Below are positions 1 to 47,690 of a DNA stretch of 47,690 nucleotides, piece after piece (the first letter of the stretch is position 1; every line of letters begins with the position of its first letter). This DNA is from Candidatus Limnocylindria bacterium (GTDB taxonomy: Bacteria; Chloroflexota; Limnocylindria; QHBO01). The stretch lies in assembly GCA_038322875.1 (NCBI GenBank), contig JBBQGI010000005.1, positions 1 through 47,690 on the forward strand, read 5' to 3'. Made by a program: the position numbers and the translations under genes. Under the pieces are notes generated by a model, which searched no databases, was not told where the DNA came from, and saw only the letters and a program-made list of their open reading frames with translations.

Positions 1-1127
1 TCGCCGGGCGTTCTCCCATCCCGTGCCGATTCCAGGCCCAGGTCGATCAGGCGGGCGATCAGGTCGGGGAAGGCGAGGCCGGCCAGCTCCGCCTGCTTCG
101 GGTACATGCTGGTCGCGGTGAACCCCGGCAAGGTGTTCATCTCGGACAGGTAGACCGCGTCGGGCGGCACGAGGAAATCGACCCGCGCCAGGCCGGCGCA
201 GTCGACCGCCCGATAGGCGGCCAGGGCCAGCTCACCGACACGCGCCGCCAGCTGCGCATCGACGGCGGCGCGCGGCAGGACATCAGCCAGGCCGGGAACG
301 TACTTGGCCTCGTAGTCGTACCACTCGTGGTGGCTGATGACCTCGCCGGGCTCGAAGACGAGCGGCTGGTCGTTGCCGAGCACGCCGCATTCGAGCTCCC
401 GCGCGTTCGGCACATAGGCCTCCACGATCACCTTGCTGTCGTAGCGGAATGCCTCGTCCAGGGCAGCCGCCAACTCATCGGCGGCATGCACCAGCGTCAT
501 GCCCACGCTGCTGCCAAGGCGAGCCGGCTTGACCACCGACCGGTCGCCAACCTCCTCGGCAACCTGGCGCCGGACGCGGTCGGGCGATTCGCGCCACGCT
601 CGGCGGCGGAACCAGGCGTAGCGGACCACGGGCAGCCCATGGCCGCGCATCAGATCCTTGAAAACGACCTTGTCCATGGCCACCGCGCTGGCCATCACCC
701 CGGCGCCCGTATAGGGCACGCCCGCCATCTCCAGGAAGCCCTGCAGCGTGCCGTCCTCGCCGAAGGGACCGTGCAGCACGAGGAAGGCGATGTCGATCGC
801 CTCGGCCAGCGAGCGGAGGACGGCCCGCGGCGTGAGCTCGGCTCGATCGTCGCCGATGGCGACCGGCAGATCGGTATGTTCCCGCAGGAGGGTGGTCTGC
901 TCGGCCGGCGTGGCCGCTCCCAGCAGCTCCGCCAGCGGCTGTGCGTCGAGCATGGGCGCCGGTCCCGCCGGCAGATGCCATCGCCCCTCGCGGTCGATGT
1001 AGACCAGGTACGGCTCGAACCGCTCACGATCGATGGCCCGCAGGACGGCGTCGGCCGAGCTGACGCTCACCTCGTGCTCGGCCGATCGGCCCCCGGCGAA
1101 GATGCCGACCCGCAGGCGCTGGGTCAT
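1..1127 (-). CDS. ddl: D-alanine--D-alanine ligase (3' end runs off window)
   Basis: Not in ORF track. Manual translation from ATG at 1127 gives MTQRLRVGIFAGGRSAEHEVSVSSA..., later LHGPFGEDGTLQG, EWYDYEAKY, RVDF and EMNTLPGFT. ATGA overlap with murB stop. Confidence 0.95.
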   Translation of the reverse strand, partial: MTQRLRVGIFAGGRSAEHEVSVSSADAVLRAIDRERFEPYLVYIDREGRWHLPAGPAPMLDAQPLAELLGAATPAEQTTLLREHTDLPVAIGDDRAELTPRAVLRSLAEAIDIAFLVLHGPFGEDGTLQGFLEMAGVPYTGAGVMASAVAMDKVVFKDLMRGHGLPVVRYAWFRRRAWRESPDRVRRQVAEEVGDRSVVKPARLGSSVGMTLVHAADELAAALDEAFRYDSKVIVEAYVPNARELECGVLGNDQPLVFEPGEVISHHEWYDYEAKYVPGLADVLPRAAVDAQLAARVGELALAAYRAVDCAGLARVDFLVPPDAVYLSEMNTLPGFTATSMYPKQAELAGLAFPDLIARLIDLGLESARDGRTPG

Positions 1128-2068
1128 GTGGCCGCCTCGACGGCCCAGTCGCCCACGAATTCGATCTCGTAGGCGAGCTCCACCCCAGAGTGCACGAGCA
1201 CCCCGGCTCGGACGCGGTCGCCGAGCGCGCGGACGTCCGCCGCCTTCGCGTCGCGGTCGGTCACGATGAAGTTGGCGTGCAGGTCGCTGACCGCGGCCCC
1301 CCCGACGCGCAGCCCCTTCAGCCCGGCGGCCTCGATGAGGCGCCCCGCGTGGTCGCCCGGCGGATTGCGGAAGACGCTTCCCGCGTTCTGGTCGGCGAGC
1401 GGCTGGGTCGCGACCCGCTGTGCCTGGTTGGCTGCCACCTGCCGGGCGATGGTCGCGGAGTCTCCGGCTCGCAGCGAGAGCGTCGCCGCCACGATCAGTT
1501 CGGGGCTGTGCTTGAAGCGCGACTCTCGATAGGCGAAGCCGCACGCATCGGCCTCCAGGGTCGTCTCGCCGTCATCGCGCGGGTCCCAGACCTCCACGAC
1601 GGCCACGACGTCCTTCATCTCGCTGCCGTGCGCCCCGGCGTTGGCCCACACGGCGCCCCCCAGCGTGCCCGGGATGCTGGTGCCGAACTCGAGGCCGACG
1701 AGCCCGGCCGACGCGCAGCGCCGGACCAGGAGCGCCATCGGCGTGCCCGCATCGGCGCGCAGGCGCGCACCGTCGATCGTGACGGCCCGGGCTCGGTTCC
1801 GAATCACGAGGCCACGAATTCCCGCATCCGCCACCACCAGATCGCTCCCATGGCCGAGCACGAAGCAGGCGACCTCCGCGTCGCGCGCCAGGCGCAGCGC
1901 TGCGAGCAGCTCGTCACGGCTGGTGACGGTGGTCAGCCGATCCGCCGGACCGCCGACCCGCAGGGTCGTGATCGGAGCCATCGGCGCGTGCCCCACGACC
2001 TCGATCCCGCGCTCGGCGGCGAGGGCATCGAGACGCGCCAGGCTGGCCGCGCCTGCTGCCGGAGACAT
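1124..2068 (-). CDS. murB: UDP-N-acetylenolpyruvoylglucosamine reductase
   Basis: Motifs TTLRVGGPA, LGHGSDL, IPGTLGGAVWANAGAHG, FAYRES, NAGSVFRNP, HANFIV. ATG at 2068 has GGGAGG upstream (TTG at 2077 is an alternative start). Confidence 0.95.
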   Translation of the reverse strand: MSPAAGAASLARLDALAAERGIEVVGHAPMAPITTLRVGGPADRLTTVTSRDELLAALRLARDAEVACFVLGHGSDLVVADAGIRGLVIRNRARAVTIDGARLRADAGTPMALLVRRCASAGLVGLEFGTSIPGTLGGAVWANAGAHGSEMKDVVAVVEVWDPRDDGETTLEADACGFAYRESRFKHSPELIVAATLSLRAGDSATIARQVAANQAQRVATQPLADQNAGSVFRNPPGDHAGRLIEAAGLKGLRVGGAAVSDLHANFIVTDRDAKAADVRALGDRVRAGVLVHSGVELAYEIEFVGDWAVEAAT

Positions 2069-2073
2069 GGCGC

Positions 2074-3198
2074 TCAACCTCCCGTGCCGGCGAGCGAAGG
2101 GAGCGGTCGTCGCTCCGCCATCGCCAACAGCTCTTCCGCCAACAGCCGCGCCGCGTCAGGACGGGCGAGCCGCAGCGCGGCGGCCGCGATCCCGCTCCGA
2201 CGTGCGTCGTCACGCAGCGCGCTCACCTCGGCGAGCAGCCGCTCGCCGTCAAGGTCCTCGTCGCGAACGATCACCGCCGCGCCCTGGTCGGCGAGCCACG
2301 CGGCGTTGGCCGCCTGGTGACCGGCGGCATGGGGGTACGGCACGAGGATCGATGCCACTCCCACCGCGGCCACCTCGGCGCAGGTCGATGAGCCGGCGCG
2401 GCCCAGCACCAGGTCGCAGGCGACCAGCGCGTCGGCCATCGGATCGGTCAGGAAGGCGATCGGCTGATACCGGTCCTGCAGCCCGGCCGGCAGGCGCGCC
2501 TGCAGGGCCTCGGCGCTGGCGAGCCCGGCAGCCCCGGCAACGTGCAGCACCCGCCAGTCAGGCAGCAGCCGCTCGAGCGCCGCGTCGAGCGCCATGGTGA
2601 TGCGGAGCACCGCCTGTGACCCTCCGAAGACCAGCAGCAGCCGCTCGTTCGGCGCAACGCCGAACGAGGCACGAGCGACCTCGCGATCGATCCCGTCGAA
2701 GGAGCGGATCGGGGTCCCCGAGACGAAGCTGCGCCCCGGAAAGGCGGCCAGGGTCGGCGGAAACGACACCGCCACGCGAGTCGCCATGCGGGCCACTGCG
2801 GCGGTGGCCCGACCGGGCCTCACGTTTCCCTCCCAGAGAAGGCTGGGGATGCCACGCGCGCGAGCAGCCGCGACCAGCGGCAGGGCAAGGTAGCCACCGG
2901 TCGTGAAGAGCGCCGCCGGCCGGAGGCGACCGAGGAGGAGCCATGCCTGGGGTGCCGAGGCAGCCAGCCGAACGGGGTCGAGGACGAGGTGGACGTCGCC
3001 ACGCGCAGTGCGCAGGGAGCGCACCACCAGCTGGTGGTATGACAGCTCGCCACCCGCGACCAGGCTGCGCTCGAGACCGCGCGCCCCGCCGATGTAGCTG
3101 ACCTCAAGCCCGGGCTGCGCGTCGCGCAGTGCCCGTGCGACGGCCAGCGCGGGGTAGATGTGCCCGCCTGTCCCGCCGCCCGACACCGAACACCGCAT
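2074..3198 (-). CDS. murG: Undecaprenyl-PP-MurNAc-pentapeptide GlcNAc transferase
   Basis: GGGTGGHIYPALA, FGGSQA, RAGSST, PYPHAAGHQAANA. Start moved to ATG at 3198. Confidence 0.95.
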   Translation of the reverse strand: MRCSVSGGGTGGHIYPALAVARALRDAQPGLEVSYIGGARGLERSLVAGGELSYHQLVVRSLRTARGDVHLVLDPVRLAASAPQAWLLLGRLRPAALFTTGGYLALPLVAAARARGIPSLLWEGNVRPGRATAAVARMATRVAVSFPPTLAAFPGRSFVSGTPIRSFDGIDREVARASFGVAPNERLLLVFGGSQAVLRITMALDAALERLLPDWRVLHVAGAAGLASAEALQARLPAGLQDRYQPIAFLTDPMADALVACDLVLGRAGSSTCAEVAAVGVASILVPYPHAAGHQAANAAWLADQGAAVIVRDEDLDGERLLAEVSALRDDARRSGIAAAALRLARPDAARLLAEELLAMAERRPLPSLAGTGG

Positions 3199-4363
3199 GA
3201 AGCAATGATCCTGTCTGCGTGGTCTCGCGGGAGATCGACAACAGGATGCCGACCGCCACGAGGTTGATGATGAGGGCCGAGCCACCGTAGCTGATGAACG
3301 GGAGCGGGATGCCGGTGACCGGCAGCAGCGCGGTGACGACCATCATGTTGATGCAGGCCTGGGCGACCAGCCAGGTGGTTATTCCCGCGGCCAGGAGGCC
3401 GGAGAAGGTATCAGGCGCATGGATCGCGATCCGGTATCCCTGGTAGGCCACCATCACGAACAGGGCGAGCACGGTCAGCGTCCCGATCAGCCCCCACTCC
3501 TCGCCGATGATGGCGAAGATGAAGTCGGTCGACGGCGCGGGGAGGTAGAAGAACTTCTGTCGGCTCGCTCCCAGGCCGGCCCCGGTGATCCCGCCCAATG
3601 CCAGCGCCATCAGGGCCTGGACTGCGTTGTATCCGGTGTGCAGGGGATCGCGGAAGGGGTCCAGGAAGCCTTCGATCCGTGCCAGCTGGTAGGACGTGTT
3701 CGACACCATCACGTACGCCGCGCCGACGACCGCGCTGCCGATGGCGCCCAGATAGAAGAGGTTTGCCCCGGCCATGAAGAAGATCGCCAGGGCGGCCGCG
3801 ACGTAGACGCCGGCCGTGCCGAGGTCGGGCTCGAGCGCGATCAACAGGAAGCCGGGGGCGACCAGGATCACGAATGGGATGAGGCCGTTCCAGAAGCTCC
3901 GCACGTCGGTGCCCCGCCGGTCGAGCCAATGCGCCAGGTACAGGCAGACCGCCAGCTTGGCGAGCTCCGCGGGCTGGAAGTTGCCCAGGCCCGGCAGCGA
4001 CAGCCAGCGCCGCGAACCAAAGGCCGCGGTGCCGATCCCCGGGATCAGCACGACCCCCAGCAGGATCATGGTGACGAAGAAGATGGGGATTGCGACATGG
4101 CGCAGCAGGCGGAAGTCGACGCGGCTGGCGGCGACCATGGCGGCCAGCCCCAGGATGGCCCAGATCCCCTGCTGGAATCCCTGGCTGCCGGGGTCCGCGG
4201 TCGAGATATAGGAACGCACGCTCGAAGCCGAGTAGACCATCACGACGCCGATGGCGACCAGCGCAATCACGCCCACCAGGAGCGGATAGGCGACCTGGTG
4301 CCGATCGCGCCGCACCCCGGTTCGGGCTCTGCGCCGGGTTTGGGTGGCGGCGATGGCAGTCAT
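3104..4363 (-). CDS. ftsW: SEDS peptidoglycan glycosyltransferase FtsW
   Basis: Multi-TM protein with VYSASS, RRW, QPAELAK, EPDLGT, TDFIFAIIGEE, PVTGIPLPFISYGGS; dcw position. Confidence 0.95.
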   Translation of the reverse strand: MTAIAATQTRRRARTGVRRDRHQVAYPLLVGVIALVAIGVVMVYSASSVRSYISTADPGSQGFQQGIWAILGLAAMVAASRVDFRLLRHVAIPIFFVTMILLGVVLIPGIGTAAFGSRRWLSLPGLGNFQPAELAKLAVCLYLAHWLDRRGTDVRSFWNGLIPFVILVAPGFLLIALEPDLGTAGVYVAAALAIFFMAGANLFYLGAIGSAVVGAAYVMVSNTSYQLARIEGFLDPFRDPLHTGYNAVQALMALALGGITGAGLGASRQKFFYLPAPSTDFIFAIIGEEWGLIGTLTVLALFVMVAYQGYRIAIHAPDTFSGLLAAGITTWLVAQACINMMVVTALLPVTGIPLPFISYGGSALIINLVAVGILLSISRETTQTGSLLHAVFGVGRRDRRAHLPRAGRRTGTARRAARA

Positions 4364-5799
4364 GCCGTGGGCTCCCGCGCCGGCCGCGGCGCGTCCAGGG
4401 CGCGCACCGCGTCGCGGAATGCGTCGCCGCGCGCCGCGTAGTCATCGAACATGTCGAACGAGGCCGCCGCTGGCGCAAGCACCACCAGGTCGCCGGGCTG
4501 CGCCCACGCTGCCGAGGCGGCAACCGCCTCGGGCATGGAACCGGCCCTCACCACCGGCACGCGGCGCGCGATGAGGCGCTCCAGGCGCTCGGCCGTCTCA
4601 CCGATCAGCACCGCTGCTCGGCAGCGGCTGGCGATCGTGTCCGCCAGAGCGGCGTAGTCGAGACCCTTGTCCTTGCCGCCGCCGATCAGCACCACCTTCG
4701 CCGGGGCGAATGCCTCGAGCGCGGCGATGGCGGCCATCGGAATGGTCGCCTGCGAGTCATTGACCCATCCCACGCCCTGACGGGTCAGCACGCGCTCGAG
4801 TCGATGCGGCACGCCGCCGAAGCCGCGGATGCCGGTCACAATGGCCTCGCTCGAGGCCCCGGCCAGTGACGCTCCAAGGGCGGCGGCCAGGGCATCCGCG
4901 AGGGAGTGGCGCCCAGGAATGGGCACCTCGGCGGCGGCGAGCAGCCGCTCGCCCTGAACGGTGAGCCACCCGTCGCTGAGTCGCGCGGCCACCCAGGGGT
5001 CGGCGGCCTCAAGCCCGTACCAGGTGATCGCAGCCGCGGGGAGACGAGCGGCGAGCTCGCGGCAGCCCGGATCGTCGGCGTTCAGGACGACCCGGCCATG
5101 AACCACGCTGAGCTCCGCCAGGCGCGCCTTCACGGCCCGGTACGCCGCCTCCGTGCCATGCCGATCGAGGTGATCGGCGCCGATGTTGGTGTAGACGGCG
5201 ATCTCGGCGCCACGCGAGATGGTCGGCAGCTGGAGCTCGGAGAGCTCGAGCACGGCCCAGTCGTCAGGCCCGAGGTGCTCGACCTCTTCGATCAGCGGCC
5301 GGCCGATGTTGCCGCCCACAAGGTGCGGCATGTTGGCTGCCTCCAGGATCGCGCCGATCAGCGCGGTGGTGGTGGTCTTGCCCTTGGTGCCGGTCACCGC
5401 CAGCACGTGGGCCTGGGTCAGGCGCAGGAACAGCTCGACCTCGCTGACGAGCTCGACGCCGCGGGCGGTCGCCTCGTTGATGGCGGTGCGCAGCCAGGCA
5501 TCGGTGGTCGGCAGGTACGGTGAGATGCTCGGACTGGTGACCAGCAGATCGGCCGCGGCCAGGAGCGCTCGAGCCTCGTCGGGGGCGACGCCGAGCGCCA
5601 GGCGCACCGGGCGATCGCCGAGCGCATGCACCGCCTCGACCAGCTCCTCCGGCGGACGACGATCGTAGGCGGAGACTTCCGCTCCGGCATCGGCCAGCAG
5701 GCGGGCCACGGCGGTCCCGGAACGGGCCAGCCCGAGCACCAGGGCGTGCCGGCCGCGAAGGTCGGCGAGCGTCGCGATCGGCTGGGTCATGGTCGTCAT
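4360..5799 (-). CDS. murD: UDP-N-acetylmuramoyl-L-alanine--D-glutamate ligase
   Basis: VLGLARSG, VTGTKGKTTT, GGNIG, ELSELQL, DHLDRH, PHRLE, NDSQAT, LAPAAASFDMF. Start at 5799 or 5790. Confidence 0.95.
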   Translation of the reverse strand: MTTMTQPIATLADLRGRHALVLGLARSGTAVARLLADAGAEVSAYDRRPPEELVEAVHALGDRPVRLALGVAPDEARALLAAADLLVTSPSISPYLPTTDAWLRTAINEATARGVELVSEVELFLRLTQAHVLAVTGTKGKTTTTALIGAILEAANMPHLVGGNIGRPLIEEVEHLGPDDWAVLELSELQLPTISRGAEIAVYTNIGADHLDRHGTEAAYRAVKARLAELSVVHGRVVLNADDPGCRELAARLPAAAITWYGLEAADPWVAARLSDGWLTVQGERLLAAAEVPIPGRHSLADALAAALGASLAGASSEAIVTGIRGFGGVPHRLERVLTRQGVGWVNDSQATIPMAAIAALEAFAPAKVVLIGGGKDKGLDYAALADTIASRCRAAVLIGETAERLERLIARRVPVVRAGSMPEAVAASAAWAQPGDLVVLAPAAASFDMFDDYAARGDAFRDAVRALDAPRPAREPTA

Positions 5800-5807
5800 C
5801 GGTCCCG

Positions 5808-6806
5808 CTACAGCCCGTTCACGGTGGCCAGGTAGAGGCTGAAGCCGAGCAGCCCGGCCAGCGCGCCGACAATCCAGAAGCGGACCGTGATCTTCTCCTC
5901 CGCCCATCCGATCAGCTCGAAGTGGTGTTGGAGCGGGGTCATGCGGAAGATCCGTCGCCCGCGGAGCTTGAACGAGGCGACCTGCAGCACCACGCTCATG
6001 ATCACCGCGAAGAAGACGGCGCCGATCACGGCCAGCAGCGGCAGCTGGGCGGTGATGGTCGCCACCACCGCCAGGGTGGCCCCCATCGATAGCGAGCCGG
6101 CGTCGCCAATGAAGAGCTGCGCCGGATGCACGTTGAACCAGAGGAAGCCCATCAGGGCGCCGATGATCAGCGCGCAGAAGACCGCCAGGTTGGGCTGCGC
6201 CGGCTTGCCGCCATGCGTCGCCACCAGGGCGATGAGCAGGTAGGCCACGAAGCTGAAGATGAGGACGCCACCCGCGAGCCCGTCAAGGCCATCGGTCAGG
6301 TTGACGGCGTTGCTGGTCCCCACGATCACGAGGGCCACGAAGAGGACGAAGAGCACGCCGCCGATGATCAGCTCGCCCCCCGGGAACGGCACGGCGATGA
6401 AGGAGATGTTCACGTCGGGGATGGCGAAGTGGCGCTGGATGTAGAAGGCCGCCAGCAGGGCGACCGCCGTCTGCCAGACCAGCTTGAAGCGGCCGCGCAC
6501 CCCGATCCCGGTGTGGATGTTCACGAAGTCGTCGATGGCGCCGAGGATCGCCACGCCGACCAGGGCGAGCATCGGCGTCAGCGTGTAGCCGTCCTCGATC
6601 CGCATCGCCATCGCCAGGAACATGACCACGACGACCAGCAGCATGCCGCCCATCGTCGGCGTGCCCGCCTTGCTGACATGGCCGGGCGGGCCTTCGGAGC
6701 GGATCTGCTTGCCGAAGCCGAGGCGCTGGAGCAGCCGGATGTAGATCGGGGCGAGCAGGACCACGCCGACGAAGGCGGCGAGCAGGGCGACCACGATGGC
6801 AAGCAT
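5808..6806 (-). CDS. mraY: Phospho-N-acetylmuramoyl-pentapeptide transferase
   Basis: KAGTPTMGG, GAIDD, NAVNLTDGLDGLA, FIGDAGS, PLQHHFEL. Confidence 0.96.
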   Translation of the reverse strand: MLAIVVALLAAFVGVVLLAPIYIRLLQRLGFGKQIRSEGPPGHVSKAGTPTMGGMLLVVVVMFLAMAMRIEDGYTLTPMLALVGVAILGAIDDFVNIHTGIGVRGRFKLVWQTAVALLAAFYIQRHFAIPDVNISFIAVPFPGGELIIGGVLFVLFVALVIVGTSNAVNLTDGLDGLAGGVLIFSFVAYLLIALVATHGGKPAQPNLAVFCALIIGALMGFLWFNVHPAQLFIGDAGSLSMGATLAVVATITAQLPLLAVIGAVFFAVIMSVVLQVASFKLRGRRIFRMTPLQHHFELIGWAEEKITVRFWIVGALAGLLGFSLYLATVNGL

Positions 6807-6808
6807 CC

Positions 6809-8266
6809 CTAGCCGTGCCCTCCGCGCTCGGTTACATCTCCGACCAGCGCGGCGACCAGCCGGTCCAGCTCCACGCCGCGCGACCCCTTGACCAGGAGAA
6901 GGTCGCCGATGCCAGGTGCAAGCTCACGCTCGACCACTGCCACGGCCTCATCGGCATCGCGCGCCGTGCTCACGCGATTGAGCCCGGCGGCCAGTGCTGC
7001 ATCGGCGATCCAGCGACCTCGCTCTCCGACGGCCACGAGCGCATCGGCGATGGTGGCGACGCGGCCGCCGACCTCGCGGTGCAGTCGCTCCTCGTCCGGG
7101 CCGAGCTCCAGCATGTCGCCGAGCACCGCGTATCGCGCGCGCCCGGCTGCCACGGGGCTCTCAGCCAGGAAGTCGAGCGCCGCCGCCATCGAGACCGGCG
7201 ATGCGTTGTACGTATCGTCGATGAGGGTCGCTCCGCCCCGCGCCTCGACCAGCGCCATGCGATGCGGCGCCCGGCTGCCATGAGCCAGCGCGGCCTCGAC
7301 CTCGTCGAGCGGAACCCCGAGGTGTTCGCCGACGATGGCGGCGGCCAGTGCGTGCGGCACGAGATGCCTCCCGGGCGTGGCCGAGCGAAGGCGCCGCGTG
7401 CCCCACGGGGCATGGAGCGTGAAGGTCGTGCCGGCAACGCCGTGCGATTCCACATCGGTCGCGCGGACGTCTGCCGTCGGACCGATCCCGAAGGTCCGCA
7501 CCGGAGCGGCGGTCACCCCTCCCATCGCGGCGACGCGTGGATCGTCCGCATTCAGGACCGCCAGACCGTGGGCGGGGAGCGCGGCCGGCAGCTCGGATTT
7601 GGCGCGCGCGATCGCCTCGAGGCTGCCAGCGCGCTCGAGATGGGTAGGGTGCACGGCCAGGACTACGCCAATCTCGGGCTGGGCGATCTCGGCCAGCCGC
7701 GCGATCTCGCCCTCCACGTACATGCTCATCTCGAGGACCGCCACCTCGTGTGCCGGCTCGAGGTTCAACAGAGTCATCGGCAGGCCGGTCTCGCTGTTCA
7801 GGTTGCCCTCGTTGCGCAGGACCTTCAAGTTGCGCGCCAGGACATCGGCCACGATCTCCTTGGCGATCGTCTTGCCGGTCGAGCCGGTGATGCCGACCAC
7901 TCGCGCACTCGACCCCTTTCGCCACCAGGCTGCCAGCTCCTGAAGGGCGGTGAGCGGATCGGCAACCCGCACGACGGCCGGCTGCACGTCGTCCGGCAGG
8001 GTCACGGGGCGAGCCACGATCAGCACCGCGGCGCCGGCTCGCGCTGCCTCCGCGGCGAAGCGATGTCCGTCGTCGCGCTCACCGCGCAGCGCGACGAAGC
8101 AGCAGCCCGGGACGACCTGTCGCGAGTCGACCGCGGCTGAGGCGAAGGAGGTGACGCTCGTACTCCCGAGCAGACGGCCGCCGGTGGCGGTCAGGAGGTC
8201 GTCGAGGCGGATCGACGCTGGCACGCTGCTCCCTGCAGAGGCTTCGGGCGAGTCTACCAGCCTCAT
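6809..8266 (-). CDS. murF: UDP-N-acetylmuramoyl-tripeptide--D-alanyl-D-alanine ligase
   Basis: DSR, FVALRGERDDGH, GITGSTGKT, GNLNSETGLP, DDTYNASP, LGDMLELG, VKGSRG. ATG at 8266 overlaps the ftsI stop (ATGA). Confidence 0.95.
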   Translation of the reverse strand: MRLVDSPEASAGSSVPASIRLDDLLTATGGRLLGSTSVTSFASAAVDSRQVVPGCCFVALRGERDDGHRFAAEAARAGAAVLIVARPVTLPDDVQPAVVRVADPLTALQELAAWWRKGSSARVVGITGSTGKTIAKEIVADVLARNLKVLRNEGNLNSETGLPMTLLNLEPAHEVAVLEMSMYVEGEIARLAEIAQPEIGVVLAVHPTHLERAGSLEAIARAKSELPAALPAHGLAVLNADDPRVAAMGGVTAAPVRTFGIGPTADVRATDVESHGVAGTTFTLHAPWGTRRLRSATPGRHLVPHALAAAIVGEHLGVPLDEVEAALAHGSRAPHRMALVEARGGATLIDDTYNASPVSMAAALDFLAESPVAAGRARYAVLGDMLELGPDEERLHREVGGRVATIADALVAVGERGRWIADAALAAGLNRVSTARDADEAVAVVERELAPGIGDLLLVKGSRGVELDRLVAALVGDVTERGGHG

Positions 8267-10086
8267 TTGGCGGCGACCGGCTGCACGATCCGGTCCGGGG
8301 CGATGGCCAGGTAGTCGAAGATCCGGGGCGCCAGGTTGCGGTACAGGCTCACGGGTGTCTGGGCCATCTTGTACAGGCCCCACGTCACCGGCCGATGGAT
8401 CAGGATCAGCGTCACGTACTGCGGCTGGTCGGCCGGCATGATCGAGATGAACGAGGAGTCGATCCATCCGCGCTGGTAGACGGCGTGCGTCTTCAGCTCG
8501 TAGACCGGTTTGCCGGCGGCATCAGTGCCGACTCGGACCTGCTCCGTCCGCGGTCCCGCCACCTCGGCGGTGCCGGTTTTGCCGGCGATCGAATAGCCAG
8601 GGATCGCCGCCGGCTGCGCGCGACCGTTGTCGACCGCCTCGGTCAGCAGCCGGACCATGGTGTCGGCGGTCTCCTGGCGCATGATCCGCTCCCCCGGCTG
8701 AACCTCGGTGGCGTGGTAGATGCCGTCGGGGCCGGTCCAGCCGGCGATGATATGCGGTGTCACCAAGGTCCCGCCATTGGCGATCGCACAGTAGGCTGCG
8801 ACCAGCTGGACGGCGGTCACGCTGAGACCCTGTCCGAAGGCGTTCTGGGCGGCTGTCAGATCGCCGGTCGCGTTCGGGCCATCGGGATTCCAGACCACGC
8901 CGGAGGCCTCGCCGGCGATGTCCACGCCGGTGGGGCTGCCAAATCCGAATCGCTTGAGCGCCTCATAGAGCGGCTGCCGGCCCAACAGCAGGCCGATCTT
9001 GGCGGCACCGACGTTGTCGGACAGCTTCAGCACGTCGCCAGCGGTGATCTCGCCGTTGCCGTATGGCTTGGTGTATCGATCGGCGTTCTGGATGCGGATC
9101 CCGGAGATCCGAAGGTTGTTGTCGTCAAGGACCGTGGTCTGCAGATTGATCGCGCCGGCGTCCAGCGCGGCAGCGATCGTGAACGCCTTCATCACCGAGC
9201 CGGGCTCGTACTGTCTGCTGACCGCGGGATCGGTGAACAGCCCGGGGTCCGTGCCGGCATAGCTGTTGGCATCAAAGGTCGGGAAGGAGGCCATCGCCAC
9301 GATCGCCCCGGTGTGCACGTCCATCACCAGCCCGGTGACGCCCTGCGCGCGATTCTTCGAGTAGTTGCTCCACATCGCGTCCTCCAGGATGTGCTGGAGA
9401 CCCGCATCGAGCGTCAGCCGGAGGTCGGCACCGTTCACCGGTGGCCGCAGCTCGACGATCGAGTCGGCGATGCGGCGCCCGATCACGTCCTCCTGCGCGC
9501 TGACCGACCCGGGCAGCCCCGCCAGCAGCGCGTCCCTCGCACCCTCGATGCCGTACTGCCCCTGGCCGTCGACGTTGACGAAGCCGAGCAGCTGGGCGGC
9601 CAGGGTGGTGTTCGGCGCAACGCCGCCGACCGGGTAGACCCGCTGGGTCTCGGGCAACATGCCGACGCCGGGAATGGCGAGGGCGGCGACCCGCTCGGCC
9701 ATCTGCGCGTCGACGCGTCGCCGGAGCCAGACCCACGGGCTCTTGCTCGTGAGCCGGGCGCGCATTTCGTTGACATCCATGCCGAGGACCGCCCCGAGCA
9801 AGGTCGCGGCGCTCTCCGGATCGCCACGCTTGGTGGTGGGCGGAATGGCGTAGACCGACTGCACCTGGATCGACGATGCGAGGAGCACTCCGTTGACGTC
9901 GCGGATCTCGCCGCGCTCGGCAGGGATCTCCTCGTTCTGAGCCAGCTGATTGAGCGCCATGGCGGCCACGCGATCACGATCGGCGATCTGCCACCAGACC
10001 AGCCGGCCGCCGACCGCGGTGGCGAGCATGGCCGTGATGATCAGCAGGAACAGGGCGCGGGCACGGCTGTCAGTCCTGGCGAGCAT
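8263..10086 (-). CDS. ftsI: Class B penicillin-binding protein (FtsI/PBP3-like)
   Basis: N-terminal TM, RGEIRD, RVYP, YGIEG. Catalytic motifs EPGSVMK (SxxK), SDN (SxN), KTGT. Confidence 0.92.
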   Translation of the reverse strand: MLARTDSRARALFLLIITAMLATAVGGRLVWWQIADRDRVAAMALNQLAQNEEIPAERGEIRDVNGVLLASSIQVQSVYAIPPTTKRGDPESAATLLGAVLGMDVNEMRARLTSKSPWVWLRRRVDAQMAERVAALAIPGVGMLPETQRVYPVGGVAPNTTLAAQLLGFVNVDGQGQYGIEGARDALLAGLPGSVSAQEDVIGRRIADSIVELRPPVNGADLRLTLDAGLQHILEDAMWSNYSKNRAQGVTGLVMDVHTGAIVAMASFPTFDANSYAGTDPGLFTDPAVSRQYEPGSVMKAFTIAAALDAGAINLQTTVLDDNNLRISGIRIQNADRYTKPYGNGEITAGDVLKLSDNVGAAKIGLLLGRQPLYEALKRFGFGSPTGVDIAGEASGVVWNPDGPNATGDLTAAQNAFGQGLSVTAVQLVAAYCAIANGGTLVTPHIIAGWTGPDGIYHATEVQPGERIMRQETADTMVRLLTEAVDNGRAQPAAIPGYSIAGKTGTAEVAGPRTEQVRVGTDAAGKPVYELKTHAVYQRGWIDSSFISIMPADQPQYVTLILIHRPVTWGLYKMAQTPVSLYRNLAPRIFDYLAIAPDRIVQPVAAK

Positions 10087-10125
10087 GGCTACTCCGCGCC
10101 GACCGGGATGCGCTCCCCGGCCGGA

Positions 10126-10542
10126 TCACTTCACGAGGTGTGGATCGATCGACCGGGTGGCGAACCGGATGGCGGCTGGGTCGAGCGCGACCAGCTGCAG
10201 CTCCTGGCCCGCACGTACTGCGATGGAGGTCGGCGAGCGCGCCTCGCCGATCTGGAAGGTCAGCTGCTGCTGCTCGGCGCGCAGCTCGATGACCCGCGCC
10301 TGCAGGTCGTCGATCTGATAGCCGATCGCGGCGACGTGGGTCGACTGGCTCAGGTAGAAGAGACCGAGCCCAGCCGCGGCGGCGATCATCACCAGCACCG
10401 CCGAGATGCTGGTGATCGCGTCGCGTCGGGTTGCCAGCCGTCGAGGCTGAGCGCGGCGGCGTGGCGCTGGGCGCGTGCGAACCCGCGGTCGGCGTCGAAT
10501 GACACCGATGCCGGCCGCCGGGCGCGCCCCGATGATGGCCAT
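10126..10542 (-). CDS. ftsL: FtsL-like cell division protein
   Basis: Basic N-terminus, single TM, coiled coil (GYQIDDLQARVIELRAEQQQL), A..L.L end motif; lies directly upstream of ftsI. Confidence 0.7.
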   Translation of the reverse strand: MAIIGARPAAGIGVIRRRPRVRTRPAPRRRAQPRRLATRRDAITSISAVLVMIAAAAGLGLFYLSQSTHVAAIGYQIDDLQARVIELRAEQQQLTFQIGEARSPTSIAVRAGQELQLVALDPAAIRFATRSIDPHLVK

Positions 10543-10752
10543 CTAGGCGGCGCTTGCTCTGGCGCTGAGCCCAATGCCCCAGCCCGATGACGACTCGAAC
10601 TCCGGGCCATCCTCGGCCTCGTCGATGCCGACCTGCTCGATGGCATGGACGTCGTCGAGCTGCTGATGCAGCCGTCGCTCGCGCACGTCGCGCTGCCGGG
10701 GGCTGTACATGCGTCGGCGACTGGACTGATGGCGTGGACGTCCGCGGCTCAC
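10543..10752 (-). CDS. Small (69 aa) hypothetical protein inside the dcw operon
   Basis: Strong SD AAGGAGGG 6 nt before GTG at 10752. Translation MSRGRPRHQSSRRRMYSPRQRDVRERRLHQQLDDVHAIEQVGIDEAEDGPEFESSSGWGIGLSARASAA. Stop abuts the ftsL ATG. Confidence 0.65.
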   Translation of the reverse strand: MSRGRPRHQSSRRRMYSPRQRDVRERRLHQQLDDVHAIEQVGIDEAEDGPEFESSSGWGIGLSARASAA

Positions 10753-10774
10753 AGATGACCCTCCTTGCACTCGA

Positions 10775-11728
10775 CTACGCGCTCGCGGGCGCGAGCTTGA
10801 TGGCGGCTCGCAGCCGGGCGCTGCGGGCGCGTCGATTCCGGGCCACCTCAGCGGTGGTCGGGGTGATCCCCCGCTTGTGCACAGGGCGCAGCTGCGCCCT
10901 GTGGCCGCACAGGCAGATCGGGGGCAGAGGCTTCTCGACGCAGTCACGGCTCTCGCGAGCCATGAAGCGCTTCACGATGCGGTCCTCGCCGGAGTGGTAG
11001 CTGATCACCGCCAGGCGCCCGCCGGGGCGCAGGGCGGCAAGGGCGCCGGCCAGCGCCGGACCCAGGACCTCGAGCTCACGATTGACGGCGATGCGCAGTG
11101 CCTGGAATGTCCGCGTGGCCGGGTGGATGCGGCCGGCATCGGCTCGGCTGCTCGGGACCGCGTCCCCGACGACCTGCGACAGGTCGGCGGCGGTCATGAG
11201 CCGCCCTTCCGCACGCGCCGCCAGGATCGCCGTCGCGATGCGGCCTGCACGGCGTTCTTCACCAAACGTCGCGAGGATTCCGGCGAGCTCTCGCTGCGAC
11301 GATCGGTCGATGAGGTCGAGTGCCGATAGACCACGATCTTCATCGAATCTCATGTCCGGCGGCGCATCGGCCGCAAAGCTGAATCCGCGCTGTGGATCAG
11401 CCAGCTGATAGCTGCTGAGGCCAAGGTCGAAGAGGACGGCGTCGAGCGGGATGAGATCAGCGTCGCGCGCCTCGTCGTAGAGCGAGCCGAAGTTCGCCCG
11501 CCGCAGCACGACCCGATTCCCGAAGCGGGCAAGTGTTCGTTGCGCCTCCAAGATGGCCGCCTGATCGGCGTCGAGGCCGAGCAGGCGGCCATCCGGAGAC
11601 GAGGCCTCCAAGAGCCGCTCGGCGTGCCCACCGCCGCCGACGGTGCAGTCCGCGACGGAGCTGCCGGGATCCACCGCCAGCGAGGCAAGAACCTCGTCGA
11701 CGAGGACCGGCAGGTGCCCTTCTCCCAT
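10775..11728 (-). CDS. rsmH: 16S rRNA m4C1402 methyltransferase
   Basis: HLPVL, DCTVGGGGHA, DLGLSSYQL, RGFSF, DMR, HPATRTFQALRIAVNRE, ISYHSGEDRIVK, RARSARLR. Confidence 0.96.
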   Translation of the reverse strand: MGEGHLPVLVDEVLASLAVDPGSSVADCTVGGGGHAERLLEASSPDGRLLGLDADQAAILEAQRTLARFGNRVVLRRANFGSLYDEARDADLIPLDAVLFDLGLSSYQLADPQRGFSFAADAPPDMRFDEDRGLSALDLIDRSSQRELAGILATFGEERRAGRIATAILAARAEGRLMTAADLSQVVGDAVPSSRADAGRIHPATRTFQALRIAVNRELEVLGPALAGALAALRPGGRLAVISYHSGEDRIVKRFMARESRDCVEKPLPPICLCGHRAQLRPVHKRGITPTTAEVARNRRARSARLRAAIKLAPASA

Positions 11729-11820
11729 TCGCGGTTGCACCTTTCTTGTCGGACGACGGGCCGATCGACCCGGAGACGCATCAATAGAGGGATCGCGACG
11801 TGCGTCATCTCGTCGCGTCC

Positions 11821-12270
11821 TCAGATCCCGAGATCAGCTAGGTGTTCAGCGAGCGCCTCCGGCGCGTCTTCGATCCGGGCGCGATACGGCAGCCAGGCCG
11901 CCGGCGACCAGATCTCGAGTCGATTGAGGGCGCCGACCACCACGACCTCTCCCTCCGAGAGGCCTGCGTATTCGCGCAGGTAGCCGGGAACCAGGACCCG
12001 GCCCTGCTTGTCCAGCTCCACGTCAACCGCTCCGGAGGACATAAAGCGCCCGAACTCGCGTGCGTTGGCGTTGGTGAGGGGCAGAGACCGCAGCTTGGCC
12101 GCGAGCTCTTCCCATTCGTCGCGCGGGAACAGGCCGAGGCATTTGTCCAGCCAGCGAGCCAAGGTCGCTCCCTCGGCCAGGCGGGCCCGGAAGCGCACAG
12201 GGACAGCGACGCGACTGCGGTCGTCGAGCGTGTGCCGGAATTCGCCGGTGAGGAAGGAGGACGGTTGCAT
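11821..12270 (-). CDS. mraZ: Division/cell wall cluster transcriptional repressor MraZ
   Basis: GEFRHTLDDRSRVAVP, ELDKQGRVLVP, VVGALNRLEIW; first gene of the dcw cluster. Confidence 0.95.
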   Translation of the reverse strand: MQPSSFLTGEFRHTLDDRSRVAVPVRFRARLAEGATLARWLDKCLGLFPRDEWEELAAKLRSLPLTNANAREFGRFMSSGAVDVELDKQGRVLVPGYLREYAGLSEGEVVVVGALNRLEIWSPAAWLPYRARIEDAPEALAEHLADLGI

Positions 12271-12280
12271 GCGCGAGTTC

Positions 12281-12306
12281 TACCATTACGCCCCATTTGA
12301 CCCCAC
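12281..12306 (-). promoter_or_regulatory. MraZ-binding direct repeats
   Basis: Minus strand GTGGGG-N4-ATGGGG-N4-ATGGTA at exact 10-bp period just upstream of mraZ; matches the known GTGG(G)-type MraZ boxes. Confidence 0.7.
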
Positions 12307-12324
12307 TTTGGGCCACCGGGCGCC

Positions 12325-12352
12325 ATCATACAGGGCAAAGACCGTCCGTCAA
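12325..12352 (-). promoter_or_regulatory. Sigma70-type promoter of the dcw operon
   Basis: TTGACG (12352-12347), 16-nt spacer, TATGAT (12330-12325). Confidence 0.6.
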
Positions 12353-12455
12353 GGGATTTCGGTGCGAAGTTGGTGGGAAGATCGTCCTGGTACGCCGCGC
12401 AGGGACGTGCCGAATCGGCGCAGGGATGTGGTGGGCCGACTGCAGATTAGTCGGG

Positions 12456-13370
12456 TCAGATCTCGTCGTCGGGGAGGACGATGTAGCGCTCCTGCCCGTC
12501 GGAGCCGTGATAGACCTCGCGAATCAGGAACGGGCCGGAGTCACCGTGGATGTAGGAGAGGCCGGTGAAGAAGCCCGCCGAGGTGCGCCAGTGGAGGAGC
12601 CCATTCGGCGCTTCGATCCGATCCACGGGGGCCTTGGAGAAGCGGTTGTAGTTCGCCGTCTCCTGCCGTACTCGGTTTCCCGCCTCGTCGACCTCGAAGA
12701 GCGTGTTCTCGCCGGCGAGAACGGTCACCTCGTAGCCGACCAAGGTGTCGCCCGGCAATGGCGTCGGATCTGGCTTGGGCGTCTCGGGGAAGGGGGTCTG
12801 CGACGGAGCCGGCCCAATCGACGCCGACTCGCTCGGCGCCGAGGAAAGACTCGGGCTCGGCTCGATGGTTGCCAGCGGGGTGGGAGTGGGGTTGCTCGCC
12901 GTTCCGCCGTTCTTGAGGAACACGAAGGCACCGGCGGCGCTTGCCACGGCCAACAGCAGGATCGCCCCGACCAACAGTCCGCGCCGCCCTCCACCGCCGC
13001 CTTGAGCCGGGAGAGGCGGAGCCGGAGCGACGGGTGGCGCCGGCGGCCCGGCCGGGGGCAGGGGCCGTCGCAACGCCTCGAGCTCCTCGGTCGGGATCAC
13101 CAACACCCCGCGCAGGTAGCGTGGGCAGTGGCCGTAGCCGCGGCCCAGGCAGACCCGTTCCTGCTGTTCGACTGAGAGCTCGATTGGATCCCCGAAGGCA
13201 TAGCAGCGATGCTCCCGGGTGAATCCGTCGTGGTACTCGGTCTGGGAGCTGGCGAGACCCAGGAAGGGGCAGATGTTCTGTGGCCGCTTGGCGAGTTCCT
13301 CGAACAGCGCGCGCCGACTCAGCTCCCGCTCAGCTTCGTCGCGGTTCTCCCGGTTTCGACGGCCGAACAA
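12456..13370 (-). CDS. Bitopic membrane protein with N-terminal Cys/His motif
   Basis: CPFLGL...HRC...CL...HCPRY motif, Pro-rich linker, TM (LLVGAILLLAVASAAGAFVFL), P/T/S linker, C-terminal globular domain. TTG start with GAGGT upstream. Confidence 0.8.
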   Translation of the reverse strand: MFGRRNRENRDEAERELSRRALFEELAKRPQNICPFLGLASSQTEYHDGFTREHRCYAFGDPIELSVEQQERVCLGRGYGHCPRYLRGVLVIPTEELEALRRPLPPAGPPAPPVAPAPPLPAQGGGGGRRGLLVGAILLLAVASAAGAFVFLKNGGTASNPTPTPLATIEPSPSLSSAPSESASIGPAPSQTPFPETPKPDPTPLPGDTLVGYEVTVLAGENTLFEVDEAGNRVRQETANYNRFSKAPVDRIEAPNGLLHWRTSAGFFTGLSYIHGDSGPFLIREVYHGSDGQERYIVLPDDEI

Positions 13371-13562
13371 TCTCGCGCGACCTCGTCTCTCGTGCCGATC
13401 AGGCGCCCTGCCCCCCGATCGAGTGTAGCGCCGCGTGCGATCGTCGGCGTATCAACCAGCCGGGGTGGTACCAACGTGTCATTGAGCGCGATGCCGGTTC
13501 CTCAGTACGCTGACTCGCGATCGGTCGCCCCGTACCGGTTGCGAAGGGGAAGGTCGACACAG

Positions 13563-13799
13563 ATGGCGGTTGAGCCGCTGATCCCGGGCTCGCGACTCCC
13601 GATCCCCCGCCAGGGGCGGATCCGGCGTTGCCGCGTGCGCCATGTTTCGATCCTGCCGGCCGGCGACGGTCCGCGCGTGCAGGTCGACTGCCTCCTTGGC
13701 GGTCTCGAGCACCCCCTCTCCCTGGGCACCATGGAGGAGGCGCGGGAGATCTGCAACGCCTGCACCGCGACCACCATCTGGCGGGCCGACGAGGACTAG
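13563..13799 (+). CDS. Small 4-Cys hypothetical protein (78 aa)
   Basis: ATG at 13563 after GAAGGGGAAGG. MAVEPLIPGSRLPIPRQGRIRRCRVRHVS...VDCLLGG...EICNACTATTIWRADED. Confidence 0.7.
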   Translation: MAVEPLIPGSRLPIPRQGRIRRCRVRHVSILPAGDGPRVQVDCLLGGLEHPLSLGTMEEAREICNACTATTIWRADED

Positions 13800-13846
13800 A
13801 CCTCGTTCCGGAGAGACGGACTCGCGCACCACGTCGCGAGGAGATC

Positions 13847-14170
13847 CCTGGAGAGCGGCCTGTAAGCCGAGTTCTGTGCCGGCACCCGAGGGTGCCGCGA
13901 CGGCCATCCATCTGAGCGACCTACCCGAGGGCTGAGCGAGCCGCCTGCTGCGGCGCGATCGCCGCCTTGCGCCCTCCTATTCGGTCTTGCTCCGGCTCGA
14001 GCTTGCCGCGTTTCACTCCCACTCGCGAACGAGCGGGCATCGTCACTGTGGCGCTGGTCCTCGCCTCACGGCGGACGGGCGTTACCCGCGAACCTGCTCT
14101 ATGGAGCTCGGACTTTCCTCGGACGCCGCCTTTCGACGATCGCGTCCGCGGCCGTCCAGCCGCCTCCAGG
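13847..14170 (-). ncRNA. rnpB: RNase P RNA
   Basis: Conserved GAGGAAAGUCCGAGC (5' P4) and ACAGAACUCGGCUUACAGGCC (3' P4). P1 formed by CCUGGAGGCGGCU with GGCCGCUCUCCAGG. TAGACT -10 hexamer at 14183-14178. Confidence 0.95.
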
Positions 14171-14205
14171 GACCGACAGTCTAGCCTGACCGATGCCGAA
14201 CCCGG

Positions 14206-14631
14206 CTAGCGCAGCTCGTCGACCGCGACGTTCGAGAGGCGGTCGGCGTCCTTGTTCAGCTCTCGTGGCACGTGGCCGACGGTGTACCCGGCGAGCTTCG
14301 CGAGCATCGCCATCACGCTGGCATGGATCGGCTTCAGGTCCGGGTGCTTGACCCGGTAGCGCCCGCTGATCTGCCGCGCGACGAGCTCCGAGTCCATGCG
14401 CAGGTCCACATGCGTGGCGCCGAGGCGCAGGGCCTCGCCCAACGCGTCCTCGACCGCGGTCCACTCGGCGTAGTTGTTGGTCCGGATGCCCAGGAAGCGG
14501 GCCAGTTCGGCGACCACCTCGCCACTCTCGGCATCGCGCAGGATGGCACCAAGCCCGGCCGGCCCGGGATTACCGCGAGCGGCGCCATCAGTGTAGATAA
14601 GGAGACGGCGCCCGCCCGCCGCATCGCTCAC
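14206..14631 (-). CDS. rnhA: Ribonuclease HI family protein (archaeal-like/RNase_HI_like)
   Basis: IYTDGAARGNPGPAG, TNNYAEW, MDSELVARQISGRYRVK, HVPRELNKDADRLSN. GTGA overlap with sdhB stop. Confidence 0.9.
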   Translation of the reverse strand: MSDAAGGRRLLIYTDGAARGNPGPAGLGAILRDAESGEVVAELARFLGIRTNNYAEWTAVEDALGEALRLGATHVDLRMDSELVARQISGRYRVKHPDLKPIHASVMAMLAKLAGYTVGHVPRELNKDADRLSNVAVDELR

Positions 14632-15329
14632 CGCTGCCCCGATTCGATCGCCCGCGTGACCTCCATGATCGCCCGGGTGATGTTGATGCCGCGGGGGCAG
14701 GCTTCGACGCAGTTGAAGATCGTCCGGCAGCGCCACACCCCATCGGCGTCGGCCATGATCTCGAGCCGCTCCTCGGTCGCATGGTCGCGACTGTCGAAGA
14801 TGAACCGATGGGCATTGACGATCGCCGCCGGCCCGACGTAGTCGGGGTTCGACCAGAACGATGGGCAGGCGGTCGTGCAGGCGCCGCACAGGATGCACTT
14901 GCTCGTGTCCTCGAACCGCTCGCGCTCCTCCTGCGACTGGCGACGCTCCTTGCCGTCGGCCGGGATCTCGTCGTTGACGAGATAGGGCATGACGGATCGG
15001 TACTTCTCCCAGAACCCGTCGAGATCGATCAGCAGATCCTTGATGACGCGCGTGCCGCGCACCGGCTCGACGCTGATCTCCATCCCGGCGTCCTTGACGA
15101 GGTACTCGCAGGCAAGTCGATTGCGGCCGTTGATCAGCATCGCGTCGGAGCCGCAGACGCCATGCGCGCATGACCTCCGAAAGGTGAGGGTCCCGTCCTG
15201 GTACCACTTCACCTGGTGCAGCAGGTCGAGCACCCGGTCAGACGGCTCGGCGGGCACCGCATAGGTCTCCCAATGCGGCAGCGTGTCTCGCTCCGGGTCG
15301 AAGCGCAGGATGCGCAGTTGCACGTCCAT
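14628..15329 (-). CDS. sdhB: Succinate dehydrogenase iron-sulfur subunit
   Basis: SCAHGVCGSD, CILCGACTTACP, CRTIFNCVEACP. Confidence 0.96.
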   Translation of the reverse strand: MDVQLRILRFDPERDTLPHWETYAVPAEPSDRVLDLLHQVKWYQDGTLTFRRSCAHGVCGSDAMLINGRNRLACEYLVKDAGMEISVEPVRGTRVIKDLLIDLDGFWEKYRSVMPYLVNDEIPADGKERRQSQEERERFEDTSKCILCGACTTACPSFWSNPDYVGPAAIVNAHRFIFDSRDHATEERLEIMADADGVWRCRTIFNCVEACPRGINITRAIMEVTRAIESGQR

Positions 15330-15332
15330 CGG

Positions 15333-17126
15333 TCAGTAGGTCCGCGGCTTCGGTTCGAAGCGCGTGATCGTCGCGGGCCTATAGGCCAGGCGCGGTGGGG
15401 CGCCATCGGACCAGCGAAACGCGAAGGTGTGCTTGAGCCAGTTCACGTCGTCGCGATCCGGGTAGTCCTCGCGCGCGTGCGCGCCTCGGCTCTCGGTGCG
15501 GGCCTGCGCCGAGCGCACGGTCGCCTCGGCGCAATCGAGCAGGAACCCGAGCTCGAGCGCCTCCCCAAGGTCGGTGTTGTACTGGCAGCCCTTGTCCTGC
15601 ACCACCAGGTGCCGGGACCGCTCCCGCAGCGCCCGCACCTCTTCCCAGGCCTGGTCAAGGAGCGGCGCCGAGCGATAGACACTGCATCGCGCGAACATGG
15701 TCTCCTGGAGCTCCCCGCGGATGACCGCCGCGCGTTCCCCGTCGTCCCGCGCCAGGAGCTCGGCGATCTCGTCGTAGACCGATGCCTCGGCGCCCGGATC
15801 GGGCTCGGGCGCGTCTGCCCGACGCACCTCCTCGGCCATGGCGATCCCCGCCCGACGCCCGAAGACCAGGATGTCGAGCAGCGAATTCGTGCCGAGGCGG
15901 TTGGCGCCGTGCACGCTGACGCAGGCGCACTCCCCGGCGGCGTAGAAGCCGGGCACCAGGCGGCCGGTCTCATCCGCCAGGACGTGGCCGTCGATATCCG
16001 TCGGGATGCCGCCCATGGCGTAGTGCGCGGTCGGCTGGATCGGGACGAGCTCGGTGAGCGGATCGAGGCCGAAGTAGGTGCGGATGAAGCCGCTCATGTC
16101 GGGCAGCTTCTCGTTGAGCACCTTGGCCCCCAGGTGGCGGACGTCGAGATGGACGTAGTCCTGGCCGTCGACGCCCCGACCGGCCGCGACCTCCTGGTAG
16201 ATGCTCCGGCTCACCACGTCACGGCTGGCGAGATCCTTCATGGTCGGGGCATAGCGCTCCATGAAGCGCTCACCCAGGCCATTGACCAGGAAGCCGCCTT
16301 CGCCCCGCATCGCCTCGGACAGCAGGAAGCCGAGCCGATACATGCCGGTCGGATGGAACTGGAAGAACTCCATATCCTCGAGCGGCAGGCCGCGGCGGTA
16401 GACGATCGCCACGCCGTCGCCGGTGAGGGTGTGCGCGTTGCTCGTCACCTTGAACATCTTGCCGAAGCCACCGGTCGCGAAGAGGACCGCCTTCGCCCGG
16501 AAGGAGTGGATCTCACCGGTCGCCAGCTGCATCGCGACGACGCCGGTGACCGGCCCGGTCGCCCCCTCCGGCATCGCAAGGTCAAGGACCTGGAACTCGT
16601 CGTAGAAGAGCACCTCGTGTTTGATGCATTGCTGGAAGAGGGTCTGCAGGATCTCGTGCCCGGTGCGATCTGCGGAGAAGCAGGCGCGGCGCACCGGTCC
16701 CTCGCCGAAGTTGCGCGTGTGGCCGCCGAAACGACGCTGGTCGATCAGCCCCTCCGGCGTGCGATTGAAGGGAAGGCCCAGGTGCTCGAGGTTGATCACG
16801 GTCCCGACCGCGTCACGGCACATCACCTCGGCGGCATCCTGGTCGACCAGGTAGTCGCCGCCCTTGACGGTATCGAACCAGTGCCACTCCCAGTTGTCCT
16901 CCTCGGTGTTGCCGAGCGCGGCGCAGACCCCCCCCTGGGCAGCTCCGGTGTGCGAGCGCGAGGGGTAGAGCTTGCTGATCACGCCGATGCGAGCTTCCGG
17001 TCCAAGTTCCTTCTTCAGCTCGAGCGCCGCATACAGACCAGCCCCGCCGGCGCCGACCACCACCGCATCCAGGTCGTGCGTCCTCGGACGCGGACGGGTG
17101 CCGGCGGAGGTGCGAGCCAGGGTCAT
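15333..17126 (-). CDS. sdhA: Succinate dehydrogenase flavoprotein subunit
   Basis: [56 protein letters not shown]. Confidence 0.97.
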
Positions 17127-17584
17127 GAGAAGGGACCGATGGCCGGGGCGCCGTTGGGATCGAAGGTGAGGATGACGAAGATGCCGAGCAGCAGCCAGAC
17201 GAAGGTGATCAGGAGCAGGAAGCCGACCAGCAGACTTCGCAGGCCGCCGCGCTCGACGTAGTCACCGATGATGATCCGCGCGCCGTTCACGCCATGCACC
17301 AGCGCCAGCACCAGCAGCGCCAAGTCGTAGATCCGCCAGAACGGGGTCCCCCAGCGGCTCGTGACGAAGGCGAAGCTGATCTCCTGGCCGGTCAGCTGCA
17401 CGAGCACATGCATGATCAGCATGTGGCCCATCGCCAGGATCACGAGCAGCAGGCCGCTGATGCGCGTGAAGTACCACATCCAGCGTTCGAAGCCGGGTTC
17501 GGAAGGCCGCACCCGGGCCGCGCGCGAAGGGTTGCGACGCAGCGGGTCGCCCTGCACCGGCCAGATCTTGCGCCCGATCGCCAT
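17123..17584 (-). CDS. sdhD: Succinate dehydrogenase hydrophobic anchor subunit
   Basis: [20 protein letters not shown], three TM helices. TGATG overlap with sdhC. Confidence 0.88.
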
Positions 17585-17952
17585 CAGCGGCCGTTCCACG
17601 GGGCGTAGGGCGTGATCATGATCAGGCCGAGCGGAATCATCGCGACCACGGTGCCGACGATCACGGCGTAGGTGAGCTGCCGGTACCAGGCCGTGGTCGC
17701 CGGCCAGAAGTCCAAGGCGATCACCCGCAGCCCGTTGAGCGAGTGGTAGACCAGCGCCGCCATCAGGAGGATCTCGCCGAGCCGCACCGGGAGGTTGCGG
17801 AAGAAGGTCTGGGTTGTGTCATAGACGCCTGGCCCGAAGGCCAGCGTGGCGTTCTCGACGATGTGCATGAACACGTAGACCAGGACGCCGATCCCCGACA
17901 GCCGATGGCCGAGCCAGGCCAGCTGCGACCAGCTGATGCGGTAACCGAACAT
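17584..17952 (-). CDS. sdhC: Succinate dehydrogenase cytochrome b subunit
   Basis: HRLSG, FMHI, YHSLNGLRVIALDFWP. Confidence 0.9.
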   Translation of the reverse strand: MFGYRISWSQLAWLGHRLSGIGVLVYVFMHIVENATLAFGPGVYDTTQTFFRNLPVRLGEILLMAALVYHSLNGLRVIALDFWPATTAWYRQLTYAVIVGTVVAMIPLGLIMITPYAPWNGR

Positions 17953-17960
17953 GGCTGCGC

Positions 17961-18971
17961 TCAGGCTCCGCGAACGCGCTCCGCAACGGCCGAGGCGAAC
18001 TCGCGGGTCCCCGCGCTCCCGCCCAGGTCATGCGTCGTCGTCCTGCCCTCGGCGATCACGCCGCGCACCGCCGATTCGACCCGGTCGGCGGCCGAGGTCT
18101 CTCCGAGGTGGCGAAGCATCAGCGCCGAGGAGAGGATGAGGGCGGTCGGATTCGCCCGATCCTGGCCGGCGTACTTAGGGGCCGAGCCGTGCACCGCCTC
18201 GAAGACGGCGGCACGCTCACCGATGTTCGAGCCCGGCGCCACGCCGAGGCCGCCAACCAGGCCCGCCGCGAGGTCGCTGACGATGTCGCCATACAGGTTG
18301 GGCAGGACGAGGACGTCGTACAGCTCCGGCTTCTGCACCAGCTGCATGCACATGTTGTCCACGATGCGGTCCTCGAACTCGACGTGCCCCGCGTACTCGG
18401 CGGCGACCTGCCCGCAGCTCTCCAGGAAGAGGCCGTCGGAGAGCTTCATGATGTTCGCCTTGTGCACCGCGGTCACCTTGCGCCGTCCGTTGCGGACCGC
18501 GTACTCGAAGGCATACCGCGCAATGCGCTGGCTGGCGGCACGAGTGATGATCTTGATGCTCTCGGCCGCGTCGGGCCCGACCCGGTGCTCGATGCCGGCA
18601 TACAGGTCCTCCGTGTTCTCCCGCACGATGATCAGGTCGACATCGGTGTAGCGCGACGCGACGCCGATCATGGAGCGCGCCGGCCGAACGTTGGCGTACA
18701 GCTCGAGCGCAATCCGCAGCCCCACGTTCACGCTGCGGAAGCCGCCGCCGACCGGGGTCGTGATCGGGCCCTTGATCGCCACGCCGTTACGCCGGATGCT
18801 CTCGATCACCCGCTCGGGCAGCGGCGTGCCCTCGGCGGCGATGGTCGCCTCGCCGGCCTGCTGCACCTCCCACGCGAAGTCGATGCCGGTCGCCTCCAGG
18901 ACGCCGACCGTCGCCTCGGTCAGTTCGGGGCCGATCCCATCGCCCGGGATCAGGGTGACGGTGTAGGTCAC
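17961..18971 (-). CDS. icd: Isocitrate dehydrogenase (short isocitrate/isopropylmalate DH family)
   Basis: [23 protein letters not shown] (isocitrate S/N), [35 protein letters not shown] start at 18971. Confidence 0.85.
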
Positions 18972-19108
18972 GGGGGCGGTGCTCCGGTGCGCGCCGGTCA
19001 CAGCGCCGGCAGTGCCCGGGCAGTGTAGGTCGAGGGCCTTCCGGGCGTCGGCCGATCCACCGCGCGTCGCCGTACCATCGGTGCGCATCGCCGCCGTAGA
19101 CTCTGGGC

Positions 19109-20248
19109 GTGAAGCTCCAGGAATATCGCAGCAAGGAGATCCTGGCCCGCTACGGCGTCCCGGCCTCCGGCGGCGAGATCGCCACGACCCCCGCAGCGGC
19201 CCGCGCGGCGGCGGAGCGGATCGGCGGATCGGTGGTCATCAAGGCACAGGTCCTCGTCGGCGGGCGCGGCAAGGCGGGCGGCGTGAAGCTGGCGTCGACG
19301 CCCGACGAGGCCGCCGCTCGAGCGGCAGAGATCATCGGGCTGGATATCAAGGGCGTCACCGTGCGGACCGTGCTGGTCGCACCGGCCGCCCAGATTGCGA
19401 ATGAGTACTACCTCGGCCTGGTCCTGGACCGTCGCGGCCAGGCGGTCACCATCATCGCCAGCGCCGACGGCGGCGTCGAGATCGAGGAGACGGCCAGGAC
19501 GAACCCCGACGCGATCCTGCGCCTGCCGCTTCATCCGCTGATCGGCCTCCAGGAGCACCAGGTGCGACGGGTCGCCTTCTTTCTCGGCCTGCCGGCTGAG
19601 CTGCGGAAGGACTTCGCCACCACGCTGCGCGGCCTGTACGCCGCCTTCATCGAGTCGGACGCCGACCTGGCGGAGATCAATCCGCTGGTGGTGACCGAGG
19701 GCGGCGAGCTGCTGGCGCTTGACGCCAAGATCGTGCTCGACGATTCCGCGCTCTTCCGCCACGCCGAGCTGGAGGCGCTGCGCGACCTCGCCGAGGAGGA
19801 GCCCTCCGAGATCGCCGCCCGCGAGGCCGGGATCAACTTCATCAAACTGGACGGCAGCATCGGCTGCATGGTCAACGGCGCCGGCCTCGCGATGACCACC
19901 ATGGATCTCGTCAAGCTGGCGGGCGGCGAGCCGGCGAACTTCCTGGACATCGGGGGCGGCGCCAAGGCAGACCGCGTCGCCGCTGCCTTCCGCATCATCC
20001 TGGACGATCCGAACGTGCGGGCGATCCTGATCAACATCTTCGGCGGCATCACCCGCGGCGACGAGGTGGCGCACGGGATCGTCGAGGCCCGGGCGGCGCT
20101 GGGCCGCCAGGTCCCGATGGTCGTGCGCATCGTCGGCACCAACGCGGCGGAGGCGGCCGAGATCCTGCGCGCGGCCAACCTGATCACGGCCGACAGCCTG
20201 GACGATGCCGCCCGCAAGGCGGTCGATGCCGCCGGCGCACCGGCGTGA
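19109..20248 (+). CDS. sucC: Succinyl-CoA synthetase beta subunit
   Basis: [55 protein letters not shown]. Confidence 0.97.
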
Positions 20249-21123
20249 GCATCCTCGTCGGAGCACAGACTCGCCTGCTGGTACAGGGCATCACCGGCCG
20301 CGAGGGCGAGTTCCACTCGCGCGCCATGCTGGAATACGGGACCAACGTCGTAGCCGGCGTGACCCCCGGCAAGGGTGGCCAGTCTGCGGTCGACGGGCGC
20401 GTGCCGGTCTTCGACACCGTCGCCGAGGCGGTCGCCCAGACCGAGGCGGATGCTGCCTGCATCTTCGTGCCGGCTGCCTTCGCTCCCGACGCGATCCTGG
20501 AGGCTGCCGACGCCGGCGTCCCGCTGGTGATCTGCATCACGGAGGGGATCCCCGCCCTGGACATGCTGCGCGTCCATCACGTCCTGCGCGAGAGGGGCGT
20601 GCGTCTGATCGGGCCGAACTGCCCTGGCGCCACTTCGGTGGGTGGGGCCAAGGTCGGCATCATCCCCGGCGATATCCACCGACCCGGTCCGGTCGGGCTG
20701 GTCAGCCGTTCAGGGACGCTCACCTACGAGGTGGTGCAGGCGATGACCGACGCGGGGGTGGGCCAGACGACCTGCGTCGGGATCGGCGGTGACCCAATCG
20801 TCGGAACCACCTTCATCGACGTGCTCGAGATGCTGAATGCCGATCCGGAGACCGAGGCGATCGTCCTGATCGGCGAGATCGGCGGCGACGAGGAGGAGCG
20901 GGCGGCAGCCTATTGCGCCGCCGAGGTTCGCAAGCCGGTCGCCGCCTTCATCGCCGGTCGCACCGCACCGCCCGGTCGGCGGATGGGCCACGCCGGGGCA
21001 ATCATCTCCGGTGGCGCCGGCACGGCCGATTCGAAGCGCTCCGCCCTGCAGGCGGCCGGCATCCGGGTCGCCGACTCGCCATCGCAGATCCCCGCCCTCC
21101 TGCGCGAGGCTGGTGTCCGCTAG
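20245..21123 (+). CDS. sucD: Succinyl-CoA synthetase alpha subunit
   Basis: [40 protein letters not shown]. Confidence 0.97.
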
Positions 21124-21710
21124 GGAGCGCCCGCGGTTGCCGCCGCCCACTCGTCGCGCAGGATCGCCATCAGCAGGGCGTCCTCCAGGAGACCATCGAC
21201 GCGGAATGCGCGACGCATGATCCCCTCGCGCTGAAATCCGACCTTCTCGTACGAACGGATGGCACGGGCATTCCCCGCCCGCACGATCAGCGAGATTCGC
21301 TCCAGTCCCAGGCTGCCGAAGCCGAAGGCGAGCAGCGTCCGCTGGGCATCGGTCCCCCAGCCGGATCCGATGTGATCGCGATCCATGAAGATCGCGAGCT
21401 CGGCGTGGCGGTCGAGCAGGTTCGCGTCCTTCAGCCATGTTGTGCCGATGAAGCGGTCGCCGCCGAGCTCGCAGACGGCAAAGTAGAAGCCTTCCCCGGT
21501 CCGCGTCTGCTCGACCGTCTTGGCCTGCCAGGCGGTTGCCTGCTCCACGCTGAATGGCATTCGATAGCCGGCGAAGGCGCCGACCTCGGTGTCGTTGATG
21601 CCCGCCACGTAAGCCGGCATGTCGCGCGCCTCGAGCGGGCGCAGCCAGACCCGCTCACCGCGGAGGAGGGGCCGCTCGGGGATCGGCGGGCGCTCAAGGG
21701 GCTCGCTCAT
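21120..21710 (-). CDS. GNAT family N-acetyltransferase (RimJ/RimL-like)
   Basis: [47 protein letters not shown]. Confidence 0.9.
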
Positions 21711-22131
21711 GCGCCATCGTCCACGGCGTCGCCGAGGAGCTCCCAGAGCACGCCGCTCAGGGTCCGTGGATGGATGAAGGCTACCGGCCCGTGCGCTCCA
21801 GAGCGCGGTTCGCGGTCGATCAGCTCGGCTTCGGAGGCGGCCAGGGCGTCGAGGTCGCCGGCGAGGTCATCAGTGCGCATGCAGACATGATGCAGCCCCT
21901 CGCCGCGGATGGCGAGGAAGCGCGCCACGCCGCTCTCATCGTCGAGCGGCTCAACCAGCTCGACCTTGGCGGCGGGCTCGGGGCCGCTCGGCAAGAAGCA
22001 GAGGCGCACGCGTTGCGAGGCGAAGATCCGCGGCTCGTCGGCCGCCTCCCAGCCGAACAGCGCCCGATAGCGCGGCAGCGCCTCGTCGATGGAGCGCACC
22101 ACCACCGCGACGTGGTCGATCGGTCCGATGG

Positions 22132-22135
<4 letters not shown>
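21707..22135 (-). CDS. mce: Methylmalonyl-CoA epimerase
   Basis: [27 protein letters not shown]...GVLWEL. ATGA overlap with the mutase stop. Confidence 0.9.
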
Positions 22136-23733
<1,598 letters not shown>

Positions 23734-23769
23734 CGACGATTGTACCGATGCGTGGCGGCTGGCAGCCGC

Positions 23770-24237
23770 CTACTCGATGCGCAGTAGCGGCGTCCCCACG
23801 GCGACCGGCTGACCCGCCACCACGGTCACCGATGCGACCCTCCCGGCGCGCGGCGCGCGCACTTCGTTCTGCATCTTCATGGCCTCGATCGTGAGCAGCC
23901 CGTCGCCCTCCGCCACCTCGTCGCCCTCCTGCACCGCGACCGCCGCCACCAGCCCGGGGAGGGTGGCGCGCACCTCCATCGGGCCTTGATGCCGGCGGGC
24001 CGAGGATTCGGCCTCGGCCAGGGCTCGCTCTCGCCAGGAGCGCGCCGTCACCGCGATCCGTCGACCGCGGAGCGTGACCACCCACTCGCTGCCGGCGCCC
24101 TCGACCAGGCACAGCTCGGAACGCGAGCCATCGCTGACCCGGGCGATCCCGGCAAGGGCGTCGAGCCAGGTGAGGGTCCACCCGGCCGCCGGCTCCACCG
24201 GCGTCCCCTCCACGCTCAGCTCGAGGTCGTCGATCAC
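23770..24237 (-). CDS. Biotin carboxyl carrier protein
   Basis: EAMKMQNE biotinylation motif. GTGA overlap with upstream gene. Confidence 0.9.
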   Translation of the reverse strand: MIDDLELSVEGTPVEPAAGWTLTWLDALAGIARVSDGSRSELCLVEGAGSEWVVTLRGRRIAVTARSWRERALAEAESSARRHQGPMEVRATLPGLVAAVAVQEGDEVAEGDGLLTIEAMKMQNEVRAPRAGRVASVTVVAGQPVAVGTPLLRIE

Positions 24238-25832
24238 CGCGGTCGCCGCCGTGTGACAGCGTCCTGACGTGCGCGTGCCGCCCAGGCGCGGTCGTGGGAC
24301 GGGGTTGCGCGGGTGCCGGTGGCGACCACCGACCTGGCCCGTGACTGTTCGCGTGCCTGGAGGGCGATCGCGGCCGCCAGCAAGGCCTCTTCGCTGCTCA
24401 GCTTCGGGCCGCTCCCCCACCGATCCGGGATCAGCGCCGTGTCATACGAGCCGGCGGCGAAGCCCGGCTCATCGACCAGCCAGCGCAGGAACGAGAGATC
24501 CGTCTGGACGCCTCCGATGAGCGTCTCGCCGAGCGCGCGCGCCAGGCGGGCAATGGCGGCCGGACGATCCTCGGCGTGGACCAGCAGCTTGGCGAGCAGC
24601 GGGTCATATTCCACCGGCAGAACCGTGTCGCCCGCCAGCCCGGTGTCGATCCGGACGCCCGGCCCGGCGGCCATCTGCCACCCGGTGACCATGCCCGCCA
24701 CCGGCCGAAAGCCGTCATGAGGGTCCTCGGCATAGATCCGCACCTCGATGGCATGACCGCGTGGAGCGGCCCCCAGGACCTCCTCCGGCAGCCGTTCCCC
24801 CGCCGCGATGCGGATCTGCCACCCAACCAAATCGATGCCGGTCACGAGCTCGGTGACGCCGTGCTCTACCTGGAGGCGGGTGTTCATCTCGAGGAAGAAA
24901 TGGTTCCCGTCGCCGTCGAGCAGGAACTCGACCGTCGCGGCGCTGTGGAAGGCGACCGTCCCTGCGACGCGACGCGCGCTGTCGGCGAGCCGGGCTCGGA
25001 GGTCCGGCGTCACCGCCGGCGATGGCGACTCCTCGACCAGCTTCTGGTGACGCCGTTGGACGCTGCATTCGCGCTCGCCCAGGACCGCCAGGTTGCCGTG
25101 CCGGTCGCCGAGCAGCTGGACCTCGATGTGGCGTGCCGGAGCAATCAGTCGCTCGAGATAGATGGTCCCATCGCCAAAGGCGGCAAGCGCCTCTCGGGCG
25201 GCGGCCTCGAGCGACGTCCGTACCTGCTCCGGCCGGTCGACCCGGCGCATGCCGCGCCCGCCGCCGCCCGCCGCCGCCTTCAGCATCGCCGGAAAGCCGA
25301 TCGCCGCGACCCTATCGTCGAGGGGCGCGCCGTCCCCAACCATGGTCAGGGGGACGAGCAGTCCCGGGACGATTGGCACGCCCACGGCGCCGACGCTTAC
25401 CCGGGCGGCCAGCTTGTCGCCGAGGGAGGCGAGCGTCGCCGGGGGCGGACCGATGAAGACGAGCCCCGCCTCCTCGACCGCCCGGGCGAAGGCGGCATTC
25501 TCCGAGAGGAACCCGTAGCCGGGATGGATCGCCTCGGCGCCCGAGCGCTGCGCGGCATCGATCACTGCGGTGATGGAGAGGTAGGAATCGGCCGCCTGCG
25601 CCGGGCCGATTCGCTCCGCCCGATCGGCCGTGGCGGCGTGCATGGCATCAGCGTCAGCATCGCTGTAGACCGCCACCGATTCGATCCCCAGTTCGCGACA
25701 AGCCCTGATGATTCGCACCGCGATCTCGCCGCGGTTGGCAATCAGGAGCCGCCGAAAGGGCGGGCGCCGCGCATCGGCAGCGCTTCCGTCTTTGCGCAAA
25801 GACGGAGCATCCTCAGAGCGGGATGTTGCCAT
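24234..25832 (-). CDS. Biotin carboxylase subunit (acetyl/propionyl-CoA carboxylase)
   Basis: [53 protein letters not shown]. Confidence 0.95.
25788..25803. promoter_or_regulatory. Candidate parS site 1 (perfect palindrome)
   Basis: GTCTTTGCGCAAAGAC; the palindrome extends to 22 bp (25785-25806). Confidence 0.65.
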
Positions 25833-27363
25833 GCTTCCTGGCGGGTACCGACTGGCGCTTTCCCTCGAGCATCGCCAATGCATCGACGACGCGAGCGCGC
25901 GTCTCCGACGGCAGGATCACCTCGTCCACGTAGCCGCGGGCGGCAGCGATGTACGGGTTCGCGAAACGCGCCTCGTACTCGGCAACCAGTCGCGCGCGTT
26001 CCTCATCGGGTGCCTTGGACTCGGCGATGCGATCGCGGAAGATGATGTTGACCGCGCCTTCGACGCCCATCACCGCGATCTCGGCCGTCGGCCACGCGAA
26101 GTTGAGATCGCCGCGCACGTGCTTGCTGCTCATGACGTCGTATGCGCCGCCGTATGCCTTGCGGGTGATAACCGTCACTTTCGGTACGGTCGCTTCGCAA
26201 TACGCGTAGAGCAGCTTCGCGCCGTGACGAATGATTCCGCGATGTTCCTGGTCGACACCAGGCAGAAAACCGGGAACGTCGACCAGTGTCACGAGCGGAA
26301 TGTTGAAGCAGTCGCAGAAACGGACGAAGCGCGCCGCCTTGTCGGACGCGTCGATGTCGAGCACGCCGGCGAGAACCTCGGGCTGCTGCCCCACGATTCC
26401 GACACTGCGCCCCTCGATGCGCGCGAGGCCACAGATGATGTTGCGCGCGAAGTGGGCATGCACCTCGGTAAAAGAACCGGCGTCGACGATCCCGCCGATG
26501 ACTCGATGCATGTCGTATGAACGCTGCGCTGAATCGGGCACCAGCTCATCGAGCTCCGCTGGCGTCACCCCGGGTGCTTCCCACTCGGTCGCGGTCGGTG
26601 GCAGATCGACGTTGTTCTGCGGCAGGAAGGCGACGATCTGCCGCGTGAGCGCCATTGCCTGCGGCTCACCGTCCGCCAGGAAATGCGCGACCCCGCTCAC
26701 CTCGTTGTGGATGCGCGCGCCGCCCAGCCCTTCGAAATCGATCTCCTCGTGCGTCACCGTCTTCACCACGTTGGGGCCGGTGACGAACATGTAGCTGCTA
26801 CCGTCGACCATCACCGTGAAGTCGGTGATCGCTGGCGAGTAGACCGCCCCGCCCGCGCATGGCCCCATCACCACCGAGATTTGCGGCACGACTCCGGAGG
26901 CCATCGTGTTGCGCAGGAAGATATCGGCATAGCCGCCCAGGGAAGCGACCCCTTCCTGGATTCGTGCGCCGCCCGAATCCGAAAGGCCGATGATCGGTGC
27001 GCCGGTATCCATCGCCAGGTCCATCACCTTGCAGATCTTCTCCGCATGCGCCTCCGACAGCGATCCCCCGAAGACCGTGAAGTCCTGGGCGTAGACGAAG
27101 ACGAGCCGCCCGTCGATTCGCCCGTGGCCGCTGACCACGCCGTCTCCAAGAACGAGCTGCTCGTCCAGTCCAAAGTCGGTGGCCCGATGGGTGACGAAGG
27201 CATCGAGCTCAACGAACGAGTCCTCGTCGAGGAGCAGCTCGAGCCGTTCGCGTGCCGTCAGCTTGTTCCGCTCGTGCTGCTGCGCTATCCGCTGAGCGCC
27301 GCCGCCCAGCTTCGCCTCGTCACGGAGCTTTCGGAGGTGCGCGAGCTTATCGGCCGTCGACAC
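25813..27363 (-). CDS. pccB: Acyl-CoA (propionyl-CoA) carboxylase carboxyltransferase subunit
   Basis: [66 protein letters not shown]. Confidence 0.93.
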
Positions 27364-27381
27364 GAGCGTCCTCCGCGCTGG

Positions 27382-27457
27382 TGGTGGGCCCAGCAGGGAT
27401 CGAACCTGCGACCCGCCGGTTATGAGCCGGATGCTCTAACCACTGAGCTATGGGCCC
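27382..27457 (-). tRNA. tRNA-Ile2 (CAT anticodon, lysidine type)
   Basis: GGGCCCATAGCTCAGTGGTTAGAGCATCCGGCTCATAACCGGCGGGTCGCAGGTTCGATCCCTGCTGGGCCCACCA: 76-nt cloverleaf with encoded CCA. Lacks initiator features; acceptor stem resembles Ile2. Confidence 0.9.
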
Positions 27458-27491
27458 GATGGATGGTGGACAACTTCGAGTATAGAGGCTC

Positions 27492-27507
27492 GTCTTTGCA
27501 CAAAGAC
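27492..27507. promoter_or_regulatory. Candidate parS site 2
   Basis: GTCTTTGCACAAAGAC, one mismatch to site 1, intergenic upstream of parA. Confidence 0.65.
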
Positions 27508-27525
27508 ATCGACATCGAGCCAGCT

Positions 27526-27534
27526 TGTGGATAA
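27526..27534 (-). promoter_or_regulatory. Perfect DnaA box
   Basis: TGTGGATAA on plus strand = TTATCCACA on minus strand. Confidence 0.55.
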
Positions 27535-27626
27535 CTCCGATGGTCGCCGGCGACCGGTGGCGGGTATGATCGATCGGTCGCCGACGCGACGCTCCATTCC
27601 CCGCCCTTGCCGCGCTAGGTGATCAT

Positions 27627-28394
27627 GTGACCAAGGTAATCTCGATTGCGAACCAGAAAGGCGGCGTCGGCAAGACGACCGCGTCGATCAATCTCGGCGG
27701 CGCACTGGCCGAGTTGGGGTATCGGGTTCTCTGCGTCGACATGGATCCGCAGGCCAACCTCACCGTCGGACTGGGCATCAGCCTCTCCGATGTCCACCAC
27801 TCGATGGCCGACGTCCTCTCCGAGGATCGCGTCCCGCTCGACGAAGTGGTTCGCCAGACCGAGATGCCGGGCTTGTCGGTGGCGCCCTCAACCCTGGAGC
27901 TGGCATCCACCGAGGTGGAGCTCTTCACCGCCATCGGTCGCGAGATGGTGCTGCGCGACACGCTGGCCGGATGGGCTGAACAGCAGTACGACGTCGTCAT
28001 CATCGACTCCCCGCCGACCCTCGGCCTGCTCACCATCAACGCGCTGGTCGCCAGCTCGCGCGTGATCATCCCGGTCCAGACGCAGTACTACGCCATCAAG
28101 GGCCTGACCGCGCTGATCAAGGTGATCAACACCATCAAGCTGAAGCTGAACCACGACCTCGAGATCCTGGGCCTGCTCGCCACCTTTTACGACGGGCGCA
28201 CCGTGTTGGCGCGCGAGATGCTCCAGAACCTCCGCGAGCTCGGCGATCATCGGGTCTTCACGACCATGATCAAGAACACCGTCAAGTTTGGCGAGGCTCC
28301 CCTCACCGGCAAGCCGATCACCGAGTACGCCACCAACTCGGCTGCAGCCCGCTCGTTCCGCGAGCTGGCCCGCGAGGTGATCGAACTTGGCTAG
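27627..28394 (+). CDS. parA: ParA/Soj family ATPase
   Basis: IANQKGGVGKTT, DMDPQANLT, IIDSPPTLG, IPVQTQYYA. Confidence 0.95.
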   Translation: MTKVISIANQKGGVGKTTASINLGGALAELGYRVLCVDMDPQANLTVGLGISLSDVHHSMADVLSEDRVPLDEVVRQTEMPGLSVAPSTLELASTEVELFTAIGREMVLRDTLAGWAEQQYDVVIIDSPPTLGLLTINALVASSRVIIPVQTQYYAIKGLTALIKVINTIKLKLNHDLEILGLLATFYDGRTVLAREMLQNLRELGDHRVFTTMIKNTVKFGEAPLTGKPITEYATNSAAARSFRELAREVIELG

Positions 28395-29358
28395 CAAGCG
28401 CCCGGTCTTCAGCGAGAACATCCATCGGCTCTTTGACGAGGCCCAGGCGATCGACCTGGCGCCCGGCATCGTGTCGCTCATCGAGTCGCGTGCCACGCGG
28501 GCGCAGATCCGCGAGGTCCCGGTCGGCCGCATCCTGCCGAATCCCGCGCAGCCGCGCCTCTCGTACGAGGAGGACTCCCTTACCGAGCTCGCCGACTCGA
28601 TCCGCGAGCACGGCGTCCTGCAGCCCATCCTCGTCCGCCCGGTGGGCAGCCAGTACGAGCTGATCGCCGGCGAGCGCCGCTGGCGCGCATCGCGCATGGC
28701 CCAGCGAGAATCGATTCCGGCGATCGTGGTCGAGTTCGACGACGAGACCGCACTCGAAGTGTCGATCATCGAGAACCTGCAGCGGGAGGATGTCTCACCG
28801 CTCGAGGAGGCGTCGATGTTCCGCAAGATGACGGACCTCGGCTACTCGGTGCGACAGCTGGCCCAGAAGATCGGCAAGGACAAGGGCTATGTGGAGAATC
28901 GGATCCGCCTGGCCGACGCCCCGCCCGAGATCCGCGAACTGGTGTCCGTGCGCAAAGACACCCTCAGCCATGCGTATGAGCTGATGAAGGTTCGCGACGA
29001 GCGAACCAGGAAGCGTCTCGCCAAGAAAGTGGCTGCAGGTGAGCTGACCCTCGCCCGATTGCGCGCCATCACGGGCGGCGCCCCGGCGGAGCCGCACGAC
29101 CCGGCCAAGCCGAAGCGCCGCGCGAAGACGGTGGCGGGACAGGTGGCCGCCGCCCGCCAGACCGACGATGCGCTGGTCAACAACCGTGCCCGGCTGGCCG
29201 GTGCGGTCGATGAGCTGGTCGAGCTGCTCAGCCAACGCGAGCTGATCGACGAGATCCCGGACACCAACCGGGACAACCTGGCCCGGTACCTGACCGTGAC
29301 CAAGCTGAAGCTCGAGAACGCGATCGCGATCATCCGCGCCACCCGCGAAGGCGCCTAG
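28387..29358 (+). CDS. parB: ParB/Spo0J family partition protein
   Basis: PNPAQPR, ELADSIREHGVLQPILVRP, AGERRWRA, IIENLQRED, HTH. TTG start overlaps the parA end. Confidence 0.93.
   Translation: MASKRPVFSENIHRLFDEAQAIDLAPGIVSLIESRATRAQIREVPVGRILPNPAQPRLSYEEDSLTELADSIREHGVLQPILVRPVGSQYELIAGERRWRASRMAQRESIPAIVVEFDDETALEVSIIENLQREDVSPLEEASMFRKMTDLGYSVRQLAQKIGKDKGYVENRIRLADAPPEIRELVSVRKDTLSHAYELMKVRDERTRKRLAKKVAAGELTLARLRAITGGAPAEPHDPAKPKRRAKTVAGQVAAARQTDDALVNNRARLAGAVDELVELLSQRELIDEIPDTNRDNLARYLTVTKLKLENAIAIIRATREGA
28944..28959. promoter_or_regulatory. Candidate parS site 3 (inside parB)
   Basis: GTCCGTGCGCAAAGAC (two mismatches), flanked by complementary GGT/ACC. Confidence 0.55.
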
Positions 29359-29373
29359 CCTCCGGCAACGGGC

Positions 29374-29730
29374 TCAGGGGGTGTAGCTCATCACCTCGCG
29401 TTGGCCGACCAGGAACCCGACCAGCTTGCGCCGCGCGTCCGGGTCTATCTTCCGCAGGCCGGCGATGACCCGGGGAAGCTCAAAGATGGGGGCGGCGAGC
29501 GCCCCCGCGGTATCGATCCCCACCACGTGGTCCGGTCCCCCGCCGACCAGGAAGACACGCTGGAAGGACTTCGCGTCGAGGCCGGCGACCGCGCAGAACG
29601 CGGCGATCGCGGTGCCGACACCCCTGCGCTTGGCGAAGTCGATGAAGAGATCGGACGCCCAGGTATCGACCTGCTGGTCGGTCTGGGCCTCCACCATGGT
29701 CCGATACGTGCGCTCCTCGGTCGCGCTCAC
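29374..29730 (-). CDS. Hypothetical protein (118 aa)
   Basis: GGAGG SD before GTG at 29730; upstream TAGAAT; globular-looking sequence (DLFIDFAKRRGVG...FLVGGGPDHVVGID). Confidence 0.75.
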   Translation of the reverse strand: MSATEERTYRTMVEAQTDQQVDTWASDLFIDFAKRRGVGTAIAAFCAVAGLDAKSFQRVFLVGGGPDHVVGIDTAGALAAPIFELPRVIAGLRKIDPDARRKLVGFLVGQREVMSYTP

Positions 29731-29838
29731 CCGAGTCCTCCGTGGGGCAATTGGCGACCCGATTCTACCCAAGCGGGACGCGTACAGGCTGCGCTGATCC
29801 GCCTTCGACGGCTCACACGCATCGGCTATCCTGCGGCC

Positions 29839-30402
29839 GTGATCGACCCCATCGCCCGGCTGCGGACCGAGGACACGATCGTCTACGAGCTGTTGCGTGG
29901 GCGCCAGGGCGGTGACGGAGGTGAGGTCGTCGGCGTCGCAACCTTCCGCGACGGCGGGACTCGGGTCGACGCTCCCGAGGCGATCGCGGTGGCGGTCGAG
30001 GAACTCCTCTCGCGGCCCTTCGTCGACCGCATCCAGGCCGCTGAGCGACCCCGTGGCTACCGGCGCAGTGGCAGCGGGCAGGTTGACATGCTCGTCCCGG
30101 GGATGCCCGAGCATTTCCTGGCCCGGATGCGCGGCCTGTGGCTCGCCTACCCCGACGGGACCCTGATCACCGCGCGCCCGTCCTCGGGCCAACCACCGGT
30201 AGCCGGCCCCCGCCCCGCGGCACCCGACCTGACCGAAGCCGAGCCGCCGGTCACCGATCCCTCGGTGCGCCGCGCCACCTTGGCCGACAGCCACGAGACC
30301 CTGGGGGCCGGACCGCTGGTCCGCGCCAACGAACCGATCACCGGCCTGCGGCCGACCGACCACCGCCCGGTCGCTCGGACCGATTGTGGCTGGCTGGTCT
30401 AG
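29839..30402 (+). CDS. Hypothetical protein (187 aa)
   Basis: GTG 6 nt after TATCCT; genome-typical codon usage. Confidence 0.7.
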   Translation: MIDPIARLRTEDTIVYELLRGRQGGDGGEVVGVATFRDGGTRVDAPEAIAVAVEELLSRPFVDRIQAAERPRGYRRSGSGQVDMLVPGMPEHFLARMRGLWLAYPDGTLITARPSSGQPPVAGPRPAAPDLTEAEPPVTDPSVRRATLADSHETLGAGPLVRANEPITGLRPTDHRPVARTDCGWLV

Positions 30403-30476
30403 TTCCTAGATTTGCATAGATTCACGGACGACGCGCGCAGGCCTGCGGGCGCGATCACTCGGCTATCATCGCCGTC

Positions 30477-30683
30477 ATGATCCGCTATCTCGCCTTTCCG
30501 CTCCTGATTGTCGTGGTCGGGATCGCGTACTGGATCCTGACCGGGGGCGAGCCGGCCGGGTCGGCGCTGCTTCTCATCTCTGCCGGGGCGATGGGCGTCT
30601 TCACCTGGGCCCTACTGCCGACCGTCGACAACGTTGGCCCCACCGCGCCGGTCGACCCCGACTTCGAGCCGCCTCGCCCCTAG
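30477..30683 (+). CDS. Small two-TM membrane protein
   Basis: Two hydrophobic helices joined by YWILTGGEPAGSALLL; ATG 7 nt after TATCAT. Confidence 0.75.
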   Translation: MIRYLAFPLLIVVVGIAYWILTGGEPAGSALLLISAGAMGVFTWALLPTVDNVGPTAPVDPDFEPPRP

Positions 30684-30702
30684 CCCACGCCGCAGCGACC
30701 CG

Positions 30703-31383
30703 TCAGCGGATGCCGCTGTCGTACGCGACCTGCAGCTCCACGATGGGCTGGCCCGCCTCGACGTCGAAATCGATCGGCGCAGGTGTCCCCATCAATCCCT
30801 CAACCGGTTGGGGCGTGAGGCGATAGGAGCCCGGCGCCAGGTCGATGGCGAACGTGCCGTCCGCATTCGACTCGGCGCGCGCCACCTCGGCACCAGCACG
30901 ATCGGCGATGACAAGGATGGCGCCGCCAACCGGGCGGTCAGCGCAGGCAGGATCCGGGGGGTCTCTCACCACGGGGCAGGTCGGCCCGGCTGAGACCGTG
31001 CCTCGGACGCCAGTGGCATCGGCCAGTGTATCCCCCTCCTCGTGGGCGAGGGTCACGGTCCCGTCGTTCCCCACCACGTAGGTCCAGCGGTGCTGGTTGA
31101 TGCAGCCGGCCGGGCAGTCTCCCCAACCGATCCGGATCAGTACCTCCCAGCCGCCAGCCTTCTCGGCGACCTCGTACCAGGCGGCTTGGCCGGTGACGTC
31201 CTCCTGGAGCGGCCCGATCCCCGCAAAGCGCGGTTGTTGCGCGAGGGCCACGTGTGCCGCCTCGGCCGCGGTGGTGGGGTGCCTTGGGTCACCCGGGGTC
31301 TGGCCACAGGCTGCCAGGGCCAGCGAGAGCCCGATGACGGCCAGGCACGCGGCAGGCTGGATGGGGGTTCTCACGATCTGCAT
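30703..31383 (-). CDS. Lipoprotein with C-terminal carboxypeptidase-regulatory-like (beta-sandwich) domain
   Basis: Lipobox LAAC; GWGDCPAGCI; GPTCPV...C; DGTFAIDLAPGSY; ends YDSGIR. Confidence 0.8.
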   Translation of the reverse strand: MQIVRTPIQPAACLAVIGLSLALAACGQTPGDPRHPTTAAEAAHVALAQQPRFAGIGPLQEDVTGQAAWYEVAEKAGGWEVLIRIGWGDCPAGCINQHRWTYVVGNDGTVTLAHEEGDTLADATGVRGTVSAGPTCPVVRDPPDPACADRPVGGAILVIADRAGAEVARAESNADGTFAIDLAPGSYRLTPQPVEGLMGTPAPIDFDVEAGQPIVELQVAYDSGIR

Positions 31384-31434
31384 GACGCGGGCCGATGGCC
31401 GCGAGTTCCGCCCACCCGCGCTATCGTCCACGAA

Positions 31435-31893
31435 ATGAGCACCAGGTCTGAGGCCGAGTGGTCCGCCGTGCGCGACGAGTTCCGTGCTCGCGGGTTGCGT
31501 TGGACTCCCCAGCGGAGACTGATCCTCGACGTCCTGGCGGCCTCCACCGGCCACGTCACCGGCGCGGAGATCGTCGAGCGCTGCCGCGACCGCGACCCCG
31601 AGACCACCCCCTCGACGGTATACCGGACGCTCGATGTGCTCGAGGAGCTCGGCTATGTCGATCACAGCCACGGGGCCGACGGCCGCGAGGAGTTCCATGT
31701 GCTCCCCGAGGCGCGCCACGCACATCTGCAGTGCGAGACGTGTGGACGATCGTGGGAGATCGAGCCGGACGAGGTCGGCGGGATGGTGCAGGGGCTGGAG
31801 CGGTCCCGCGGCTTCCAGGTGCATGTCGGCCACCTGACGATCGCAGGCCAATGCTCGGATTGTGCGCGCGCCGCATCGGCCAGGAACAGATGA
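31435..31893 (+). CDS. Fur-family metalloregulator (Nur-like)
   Basis: GLRWTPQRRLIL, STVYRTLDVLEELG, HAHLQCETCG, GQCSDC. Confidence 0.92.
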   Translation: MSTRSEAEWSAVRDEFRARGLRWTPQRRLILDVLAASTGHVTGAEIVERCRDRDPETTPSTVYRTLDVLEELGYVDHSHGADGREEFHVLPEARHAHLQCETCGRSWEIEPDEVGGMVQGLERSRGFQVHVGHLTIAGQCSDCARAASARNR

Positions 31894-31894
31894 G

Positions 31895-31969
31895 TGGCTC
31901 CGGCGGTAGGACTCGAACCTACGACCAAGCGGTTAACAGCCGCCCGCTCTACCACTGAGCTACGCCGGA
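31895..31969 (-). tRNA. tRNA-Asn (GTT)
   Basis: TCCGGCGTAGCTCAGTGGTAGAGCGGGCGGCTGTTAACCGCTTGGTCGTAGGTTCGAGTCCTACCGCCGGAGCCA: 75-nt cloverleaf, G73, CCA. Confidence 0.96.
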
Positions 31970-32008
31970 ACGCGTGCCGCGGCCACGATCAGGCCCTGGG
32001 CAGGCGAG

Positions 32009-32038
32009 ATGATACGCGTCGTCGTCGTGGGCGGTCAA
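32009..32038 (-). promoter_or_regulatory. Sigma70-type promoter of tRNA-Asn
   Basis: TTGACC, 18-nt spacer, TATCAT. Confidence 0.6.
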
Positions 32039-32048
32039 AAACGGGAGG

Positions 32049-33548
32049 TCAGGCCAGGCGGGTAACCGCCGAGATGGCGAGGGCAGCGCCGGCACCGGCA
32101 ACCGCCAGGCCCGAAGCCAGCGGCAGCCAGCCGGCGAGCAGGCCCATCCAGCGGTGCTCCGAGACACGACGCCCGAGGCTCACCGATCCGCGCAGCCATG
32201 TGGTCGCCACCGCCAGTCCGCCCAGCACGGCCGCCATGCCGACGCCGAAGGCGACGATCAGCGTCAATCCCAGCAGCAGCTGCCCCGTGCTGACGGCCAC
32301 CAGCAGCACGATCAGGGCGGATGCACTCGGCACCATGCCGCCGGCCAGGCCCAGCGCGATCACGTTGCGAGCACGCAGAGGAGTCCCGCCCGATCGTGGT
32401 GCGTGGGAGTGCGGATGCGCCTCGCCGTGGGCGTGCGCATCTGCGTGGGCATCGGTGGGGGCATCGGCGTGGTCATGCCCGCGGTGCTGGTGATCTCCCG
32501 GCGCGCGGCTGGTGATCGCCCGGATGACCAGCCCGATCCCCAACGCGACCACCAGCAGGCCTGAGGCCGCCGAGAGCCATCCGATGACGCGTTCCGGGAC
32601 GAGGAACTCGCCGGCGGCCAGCATCACCATGCCGAGCAGGAAGACCCCCGCGGTGTGCGTCACCGCCACGGTCAGGCCAAGCCCGGCGGCCTGCCGCAAG
32701 GTGCCCCGCGAGCCGATCAGGTAGGCCGCGACCAGGGTCTTGCCGTGGCCCGGCGAGATGGCATGGAGCGCCCCGAGGCCGACGGCGAGGAGCAGGCCCA
32801 GGAGCAGGCCGGGGAGGCTGCCATCCCCGACCGCGAGGGCCGCCAGCGGGTCGTTGGCGGTCGAGCGCGGCGCCCCGACGGTCGGCTGGGAGTCGATCGG
32901 CGAGGCCTGCTGGCCCGCAGCCAGGCGCCAGGTTGCGTCGCCCGAGCGGACGTCCAGCGGGGTCTCGAGCGACTGGGTGGGATAGGCGGTCAGCAGGCGC
33001 GATGGGCTCTCCTCCGGTGCGTTTGAGCCTGTAATCCTGACTCCCTCGCCCGAGCCGATGACGACCTCGTGCCAGCCGAGGTGCCCGTCGTCGGCGCGGT
33101 CGGCGACTGCTAGCCGATGCTCCTCTCCGCCTTCCACCAGTGTGGCGACGATGGGGCAGACCAGGCGCAGGGTCTCGAGGCCTCCCGCGCCGGGCGGGAA
33201 GCTGAGCGCCGGCTCGCCATCACGCTGCAGCCGGAGGGCATTGCCATCCACCTGTAGGGAGATCCCCTCGGCCGCGGCCGCGCAGGTGGTGGCGGCGAAC
33301 GCGTCGCGCTCGGAGGCGCTGGCGGTCCCGTCATGATCGGAGTCCATCGCCTCGAGCGCGGCGTACGCGGGGATCTCAGCCATGTCAGTGACGTAGTCGA
33401 GCGCGATGCCCGACGGCCCGATCACGATCGAAATGGCGCGGTTGACGGTGAAGTTGCCGAGTGGGTGCGCGGCCACGGGAGAGGCGATCGCCAGCCCGGC
33501 GAGCACCGCGCCCAGGGCCATGACGATCCGGCGCGGATTGCCGCTCAT
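32049..33548 (-). CDS. RcnA/NiCoT-like Ni/Co membrane transporter fused to a secreted N-terminal domain
   Basis: Signal peptide ending AA-HPLGNFTVNR; HAISPGHGKT; THTAGV; His-rich loop; GGMVPS. Confidence 0.85.
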   Translation of the reverse strand: MSGNPRRIVMALGAVLAGLAIASPVAAHPLGNFTVNRAISIVIGPSGIALDYVTDMAEIPAYAALEAMDSDHDGTASASERDAFAATTCAAAAEGISLQVDGNALRLQRDGEPALSFPPGAGGLETLRLVCPIVATLVEGGEEHRLAVADRADDGHLGWHEVVIGSGEGVRITGSNAPEESPSRLLTAYPTQSLETPLDVRSGDATWRLAAGQQASPIDSQPTVGAPRSTANDPLAALAVGDGSLPGLLLGLLLAVGLGALHAISPGHGKTLVAAYLIGSRGTLRQAAGLGLTVAVTHTAGVFLLGMVMLAAGEFLVPERVIGWLSAASGLLVVALGIGLVIRAITSRAPGDHQHRGHDHADAPTDAHADAHAHGEAHPHSHAPRSGGTPLRARNVIALGLAGGMVPSASALIVLLVAVSTGQLLLGLTLIVAFGVGMAAVLGGLAVATTWLRGSVSLGRRVSEHRWMGLLAGWLPLASGLAVAGAGAALAISAVTRLA

Positions 33549-34939
33549 GGAGCGCTCGCGCCCCCGAGCGCCGCGAGCGCCTGCGCGGCAAGCGACACTT
33601 GGAGGGGAGGCAGAGCCGCAGCTCCGGTGACGGCCTCAGTCAGCAGCCGACGCGCGTCGTCGCTCCTCCCCTGCGCCGCTGCGATCATGCCGGCGTGGTA
33701 GGCGATGCGCGGGTCGTGCGTGCCGAGCGCCAGGGCGGCATCGGCCTCCGTGGCCGCCTCGCTCAGCTGGCCCGACTTGAAGAGGACCCATGCCAACGCG
33801 TCGTGCCCGAAGACGTCTTTGCGCACCACGAGCTCCGCACGCGCCAGGGCCAGGGCATCGGGGAGTCCGCGGTCGTGGTCTGCCGCAAAGATCACCAGCT
33901 GGCGGTTGTAGACGGCGCCGGTGGCGCGAGCGACGGCACCGATCCGCTCGACCAGGCCATACGCCTGCTCCGCGGCGACGTTGTCGCCGGCGAGGGCGTA
34001 CAGGTCACCCAGCGCAGAGACCATCTCCGGCTGCGGGATCTGGTCGGTCGCCTGCTTGAGCAGGGTGATCGCCTGGTCGCGGCGGCCCTGGGCCTCGTAC
34101 ACCCTTGCCAATCCGGCAGTGGCGGGAACGTACTCAGGCAGATCGTCGAGGGCGCGCCGGTAGGCGGCAGCTGCGGCCTCGTTGTCGCCGCGGGCCCGAT
34201 CCAGCTCCCCGAGCTGGAAGAGATAGAACGCACTCGTCTCCGAGGCCGGCTCGTCGACCATGGCCTCGATGGAGCGCTGCACCAGGCCAATTGCGCGGTC
34301 GATGTCGCCCTCGATGAAGGCGAGATGCGAGAGACGGCTCCAGACCGGTGCAGACGGTACCTGGCGATCGAGCGCCAGGTAGCTGTCGCGGGCAACCTGG
34401 ATGTCGCCGAGCTCGAGGCTGGCATCACCAAGGGTTGCCCGGGCCTGGAGCTGATCGGGAGCATCGGCCAGGATGGACTGTGCCTCAGCGCGTGCGCCGA
34501 CGAAGTCGTGCACCGCGAAGAGGATGGTGGCGTGCAGCTGCCTGGCAGGGAGATAGGTGTGGTTTGCAGCCAGTGCGCGGCTGACCGCGGTGAGGGCTCG
34601 ATCGTAATCGGCCAGGTCCCCTGTGAGCCGGGCTCGCCCGACGTACACGGTGCCGAGGTTGGTCGCCGCGATGTAGTTGGCGGCGCTGGCCTCGAGCGAG
34701 CTGTTCCAGGCCCGAATGGCACCATCGTAGCGGGCCATCAGGAGCTCGGACCGGCCGGCCGGGGGGGCGGGCTCGTCGAGCGGTGCGAGGCTGGCGGCGG
34801 GGTCGGCCGCCGGCGGCGCGACGGGAGGGCCGCTGCTCAGCGCAGCAGCGAGGTAGCTGGCGGCGACGACGAGCAGTGCCGTGCCCAGCAGCGCGACGGG
34901 CCGTGGGCGGAAGAGAGGCAGTCGACGTTTCGTGATCAT
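33545..34939 (-). CDS. Secreted/membrane-anchored TPR protein
   Basis: N-terminal hydrophobic helix, multiple TPR-like helical repeats, DALAWVLFKSG, YHAGMI. Confidence 0.88.
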   Translation of the reverse strand: MITKRRLPLFRPRPVALLGTALLVVAASYLAAALSSGPPVAPPAADPAASLAPLDEPAPPAGRSELLMARYDGAIRAWNSSLEASAANYIAATNLGTVYVGRARLTGDLADYDRALTAVSRALAANHTYLPARQLHATILFAVHDFVGARAEAQSILADAPDQLQARATLGDASLELGDIQVARDSYLALDRQVPSAPVWSRLSHLAFIEGDIDRAIGLVQRSIEAMVDEPASETSAFYLFQLGELDRARGDNEAAAAAYRRALDDLPEYVPATAGLARVYEAQGRRDQAITLLKQATDQIPQPEMVSALGDLYALAGDNVAAEQAYGLVERIGAVARATGAVYNRQLVIFAADHDRGLPDALALARAELVVRKDVFGHDALAWVLFKSGQLSEAATEADAALALGTHDPRIAYHAGMIAAAQGRSDDARRLLTEAVTGAAALPPLQVSLAAQALAALGGASAP

Positions 34940-34969
34940 GTCGTCACTCGCGTGAAATGGGGACTGGAG

Positions 34970-34999
34970 TGGGCAGGCCGGCCAGAGCCGGCCTGCCCA
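34970..34999. terminator. Strong intergenic hairpin (terminator or mRNA-stabilising stem)
   Basis: TGGGCAGGCCGGC-CAGA-GCCGGCCTGCCCA: 13-bp perfect stem, no U-tract. Confidence 0.55.
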
Positions 35000-35007
35000 T
35001 CGCTGGG

Positions 35008-36141
35008 TCAGTGAGGCTTGCCCAGGAAGGGGAACCTCTTCAGGTAGTCGGCGTGCTTGGCGACGCAGTCGCCGGCCGCCGGGTTGTGGAGGACGATCTG
35101 CAGCTCCGCATCGATGACGTCATCGGTCAGGGCTCGACCGTTGAGGATGTTGGTCCCCACGGAGGTCGTGTCATACGTGATGACATCGGGGATCAGGGCC
35201 GCCGCCAGTCCGTTGGCATCGGTGGCCGAGTAGCCGCCGAGCGCCTGGAGGACTGCAGAGACGTTGCCGCGGAACGGCATGCCGGCGTCGTCCTGCATCG
35301 AGGGTGGCGTGACGTTGAACAGCTCCTTGTCGGCACCGTTGTTGAAGACGGTGTTGATCGCCGGTCGACCCACCTGGTCGACGATCGTCCAGGTCTTGCC
35401 GGTCTTCTGCCGGGTGTCAGCCCAGACGCCGATGTGGGTGCCGAGCCACCTGTCCGGCACTTCAAGCACGATGGCCAGGGTGTTGAGCGGCGCGAAGAAA
35501 TCCGTCCCCGTGCCGTCTGGATCAGGATCCACGCCCAGGCTGCAGAACCGCTGCGTGCTGGCCGGATCGATGCCAAGCTGGCCACGGAAGCCAATCAGGT
35601 CGAAGAAGAACGGATCGGAGCGCTCGCCGGCGAACACCTTGGTACCGCGAAGACCGCGGTTGCCGCCGTGCTCCTTGTTGTCACCGGTCTCGCCCCAGGC
35701 GACGACCTGACCACGGCCACTGGCGTTCACGGCAGCGGCGCCCGTGTAGCGCCTCACCTTGAAGTCCTGGCCGCCATCGGATTCGGCCTTGCCGAAGGTG
35801 GTGACGAACGAGACGTCCTGGATCGCGTCTCCGTTGTTATCGACGTTCAGCCGGTACTGCACATTGGTCGCGTACAAGCCAAATGGGTCGATGGTCGGGA
35901 CATTGACCGCCGGGTTGGTGGTCATGACCAGGACGGTGTGGCGGCTCTTGGTTGGGAAGACATAGAGGTCATTGATGTCCCGGTCGCCCTTCAACGCGCC
36001 GGTCGAAAGTGAGCCGAGCGACGGGGCGTCCAGGTGGTCGGCCGCGCCGACCCGCAGCGCAGCCGAGCCGACCAGCAAGGCCAGCACGGTGAGCGCGAGG
36101 ACGATCGGTCCGTAGACGGACCGCAAGGCAAATGCACGCAT
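35008..36141 (-). CDS. Secreted DUF4331-like protein
   Basis: Signal peptide then ADHLDAP, DINDLYVF, FAGERSDPFFFD, QVGRPAINTV, NGRALTDDVID, FPFLGKPH. AAGGAG SD. Confidence 0.85.
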   Translation of the reverse strand: MRAFALRSVYGPIVLALTVLALLVGSAALRVGAADHLDAPSLGSLSTGALKGDRDINDLYVFPTKSRHTVLVMTTNPAVNVPTIDPFGLYATNVQYRLNVDNNGDAIQDVSFVTTFGKAESDGGQDFKVRRYTGAAAVNASGRGQVVAWGETGDNKEHGGNRGLRGTKVFAGERSDPFFFDLIGFRGQLGIDPASTQRFCSLGVDPDPDGTGTDFFAPLNTLAIVLEVPDRWLGTHIGVWADTRQKTGKTWTIVDQVGRPAINTVFNNGADKELFNVTPPSMQDDAGMPFRGNVSAVLQALGGYSATDANGLAAALIPDVITYDTTSVGTNILNGRALTDDVIDAELQIVLHNPAAGDCVAKHADYLKRFPFLGKPH

Positions 36142-36463
36142 GGGGATGTATTCACTCCTTCGAAAATTGACTCCGGTGGGCTGACGTCCAGCTCGCGCGG
36201 GATCCAACGCGCCGCTCTGACTGCCCGGAATACGGTCGCGGCTTCGGTGTGCATCAGCGGCGAACACCAAGGCCGCCACGGCGGCCGCCTGATGATCACG
36301 ACCATGCTGATCCACTCCGTGGTCATCCCGGCGCTGATCGCAGTGGTCGGGGTCGCCTCCCTGGTGGTGAGCGATACGGACTTTGAGGCCGAGCGTCGCT
36401 GGCGGATCCTGGCAGGGGGTCAACGAAGGGACGGCGTTAGACGGGATCGCTTTCCGGCAAGGC

Positions 36464-36859
36464 TCAGGAGCGGGGGCGCATCTCGCGGACGGCGTTGGCG
36501 ATCGGTGGGTGATCGACGTAATCGAGGCCGGCTGACTCGACGATGCGGCGCGCCTGGTCTGAGCCCGTCTCGCACCACACTGCGCGGGCGCCGACCTCCC
36601 GGGCGAGGTTGACGATGTCCGGCAATTCGTCGGTGGGTCGGTGGGAGTAGACGATATCGGCCTGCGCCGGTTGGCCACCCGCAGGTCGGGTCACGACTGC
36701 GTCCCCCTCGACCTCATATGCCCGGTAATCCTCAGGCGCAGGCCCCTCTGACGCGACCACCTCAAATCCCGCTCGAGCCAGCGACTCGGGCACCTCCCGA
36801 TCGGGCCAGTCGATCAGCAGGATGGTCCGGCTGGCTTGGAGCAACTCCGCGGGTGTCAT
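36464..36859 (-). CDS. CoA-binding (YccU-like) protein
   Basis: Rossmann-like: ADIVYSHRP...AREVGARAVW...ARRIVESAGLDYV. Start at 36859 (GTG at 36910 is an alternative). Confidence 0.7.
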   Translation of the reverse strand: MTPAELLQASRTILLIDWPDREVPESLARAGFEVVASEGPAPEDYRAYEVEGDAVVTRPAGGQPAQADIVYSHRPTDELPDIVNLAREVGARAVWCETGSDQARRIVESAGLDYVDHPPIANAVREMRPRS

Positions 36860-36917
36860 ACCTGCGGATGATACGTCCAGCCCGTCGGCCGGGGAATACC
36901 CCTCGGCCACTGGCGGT

Positions 36918-38921
<2,004 letters not shown>

Positions 38922-38923
38922 GG

Positions 38924-40762
38924 TCAGTTCCTCCTCACACCGACCGCCAGGGCCGGGTTATCCATCGCCTTGTCGACATCGTTCCGCTTCTCGCGGAGCT
39001 GGTTCAGCGTGTGATTGAGCGCCTGCACCTGCTCTTGATCCCCTTCGCGTTGCGCCTCGACGAGCAGCAGCTGTGCGTCGTGCATGTCCTCGGCGACGCG
39101 CCCTTTCTGCAGGCGCAGCAGGCAGGTACGGAGCTCGTTACGAGCCTCACCAGGCTCGAGGGGTGTCGAGTTGCCGTTGGCAGCCAGGTACCCGAGCAGC
39201 TCACGGGCAAGGCCCGCGGTGGCAGGGTCGAGGCCGCCGACGAAGGTCTCCAGGTCGGCCGCAGTGGCCGGTCCCTCGCTGACGTGCGCCTTCCAGGCGA
39301 CGATCAGAGCGGTCGCGGCGGCATCGTGGAACGGGAGCGGCTCCTCAGGCGTGAGCTCGGCGATCAGCGCCGGGTAGCGGAGCAGCAGGCCGAGCGCCTC
39401 GCGCTCGAGAGGATCGGGGCCGAGCGGGCTAGCAGGGGCGATCCCGGGGCCAACCGGGACCGGAGCCGCGCGCGCGGCGCGGCGCACCGGCTCGCGGGCA
39501 AGAGCCTCGCGCAGCACCTTCTCGTCGACGTTGACGAGTCGACCGAGGCGCTGGAGGTACAGCGACTGCTCGACCGGGCTGTTGAAGCGCTTGATGATCG
39601 GCAGGATGACCGAGGTCACCTCGCGCCGCCCGCCGACGGATTGAATGTCAACCGTGGTTGTGACCTGTTGAATCCAATACTCCATCAACTCCGTGCGCTC
39701 AGCTACGGCGCGGCGCCAGCCCTCCGGGTCGTTGCGCACGAACTCGTCGGGGTCTTTCTCCGCCGAGATCCGAATCACACGGAATTTGTCCGCGACCGGG
39801 ACCAGTTCCTCGAGCAACCCACGCTGAGTGGCCGTTTCACCTGCCAGGTCGACGTCATAGGCGAGGGCCACCTCGTCGGCGTATTTCAGCGCCTGCTCAA
39901 CCTGACCTTTGGTCAACGCCGTGCCGAGGCTGGCCACCACGTTCGTGAAGCCCGCCTGGTGAGCGGCCATCACATCGGTGTAACCCTCGACGATCACCGT
40001 CAGCTTTTCGCGGCGGATCGTCGCCTTGGCCAGGTCGAGCCCATACAGGATGTGGCTCTTGTCGAAGAGCGGACCGGCCGGCGAGTTCAGGTACTTGGGG
40101 CCTTCGGCCCCGGGCATGATCCGGCCACCGAGGCCGACCGCCCGCCCCGAGGCATCGCGGATGGGGATGATGATGCGCCCGCGGAACTTGTCGATCACGC
40201 CGCCGCGATTCGACGGCGAAGCGAGCCCGGCCGAGATCAGTTCCTCGTCCTTGAAGCCACGGCTGATGAGCCGACTGGTCAGGGCGCCCCAGTTGGTTAG
40301 CGCATAGCCGATGCTGAAGCGCTCCAAGGTCTCGCTCGTCAGGCCGCGCTCTTCGAGGTAGGCGCGTGCCTTCTCGGCCTGCGGAGTTCGCAACAGCACC
40401 TCGCGGTACCAGGCGATGGCAGCTTCGAGGGCGTCGCGAAGCCGCTTCCTGTAGCGGTCCTCCGTGGCCGTCTGGGCCGAGAGCTCCACGCCCGCCTTCT
40501 CCGCCAGGCGCGACAGGGCCTCACGGAAGTCGATCCCATCGCGGCGCATCAGGAAGGTGAAGATATCCCCGCCCTCGCCACAGCCGAAGCAGCGCCAGCT
40601 CTCGCGGTCGGGGCTGACGATAAAGGAGGGTGTCTTCTCGGCGTGGAAGGGACAGAGGCCCTTGTAGGCGGAGCCAGCCCGTTTCAGGGCGACCGTCTCG
40701 CCCACCACGTCGATCACGGGGAGCTTGGATTTGATCTCGGCGGCGATGCCGGATGAGGTCAT
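38924..40762 (-). CDS. dnaG: DNA primase
   Basis: [11 protein letters not shown]...[40 protein letters not shown]. Confidence 0.97.
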
Positions 40763-40956
40763 ACGGCGGAGGTATCCCGCGCCACGTGGCGCATTGTCAA
40801 GGGCTTGTCAAGGGGGACGGAGCAATTCTATCACGAAGTCAAGCGGCTCCTCTTCGCCCGGAGCCGCGCAGCGTGACTGGATAGGTTGTCTCCAGGTCCT
40901 ACACTGCCACTCACTCGGTCCGTCGAGGCGATTATCTGCTGAGGAGCACCACCGCC

Positions 40957-41550
40957 ATCCCGCGCGCTAAGCGTCCCGCCGATCCGGAACTCACGCTCGC
41001 GGAGGCATTTCGGGAGCTGCACGGCCCGAGCCTGCATGGTTTCGCACTGCTCGTCGCCCTCGGGGAGCGAGAGCCAGCCGAACGAGCGGCAGCGGGGGCG
41101 CTGACGGCCGGAGCCGAGCAAGCCGCCGCGCAGCGGCATCCAGAGCGCGCAGCGGCATGGCTTCGCGCGCGCACACTTCGGGATCTCCAGCACGGACGCT
41201 CGCGCATCGCATCGGCCGGACAAGAGATGCGACGTGAGGCGCTCGCCGAGCTCGGAGTTCAGGAGGCCGTCTTTCGTGGATTGGCAGCGCTCGGCACTGA
41301 GGGACGCGCGGCACTGGTCGCGTCCGCGATCGAGCGCTTCGACCCGATCGACATCGAGACCATCCTTGGCGCCGGAGCCGGTGCGACCCGGCGCGTCATC
41401 GCCGAGGCGCGAGGTCGCTATCTCCGGAGTGTTGGGAATATGCCGGTGGATTCGCCCGGCTCGCCACTCGAAGTCCCTGCAGGCGAGCTCACCACGCGGG
41501 TGCGGGGCATCGTCGCCCGCGCGATCACGGCCGTGCGCGACGCAACATGA
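40957..41550 (+). CDS. Degenerate ECF sigma-factor-like protein (non-canonical start)
   Basis: The frame of ORF 41227-41550 stays open back to a stop at 40882-40884 and encodes a sigma2-like segment (AFRELHGPSLHGFALLVALGEREPAERAAAGAL...HPERAAAWLR) before the sigma4-like segment. GAGGAG lies 10 nt before ATC at 40957. Confidence 0.65.
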   Translation: MPRAKRPADPELTLAEAFRELHGPSLHGFALLVALGEREPAERAAAGALTAGAEQAAAQRHPERAAAWLRARTLRDLQHGRSRIASAGQEMRREALAELGVQEAVFRGLAALGTEGRAALVASAIERFDPIDIETILGAGAGATRRVIAEARGRYLRSVGNMPVDSPGSPLEVPAGELTTRVRGIVARAITAVRDAT

Positions 41551-42275
41551 CCGATCCGCACGAGCGATTCCATCTGTGGCTCACAGCCGGGGCGGAAGGC
41601 GATCCGCCACGCGACCTGGCCGTCCACGCATCGGTCTGCCCTGGCTGTCGCCAATCGATTGCCGCCCTCGATCTGTTGGCGAACGTCGATCCCAAGCGCG
41701 CCGCCATGCCGCCCGCCGCAGCGGCGACGGAACGGCGCGGACTCCTGCGCGCGGGCCGACTGACCCCCGCTGCGGCAGGCATCGTTCTAGGTGCCGTGAT
41801 CCTGGGGATCGGCGCCTCCCAGCTGATCGCCATCGCTTGGACGGGAACGGCCCGCTCCACGGCGACAATCAGCCCGACGCCTGCCCAGACCGTACTGGGC
41901 AGCGAAGCCACGGCTCAGCCGAGCAAGCCGTCTCCCACCTTGACGGCGCAAACGCTGACCCCGCTCACCTCGCCGTCCCCGACGCCGCAACCCACTCCCA
42001 GGCCGACGCCAAGACCGACGCCAAGGCCGACGGCCGCACCGACAGCTGCGCCGACGGCCGCGCCAAGCACGGAGCCCACCGCCGCGCCAAGCCCCACTCC
42101 CGTGGACTCAGACGGCGACACGGTGAGCGACATCGACGAGATCCTCTACGGGTCGAATCCGAGCGACCCGGCGAGCACGCCTGAGGACAAGTTGTACCTC
42201 TCGTCGACCTGTACTGATTTGATCGACAACGACGGCGATCTTCTTACCGATGTCGCCGACCTCGGGTGCGCCTAG
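41547..42275 (+). CDS. ZAS-type membrane anti-sigma-like protein with Ca-binding-type acidic repeats
   Basis: HASVCPGC (HxxxCxxC), TM helix, P/T linker, DSDGDTVSDIDEILYGSNP and CTDLIDNDGDLLTDVADLGC. ATGA overlap with upstream gene. Confidence 0.8.
   Translation: MTDPHERFHLWLTAGAEGDPPRDLAVHASVCPGCRQSIAALDLLANVDPKRAAMPPAAAATERRGLLRAGRLTPAAAGIVLGAVILGIGASQLIAIAWTGTARSTATISPTPAQTVLGSEATAQPSKPSPTLTAQTLTPLTSPSPTPQPTPRPTPRPTPRPTAAPTAAPTAAPSTEPTAAPSPTPVDSDGDTVSDIDEILYGSNPSDPASTPEDKLYLSSTCTDLIDNDGDLLTDVADLGCA
41979..42101 (+). repeat. 12-bp coding repeats (PTPR/PTAA linker)
   Basis: CCGACGCCAAGG-like and CCGACGGCCGCG-like units in tandem. Confidence 0.7.
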
Positions 42276-42297
42276 TCGCGACGCCGCAGTCGCCGCG

Positions 42298-45078
42298 CTA
42301 CTTGTCGCGGACCTCGGCGGAGGTCAGGGCCGCCTGCGCAGCAGCCAGGCGCGCGACCGGTACTCTGAATGGCGAGCAGGAGACGTAGTCGAGCCCGATC
42401 TCGTGGCAGAAGGCGATGCTCTTGGGTTCCCCACCGTGCTCGCCGCAGATGCCGACCTTGAGCCCGGGTCGCGCGGCGCGACCCTTCTCGGTGGCCATCC
42501 GCACCAGCTGTCCGACGCCCTCGGTGTCGAGGACCTGGAACGGATTCTCGGGGAGGATGTGCCGCTCGACGTACTGCAGCAGGAACTTGCCCTCGGCATC
42601 GTCGCGCGAGTATCCGAACGTCATCTGGGTAAGGTCGTTGGTGCCGAAGCTGAAGAACTCGGCGTGCTCGGCGATGGCATCGGCGGTGAGGGCGCCACGC
42701 GGCACCTCGATCATGGTGCCGAACTTGTAGTGCACTTGCTGCCCGCTCATCTCGATGATCTTCGCCACCTCGGCCTCGAGCACGCGCCGTGTCTCGGCCA
42801 GCTCGTTCACGTGCCCGACCAGCGGGATCATGATCTCGGGCAGGGGCGTCCTGCCTTCCGCCGCCACGCGGGCTGCGGCGGCGAGGATGGCGCGGGTCTG
42901 CATCCTGACAATGTCGGGGATCATCAGCCCCAGGCGGACGCCGCGCATGCCCAGCATCGGGTTCTGTTCGCGCATCGCCTCGACGGCAGACAGGAGCTCC
43001 TCGGCCTCGGCCAGCTCGGTGCGGACATCGGTCGGGAGTGATGCATCCGGCGTCAGCTCGATGGTGGTCTGCAGCCGTGTCACCTTGGCGATCAGCTCGT
43101 CGGCGCTCGGCAGGAACTCGTGCAGCGGCGGGTCGATCAGACGGATGACGACTGGCAGGCCGTCCATCGCCCGAAAGAGGCCGGCGAAGTCATCGGTCTG
43201 GAGCGTCTGGAGCTCGGCCAGGGCGGTGTCGAAGGTTGCGACCGTTTCGGCGTCGTCGTCGGAGATCGTCTCGCCGGCCGCCGCGCGGCGCTTGGCATCG
43301 GTCGCACGAGTGGAGGCCAGGATCATGCGGCGCACCGTCGGCAGGCGCTCCTCCTCGAAGAACATGTGCTCGGTCCGGCACAGGCCGATCCCCTGTGCCC
43401 CGAAGGCGCGCGCGCGCTCGGCGTCGCGTGGGTAGTCGGCATTGGCCCGGACCTGGAGGCGCCGTACGGCGTCGGCCCAGCCGAGGAGCGTGGCCAGGTC
43501 GTGCTCGTCCTCGTAACGCGCCTCGATGGTCGGCAGCTCGCCGGCGTAGATCTCGCCGGTCGTGCCGTCGATGCTGATCATGTCGCCCTCGCGGACGGTC
43601 GTACCGCCGGCCTGCATGGTCCGATCGGCGTAGTCGATCTGGAGCGACTCGGCGCCGGCAACGCACGGCAGCCCCATGCTGCGCGCCACGACTGCGGCAT
43701 GGCTGGTCGCGCCACCGCGGGCCGTCAGCACGCCGAGCGCGGCGAGCATGCCGTGCACGTCATCGGGGCTGGTCTCGATCCGCACCAGGATTACCGGATG
43801 GCCGGCCGCCTTGACATCCTCGGCCCGATCGGGGTCGAAGATTGCCTGGCCGGTCGCCGCGCCGGGGGAGGCGTTGAGGCCCTTCGCGAGGAATCGGTCG
43901 GAGGCCTTCGCCTTGGCCACCTCGTCGAAGCGCGGCAGCAGCAGCTGCACGATCTGCGCCGGTTCCACACGCCCGAGCGCCTCCTCGCGGGTGAGGATCC
44001 CCTCCCCCACCATGTCGACCGCGATCTTCACGGCCGCCGGCGCGGTGCGCTTGGCCGAGCGCGTCTGCAGCATGTACAACTTGCCCCGCTCGATGGTGAA
44101 CTCCAGGTCCTGGACGTCCCGGTAGTGGCTCTCCAGGCGTTCGGCGATCCCCTCGAACTCGCGATAGACCTCGGGCAGCTCGTCGCGCATCTGGCTGATC
44201 TTGGCGGGGGTTCGGACGCCGGCTACGACGTCCTCGCCCTGGGCGTTGGTGAGGTACTCACCGTAGAGGACCTTCTCGCCGGTGTTCGGGTCGCGGGTGA
44301 AGGCGACGCCGGTGCCCGAATCGGCGCCCATGTTGCCGAAGACCATCATCACGATGTTCACCGCGGTGCCGAGGTCGTGCGGGATCTTGTTGAACTCACG
44401 GTAGTCGTGCGCACGCTTGCCGAACCAGGAATCGAAGACGGCGCGCACCGCCAGCTCGAGCTGTCGATACGGATCGGTCGGGAAGTCTTCCCCGGTCCTG
44501 TCACGGACGATGGCCCGATATTCGTCGGCGACTTCACGCAGGTCCTCCGCCGTCAGGTCGGTGTCGAGCGTCACTCCGCGACGCTCCTTCAGCGCGTCGA
44601 AGGGCGCGTCAAATTCGGTGGCGGGGATGTCGAGCACGATCCGCCCGAACATGGCCACGAAGCGTCGCCAGGCGTCGTAGCCGAATCGCTCGTTGCCGGA
44701 CCGGGCGATCAGGCCGGCCACCGTCTCGGGGTTCAGGCCCAGGTTGAGGACGGTGTCCATCATGCCCGGCATGCTGAAGGCGGCTCCCGACCGCACGCTG
44801 ACCAGCAGCGGATCCGCCGGATCGCCGAAGCCCTTGCCGGACTCGGTCTCCAGCACCTTCATGTGCGCCAGAACGTCGTCCCAGAGCCCGGCCGGCAGCT
44901 GCTTGCCCGCGGCGTAGTACGCGTTGCAGGCCTCGGTGGTGATGGTGAAGCCCGAGGGCACCGGCAGCCCGGCGTTCGTCATCTCGGCGAGGCCGGCACC
45001 CTTGCCGCCGAGTAGGGCGCGCATGCCGGCATTCCCCTCTGAGAAGGTGTAGATCAGCTTCGCGGCGGTCGTGGCCAT
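42298..45078 (-). CDS. ppdK: Pyruvate, phosphate dikinase
   Basis: LLGGKGAGLAEM, LVSVRSGA, MPGMMDT, GGATSHAAVVAR, GLCRTEHMF, FSFGTNDLTQ, GICGEHGG. Confidence 0.97.
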   Translation of the reverse strand: MATTAAKLIYTFSEGNAGMRALLGGKGAGLAEMTNAGLPVPSGFTITTEACNAYYAAGKQLPAGLWDDVLAHMKVLETESGKGFGDPADPLLVSVRSGAAFSMPGMMDTVLNLGLNPETVAGLIARSGNERFGYDAWRRFVAMFGRIVLDIPATEFDAPFDALKERRGVTLDTDLTAEDLREVADEYRAIVRDRTGEDFPTDPYRQLELAVRAVFDSWFGKRAHDYREFNKIPHDLGTAVNIVMMVFGNMGADSGTGVAFTRDPNTGEKVLYGEYLTNAQGEDVVAGVRTPAKISQMRDELPEVYREFEGIAERLESHYRDVQDLEFTIERGKLYMLQTRSAKRTAPAAVKIAVDMVGEGILTREEALGRVEPAQIVQLLLPRFDEVAKAKASDRFLAKGLNASPGAATGQAIFDPDRAEDVKAAGHPVILVRIETSPDDVHGMLAALGVLTARGGATSHAAVVARSMGLPCVAGAESLQIDYADRTMQAGGTTVREGDMISIDGTTGEIYAGELPTIEARYEDEHDLATLLGWADAVRRLQVRANADYPRDAERARAFGAQGIGLCRTEHMFFEEERLPTVRRMILASTRATDAKRRAAAGETISDDDAETVATFDTALAELQTLQTDDFAGLFRAMDGLPVVIRLIDPPLHEFLPSADELIAKVTRLQTTIELTPDASLPTDVRTELAEAEELLSAVEAMREQNPMLGMRGVRLGLMIPDIVRMQTRAILAAAARVAAEGRTPLPEIMIPLVGHVNELAETRRVLEAEVAKIIEMSGQQVHYKFGTMIEVPRGALTADAIAEHAEFFSFGTNDLTQMTFGYSRDDAEGKFLLQYVERHILPENPFQVLDTEGVGQLVRMATEKGRAARPGLKVGICGEHGGEPKSIAFCHEIGLDYVSCSPFRVPVARLAAAQAALTSAEVRDK

Positions 45079-45122
45079 GCGGCGCTCGAGGATCCTCCAT
45101 CTGGGTAGCGCGGGAGATGATT

Positions 45123-45476
45123 CTAGCGGCGCGGCTGAACGCGACGACGACCGGGCTGCCGGTAGCGCACCTCCAGCAGCGGCCACATGTCGGACACGGC
45201 GATCCGGTAGTCGCCGGCCACGACCATTGCGCGCAGGCGTCCGCTCCGGATGAGGCGCCGCACATGCTCGGGGTGAAAACCCAGGATGATCCCGGCCAGC
45301 CTCGTCCCGACAGCGAGCGATTCGGGGTCGACCTCGGCCGATGCGTCCATTCCCGCGAGTGCGACGGCCATCGCCTTGGCGCGATCCGCGGTGAGCGCTA
45401 CCGCCTCGGGCTCGGGACGCCGCATGGCGCTGGCCACCGCCGCGGCCAGGTGCTCCCGCAGGTCGCCGACCTTCAT
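45123..45476 (-). CDS. Small excisionase-like helix-turn-helix DNA-binding protein
   Basis: C-terminal LAGIILGFHPEHVRRLIRSGRLRA...GDYRI resembles the HTH_17/MerR-like fold. TGATG overlap with upstream gene. Confidence 0.72.
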   Translation of the reverse strand: MKVGDLREHLAAAVASAMRRPEPEAVALTADRAKAMAVALAGMDASAEVDPESLAVGTRLAGIILGFHPEHVRRLIRSGRLRAMVVAGDYRIAVSDMWPLLEVRYRQPGRRRVQPRR

Positions 45477-46168
45477 CACACGCGAAGCCAGCCGCGACGC
45501 AGGGCCAAGGCGAAGAGCGTCGGCACGGCGGCGAGACGGCGGCCCAGCCATCGGGCGTGCTGACGGTAGAGCGATCGAGCCTTCGTGAGCACGCGCTGGC
45601 GGTCGACCCCTCGCAGCTCCTCGGCCAGGGAGCTGAATTCGTGGAAGGCGTCCGCCGCGTGACCCGAGAGCCAGATGGCGTCGGCCAGCGTCTCGCGAGC
45701 GGTCGCATCGCCTGGGCGCAGATCGTGGGCGCGGCCTGCCGCCTGGAGCGCGCCGACCGGGTCGTCCAGGCGGATCAGCCCTCGGGCCAACGCCAGCTGG
45801 GCGTCAAAGCTCCCCGGATCGAGGCGGATGGCGCGGCGCGCCGCCTCGACGCCCTTCCCGGCGTCCGCCGTCTCGAGGCGCTCGTCTGCCTCGGCCACGG
45901 TCCATGCCAGCTGACCGGGGTCGAGCCGAGCCAGGCGGGCGTACTCGGCGGCCGCGTCCGCATGGGCGCCGCGGCGGGACTGGATCTCCGCCAGCAGCTC
46001 GCGATAGCGAACCTCCTCGGGATCCAGGCGAACCGCGTCGAGGGCGTCCCGCTCCGCCTCCTCCAGGCGACCACCCGCCAGCAGCGCACGAGCTCGGGCG
46101 GCGTGCGCCGCGTCGTCGCCCGGACGTTCGACGAGGTGCTCCGAGAGCTCGTCCAGGTCCTGGGCCAT
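45476..46168 (-). CDS. Tetratricopeptide repeat protein
   Basis: Repeated A.RLDP / A..LRP TPR-like units. Confidence 0.85.
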   Translation of the reverse strand: MAQDLDELSEHLVERPGDDAAHAARARALLAGGRLEEAERDALDAVRLDPEEVRYRELLAEIQSRRGAHADAAAEYARLARLDPGQLAWTVAEADERLETADAGKGVEAARRAIRLDPGSFDAQLALARGLIRLDDPVGALQAAGRAHDLRPGDATARETLADAIWLSGHAADAFHEFSSLAEELRGVDRQRVLTKARSLYRQHARWLGRRLAAVPTLFALALRRGWLRV

Positions 46169-46181
46169 CTCCCGCCTCCCG

Positions 46182-47546
46182 CTACCCGTCCGTGGGCCGC
46201 GGCGTCCCTGCCCAGGTTCCGCGGCCGCCGATCAGGTCGCCCAGCCGATTCGGGATCTCGGCCATGGCAACCCGCTCCTGCGTCATCGAGTCGCGCTCCC
46301 GGATCGTGGCCGCGCCGTCGGTCAGGGTCTCCACGTCGACGGTGATGCAAAACGGCGTGCCGATTTCGTCCTGGCGCCGGTAGAGCTTCCCGATCGAGGC
46401 CGTGTCGTCGTAGGTCGCGGCCATGCTGGTCTTGAGGTCGGCGGTCAGGGCCCGGGCGCGCTCGACGAGGTCGGGGCGATTGCGAAGCAGCGGCATGACC
46501 GCCGCCTTGATCGGGGCCAGCGCGGGACGGAGGTGGAGCACGACCCGCTTCTCGCCTTCGACCTGCTGCTCCTCGTAGCCATCGAGCAGCACGGTCAGCA
46601 CGGCCCGGTCGACCCCCATCGCCGGCTCGATCACGAAAGGCGTGACGTGCTCGCCGGACGCCTCGTCGAAGATGCTGAGGCCCTTGCCCGAGCCGGCGGC
46701 GTGGGCCCTTAGGTCGAAATCGGTGCGATCGGCGACCCCCTCCAGCTCGGACCAGCCCATCGGGAAGTCATATTCGATATCGGTCGTCTGGCGACTGTAG
46801 TGCGACAGCTCGTCCGGATCGTGCGGCCGCAGCCGAAGACGATCAGCGCCGATGCCGATCGCATCGGTCCACCAGCGAAGGCGTTCAGCGACCCAGTAGG
46901 CGAACCACTGATCCTCCTGCGAGGGGTGGACGAAGAACTCCATCTCCATCTGCTCGAACTCCCGGTCCCGAAAGATGAAGTTGCCCGGCGTGATCTCGTT
47001 GCGGAAGCTCTTGCCGATCTGCGCGATCCCGAAGGGCAGCTTCTTGCGTGCCGTATTGGCAACGTTCGCGAAATTGACAAAGATGCCCTGGGCGGTCTCG
47101 GGGCGCAGGTAGGCGACCGATGCCGACTCCTCGACCGGCCCGACATGGGTCTGGAACATCAGGTTGAACTGGCGGGCCTCGGTGAGGGTGCCGCGGTTGC
47201 CGCAATTGGGGCAGGCGATCTCCGACGGCGGACCCTTGAGGTCGTCCGCGCGGAAGCGCAGCTTGCAGTTGCGGCAATCGACCATCGGGTCGCTGAAGCC
47301 CGCGACATGGCCGGAGACCTCCCAGACGCGCGGGTTCATGACGATCGCGGCGTCGAGGCCGACGATGTCGTCGCGCAGCTGAACCATCTGGCGCCACCAC
47401 ACCGCCTTGACGTTGTTCTTGAGCTCCACGCCGAGCGGCCCGTAGTCCCAGAAGCCGCCCATGCCGCCATAGATCTCGCTGCCGGGGAAGACGAATCCAC
47501 GGCGCTTCGCGAGGCTGACGACGAGCTCCATATTCGGCGCTGGCAT
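46182..47546 (-). CDS. glyQS: Glycine--tRNA ligase (alpha2 homodimeric type)
   Basis: LAKRRGF, WDYGPLG, YLRPETAQG, GKSFRNEITP, REFEQME, IEPAMG, IGKLYRRQDEIGTPFC. Confidence 0.96.
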   Translation of the reverse strand: MPAPNMELVVSLAKRRGFVFPGSEIYGGMGGFWDYGPLGVELKNNVKAVWWRQMVQLRDDIVGLDAAIVMNPRVWEVSGHVAGFSDPMVDCRNCKLRFRADDLKGPPSEIACPNCGNRGTLTEARQFNLMFQTHVGPVEESASVAYLRPETAQGIFVNFANVANTARKKLPFGIAQIGKSFRNEITPGNFIFRDREFEQMEMEFFVHPSQEDQWFAYWVAERLRWWTDAIGIGADRLRLRPHDPDELSHYSRQTTDIEYDFPMGWSELEGVADRTDFDLRAHAAGSGKGLSIFDEASGEHVTPFVIEPAMGVDRAVLTVLLDGYEEQQVEGEKRVVLHLRPALAPIKAAVMPLLRNRPDLVERARALTADLKTSMAATYDDTASIGKLYRRQDEIGTPFCITVDVETLTDGAATIRERDSMTQERVAMAEIPNRLGDLIGGRGTWAGTPRPTDG

Positions 47547-47636
47547 GTGCTCCGAGTCTACCCGTCCGGTGGCTGGTGGATGAGGCGCGGCGGTGGCCCT
47601 TCCGGAGACGTCGCCTTTTGGATACCCTATCGCGCG

Positions 47637-47690
47637 ATGGCAACATCGCCCACCTCCCTCAGCTCGGGTGACGCAACAGCGGCCGCGGAC
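47637..47690 (+). CDS. Possible 5' end of a divergent gene (truncated by window edge)
   Basis: ATG 8 nt after TACCCT; frame open to the window end. Confidence 0.3.
   Translation, partial: MATSPTSLSSGDATAAAD

What the first reader, a model, noticed from the sequence alone, without database searches (positions are those of the whole stretch)
25785..28962. Candidate ParABS system with a non-canonical centromere: GTCTTTGCGCAAAGAC x3
Seen: the same 16-bp palindrome occurs three times within about 3.2 kb. It is perfect at 25788-25803 (extending to 22 bp), has one mismatch at 27492-27507 upstream of parA, and two mismatches at 28944-28959 inside parB. The coding copies use codons rare in this GC-rich DNA (TCT TTG CGC AAA GAC; CGC AAA GAC), suggesting selection on the DNA motif. 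Known: parS sites are 16-bp palindromes clustered near or inside parAB; the canonical site is TGTTTCACGTGAAACA, which I did not see here. From memory the motif resembles a Burkholderia secondary-chromosome parS (GTTTATGCGCATAAAC); this needs verification. Inference: a cognate centromere for this ParB. It sits among housekeeping genes co-oriented on both sides, so it is probably away from oriC and may act as a second anchoring or Noc-like system.
Basis: partly seen in the sequence, partly recalled or inferred. Interest (0 to 1): 0.88.

Follow-up and report, generated by a model that had tools for sequence, protein, structure and literature searches.

The report
Second chromosomal ParABS, new centromere motif
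This soil Chloroflexota genome carries, besides its normal origin-linked chromosome-partition system, a second conserved ParA/ParB pair whose likely DNA docking site is a new 16-bp palindrome found only at that locus, far from the replication origin.

Summary
GTCTTTGCGCAAAGAC occurs at 25788 (perfect), 27492 (1 mismatch) and 28944 (2 mismatches). These are the only matches with up to 3 mismatches in the 2.04-Mb assembly.

The genes are a true ParA/ParB pair (27627-28394, 28387-29358). ParB2 has the CTP-clamp fold and motifs.

The genome, from Ca. Limnocylindria (Chloroflexota), also has a canonical ParAB with a canonical-type parS near dnaA. In relatives both systems lie on one chromosome. The new locus sits about 35-41% of the chromosome away from the origin.

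The three sites are kept at the same positions:
- 63 of 63, 71 of 72 and 76 of 80 related loci;
- a second family with about 50-60% ParB2 identity, and nowhere else in ten genomes of the two families scanned whole.

The copy inside parB2 forces a rare AAA lysine codon: 60 of 74 loci, against 4% at other lysines.

ParB2 has K/R/D/S at the four known specificity positions. Canonical parS binders have R/x/x/G.

Best reading: an orthogonal second chromosomal ParABS with a new parS. Binding and cellular role are untested. Three other families of the class lack sites next to parAB2.

The parts
25785..25806 (.). parS2 site 1. A 22-bp perfect palindrome with core GTCTTTGCGCAAAGAC at 25788-25803. It lies at the junction between the carboxyltransferase gene stop (25813) and the biotin-carboxylase gene, and overlaps that gene's likely TTG start (25799-25797, minus strand).
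   Evidence: A match at up to 3 mismatches is present at the same position in 63 of 63 related loci that cover it. It is also present in f3 genomes that keep the pccB/accC pair (L146, L147, L148).
27492..27507 (.). parS2 site 2, GTCTTTGCACAAAGAC, in the divergent tRNA-Met / parA2 intergenic region, 120 bp upstream of parA2.
   Evidence: Present in 71 of 72 related loci. At least 95% conserved at nearly every position across 74 distinct sequences, while flanking intergenic DNA varies. Present upstream of parA2 in 7 of 7 f3 loci.
28944..28959 (.). parS2 site 3, GTCCGTGCGCAAAGAC, inside parB2 (codons V186-S-V-R-K-D191).
   Evidence: Present in 76 of 80 related loci. Rare AAA Lys codon in 60 of 74 and GAC in 79 of 79. 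Present in 7 of 7 f3 loci.
27627..28394 (+). parA2. A 255-aa Walker-type ParA ATPase with the KGGVGKT motif. It overlaps the parB2 start by 8 bases.
   Evidence: Pfam AAA_31 1.7e-59 and CbiA 2.2e-26. Sequence. 44% identical to the canonical ParA of the same genome. dN/dS 0.11.
28387..29358 (+). parB2. A 323-aa ParB/Spo0J-type CTPase clamp protein with a divergent DNA-recognition signature and a helical C-terminal domain.
   Evidence: Pfam ParB_N 1.5e-33 and HTH_ParB 8e-16. TIGR00180 scores 150 bits against a cut-off of 58. Best solved relatives are Thermus Spo0J 7e-44, Noc and B. subtilis ParB. Fold matches to ParB-CDP structures. dN/dS 0.16.
27526..27535 (.). Conserved DnaA-box-like element TGTGGATAAC, 31 nt upstream of a conserved -10-like TATGAT (27566-27571). 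Probably part of the parA2 promoter.
   Evidence: at least 95% conserved across 74 sequences. Inverted pairs of the same box lie upstream of parA2 in f3 loci. The same box and spacing occur at other promoter-like sites in G000.
27382..27457 (-). tRNA-Met (CAT), divergent from parA2. A conserved TATACT (minus strand, 27484-27479) would put site 2 over the -35 region of its putative promoter (inference).
25813..27363 (-). Context gene: acyl-CoA carboxylase carboxyltransferase subunit (pccB/mmdA-like).
   Evidence: Pfam Carboxyl_trans 6e-197. TIGR01117.
24234..25799 (-). Context gene: biotin carboxylase (accC-like).

Best explanation
parA2-parB2 and the three GTCTTTGCGCAAAGAC palindromes form a second, orthogonal ParABS module on the main chromosome of a Ca. 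Limnocylindria bacterium.

Proposed mechanism, inferred by homology with studied ParB proteins:
1. ParB2 dimers recognise the 16-bp palindrome through a helix-turn-helix with an altered specificity signature.
2. They bind CTP, close into clamps and slide onto flanking DNA, building one partition complex over the roughly 3.2-kb cluster.
3. ParA2-ATP on the nucleoid positions or segregates this complex. The complex marks a locus about 35-41% of the chromosome away from dnaA and the canonical parS. In one closed relative that is about 280 kb before the terminus-like switch in gene orientation.
4. The canonical ParAB and its parS handle the origin region.

Site 2 lies between two divergent promoters, so it probably also feeds back on parAB2 (and tRNA-Met) transcription.

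Shown here: the sequence anatomy, the uniqueness of the motif in the genome, its conservation, the codon distortion, the family membership of both proteins, and the co-existence of both systems on one chromosome.

Inferred: ParB2-site binding, CTP dependence, the ParA2-ParB2 interaction, and the cellular role.
For: Motif uniqueness.
- The motif occurs 3 times in a 3.2-kb stretch and nowhere else in 2.04 Mb at up to 3 mismatches. Control palindromes average 0.13 matches at 0-2 mismatches.
- Five same-genus genomes have exactly 3 sites each at up to 2 mismatches, all at this locus. The reversed-motif control gives 0.
- Four f3 genomes and one closed f1-type chromosome have 2-3 sites each, all at the locus.

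Conservation.
- Positions are conserved in 63 of 63, 71 of 72 and 76 of 80 loci with 74-93% ParB2 identity. Only 5 further matches occur in 813 kb of flanks.
- The motif is also present in 20 of 20 genus loci and 4 of 4 f3 loci, in 7 of 7 f3 loci with wider flanks, and in 21 of 21 further f1/f3 loci with at least one site, 19 with two.
- Median dS to the window is 0.66-0.78, so neutral DNA would not stay this constant.

The motif follows parAB2, not the neighbouring pcc genes. f3 genomes G034, G036 and G038 lack pccB/accC beside parAB2 but keep the parA2-upstream and intragenic sites.

Selection acts on the DNA inside parB2. AAA is used in 60 of 74 loci, against 4.2% and 5.1% elsewhere.

ParB2 is a ParB-type CTPase clamp by domain, motif and fold.
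- Domains and fold.
- GERR (95-98) and ENLQRED (129-135) are invariant in 26 sequences.
- Positions equivalent to Caulobacter ParB 173/179/184/201 are K/R/D/S. K166 and R172 are invariant, and S194 is conserved in at least 90%.
- The paralogue ParB1 has R/S/D/G, and Thermus Spo0J has R/A/Q/G.
- Jalal et al. report R173 as invariable in parS-specific variants (PMC7383237, passages read).

A canonical second system exists. ParA1/ParB1 has a GLGRGL N-terminus. In relatives, 1-2 canonical parS sites lie beside it and about 21-22 kb from dnaA.

Both systems lie on one replicon.
- Both are on G005:C7, and both are on the record titled 'chromosome: 1' (2,086,592 bp).
- Window neighbours are core genes: rpoD, dnaG, icd, sucC and mcm.

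ParB2 is class-specific and vertically kept.
- It was found in 36 of 40 relatives. The 4 misses are 62-83% complete.
- It was found in 33 of 33 sampled class genomes, against 1 of 267 other Chloroflexota, at E <= 1e-45.
- The best plasmid hit is only 41% identical over 69% of the protein.
- dN/dS is 0.16 for ParB2 and 0.11 for ParA2.

The motif has the architecture described for type-I chromosomal and Bsr parS sites: a 16-bp palindrome, a T-rich arm, and a 6-bp core with 2C, 2G, 1A, 1T and a central CG (PMC5450999, passages read).
Against: - No binding, CTPase, localisation or expression data exist.
- In families f2 (6 loci), f4 (1) and f5 (1) no site at up to 3 mismatches lies within about 8 kb of parAB2. 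Genome-wide, G039 and G032 have none at up to 2 mismatches.
- In f2/f5 the only recurrent motif-like palindrome lies 10-160 bp downstream of an AddA-like helicase-nuclease gene. It is seen in 7 of 8 genomes at 1-3 mismatches. It is 44-47 kb from parAB2 where both are on one contig. This fits relocation of the site, but could also mean the motif has another role.
- f4 genomes appear to have ParB2 without an adjacent ParA2.
- Site 2 sits in a promoter region, and site 1 overlaps a likely start codon and could form an RNA hairpin. Regulatory roles are therefore not excluded.
- The closed relative has only 2 sites at up to 2 mismatches and lacks the intragenic one.
- Plain GC skew was uninformative. 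The terminus position rests on gene-strand bias in 40 sampled 20-kb stretches, about 38% of one chromosome, and the origin-side switch is not sharp.
- The four-residue specificity rule was established for parS versus NBS, not for this motif.
Confidence: 0.7

Rival explanations
1. ParB2 binds the palindromes, but the module is mainly a transcriptional regulator (KorB/VirB-like CTP-dependent DNA clamp). It would control parAB2, the divergent tRNA-Met and the neighbouring acyl-CoA carboxylase operon, rather than act as a segregation device.
For: Site 2 lies between two divergent promoter-like elements that are conserved in 74 sequences. Site 1 sits inside the pccB-accC operon junction. ParB2 has a weak KorB-domain hit (E 0.00059, below cut-off), and KorB is among the fold matches. 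f4 genomes keep ParB2 without an adjacent ParA2.
Against: A dedicated, translationally coupled ParA2 under purifying selection is kept in f1, f2, f3 and f5. Sites persist where the pcc genes are absent. One site is inside the parB2 coding region, a classic parS position. Site 2 lies about 60 bp upstream of the -10-like hexamer, not over it. Autoregulation and partition are not mutually exclusive in known ParB systems.
Confidence: 0.12
2. The module is a relic of an ancient integrated plasmid or fused secondary replicon. It persists through inertia or addiction-like effects and has no present role in organising the chromosome.
For: Distinct parS specificities are typical of secondary replicons. 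The motif resembles the Burkholderia chromosome-2 parS at 12 of 16 positions. A plasmid integrated in a chromosome with its own parS is known in Ralstonia pickettii 12J (PMC5450999, passage read). The locus is far from the origin.
Against: The module is conserved across a whole class, with dN/dS 0.11-0.16 and conserved sites at dS of about 0.7. There is no replication initiator or mobile-element gene among the neighbours annotated; they are housekeeping genes. No close plasmid relative exists. An ancient fusion origin is compatible with a present function and would not contradict the best explanation.
Confidence: 0.08
3. The palindromes are not ParB2 sites. They are bound by another factor or act as RNA or DNA hairpins (terminator, attenuator, translation control), and their closeness to parAB2 is incidental.
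For: Site 1 is a 22-bp perfect palindrome overlapping a likely start codon. In f2/f5 the motif-like palindrome sits between convergent genes, a position typical of terminators.
Against: No terminator-like T-tract is present at any of the three sites, and there is no Rfam match. One site is inside a coding region, on the coding strand of parB2. All copies in eleven whole genomes of f1/f3 (G000 plus ten relatives) lie at the parAB2 locus. The motif has the parS-type architecture. A generic hairpin function would not conserve the loop and centre sequence.
Confidence: 0.06
4. ParB2 is a Noc-like nucleoid-occlusion or membrane-tethering factor.
For: The best NCBIfam hit by E-value is the Noc model (1.2e-55). 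Noc structures are among the best matches. The N-terminus has a basic and aromatic stretch conserved in the family, which from memory is reminiscent of the Noc membrane helix.
Against: The score of 188.7 is far below the Noc cut-off of 315, and the canonical paralogue scores higher on the same model (226.9). Noc has no dedicated ParA and many dispersed sites (established knowledge). Here there is a ParA2 and 1-5 clustered sites per genome. The specificity residues are K/R/D/S, not QKKR.
Confidence: 0.03

Closest known systems
Bsr (Burkholderiales secondary replicon) ParABS systems, especially B. cenocepacia chromosome 2 with parS gTTTATGCGCATAAAc
   Same: Both have a 16-bp palindromic parS with a T-rich arm and a TGCGCA core with central CG; 12 of 16 positions are identical (description). 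In both, a ParA/ParB pair is orthogonal to the canonical chromosomal system in the same cell, and a few sites cluster near parAB.
   Different: Bsr systems sit on separate secondary replicons of Betaproteobacteria. This module is on the main chromosome of a Chloroflexota class. Kinship of ParB2 with Bsr ParBs was not tested, because no Bsr sequence was available to me. The arm bases at positions 3/14 and 5/12 differ.
Canonical chromosomal ParABS (Soj/Spo0J-parS, TGTTTCACGTGAAACA)
   Same: ParB2 shares the domain order, the CTP-binding motifs and the fold, and is 41% identical to the genome's own canonical ParB over the N-terminal and HTH domains. ParA is small and lacks an N-terminal HTH. One parS copy lies inside parB.
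   Different: The motif matches canonical parS at only 6 of 16 positions. K replaces the R173-equivalent. The N-terminal GLGRGL motif is replaced by PGIVSL. The predicted C-terminal domain is a helical hairpin. The locus is about 0.8 Mb from dnaA rather than beside it.
Noc/NBS of Firmicutes (a ParB paralogue with switched DNA specificity)
   Same: It is a lineage-specific ParB paralogue co-existing with canonical ParB and recognising a different 16-bp palindrome, with changes at the same four interface positions.
   Different: Noc has no partner ParA and many dispersed sites (established knowledge). ParB2 has ParA2 and 1-5 clustered sites. The Noc model cut-off is not met.
Two ParABS systems on one replicon: Streptomyces plasmid SCP1 dual ParABS (PMC13245405, search listing and abstract start only) and naturally fused Vibrio cholerae chromosomes (recalled, not read)
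   Same: More than one ParABS module with distinct specificity sits on a single DNA molecule.
   Different: Those cases are a plasmid and recent strain-level fusions. Here the arrangement is conserved across a bacterial class on the main chromosome.
KorB-OB of plasmid RK2
   Same: KorB is a ParB-family CTP clamp that binds a palindrome and partners with a ParA (IncC). It is among the structural matches.
   Different: KorB is mainly a global repressor with sites at many promoters of its plasmid (established knowledge). Sequence similarity is much weaker (5e-14, against 7e-44 for Spo0J).

Membership tests
ParB/Spo0J CTPase-clamp family | ParB N-terminal (CTP-binding) domain with GERRxR and ENLQRE motifs | tested here: met
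   Pfam ParB_N 1.5e-33. GERR 95-98 and ENLQRED 129-135 are invariant in 26 ParB2 sequences and align to the same motifs of Thermus Spo0J and Noc.
ParB/Spo0J CTPase-clamp family | Central helix-turn-helix DNA-binding domain | tested here: met
   Pfam HTH_ParB 8e-16. TIGR00180 scores 150.1 bits against a cut-off of 58.45. The model has pLDDT 84-93 over residues 41-230. Foldseek matches to ParB and Noc structures at 1e-15.
ParB/Spo0J CTPase-clamp family | C-terminal dimerisation domain | tested here: inconclusive
   The model predicts two long helices (249-282, 292-322) after a disordered linker. This part has no sequence similarity to the canonical paralogue. Dimerisation was not tested.
ParB/Spo0J CTPase-clamp family | CTP binding and hydrolysis, and clamp closure at parS | not testable with these tools
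   Needs biochemistry.
ParA (deviant Walker A partition ATPase) | KGGxxK[ST] Walker A motif, ParA/MinD fold, in an operon upstream of parB | tested here: met
   KGGVGKT at residues 11-17. AAA_31 1.7e-59 and CbiA 2.2e-26. The gene overlaps parB2 by 8 bases.
parS centromere (type I) | Short inverted repeat or palindrome in few copies, clustered at or inside parAB and otherwise absent from the genome | tested here: met
parS centromere (type I) | Conserved with the cognate ParB across relatives | tested here: inconclusive
   Met in families f1 and f3. Not met beside parAB2 in f2, f4 and f5. In f2/f5 a motif-like site lies elsewhere, about 45 kb away where both are on one contig (2 genomes).
parS centromere (type I) | Specific binding by the cognate ParB, and partition activity in cis | not testable with these tools
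   Needs EMSA or BLI, ChIP-seq and plasmid stabilisation.
Canonical chromosomal parS / parS-specific ParB | Site TGTTTCACGTGAAACA, and arginine at the position equivalent to Caulobacter ParB 173 | tested here: not met
   The motif shares 6 of 16 positions with canonical parS (direct comparison). ParB2 has K166 at that position, invariant in 26 sequences. R173 is reported invariable in parS-specific variants.
Noc (nucleoid occlusion protein) | Equivalog-level similarity; QKKR specificity residues; many dispersed sites; no partner ParA | tested here: not met
   TIGR04285 scores 188.7 against a cut-off of 315. Residues are K/R/D/S. There are 1-5 clustered sites. ParA2 is present.
Bsr partition family (Burkholderiales secondary replicons) | 16-bp palindrome, T-rich 5' arm, 6-bp core of 2C, 2G, 1A, 1T with central CG | tested here: met
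   GTCTTT-GC|GC-AAAGAC has the core TGCGCA. The family description was read in PMC5450999.
Bsr partition family (Burkholderiales secondary replicons) | Phylogenetic membership of ParA/ParB, and location on a secondary replicon of Burkholderiales | tested here: not met
   The location requirement is not met: the module is on the main chromosome of Chloroflexota. Protein phylogeny against Bsr ParBs was not tested.

The most novel reading that the evidence does not exclude
Limnocylindria chromosomes are naturally 'dicentric'. Two orthogonal ParABS machines act on one chromosome. The canonical one acts on the origin. ParA2/ParB2/parS2 acts on a fixed locus about three quarters of the way down one replichore. 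That second locus would be actively positioned or segregated in its own right, and might serve as a second SMC-loading or anchoring point. The arrangement may descend from an ancient fusion of a secondary replicon with the chromosome at the root of the class.
Probability: 0.4. Interest if true: 0.82.

Novelty: new variant of a known kind. Interest (0 to 1): 0.68.

Why it matters
1. It would be a class-wide natural case of two partition systems with different centromere specificities on a single bacterial chromosome, with the second far from the origin. My searches found no paper describing this. That makes a long-standing question testable: how do non-origin chromosome regions get positioned, and how do two ParABS systems avoid cross-talk on one molecule?

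2. It is a second natural specificity switch in the ParB family, after ParB to Noc. Here the signature is K/R/x/S and the palindrome has a TGCGCA core, so it is a new data point for how ParB-DNA recognition evolves.

3. Orthogonal ParB/parS pairs are used as DNA-labelling tools (PMC11798528 and PMC11109969, search listings only). A new non-cross-reacting pair would be useful.

4. Almost nothing is known about the cell biology of this abundant, mostly uncultured soil Chloroflexota class.

Tried and rejected
GC skew. I used it to place the origin and terminus on the closed relative. Plain skew of 20 sampled 20-kb stretches was noise. I used gene-strand bias on 40 stretches instead. It gives a clear plus-to-minus switch at about 1.35-1.37 Mb but no sharp origin-side switch.

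oriC at the locus. The perfect DnaA box at 27526 made me test whether the locus is an origin. G000 has only 5 perfect boxes and no cluster of more than 2. The same box, with the same spacing to a -10-like hexamer, recurs at other promoter-like sites. I rejected the origin reading.

A different palindrome beside parAB2 in family f2. Scans for 16-mer palindromes, and for a mirrored half-site taken from the f2 coding sequence, gave nothing recurrent. The conserved element upstream of f2 parA2 looks like an RNA hairpin, not a parS.

Covariation of ParB2 residues with the motif. The f1/f3 versus f2 difference (S-x-R-K-D against A-x-R-Y-D) lies in the codons that carry site 3. It may be a consequence of the embedded site rather than a cause of specificity, so I dropped it as evidence.

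The search for homologous proteins. It returned only relatives at least 90% identical and added nothing on wider distribution.

Expression. No RNA holder is listed. The laid runs are contigs, and the two labelled 'RNA?' are probably DNA. There is no evidence either way.

Other scans. Rfam and the terminator/promoter scans showed nothing at the sites except the tRNA.

Jobs not run. Complex prediction, the search of protein representatives and the protein-atlas search were not used. A ParA-ParB pass would be a textbook result and would not test DNA binding.

Literature. Supplements of the papers are closed. Probe tables in S1 File of PMC5450999 might bear on how similar motifs are bound.

Unpublished genomes. 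G017 and G019 are flagged unpublished. They contributed 2 of the 20 genus loci (L007, L005) and 2 of the 36 ParB2-positive relatives. Dropping them leaves 18 of 18 and 34 of 38.

Full report
OBSERVATION

The palindrome GTCTTTGCGCAAAGAC is at 25788-25803 with no mismatch, and the perfect palindrome extends to 22 bp at 25785-25806. It recurs at 27492-27507 with 1 mismatch and at 28944-28959 with 2 mismatches. Shuffled windows give 0.11 matches on average at up to 3 mismatches, and none of 100 shuffles reaches 3.

The window is the whole of contig C5 of a 2,042,593-base, 254-contig assembly, 69% G+C and 90.6% complete. In that whole assembly these are the only three matches at up to 3 mismatches. 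Thirty palindromes of the same composition average 0.13 matches at 0-2 mismatches. They average 3.07 at exactly 3 mismatches, where the motif has 0, and 38 at 4 mismatches, where the motif has 19.

GENES

| Coordinates | Strand | Gene | Evidence |
|---|---|---|---|
| 27627-28394 | + | ParA ATPase (KGGVGKT; AAA_31 1.7e-59) | |
| 28387-29358 | + | ParB (ParB_N 1.5e-33, HTH_ParB 8e-16; TIGR00180 150 bits vs cut-off 58) | |
| 27382-27457 | - | tRNA-Met | |
| 25813-27363 | - | acyl-CoA carboxylase carboxyltransferase | |
| 24234-25799 | - | biotin carboxylase | |

The two par genes overlap by 8 bases. Further genes in the window are methylmalonyl-CoA mutase, isocitrate dehydrogenase, succinyl-CoA ligase, rpoD, dnaG and pyruvate phosphate dikinase. 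This is core chromosome.

- Site 1 lies between the carboxyltransferase stop and the biotin carboxylase gene. Its TTG (GTG in some relatives) is the only plausible start codon for that gene (inference).
- Site 2 lies in the tRNA-Met/parA2 intergenic region.
- Site 3 is codons V186-D191 of parB2.

A SECOND, CANONICAL SYSTEM

The assembly has two ParB_N genes. The one on contig C14 follows a second parA. It has the canonical GLGRGLDAL N-terminus and a canonical recognition helix. A degenerate canonical parS, TGTTTCACGTGAACAG, lies just upstream.

In nine relatives scanned whole, 1-2 canonical parS sites at up to 2 mismatches lie at that locus, plus one 2-mismatch match elsewhere in G005. Where dnaA was located, the locus is about 21-22 kb from it.

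I call the window's genes parA2 and parB2. ParA2 is 44% identical to ParA1. ParB2 is 41% identical to ParB1 over the N-terminal and HTH domains, and the C-terminal parts do not align.

ORGANISM AND DISTRIBUTION

Public records holding close ParB2 relatives are MAGs, mostly titled Chloroflexota, Chloroflexia or Candidatus Limnocylindria. A few short contigs sit in bins with other names and are probably mis-binned.

ParB2-type genes (E <= 2.4e-68):
- They were found in 36 of 40 relatives: 20 of 24 in the genus and 16 of 16 in four other families. The four misses are 62-83% complete.
- In a phylum-wide sample they were found in 33 of 33 class genomes (f1 15/15, f3 16/16, f4 2/2). Among 267 other Chloroflexota only 1 matched, weakly at 4e-47.
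- No plasmid record has a close relative; the best is 41% identical over 69%.

Median dN/dS against the window is 0.16 for parB2 (79 pairs) and 0.11 for parA2 (74 pairs), at dS 0.78 and 0.66.

CONSERVATION OF THE SITES

Among 80 loci with 74-93% ParB2 identity, a match at up to 3 mismatches lies at the expected position as follows:

| Site | Loci with a match / loci covering the position |
|---|---|
| 1 | 63 / 63 |
| 2 | 71 / 72 |
| 3 | 76 / 80 |

Only 5 other matches occur in the 813 kb examined.

Other samples agree:
- Twenty of 20 genus loci and 4 of 4 loci of family f3 (49-61% ParB2 identity) have the parA2-upstream and intragenic sites.
- With wider flanks, 7 of 7 f3 loci have 2-5 sites.
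- Of 21 further f1/f3 loci, 19 have both sites and 2 have one.

Whole-genome scans at up to 2 mismatches:
- Five genus genomes have exactly three sites each, all at this locus. The reversed-motif control gives none.
- Four f3 genomes and one closed chromosome have 2-3 each, again all at the locus.

The motif follows parAB2, not its neighbours. f3 genomes G034, G036 and G038 lack the carboxylase genes there but keep the sites.

In the intergenic alignment of 74 distinct sequences, the palindrome is one of a few islands conserved at 95% or more.

Inside parB2, the Lys codon within the site is AAA in 60 of 74 loci. AAA makes up 4.2% of other parB2 Lys codons and 5.1% genome-wide. Asp is GAC in 79 of 79. 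This shows selection on the DNA itself.

FAMILIES WITHOUT ADJACENT SITES

In f2 (6 loci), f4 (1) and f5 (1) no match at up to 3 mismatches lies within about 8 kb of parAB2.

Genome-wide at up to 2 mismatches, G039 and G032 have none, G027 and G033 have one, and G035 has two. Those matches, and weaker ones, fall in one orthologous place: 10-160 bp downstream of an AddA-like UvrD-helicase/PD-(D/E)XK-nuclease gene. This holds in 7 of 8 f2/f5 genomes at 1-3 mismatches. The eighth has a related palindrome with 5 mismatches. G035 has four matches within 5 kb.

In G027 and G039 that gene is 44-47 kb from parAB2 on the same contig. I read this as the same motif family placed elsewhere. This is an inference, and it weakens the simple statement that the sites are always beside parAB.

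In f4, ParB2 has no adjacent ParA2.

ParB2 AS A DNA-BINDING CLAMP

The best solved relatives are Thermus Spo0J (7e-44), Noc and B. subtilis ParB. KorB is far weaker at 5e-14.

An AlphaFold model built on 26 family sequences has these features:
- mean pLDDT 77.9, with 84-93 over residues 41-230;
- a disordered N-terminus and linker;
- a C-terminal pair of long helices.

The model matches ParB-CDP, Noc and Caulobacter ParB-parS structures at 1e-15 to 1e-13. GERR and ENLQRED are invariant in the family.

Jalal et al. showed that four interface positions (Caulobacter 173, 179, 184, 201) set parS versus NBS specificity. The parS type is RTAG and the NBS type is QKKR, and R173 is invariable in parS-specific variants (PMC7383237, passages read). 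Counting from the alignments:

| Protein | Positions 173 / 179 / 184 / 201 |
|---|---|
| ParB2 | K166 / R172 / D177 / S194 |
| ParB1 of the same genome | R / S / D / G |
| Thermus Spo0J | R / A / Q / G |
| Noc | Q / K / K / R |

K166 and R172 are invariant, and S194 is conserved in at least 90% of 26 ParB2 sequences from all five families. This fits one shared, non-canonical specificity.

POSITION ON THE CHROMOSOME

Both systems lie on one molecule.

- Closed record titled 'chromosome: 1' (2,086,592 bp): canonical parS is at 252,458, dnaA at 274,952, and the two motif sites at 1,078,014 and 1,079,737. The new locus is 826 kb, or 39.6% of the circle, from the canonical parS.
- G005: 754,768 and 1,533,638-1,536,809 on one contig.
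- G042/G076: dnaA and parB2 are 772 kb apart on a 2.24-Mb contig.
- f3 genomes G277 and G309: the two loci are 1.84 Mb and 1.39 Mb apart on single contigs of about 3.1- and 3.8-Mb genomes.

Plain GC skew is uninformative. Gene-strand bias in 40 sampled 20-kb stretches of the closed chromosome switches from mostly plus to mostly minus at about 1.35-1.37 Mb, roughly opposite dnaA. That places the locus about 280 kb before a terminus-like point. The origin-side switch is not sharp.

COMPARISON WITH KNOWN SYSTEMS

The motif has the architecture described for chromosomal and Bsr parS sites: a 16-bp palindrome, a T-rich arm, and a 6-bp core with a central CG (PMC5450999). It matches the B. cenocepacia chromosome-2 parS at 12 of 16 positions (PMC7022226 Table 1) and canonical parS at 6 of 16.

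It is not Noc-like. The Noc model is below cut-off, a dedicated ParA is present, and the few sites are clustered.

Literature searches:
- No paper holds 'two ParABS systems', 'second ParABS', 'two parABS' or 'additional ParABS'.
- One irrelevant paper holds both Limnocylindria and ParB.
- No ParB paper holds the motif core.
- Among papers on ParB paralogues, ParB2 always refers to secondary replicons or plasmids (listing only).

These searches cover only the held open-access library.

VERDICT

This is a second, orthogonal ParABS module with a new parS-type palindrome. It is conserved across a class and sits far from the origin on the main chromosome.

Three things remain open: binding itself, whether the role is segregation or positioning rather than regulation, and what happens in the families where the sites are not beside the genes.

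Noticed in passing
window 27525-27535 and 27566-27571; G000 C24:2129-2168, C147:1372-1411, C27:14345-14385; L025, L026, L028, L032 upstream of parA2: A DnaA-box-like element (T)GTGGATAAC sits about 31 nt upstream of a -10-like hexamer at the parA2 promoter and is at least 95% conserved in 74 sequences. In f3 it appears as an inverted pair, TTATCCACA...TGTGGATAA. The same box and spacing recur at other promoter-like places in the genome. It may be a DnaA-dependent or lineage-specific promoter element that couples parAB2 expression to replication status.
   Followed up: partly
L191 (G035:C4:1-9000), L192, L193, L194-L198: In families f2 and f5 a motif-like palindrome (1-3 mismatches in 7 of 8 genomes) lies just downstream of an AddA-like UvrD-helicase/PD-(D/E)XK-nuclease gene. 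That gene is 44-47 kb from parAB2 in G027 and G039. G035 has four matches within 5 kb.
   Followed up: partly
L135-L140, L142, 40-75 bp upstream of parA2: Family f2/f5 loci carry a conserved hairpin-like element, such as CGCGTGC-AGCTTCC-GCACGCG. Stem changes look compensatory, and the loop GCTTCC is complementary to the GGAAGC/GGAGG ribosome-binding region. It may be a translational control element of parA2. It is absent from the window.
   Followed up: no
window 29374-29700 (-): A small ORF of about 108 aa (the C-terminal part of ORF 29374-30363), convergent with parB2, has no Pfam or NCBIfam match. It is syntenic downstream of parB2 in f1, f3 and f4 (34-40% identity by tblastn). It could be an unknown accessory of the system or unrelated.
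   Followed up: partly
L141 (G032:C1:311000-323895): In family f4 (genomes of 1.1-1.2 Mb) parB2 lies directly beside the methylmalonyl-CoA mutase gene with no parA2 match in the locus. No motif match at up to 2 mismatches occurs in the genome. This may be an orphan ParB2.
   Followed up: no
G000 C14:14209-14224 (L003): The canonical parS beside the canonical parAB of this assembly reads TGTTTCACGTGAACAG. It looks as if one A of the right arm is missing. Relatives have perfect or 1-2-mismatch sites there. This could be a real degenerate site or an assembly error.
   Followed up: no
whole G000: Near-cognate copies of the motif are rarer than for composition-matched control palindromes: 0 against a mean of 3.07 at 3 mismatches, 19 against 38 at 4, and 201 against 320 at 5. 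This may reflect avoidance of off-target sites. No significance test was run.
   Followed up: no
window 27384-27457 (+): There is an Rfam match to 'Plastid-ycf2 5UTR' on the strand opposite the tRNA-Met (55.1 bits, below the gathering score of 65.7). It is most likely an artefact of the tRNA sequence.
   Followed up: no
record titles: Several short contigs with ParB2 at 76-91% identity sit in MAGs titled Steroidobacteraceae, Methylomirabilota, Sphingomicrobium, Zixiibacteriota, Dormiibacterota or Angelobacter. These are probably mis-binned Limnocylindria contigs.
   Followed up: no

Follow-up and report, generated by a model that had tools for sequence, protein, structure and literature searches.

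Pairs of an ECF (group 4) sigma factor and a ZAS anti-sigma are well described, with SigW/RsiW, SigL/RslA, SigR/RsrA and RpoE/ChrR as examples. In a 47,690-nucleotide stretch of DNA from a Candidatus Limnocylindria bacterium of an uncultured lineage (the window, to which all positions refer), we analysed a sigma-like gene that is coupled to a ZAS-type partner and that departs from these pairs in several respects: the D..Q of region 2.2 has given way to other residues, Pfam Sigma70_r2 gives no match, the conservation peak is shifted to an invariant HPERAAAW loop, an extra C-terminal helix is present, and the gene has no canonical start codon and a fixed place beside dnaG-rpoD. Compared with the sigma-like domain of PhyR, which belongs to the general stress response of Alphaproteobacteria, the protein studied here comes from another phylum and stands alone with no receiver domain, and it is coupled to a ZAS-type membrane protein, the NepR partner being absent. 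ECF-like sigmas in which Pfam misses one domain (ComX, VP0055 and SigI) were left out of the ECF classification of Casas-Pastor et al. (2021, PMC7826278). The Limnocylindria protein is like this group in having a sigma2 too diverged for Pfam, whereas ComX, VP0055 and SigI are experimentally shown functional sigmas and the Limnocylindria family is known here from sequence alone.

For translation, the closest described cases are regulators whose synthesis is limited at initiation. In E. coli, AUC, AUU, AUA and CUG initiate at 1-2% of the AUG level and other codons at 0.1-1%, and Met N-termini arising from AUC and ACG starts have been observed there by mass spectrometry (10.1101/063800, available text). 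Conserved AUU/AUA starts together with extended Shine-Dalgarno (SD) sites limit cvfC1 (AUU) and ccpN (AUA) in S. aureus, and infC (AUU/AUA) and pcnB (AUU) are further regulators limited by non-canonical starts (PMC13009471, available text). The gene studied here resembles infC, pcnB, ccpN and cvfC1 in being a regulator with a strong or extended, properly spaced SD, no canonical start and conservation across species; unlike in those genes, its putative start codon is not constant, since related species have ACG, AUC or CUG and some have returned to AUG, ACG being the commonest. Our literature search found natural ACG starts for viruses, organelles and eukaryotes only and none for bacteria, and it found no ECF with a non-canonical start, save for a general remark, in the available text of PMC7826278, that such starts cause ECF N-termini to be overlooked. 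Non-canonical starts of regulators are already known, and what is new here is the apparent drift of the start codon of one regulator among ACG, AUC, CUG and AUG across a clade. For Limnocylindria, the same search found sigma factors only as counts that serve as an ecological proxy (PMC13212565, available text).

The sigma-like protein and its coupled partner

Read from ATC 40957, the coding sequence (40957-41550, plus strand) specifies a protein of 197 aa, whose assignment as ECF-like draws on a structural model, its fold matches and profile alignment. The AlphaFold model, for which a 66-sequence family alignment served as input, reached a pLDDT of 89.9 and a pTM of 0.79 and has the two-domain ECF fold, with all nine predicted helices assigned to sigma2, sigma4 or a single C-terminal helix; its Foldseek and VIA-align matches were ECF sigmas and PhyR. 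The sigma2-like domain (40984-41247, model residues 13-100) holds both the region 2.2 equivalent AERAAAGAL (41077-41103) and the invariant HPERAAAW (41137-41160), and is followed by a sigma4-like helix-turn-helix domain (41254-41442, residues 103-165) and by the extra C-terminal helix (41485-41544, residues 180-199), in which G.LA.RV...A.RA is conserved and which lies outside the ECF structural matches save those to the long-extension sigmas SigG1 and SigJ. The first-pass annotation had recognised a sigma-like pattern in this frame, and the pattern proved to be real: when the same family alignment was compared by hhalign with seven canonical ECFs of the same genome, the match (probability 94.7%, E 5.7e-8) covered 145 columns and spanned both domains. 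In that comparison the canonical AeD..Q..f falls over AERAAAGAL of the window, in agreement with the earlier remark that the core-binding motif had been replaced, and the family consensus at this place, A.rlA..AL (AarlAa~AL), lacks the D..Q motif as well. The Trp of region 2.3/2.4 is kept inside HPERAAAW.R, a stretch invariant in 66/66 sequences, and GATRRVIAEARG of the window aligns beneath the canonical G-t-v...l..a helix.

Domain profiles recover this relationship unevenly. Pfam Sigma70_r2 (PF04542) matched none of the 66 family members at E<=1, Sigma70_r4_2 (PF08281) matched 30 of them at the same threshold (best E 4.3e-7; no match for the window copy), and the most frequent match was PhyR_sigma-like (41/66, best E 8.3e-5). 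For the window itself, the 221-aa frame gave nothing in Pfam at E<=10 and the 197-aa form gave PhyR_sigma-like at E 0.16; NCBIfam SigM matched the protein at E 7.8e-5 with 22 bits, against a cut-off of 190, and the top PDB sequence match was 9by5, a PhyR-type protein (E 2.1e-6). About 19 ordinary ECFs and rpoD were found by Pfam in the same genome, and both scans miss the sigma-like gene, which was not among the 20 matches of the Sigma70_r2 scan. In a word-indexed protein search, 943 of the 8000 proteins scored reached E<=1e-3; among the matches listed, 119 of 120 carried no precomputed Pfam domain, and the named ones were Limnocylindria or Chloroflexota. A full scan of 1.84 billion cluster representatives yielded 129 clusters at E<=1e-30, and the ESM Atlas yielded only unnamed Chloroflexota clusters and Sigma70_r4 clusters. 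By these model- and profile-based measures, the protein is a highly diverged two-domain ECF sigma homologue whose divergence is concentrated in sigma2. Judged by the main-text criteria of PMC7826278, the family probably belongs to none of the 157 ECF groups, a minor group being possible, and because fold, homology and partner are those of an ECF sigma whereas Pfam sigma2 and the region 2.2 motif fail, we file it as an ECF-like variant outside the defined ECF groups.

For comparison across genomes, 80 loci from species-representative genomes plus the window were aligned with the His of the conserved LHG as anchor. This succeeded for 67 of the 81 loci, and the 14 others were excluded from every count. 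Immediately downstream of the sigma-like gene lies a gene for a 242-aa ZAS-type anti-sigma-like membrane protein (41547-42275, plus strand), whose ATG overlaps the sigma stop (ATGA), and in most of the 67 loci the partner start overlaps this stop by 1 nt. From these loci we recovered 62 distinct downstream proteins with H-x3-C-x2-C, and H5, W11, R22, H27, A28, C31 and C34 were invariant among the 62 when aligned, giving the signature H-x21-H-x3-C-x2-C, that is, the ZAS motif together with a fourth, upstream ligand. The zinc signature is followed by a membrane helix and then by a Pro/Thr-rich outer part. Pfam zf-HC2 matched 8/62 partners (best E 0.0024) and ChrR matched at E 0.14; the AF2 model of the partner had a pLDDT of 84, and its best Foldseek rows, RslA and RsiW, were non-significant (E 2-4, probability <=0.12). 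The anti-sigma gene is intact and has no obvious SD of its own, and ribosomes probably reach it by way of the sigma gene. Its orthologues differ in their extracytoplasmic parts, with total protein lengths of about 150 to 500 aa, so the sensor part varies, and the last 22 residues of the window protein (42207-42275) match NCBIfam NF033662, 'acidic double-disulfide repeat', at E 9.6e-6, which is below the cut-off.

The partner bears directly on what the sigma-like protein does. The first-pass annotation had proposed a mimic comparable to the sigma-like domain of PhyR, and the expected context did not hold up: there is no receiver domain and no NepR, and a ZAS-type partner overlaps the gene instead. 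As an ECF sigma paired with a ZAS anti-sigma is the textbook context, this favours a true ECF sigma over a PhyR-like mimic. In a broader version, the protein would be a mimic or decoy that has kept the ECF fold and lost core binding, that occupies the ZAS anti-sigma or acts as some other regulator, and whose dose is set by a weak start. We regard this as doubtful, though deserving of attention: D and Q of region 2.2 are both replaced, the PhyR profile and 9by5 are the leading matches while Sigma70_r2 matches no member, and the approximately 19 canonical ECFs of the genome offer possible further anti-sigma targets. The missing region 2.2 motif favours a core-blind mimic, whereas three features point to a working sigma: the operon partner, the invariant -10-type loop and the Arg-rich sigma4 helix. 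Core binding by the protein is putative and unproven, given the replaced motif and the Sigma70_r2 result. A complex prediction that combined the sigma2 part (alignment residues 12-104) with a beta' clamp-helix fragment scored 0.00 and, being run without controls, is uninformative either way; the fragment was taken from a genome of the same genus (G023), rpoC being missing from the window's own assembly. An ECF fold with an anti-sigma partner and a -10 loop, and without the region 2.2 motif, offers a probe of what core binding requires.

The start region and its variation across orthologues

A TAG at 40882 closes the frame upstream, after which it stays open from 40885 to the TGA at 41548-41550 (221 codons). 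The earliest in-frame ATG, GTG or TTG of the sigma-like gene is ATG 41227, which opens a 107-aa ORF, and standard gene finding catches just these terminal 107 of about 197 aa. On re-reading the sequence, the frame, the 107-aa ORF and the coordinates given in the first-pass annotation for TACACT, CTG CTG, GAGGAG and ATC were all exact. Gene finders limited to ATG, GTG and TTG truncate or miss the family, with the consequence that public protein sets hold many truncated versions and that sigma-factor counts for these genomes omit it. About 26 of the best 150 family representatives (P0195-P0248) begin within sigma2 (for instance with MTLGD, VTLGD, LLLTLGD or VHGARLYGF), as happens when a gene finder meets no canonical upstream start.

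Upstream of the start region, a -10-like TACACT box (40900-40905, plus strand) corresponds to a TAnAnT hexamer present in 63 of the 67 anchored loci, mostly as TACACT, TAGACT or TAAACT. The reading frame of the hexamer differs among loci, so its conservation is at the DNA level. The box is probably the promoter of the sigma-like operon and looks like a housekeeping -10; it scores 8/12 by manual count and was not called by a simple sigma-70 scan. A GGAGG-type SD core follows about 30-45 nt downstream of the TAnACT-type box in the orthologues, and in the window this is the GAGGAG at 40941-40946 (plus strand), with a GGAGG or GGAG-type core at the same place in orthologues. The core is read in different frames (RS, GG or EE), so what is conserved is the RNA and not the encoded peptide, and GAGGAG is identical in Logan contigs of four sequencing runs from four studies (X1, X2, X3 and X6) that span 40896-40963. 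Around the leader, sigma-70 and terminator scans gave no calls, Rfam gave no match in 40700-41050, and folding of 40912-40990 was no better than that of shuffles (z 0.86), and for these reasons we propose no riboswitch or leader structure. An ECF-type self-promoter (GGAAC-N16/17-CGT), sought by eye in the orthologue upstream regions, was not recognised and is not conserved.

Behind the SD, the window reads ACC ACC GCC ATC. With columns numbered as codons before the His of LHG, the ACC ACC at 40948-40953 (plus strand) occupies columns -24 and -23 of the codon-register alignment, 40948 lying 24 codons before that His; orthologues have ATG, ACG or CTG in the former and ACG in the latter. The relatives' ACG is gone from the window and the ATC (40957-40959, plus strand) is retained as the sole near-cognate codon after the SD, 10 nt behind GGAG, a spacing at the long end of the usable range. 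The earlier choice of ATC 40957 behind GAGGAG as the best start candidate, giving 197 aa from 40957-41550, was upheld; as judged from codon and spacing, it is the likeliest initiation codon in this genome, a call to which we give about an even chance of being right.

A maximum-likelihood tree of the core protein was built from 66 rows, with the N-terminal columns excluded and one locus (L064), whose frame runs on, omitted. The tree separates two clades. In the clade of 25 rows, an ATG lies 22-29 codons ahead of the anchor in 24/25, whereas in the clade of 41 rows, which includes the window, 22/41 have no ATG, GTG or TTG at -31..-17. Within the latter, the window belongs to a sub-clade of 34 rows (support 95), of which 21 are start-less by the same measure. 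The start-less state requires 12 changes on the tree, and well-supported branches account for at least 6 that are unavoidable. An SD core followed 4-9 nt downstream by a near-cognate codon (ACG, ATC or CTG) was found in 19/21 start-less rows; 17/21 have ACG, and of the remaining four, three have ATC or CTG and one has none. In the window and in most of the start-less orthologues, the missing canonical start therefore goes together with an SD spaced workably ahead of a near-cognate codon.

Column -23 holds ACG in 18/34 sub-clade rows, and 26/34 have it within -27..-19. ACG accounts for 30/40 Thr codons at -25..-22 compared with 126/264 in the core of the same genes, a descriptive comparison whose counts are not independent, the sub-clade rows being kin. 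ATC occurs in the same column as in the window in 6/34 rows and is unchanged in the four runs. Column -24 holds ATG in 2 rows, ACG in 1, CTG in 1, CAG in 1, CCG, CCA or CCC in 6 and ACC in the window, as if an ancestral ATG had decayed more than once while the neighbouring ACG was kept. In one orthologue (L018), three consecutive TGA codons lie immediately 5' of the SD, so that the start must be downstream of the SD, where only ACG and ATC are on offer. Another orthologue (L088, CAVYSK010000019.1) has no in-frame start candidate and carries an ATG one base off frame behind an SD-like AGG; either a frameshift within the variable N-terminal part or faulty assembly could explain this. The series as a whole offers translation research a natural set of start codons behind a strong SD, and with it a test of whether SD strength can replace start-codon identity in bacteria.

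The gene and its function would be unchanged, and only the start would move, if initiation took place at one of the two tandem CTG codons (40936-40941, plus strand), giving 204 aa from 40936 or 203 aa from 40939. CTG 40936 is ideally spaced from a GAGG 7 nt upstream (40925-40928), CUG equals AUC as a near-cognate codon in E. coli (10.1101/063800, available text), and one orthologue (L025) has a CTG directly after the SD. However, the CTG pair is conserved in no aligned orthologue, CTG 40939 overlaps the conserved SD, and the GAGG is lost in the strain of run X6 (40928 G>C), in which GAGGAG and ATC are unchanged. We consider a CTG start unlikely, and retain ATC 40957 as the preferred candidate in what follows.

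Selection on the gene and the proposed mechanism

Differences by codon position were compared in 25 pairs of close orthologues from ten groups. Upstream they were flat across the three positions (219/221/219 at -60..-45 and 216/191/215 at -45..-29), codon periodicity started at -24..-15 (66/45/87), and the core was strongly periodic (225/162/789). Between the X6 strain and the window, the differences listed for 40948-41550 comprised 15 synonymous and 7 non-synonymous changes, and the X6 strain also has ACC ACC GCC ATC; the synonymous excess in two strains with this same string indicates that purifying selection persisted without a canonical start or ACG. Sequence comparison thus shows the sigma-like gene to be conserved and under purifying selection. 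A genome-wide screen for other start-less frames, based on codon-position GC content (all three positions), lacked specificity: it accepted one locus on both strands and rejected the gene studied here.

These results weigh against decay. The first-pass annotation had offered a recent start-codon loss as its alternative, which is contradicted by the 21/34 start-less rows of the sub-clade, by the at least 6 changes forced on the tree and by purifying selection on the protein; on this comparative evidence the start-less state is old and clade-wide. A dying gene, with its start lost, its frame untranslated and its conservation residual, would account for a window that lacks even the relatives' ACG and for gene finders that report just the last 107 aa, but it is very improbable in view of 221 codons and examined orthologues free of stops and frameshifts, the synonymous excess between two strains that share the altered start region, a start-less state common to most of a sub-clade in which 55-60% protein identity is kept, and an intact coupled anti-sigma gene. 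That an assembly or sequencing error masks a normal ATG is scarcely credible, since, although the window comes from a metagenome-assembled genome of 254 contigs, the four-run contigs (contigs, not raw reads, and the best-matching run may be the source sample of the window assembly) have no change at 40936-40963, base 40959 of the ATC included, among the differences listed and no indel in 40760-41760, and the same start is missing in orthologues from many other assemblies.

With fold, ECF homology, operon partner, conservation and purifying selection shown, we lean slightly towards a genuine sigma/anti-sigma module that is kept scarce by near-cognate initiation. The two genes, the second of which would encode a zinc-binding anti-sigma that crosses the membrane once, would form an operon transcribed from the conserved TACACT box (40900), on whose message the strong SD GAGGAG would position ribosomes. 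With no AUG, GUG or UUG in reach, initiation would be inefficient and would depend on initiator tRNA pairing with a near-cognate codon, which here may be the AUC at 40957, giving 197 aa, and in most relatives an ACG 5-8 nt behind GGAGG. The weak start would limit the dose of the sigma, coupling would limit the anti-sigma too, and synthesis of the pair may depend on the stringency of start-codon selection (IF3). As suggested by the families involved, the anti-sigma would tether the sigma to the membrane, and a signal from thiol/zinc chemistry or from the envelope would free the sigma to bind RNA polymerase.

A bolder proposal, which we put forward only tentatively, is that a clade of soil and sediment Limnocylindria has a conserved sigma-like regulator that is naturally initiated at ACG, a codon for threonine that is not known to start bacterial genes, in which the ancestral AUG decayed repeatedly (from AUG to ACG or CUG and on to CCG or ACC), an extended SD selects the start, and the protein may lack the standard contact with RNA polymerase. 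If both the ACG start and the lost contact were true, this ECF relative would be core-blind and its dose would depend on initiation alone.

Locus context and distribution

The sigma-like operon is divergent from dnaG (primase; 38924-40762, minus strand, from the ORF track), behind which lies rpoD, with its sigma2 match at 37503-37712. In 61/67 loci the opposite strand upstream of the sigma-like gene carries a DnaG zinc-finger motif. The order dnaG then rpoD (36800-40762, minus strand) is the classical macromolecular-synthesis pair, and the divergent placement of the operon beside the housekeeping sigma gene is kept in these 61/67 loci. With a cut-off of E<=1e-10, the family profile detected the gene in 62/69 genomes (at least 80% complete) of the window's own Limnocylindria family and in 1/131 genomes of other families of the class, where the match was weak. 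Two of the 62 genomes (G175 and G116) and a further one (G017) are flagged as unpublished, and no conclusion rests on them. Apparent in-gene TGA codons in many orthologues are not recoding: each is the normal terminal stop of its gene, beyond which the profile match extends.

The intergenic region contains a repeat of its own. Two exact copies of TTGTCAAG, 11 nt apart, lie in 40794-40843, and the 47.7-kb window contains no others (0.28 expected); the pair is followed by a near-copy, AAGTCAAG, and then an ATTCTAtC box. Most orthologous loci have the same TTGTCAAG / ATTCTA(C/G)C pattern between dnaG and the sigma-like gene. Read on the minus strand, the pattern resembles an extended -10 (TGnTAGAAT) for dnaG, and repeated TTGACAA sites lie behind this element. 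From its sequence, the repeat region may be an operator or a promoter cluster. On the other side of the operon, a pyruvate phosphate dikinase frame (42298-45708, minus strand) extends to 1136 aa from a far-upstream ATG, and its N-terminal approximately 200 aa are rich in Arg, Gly and Pro and appear untranslated; the true start of this gene is probably the internal Met before TTAAKLIYTF.
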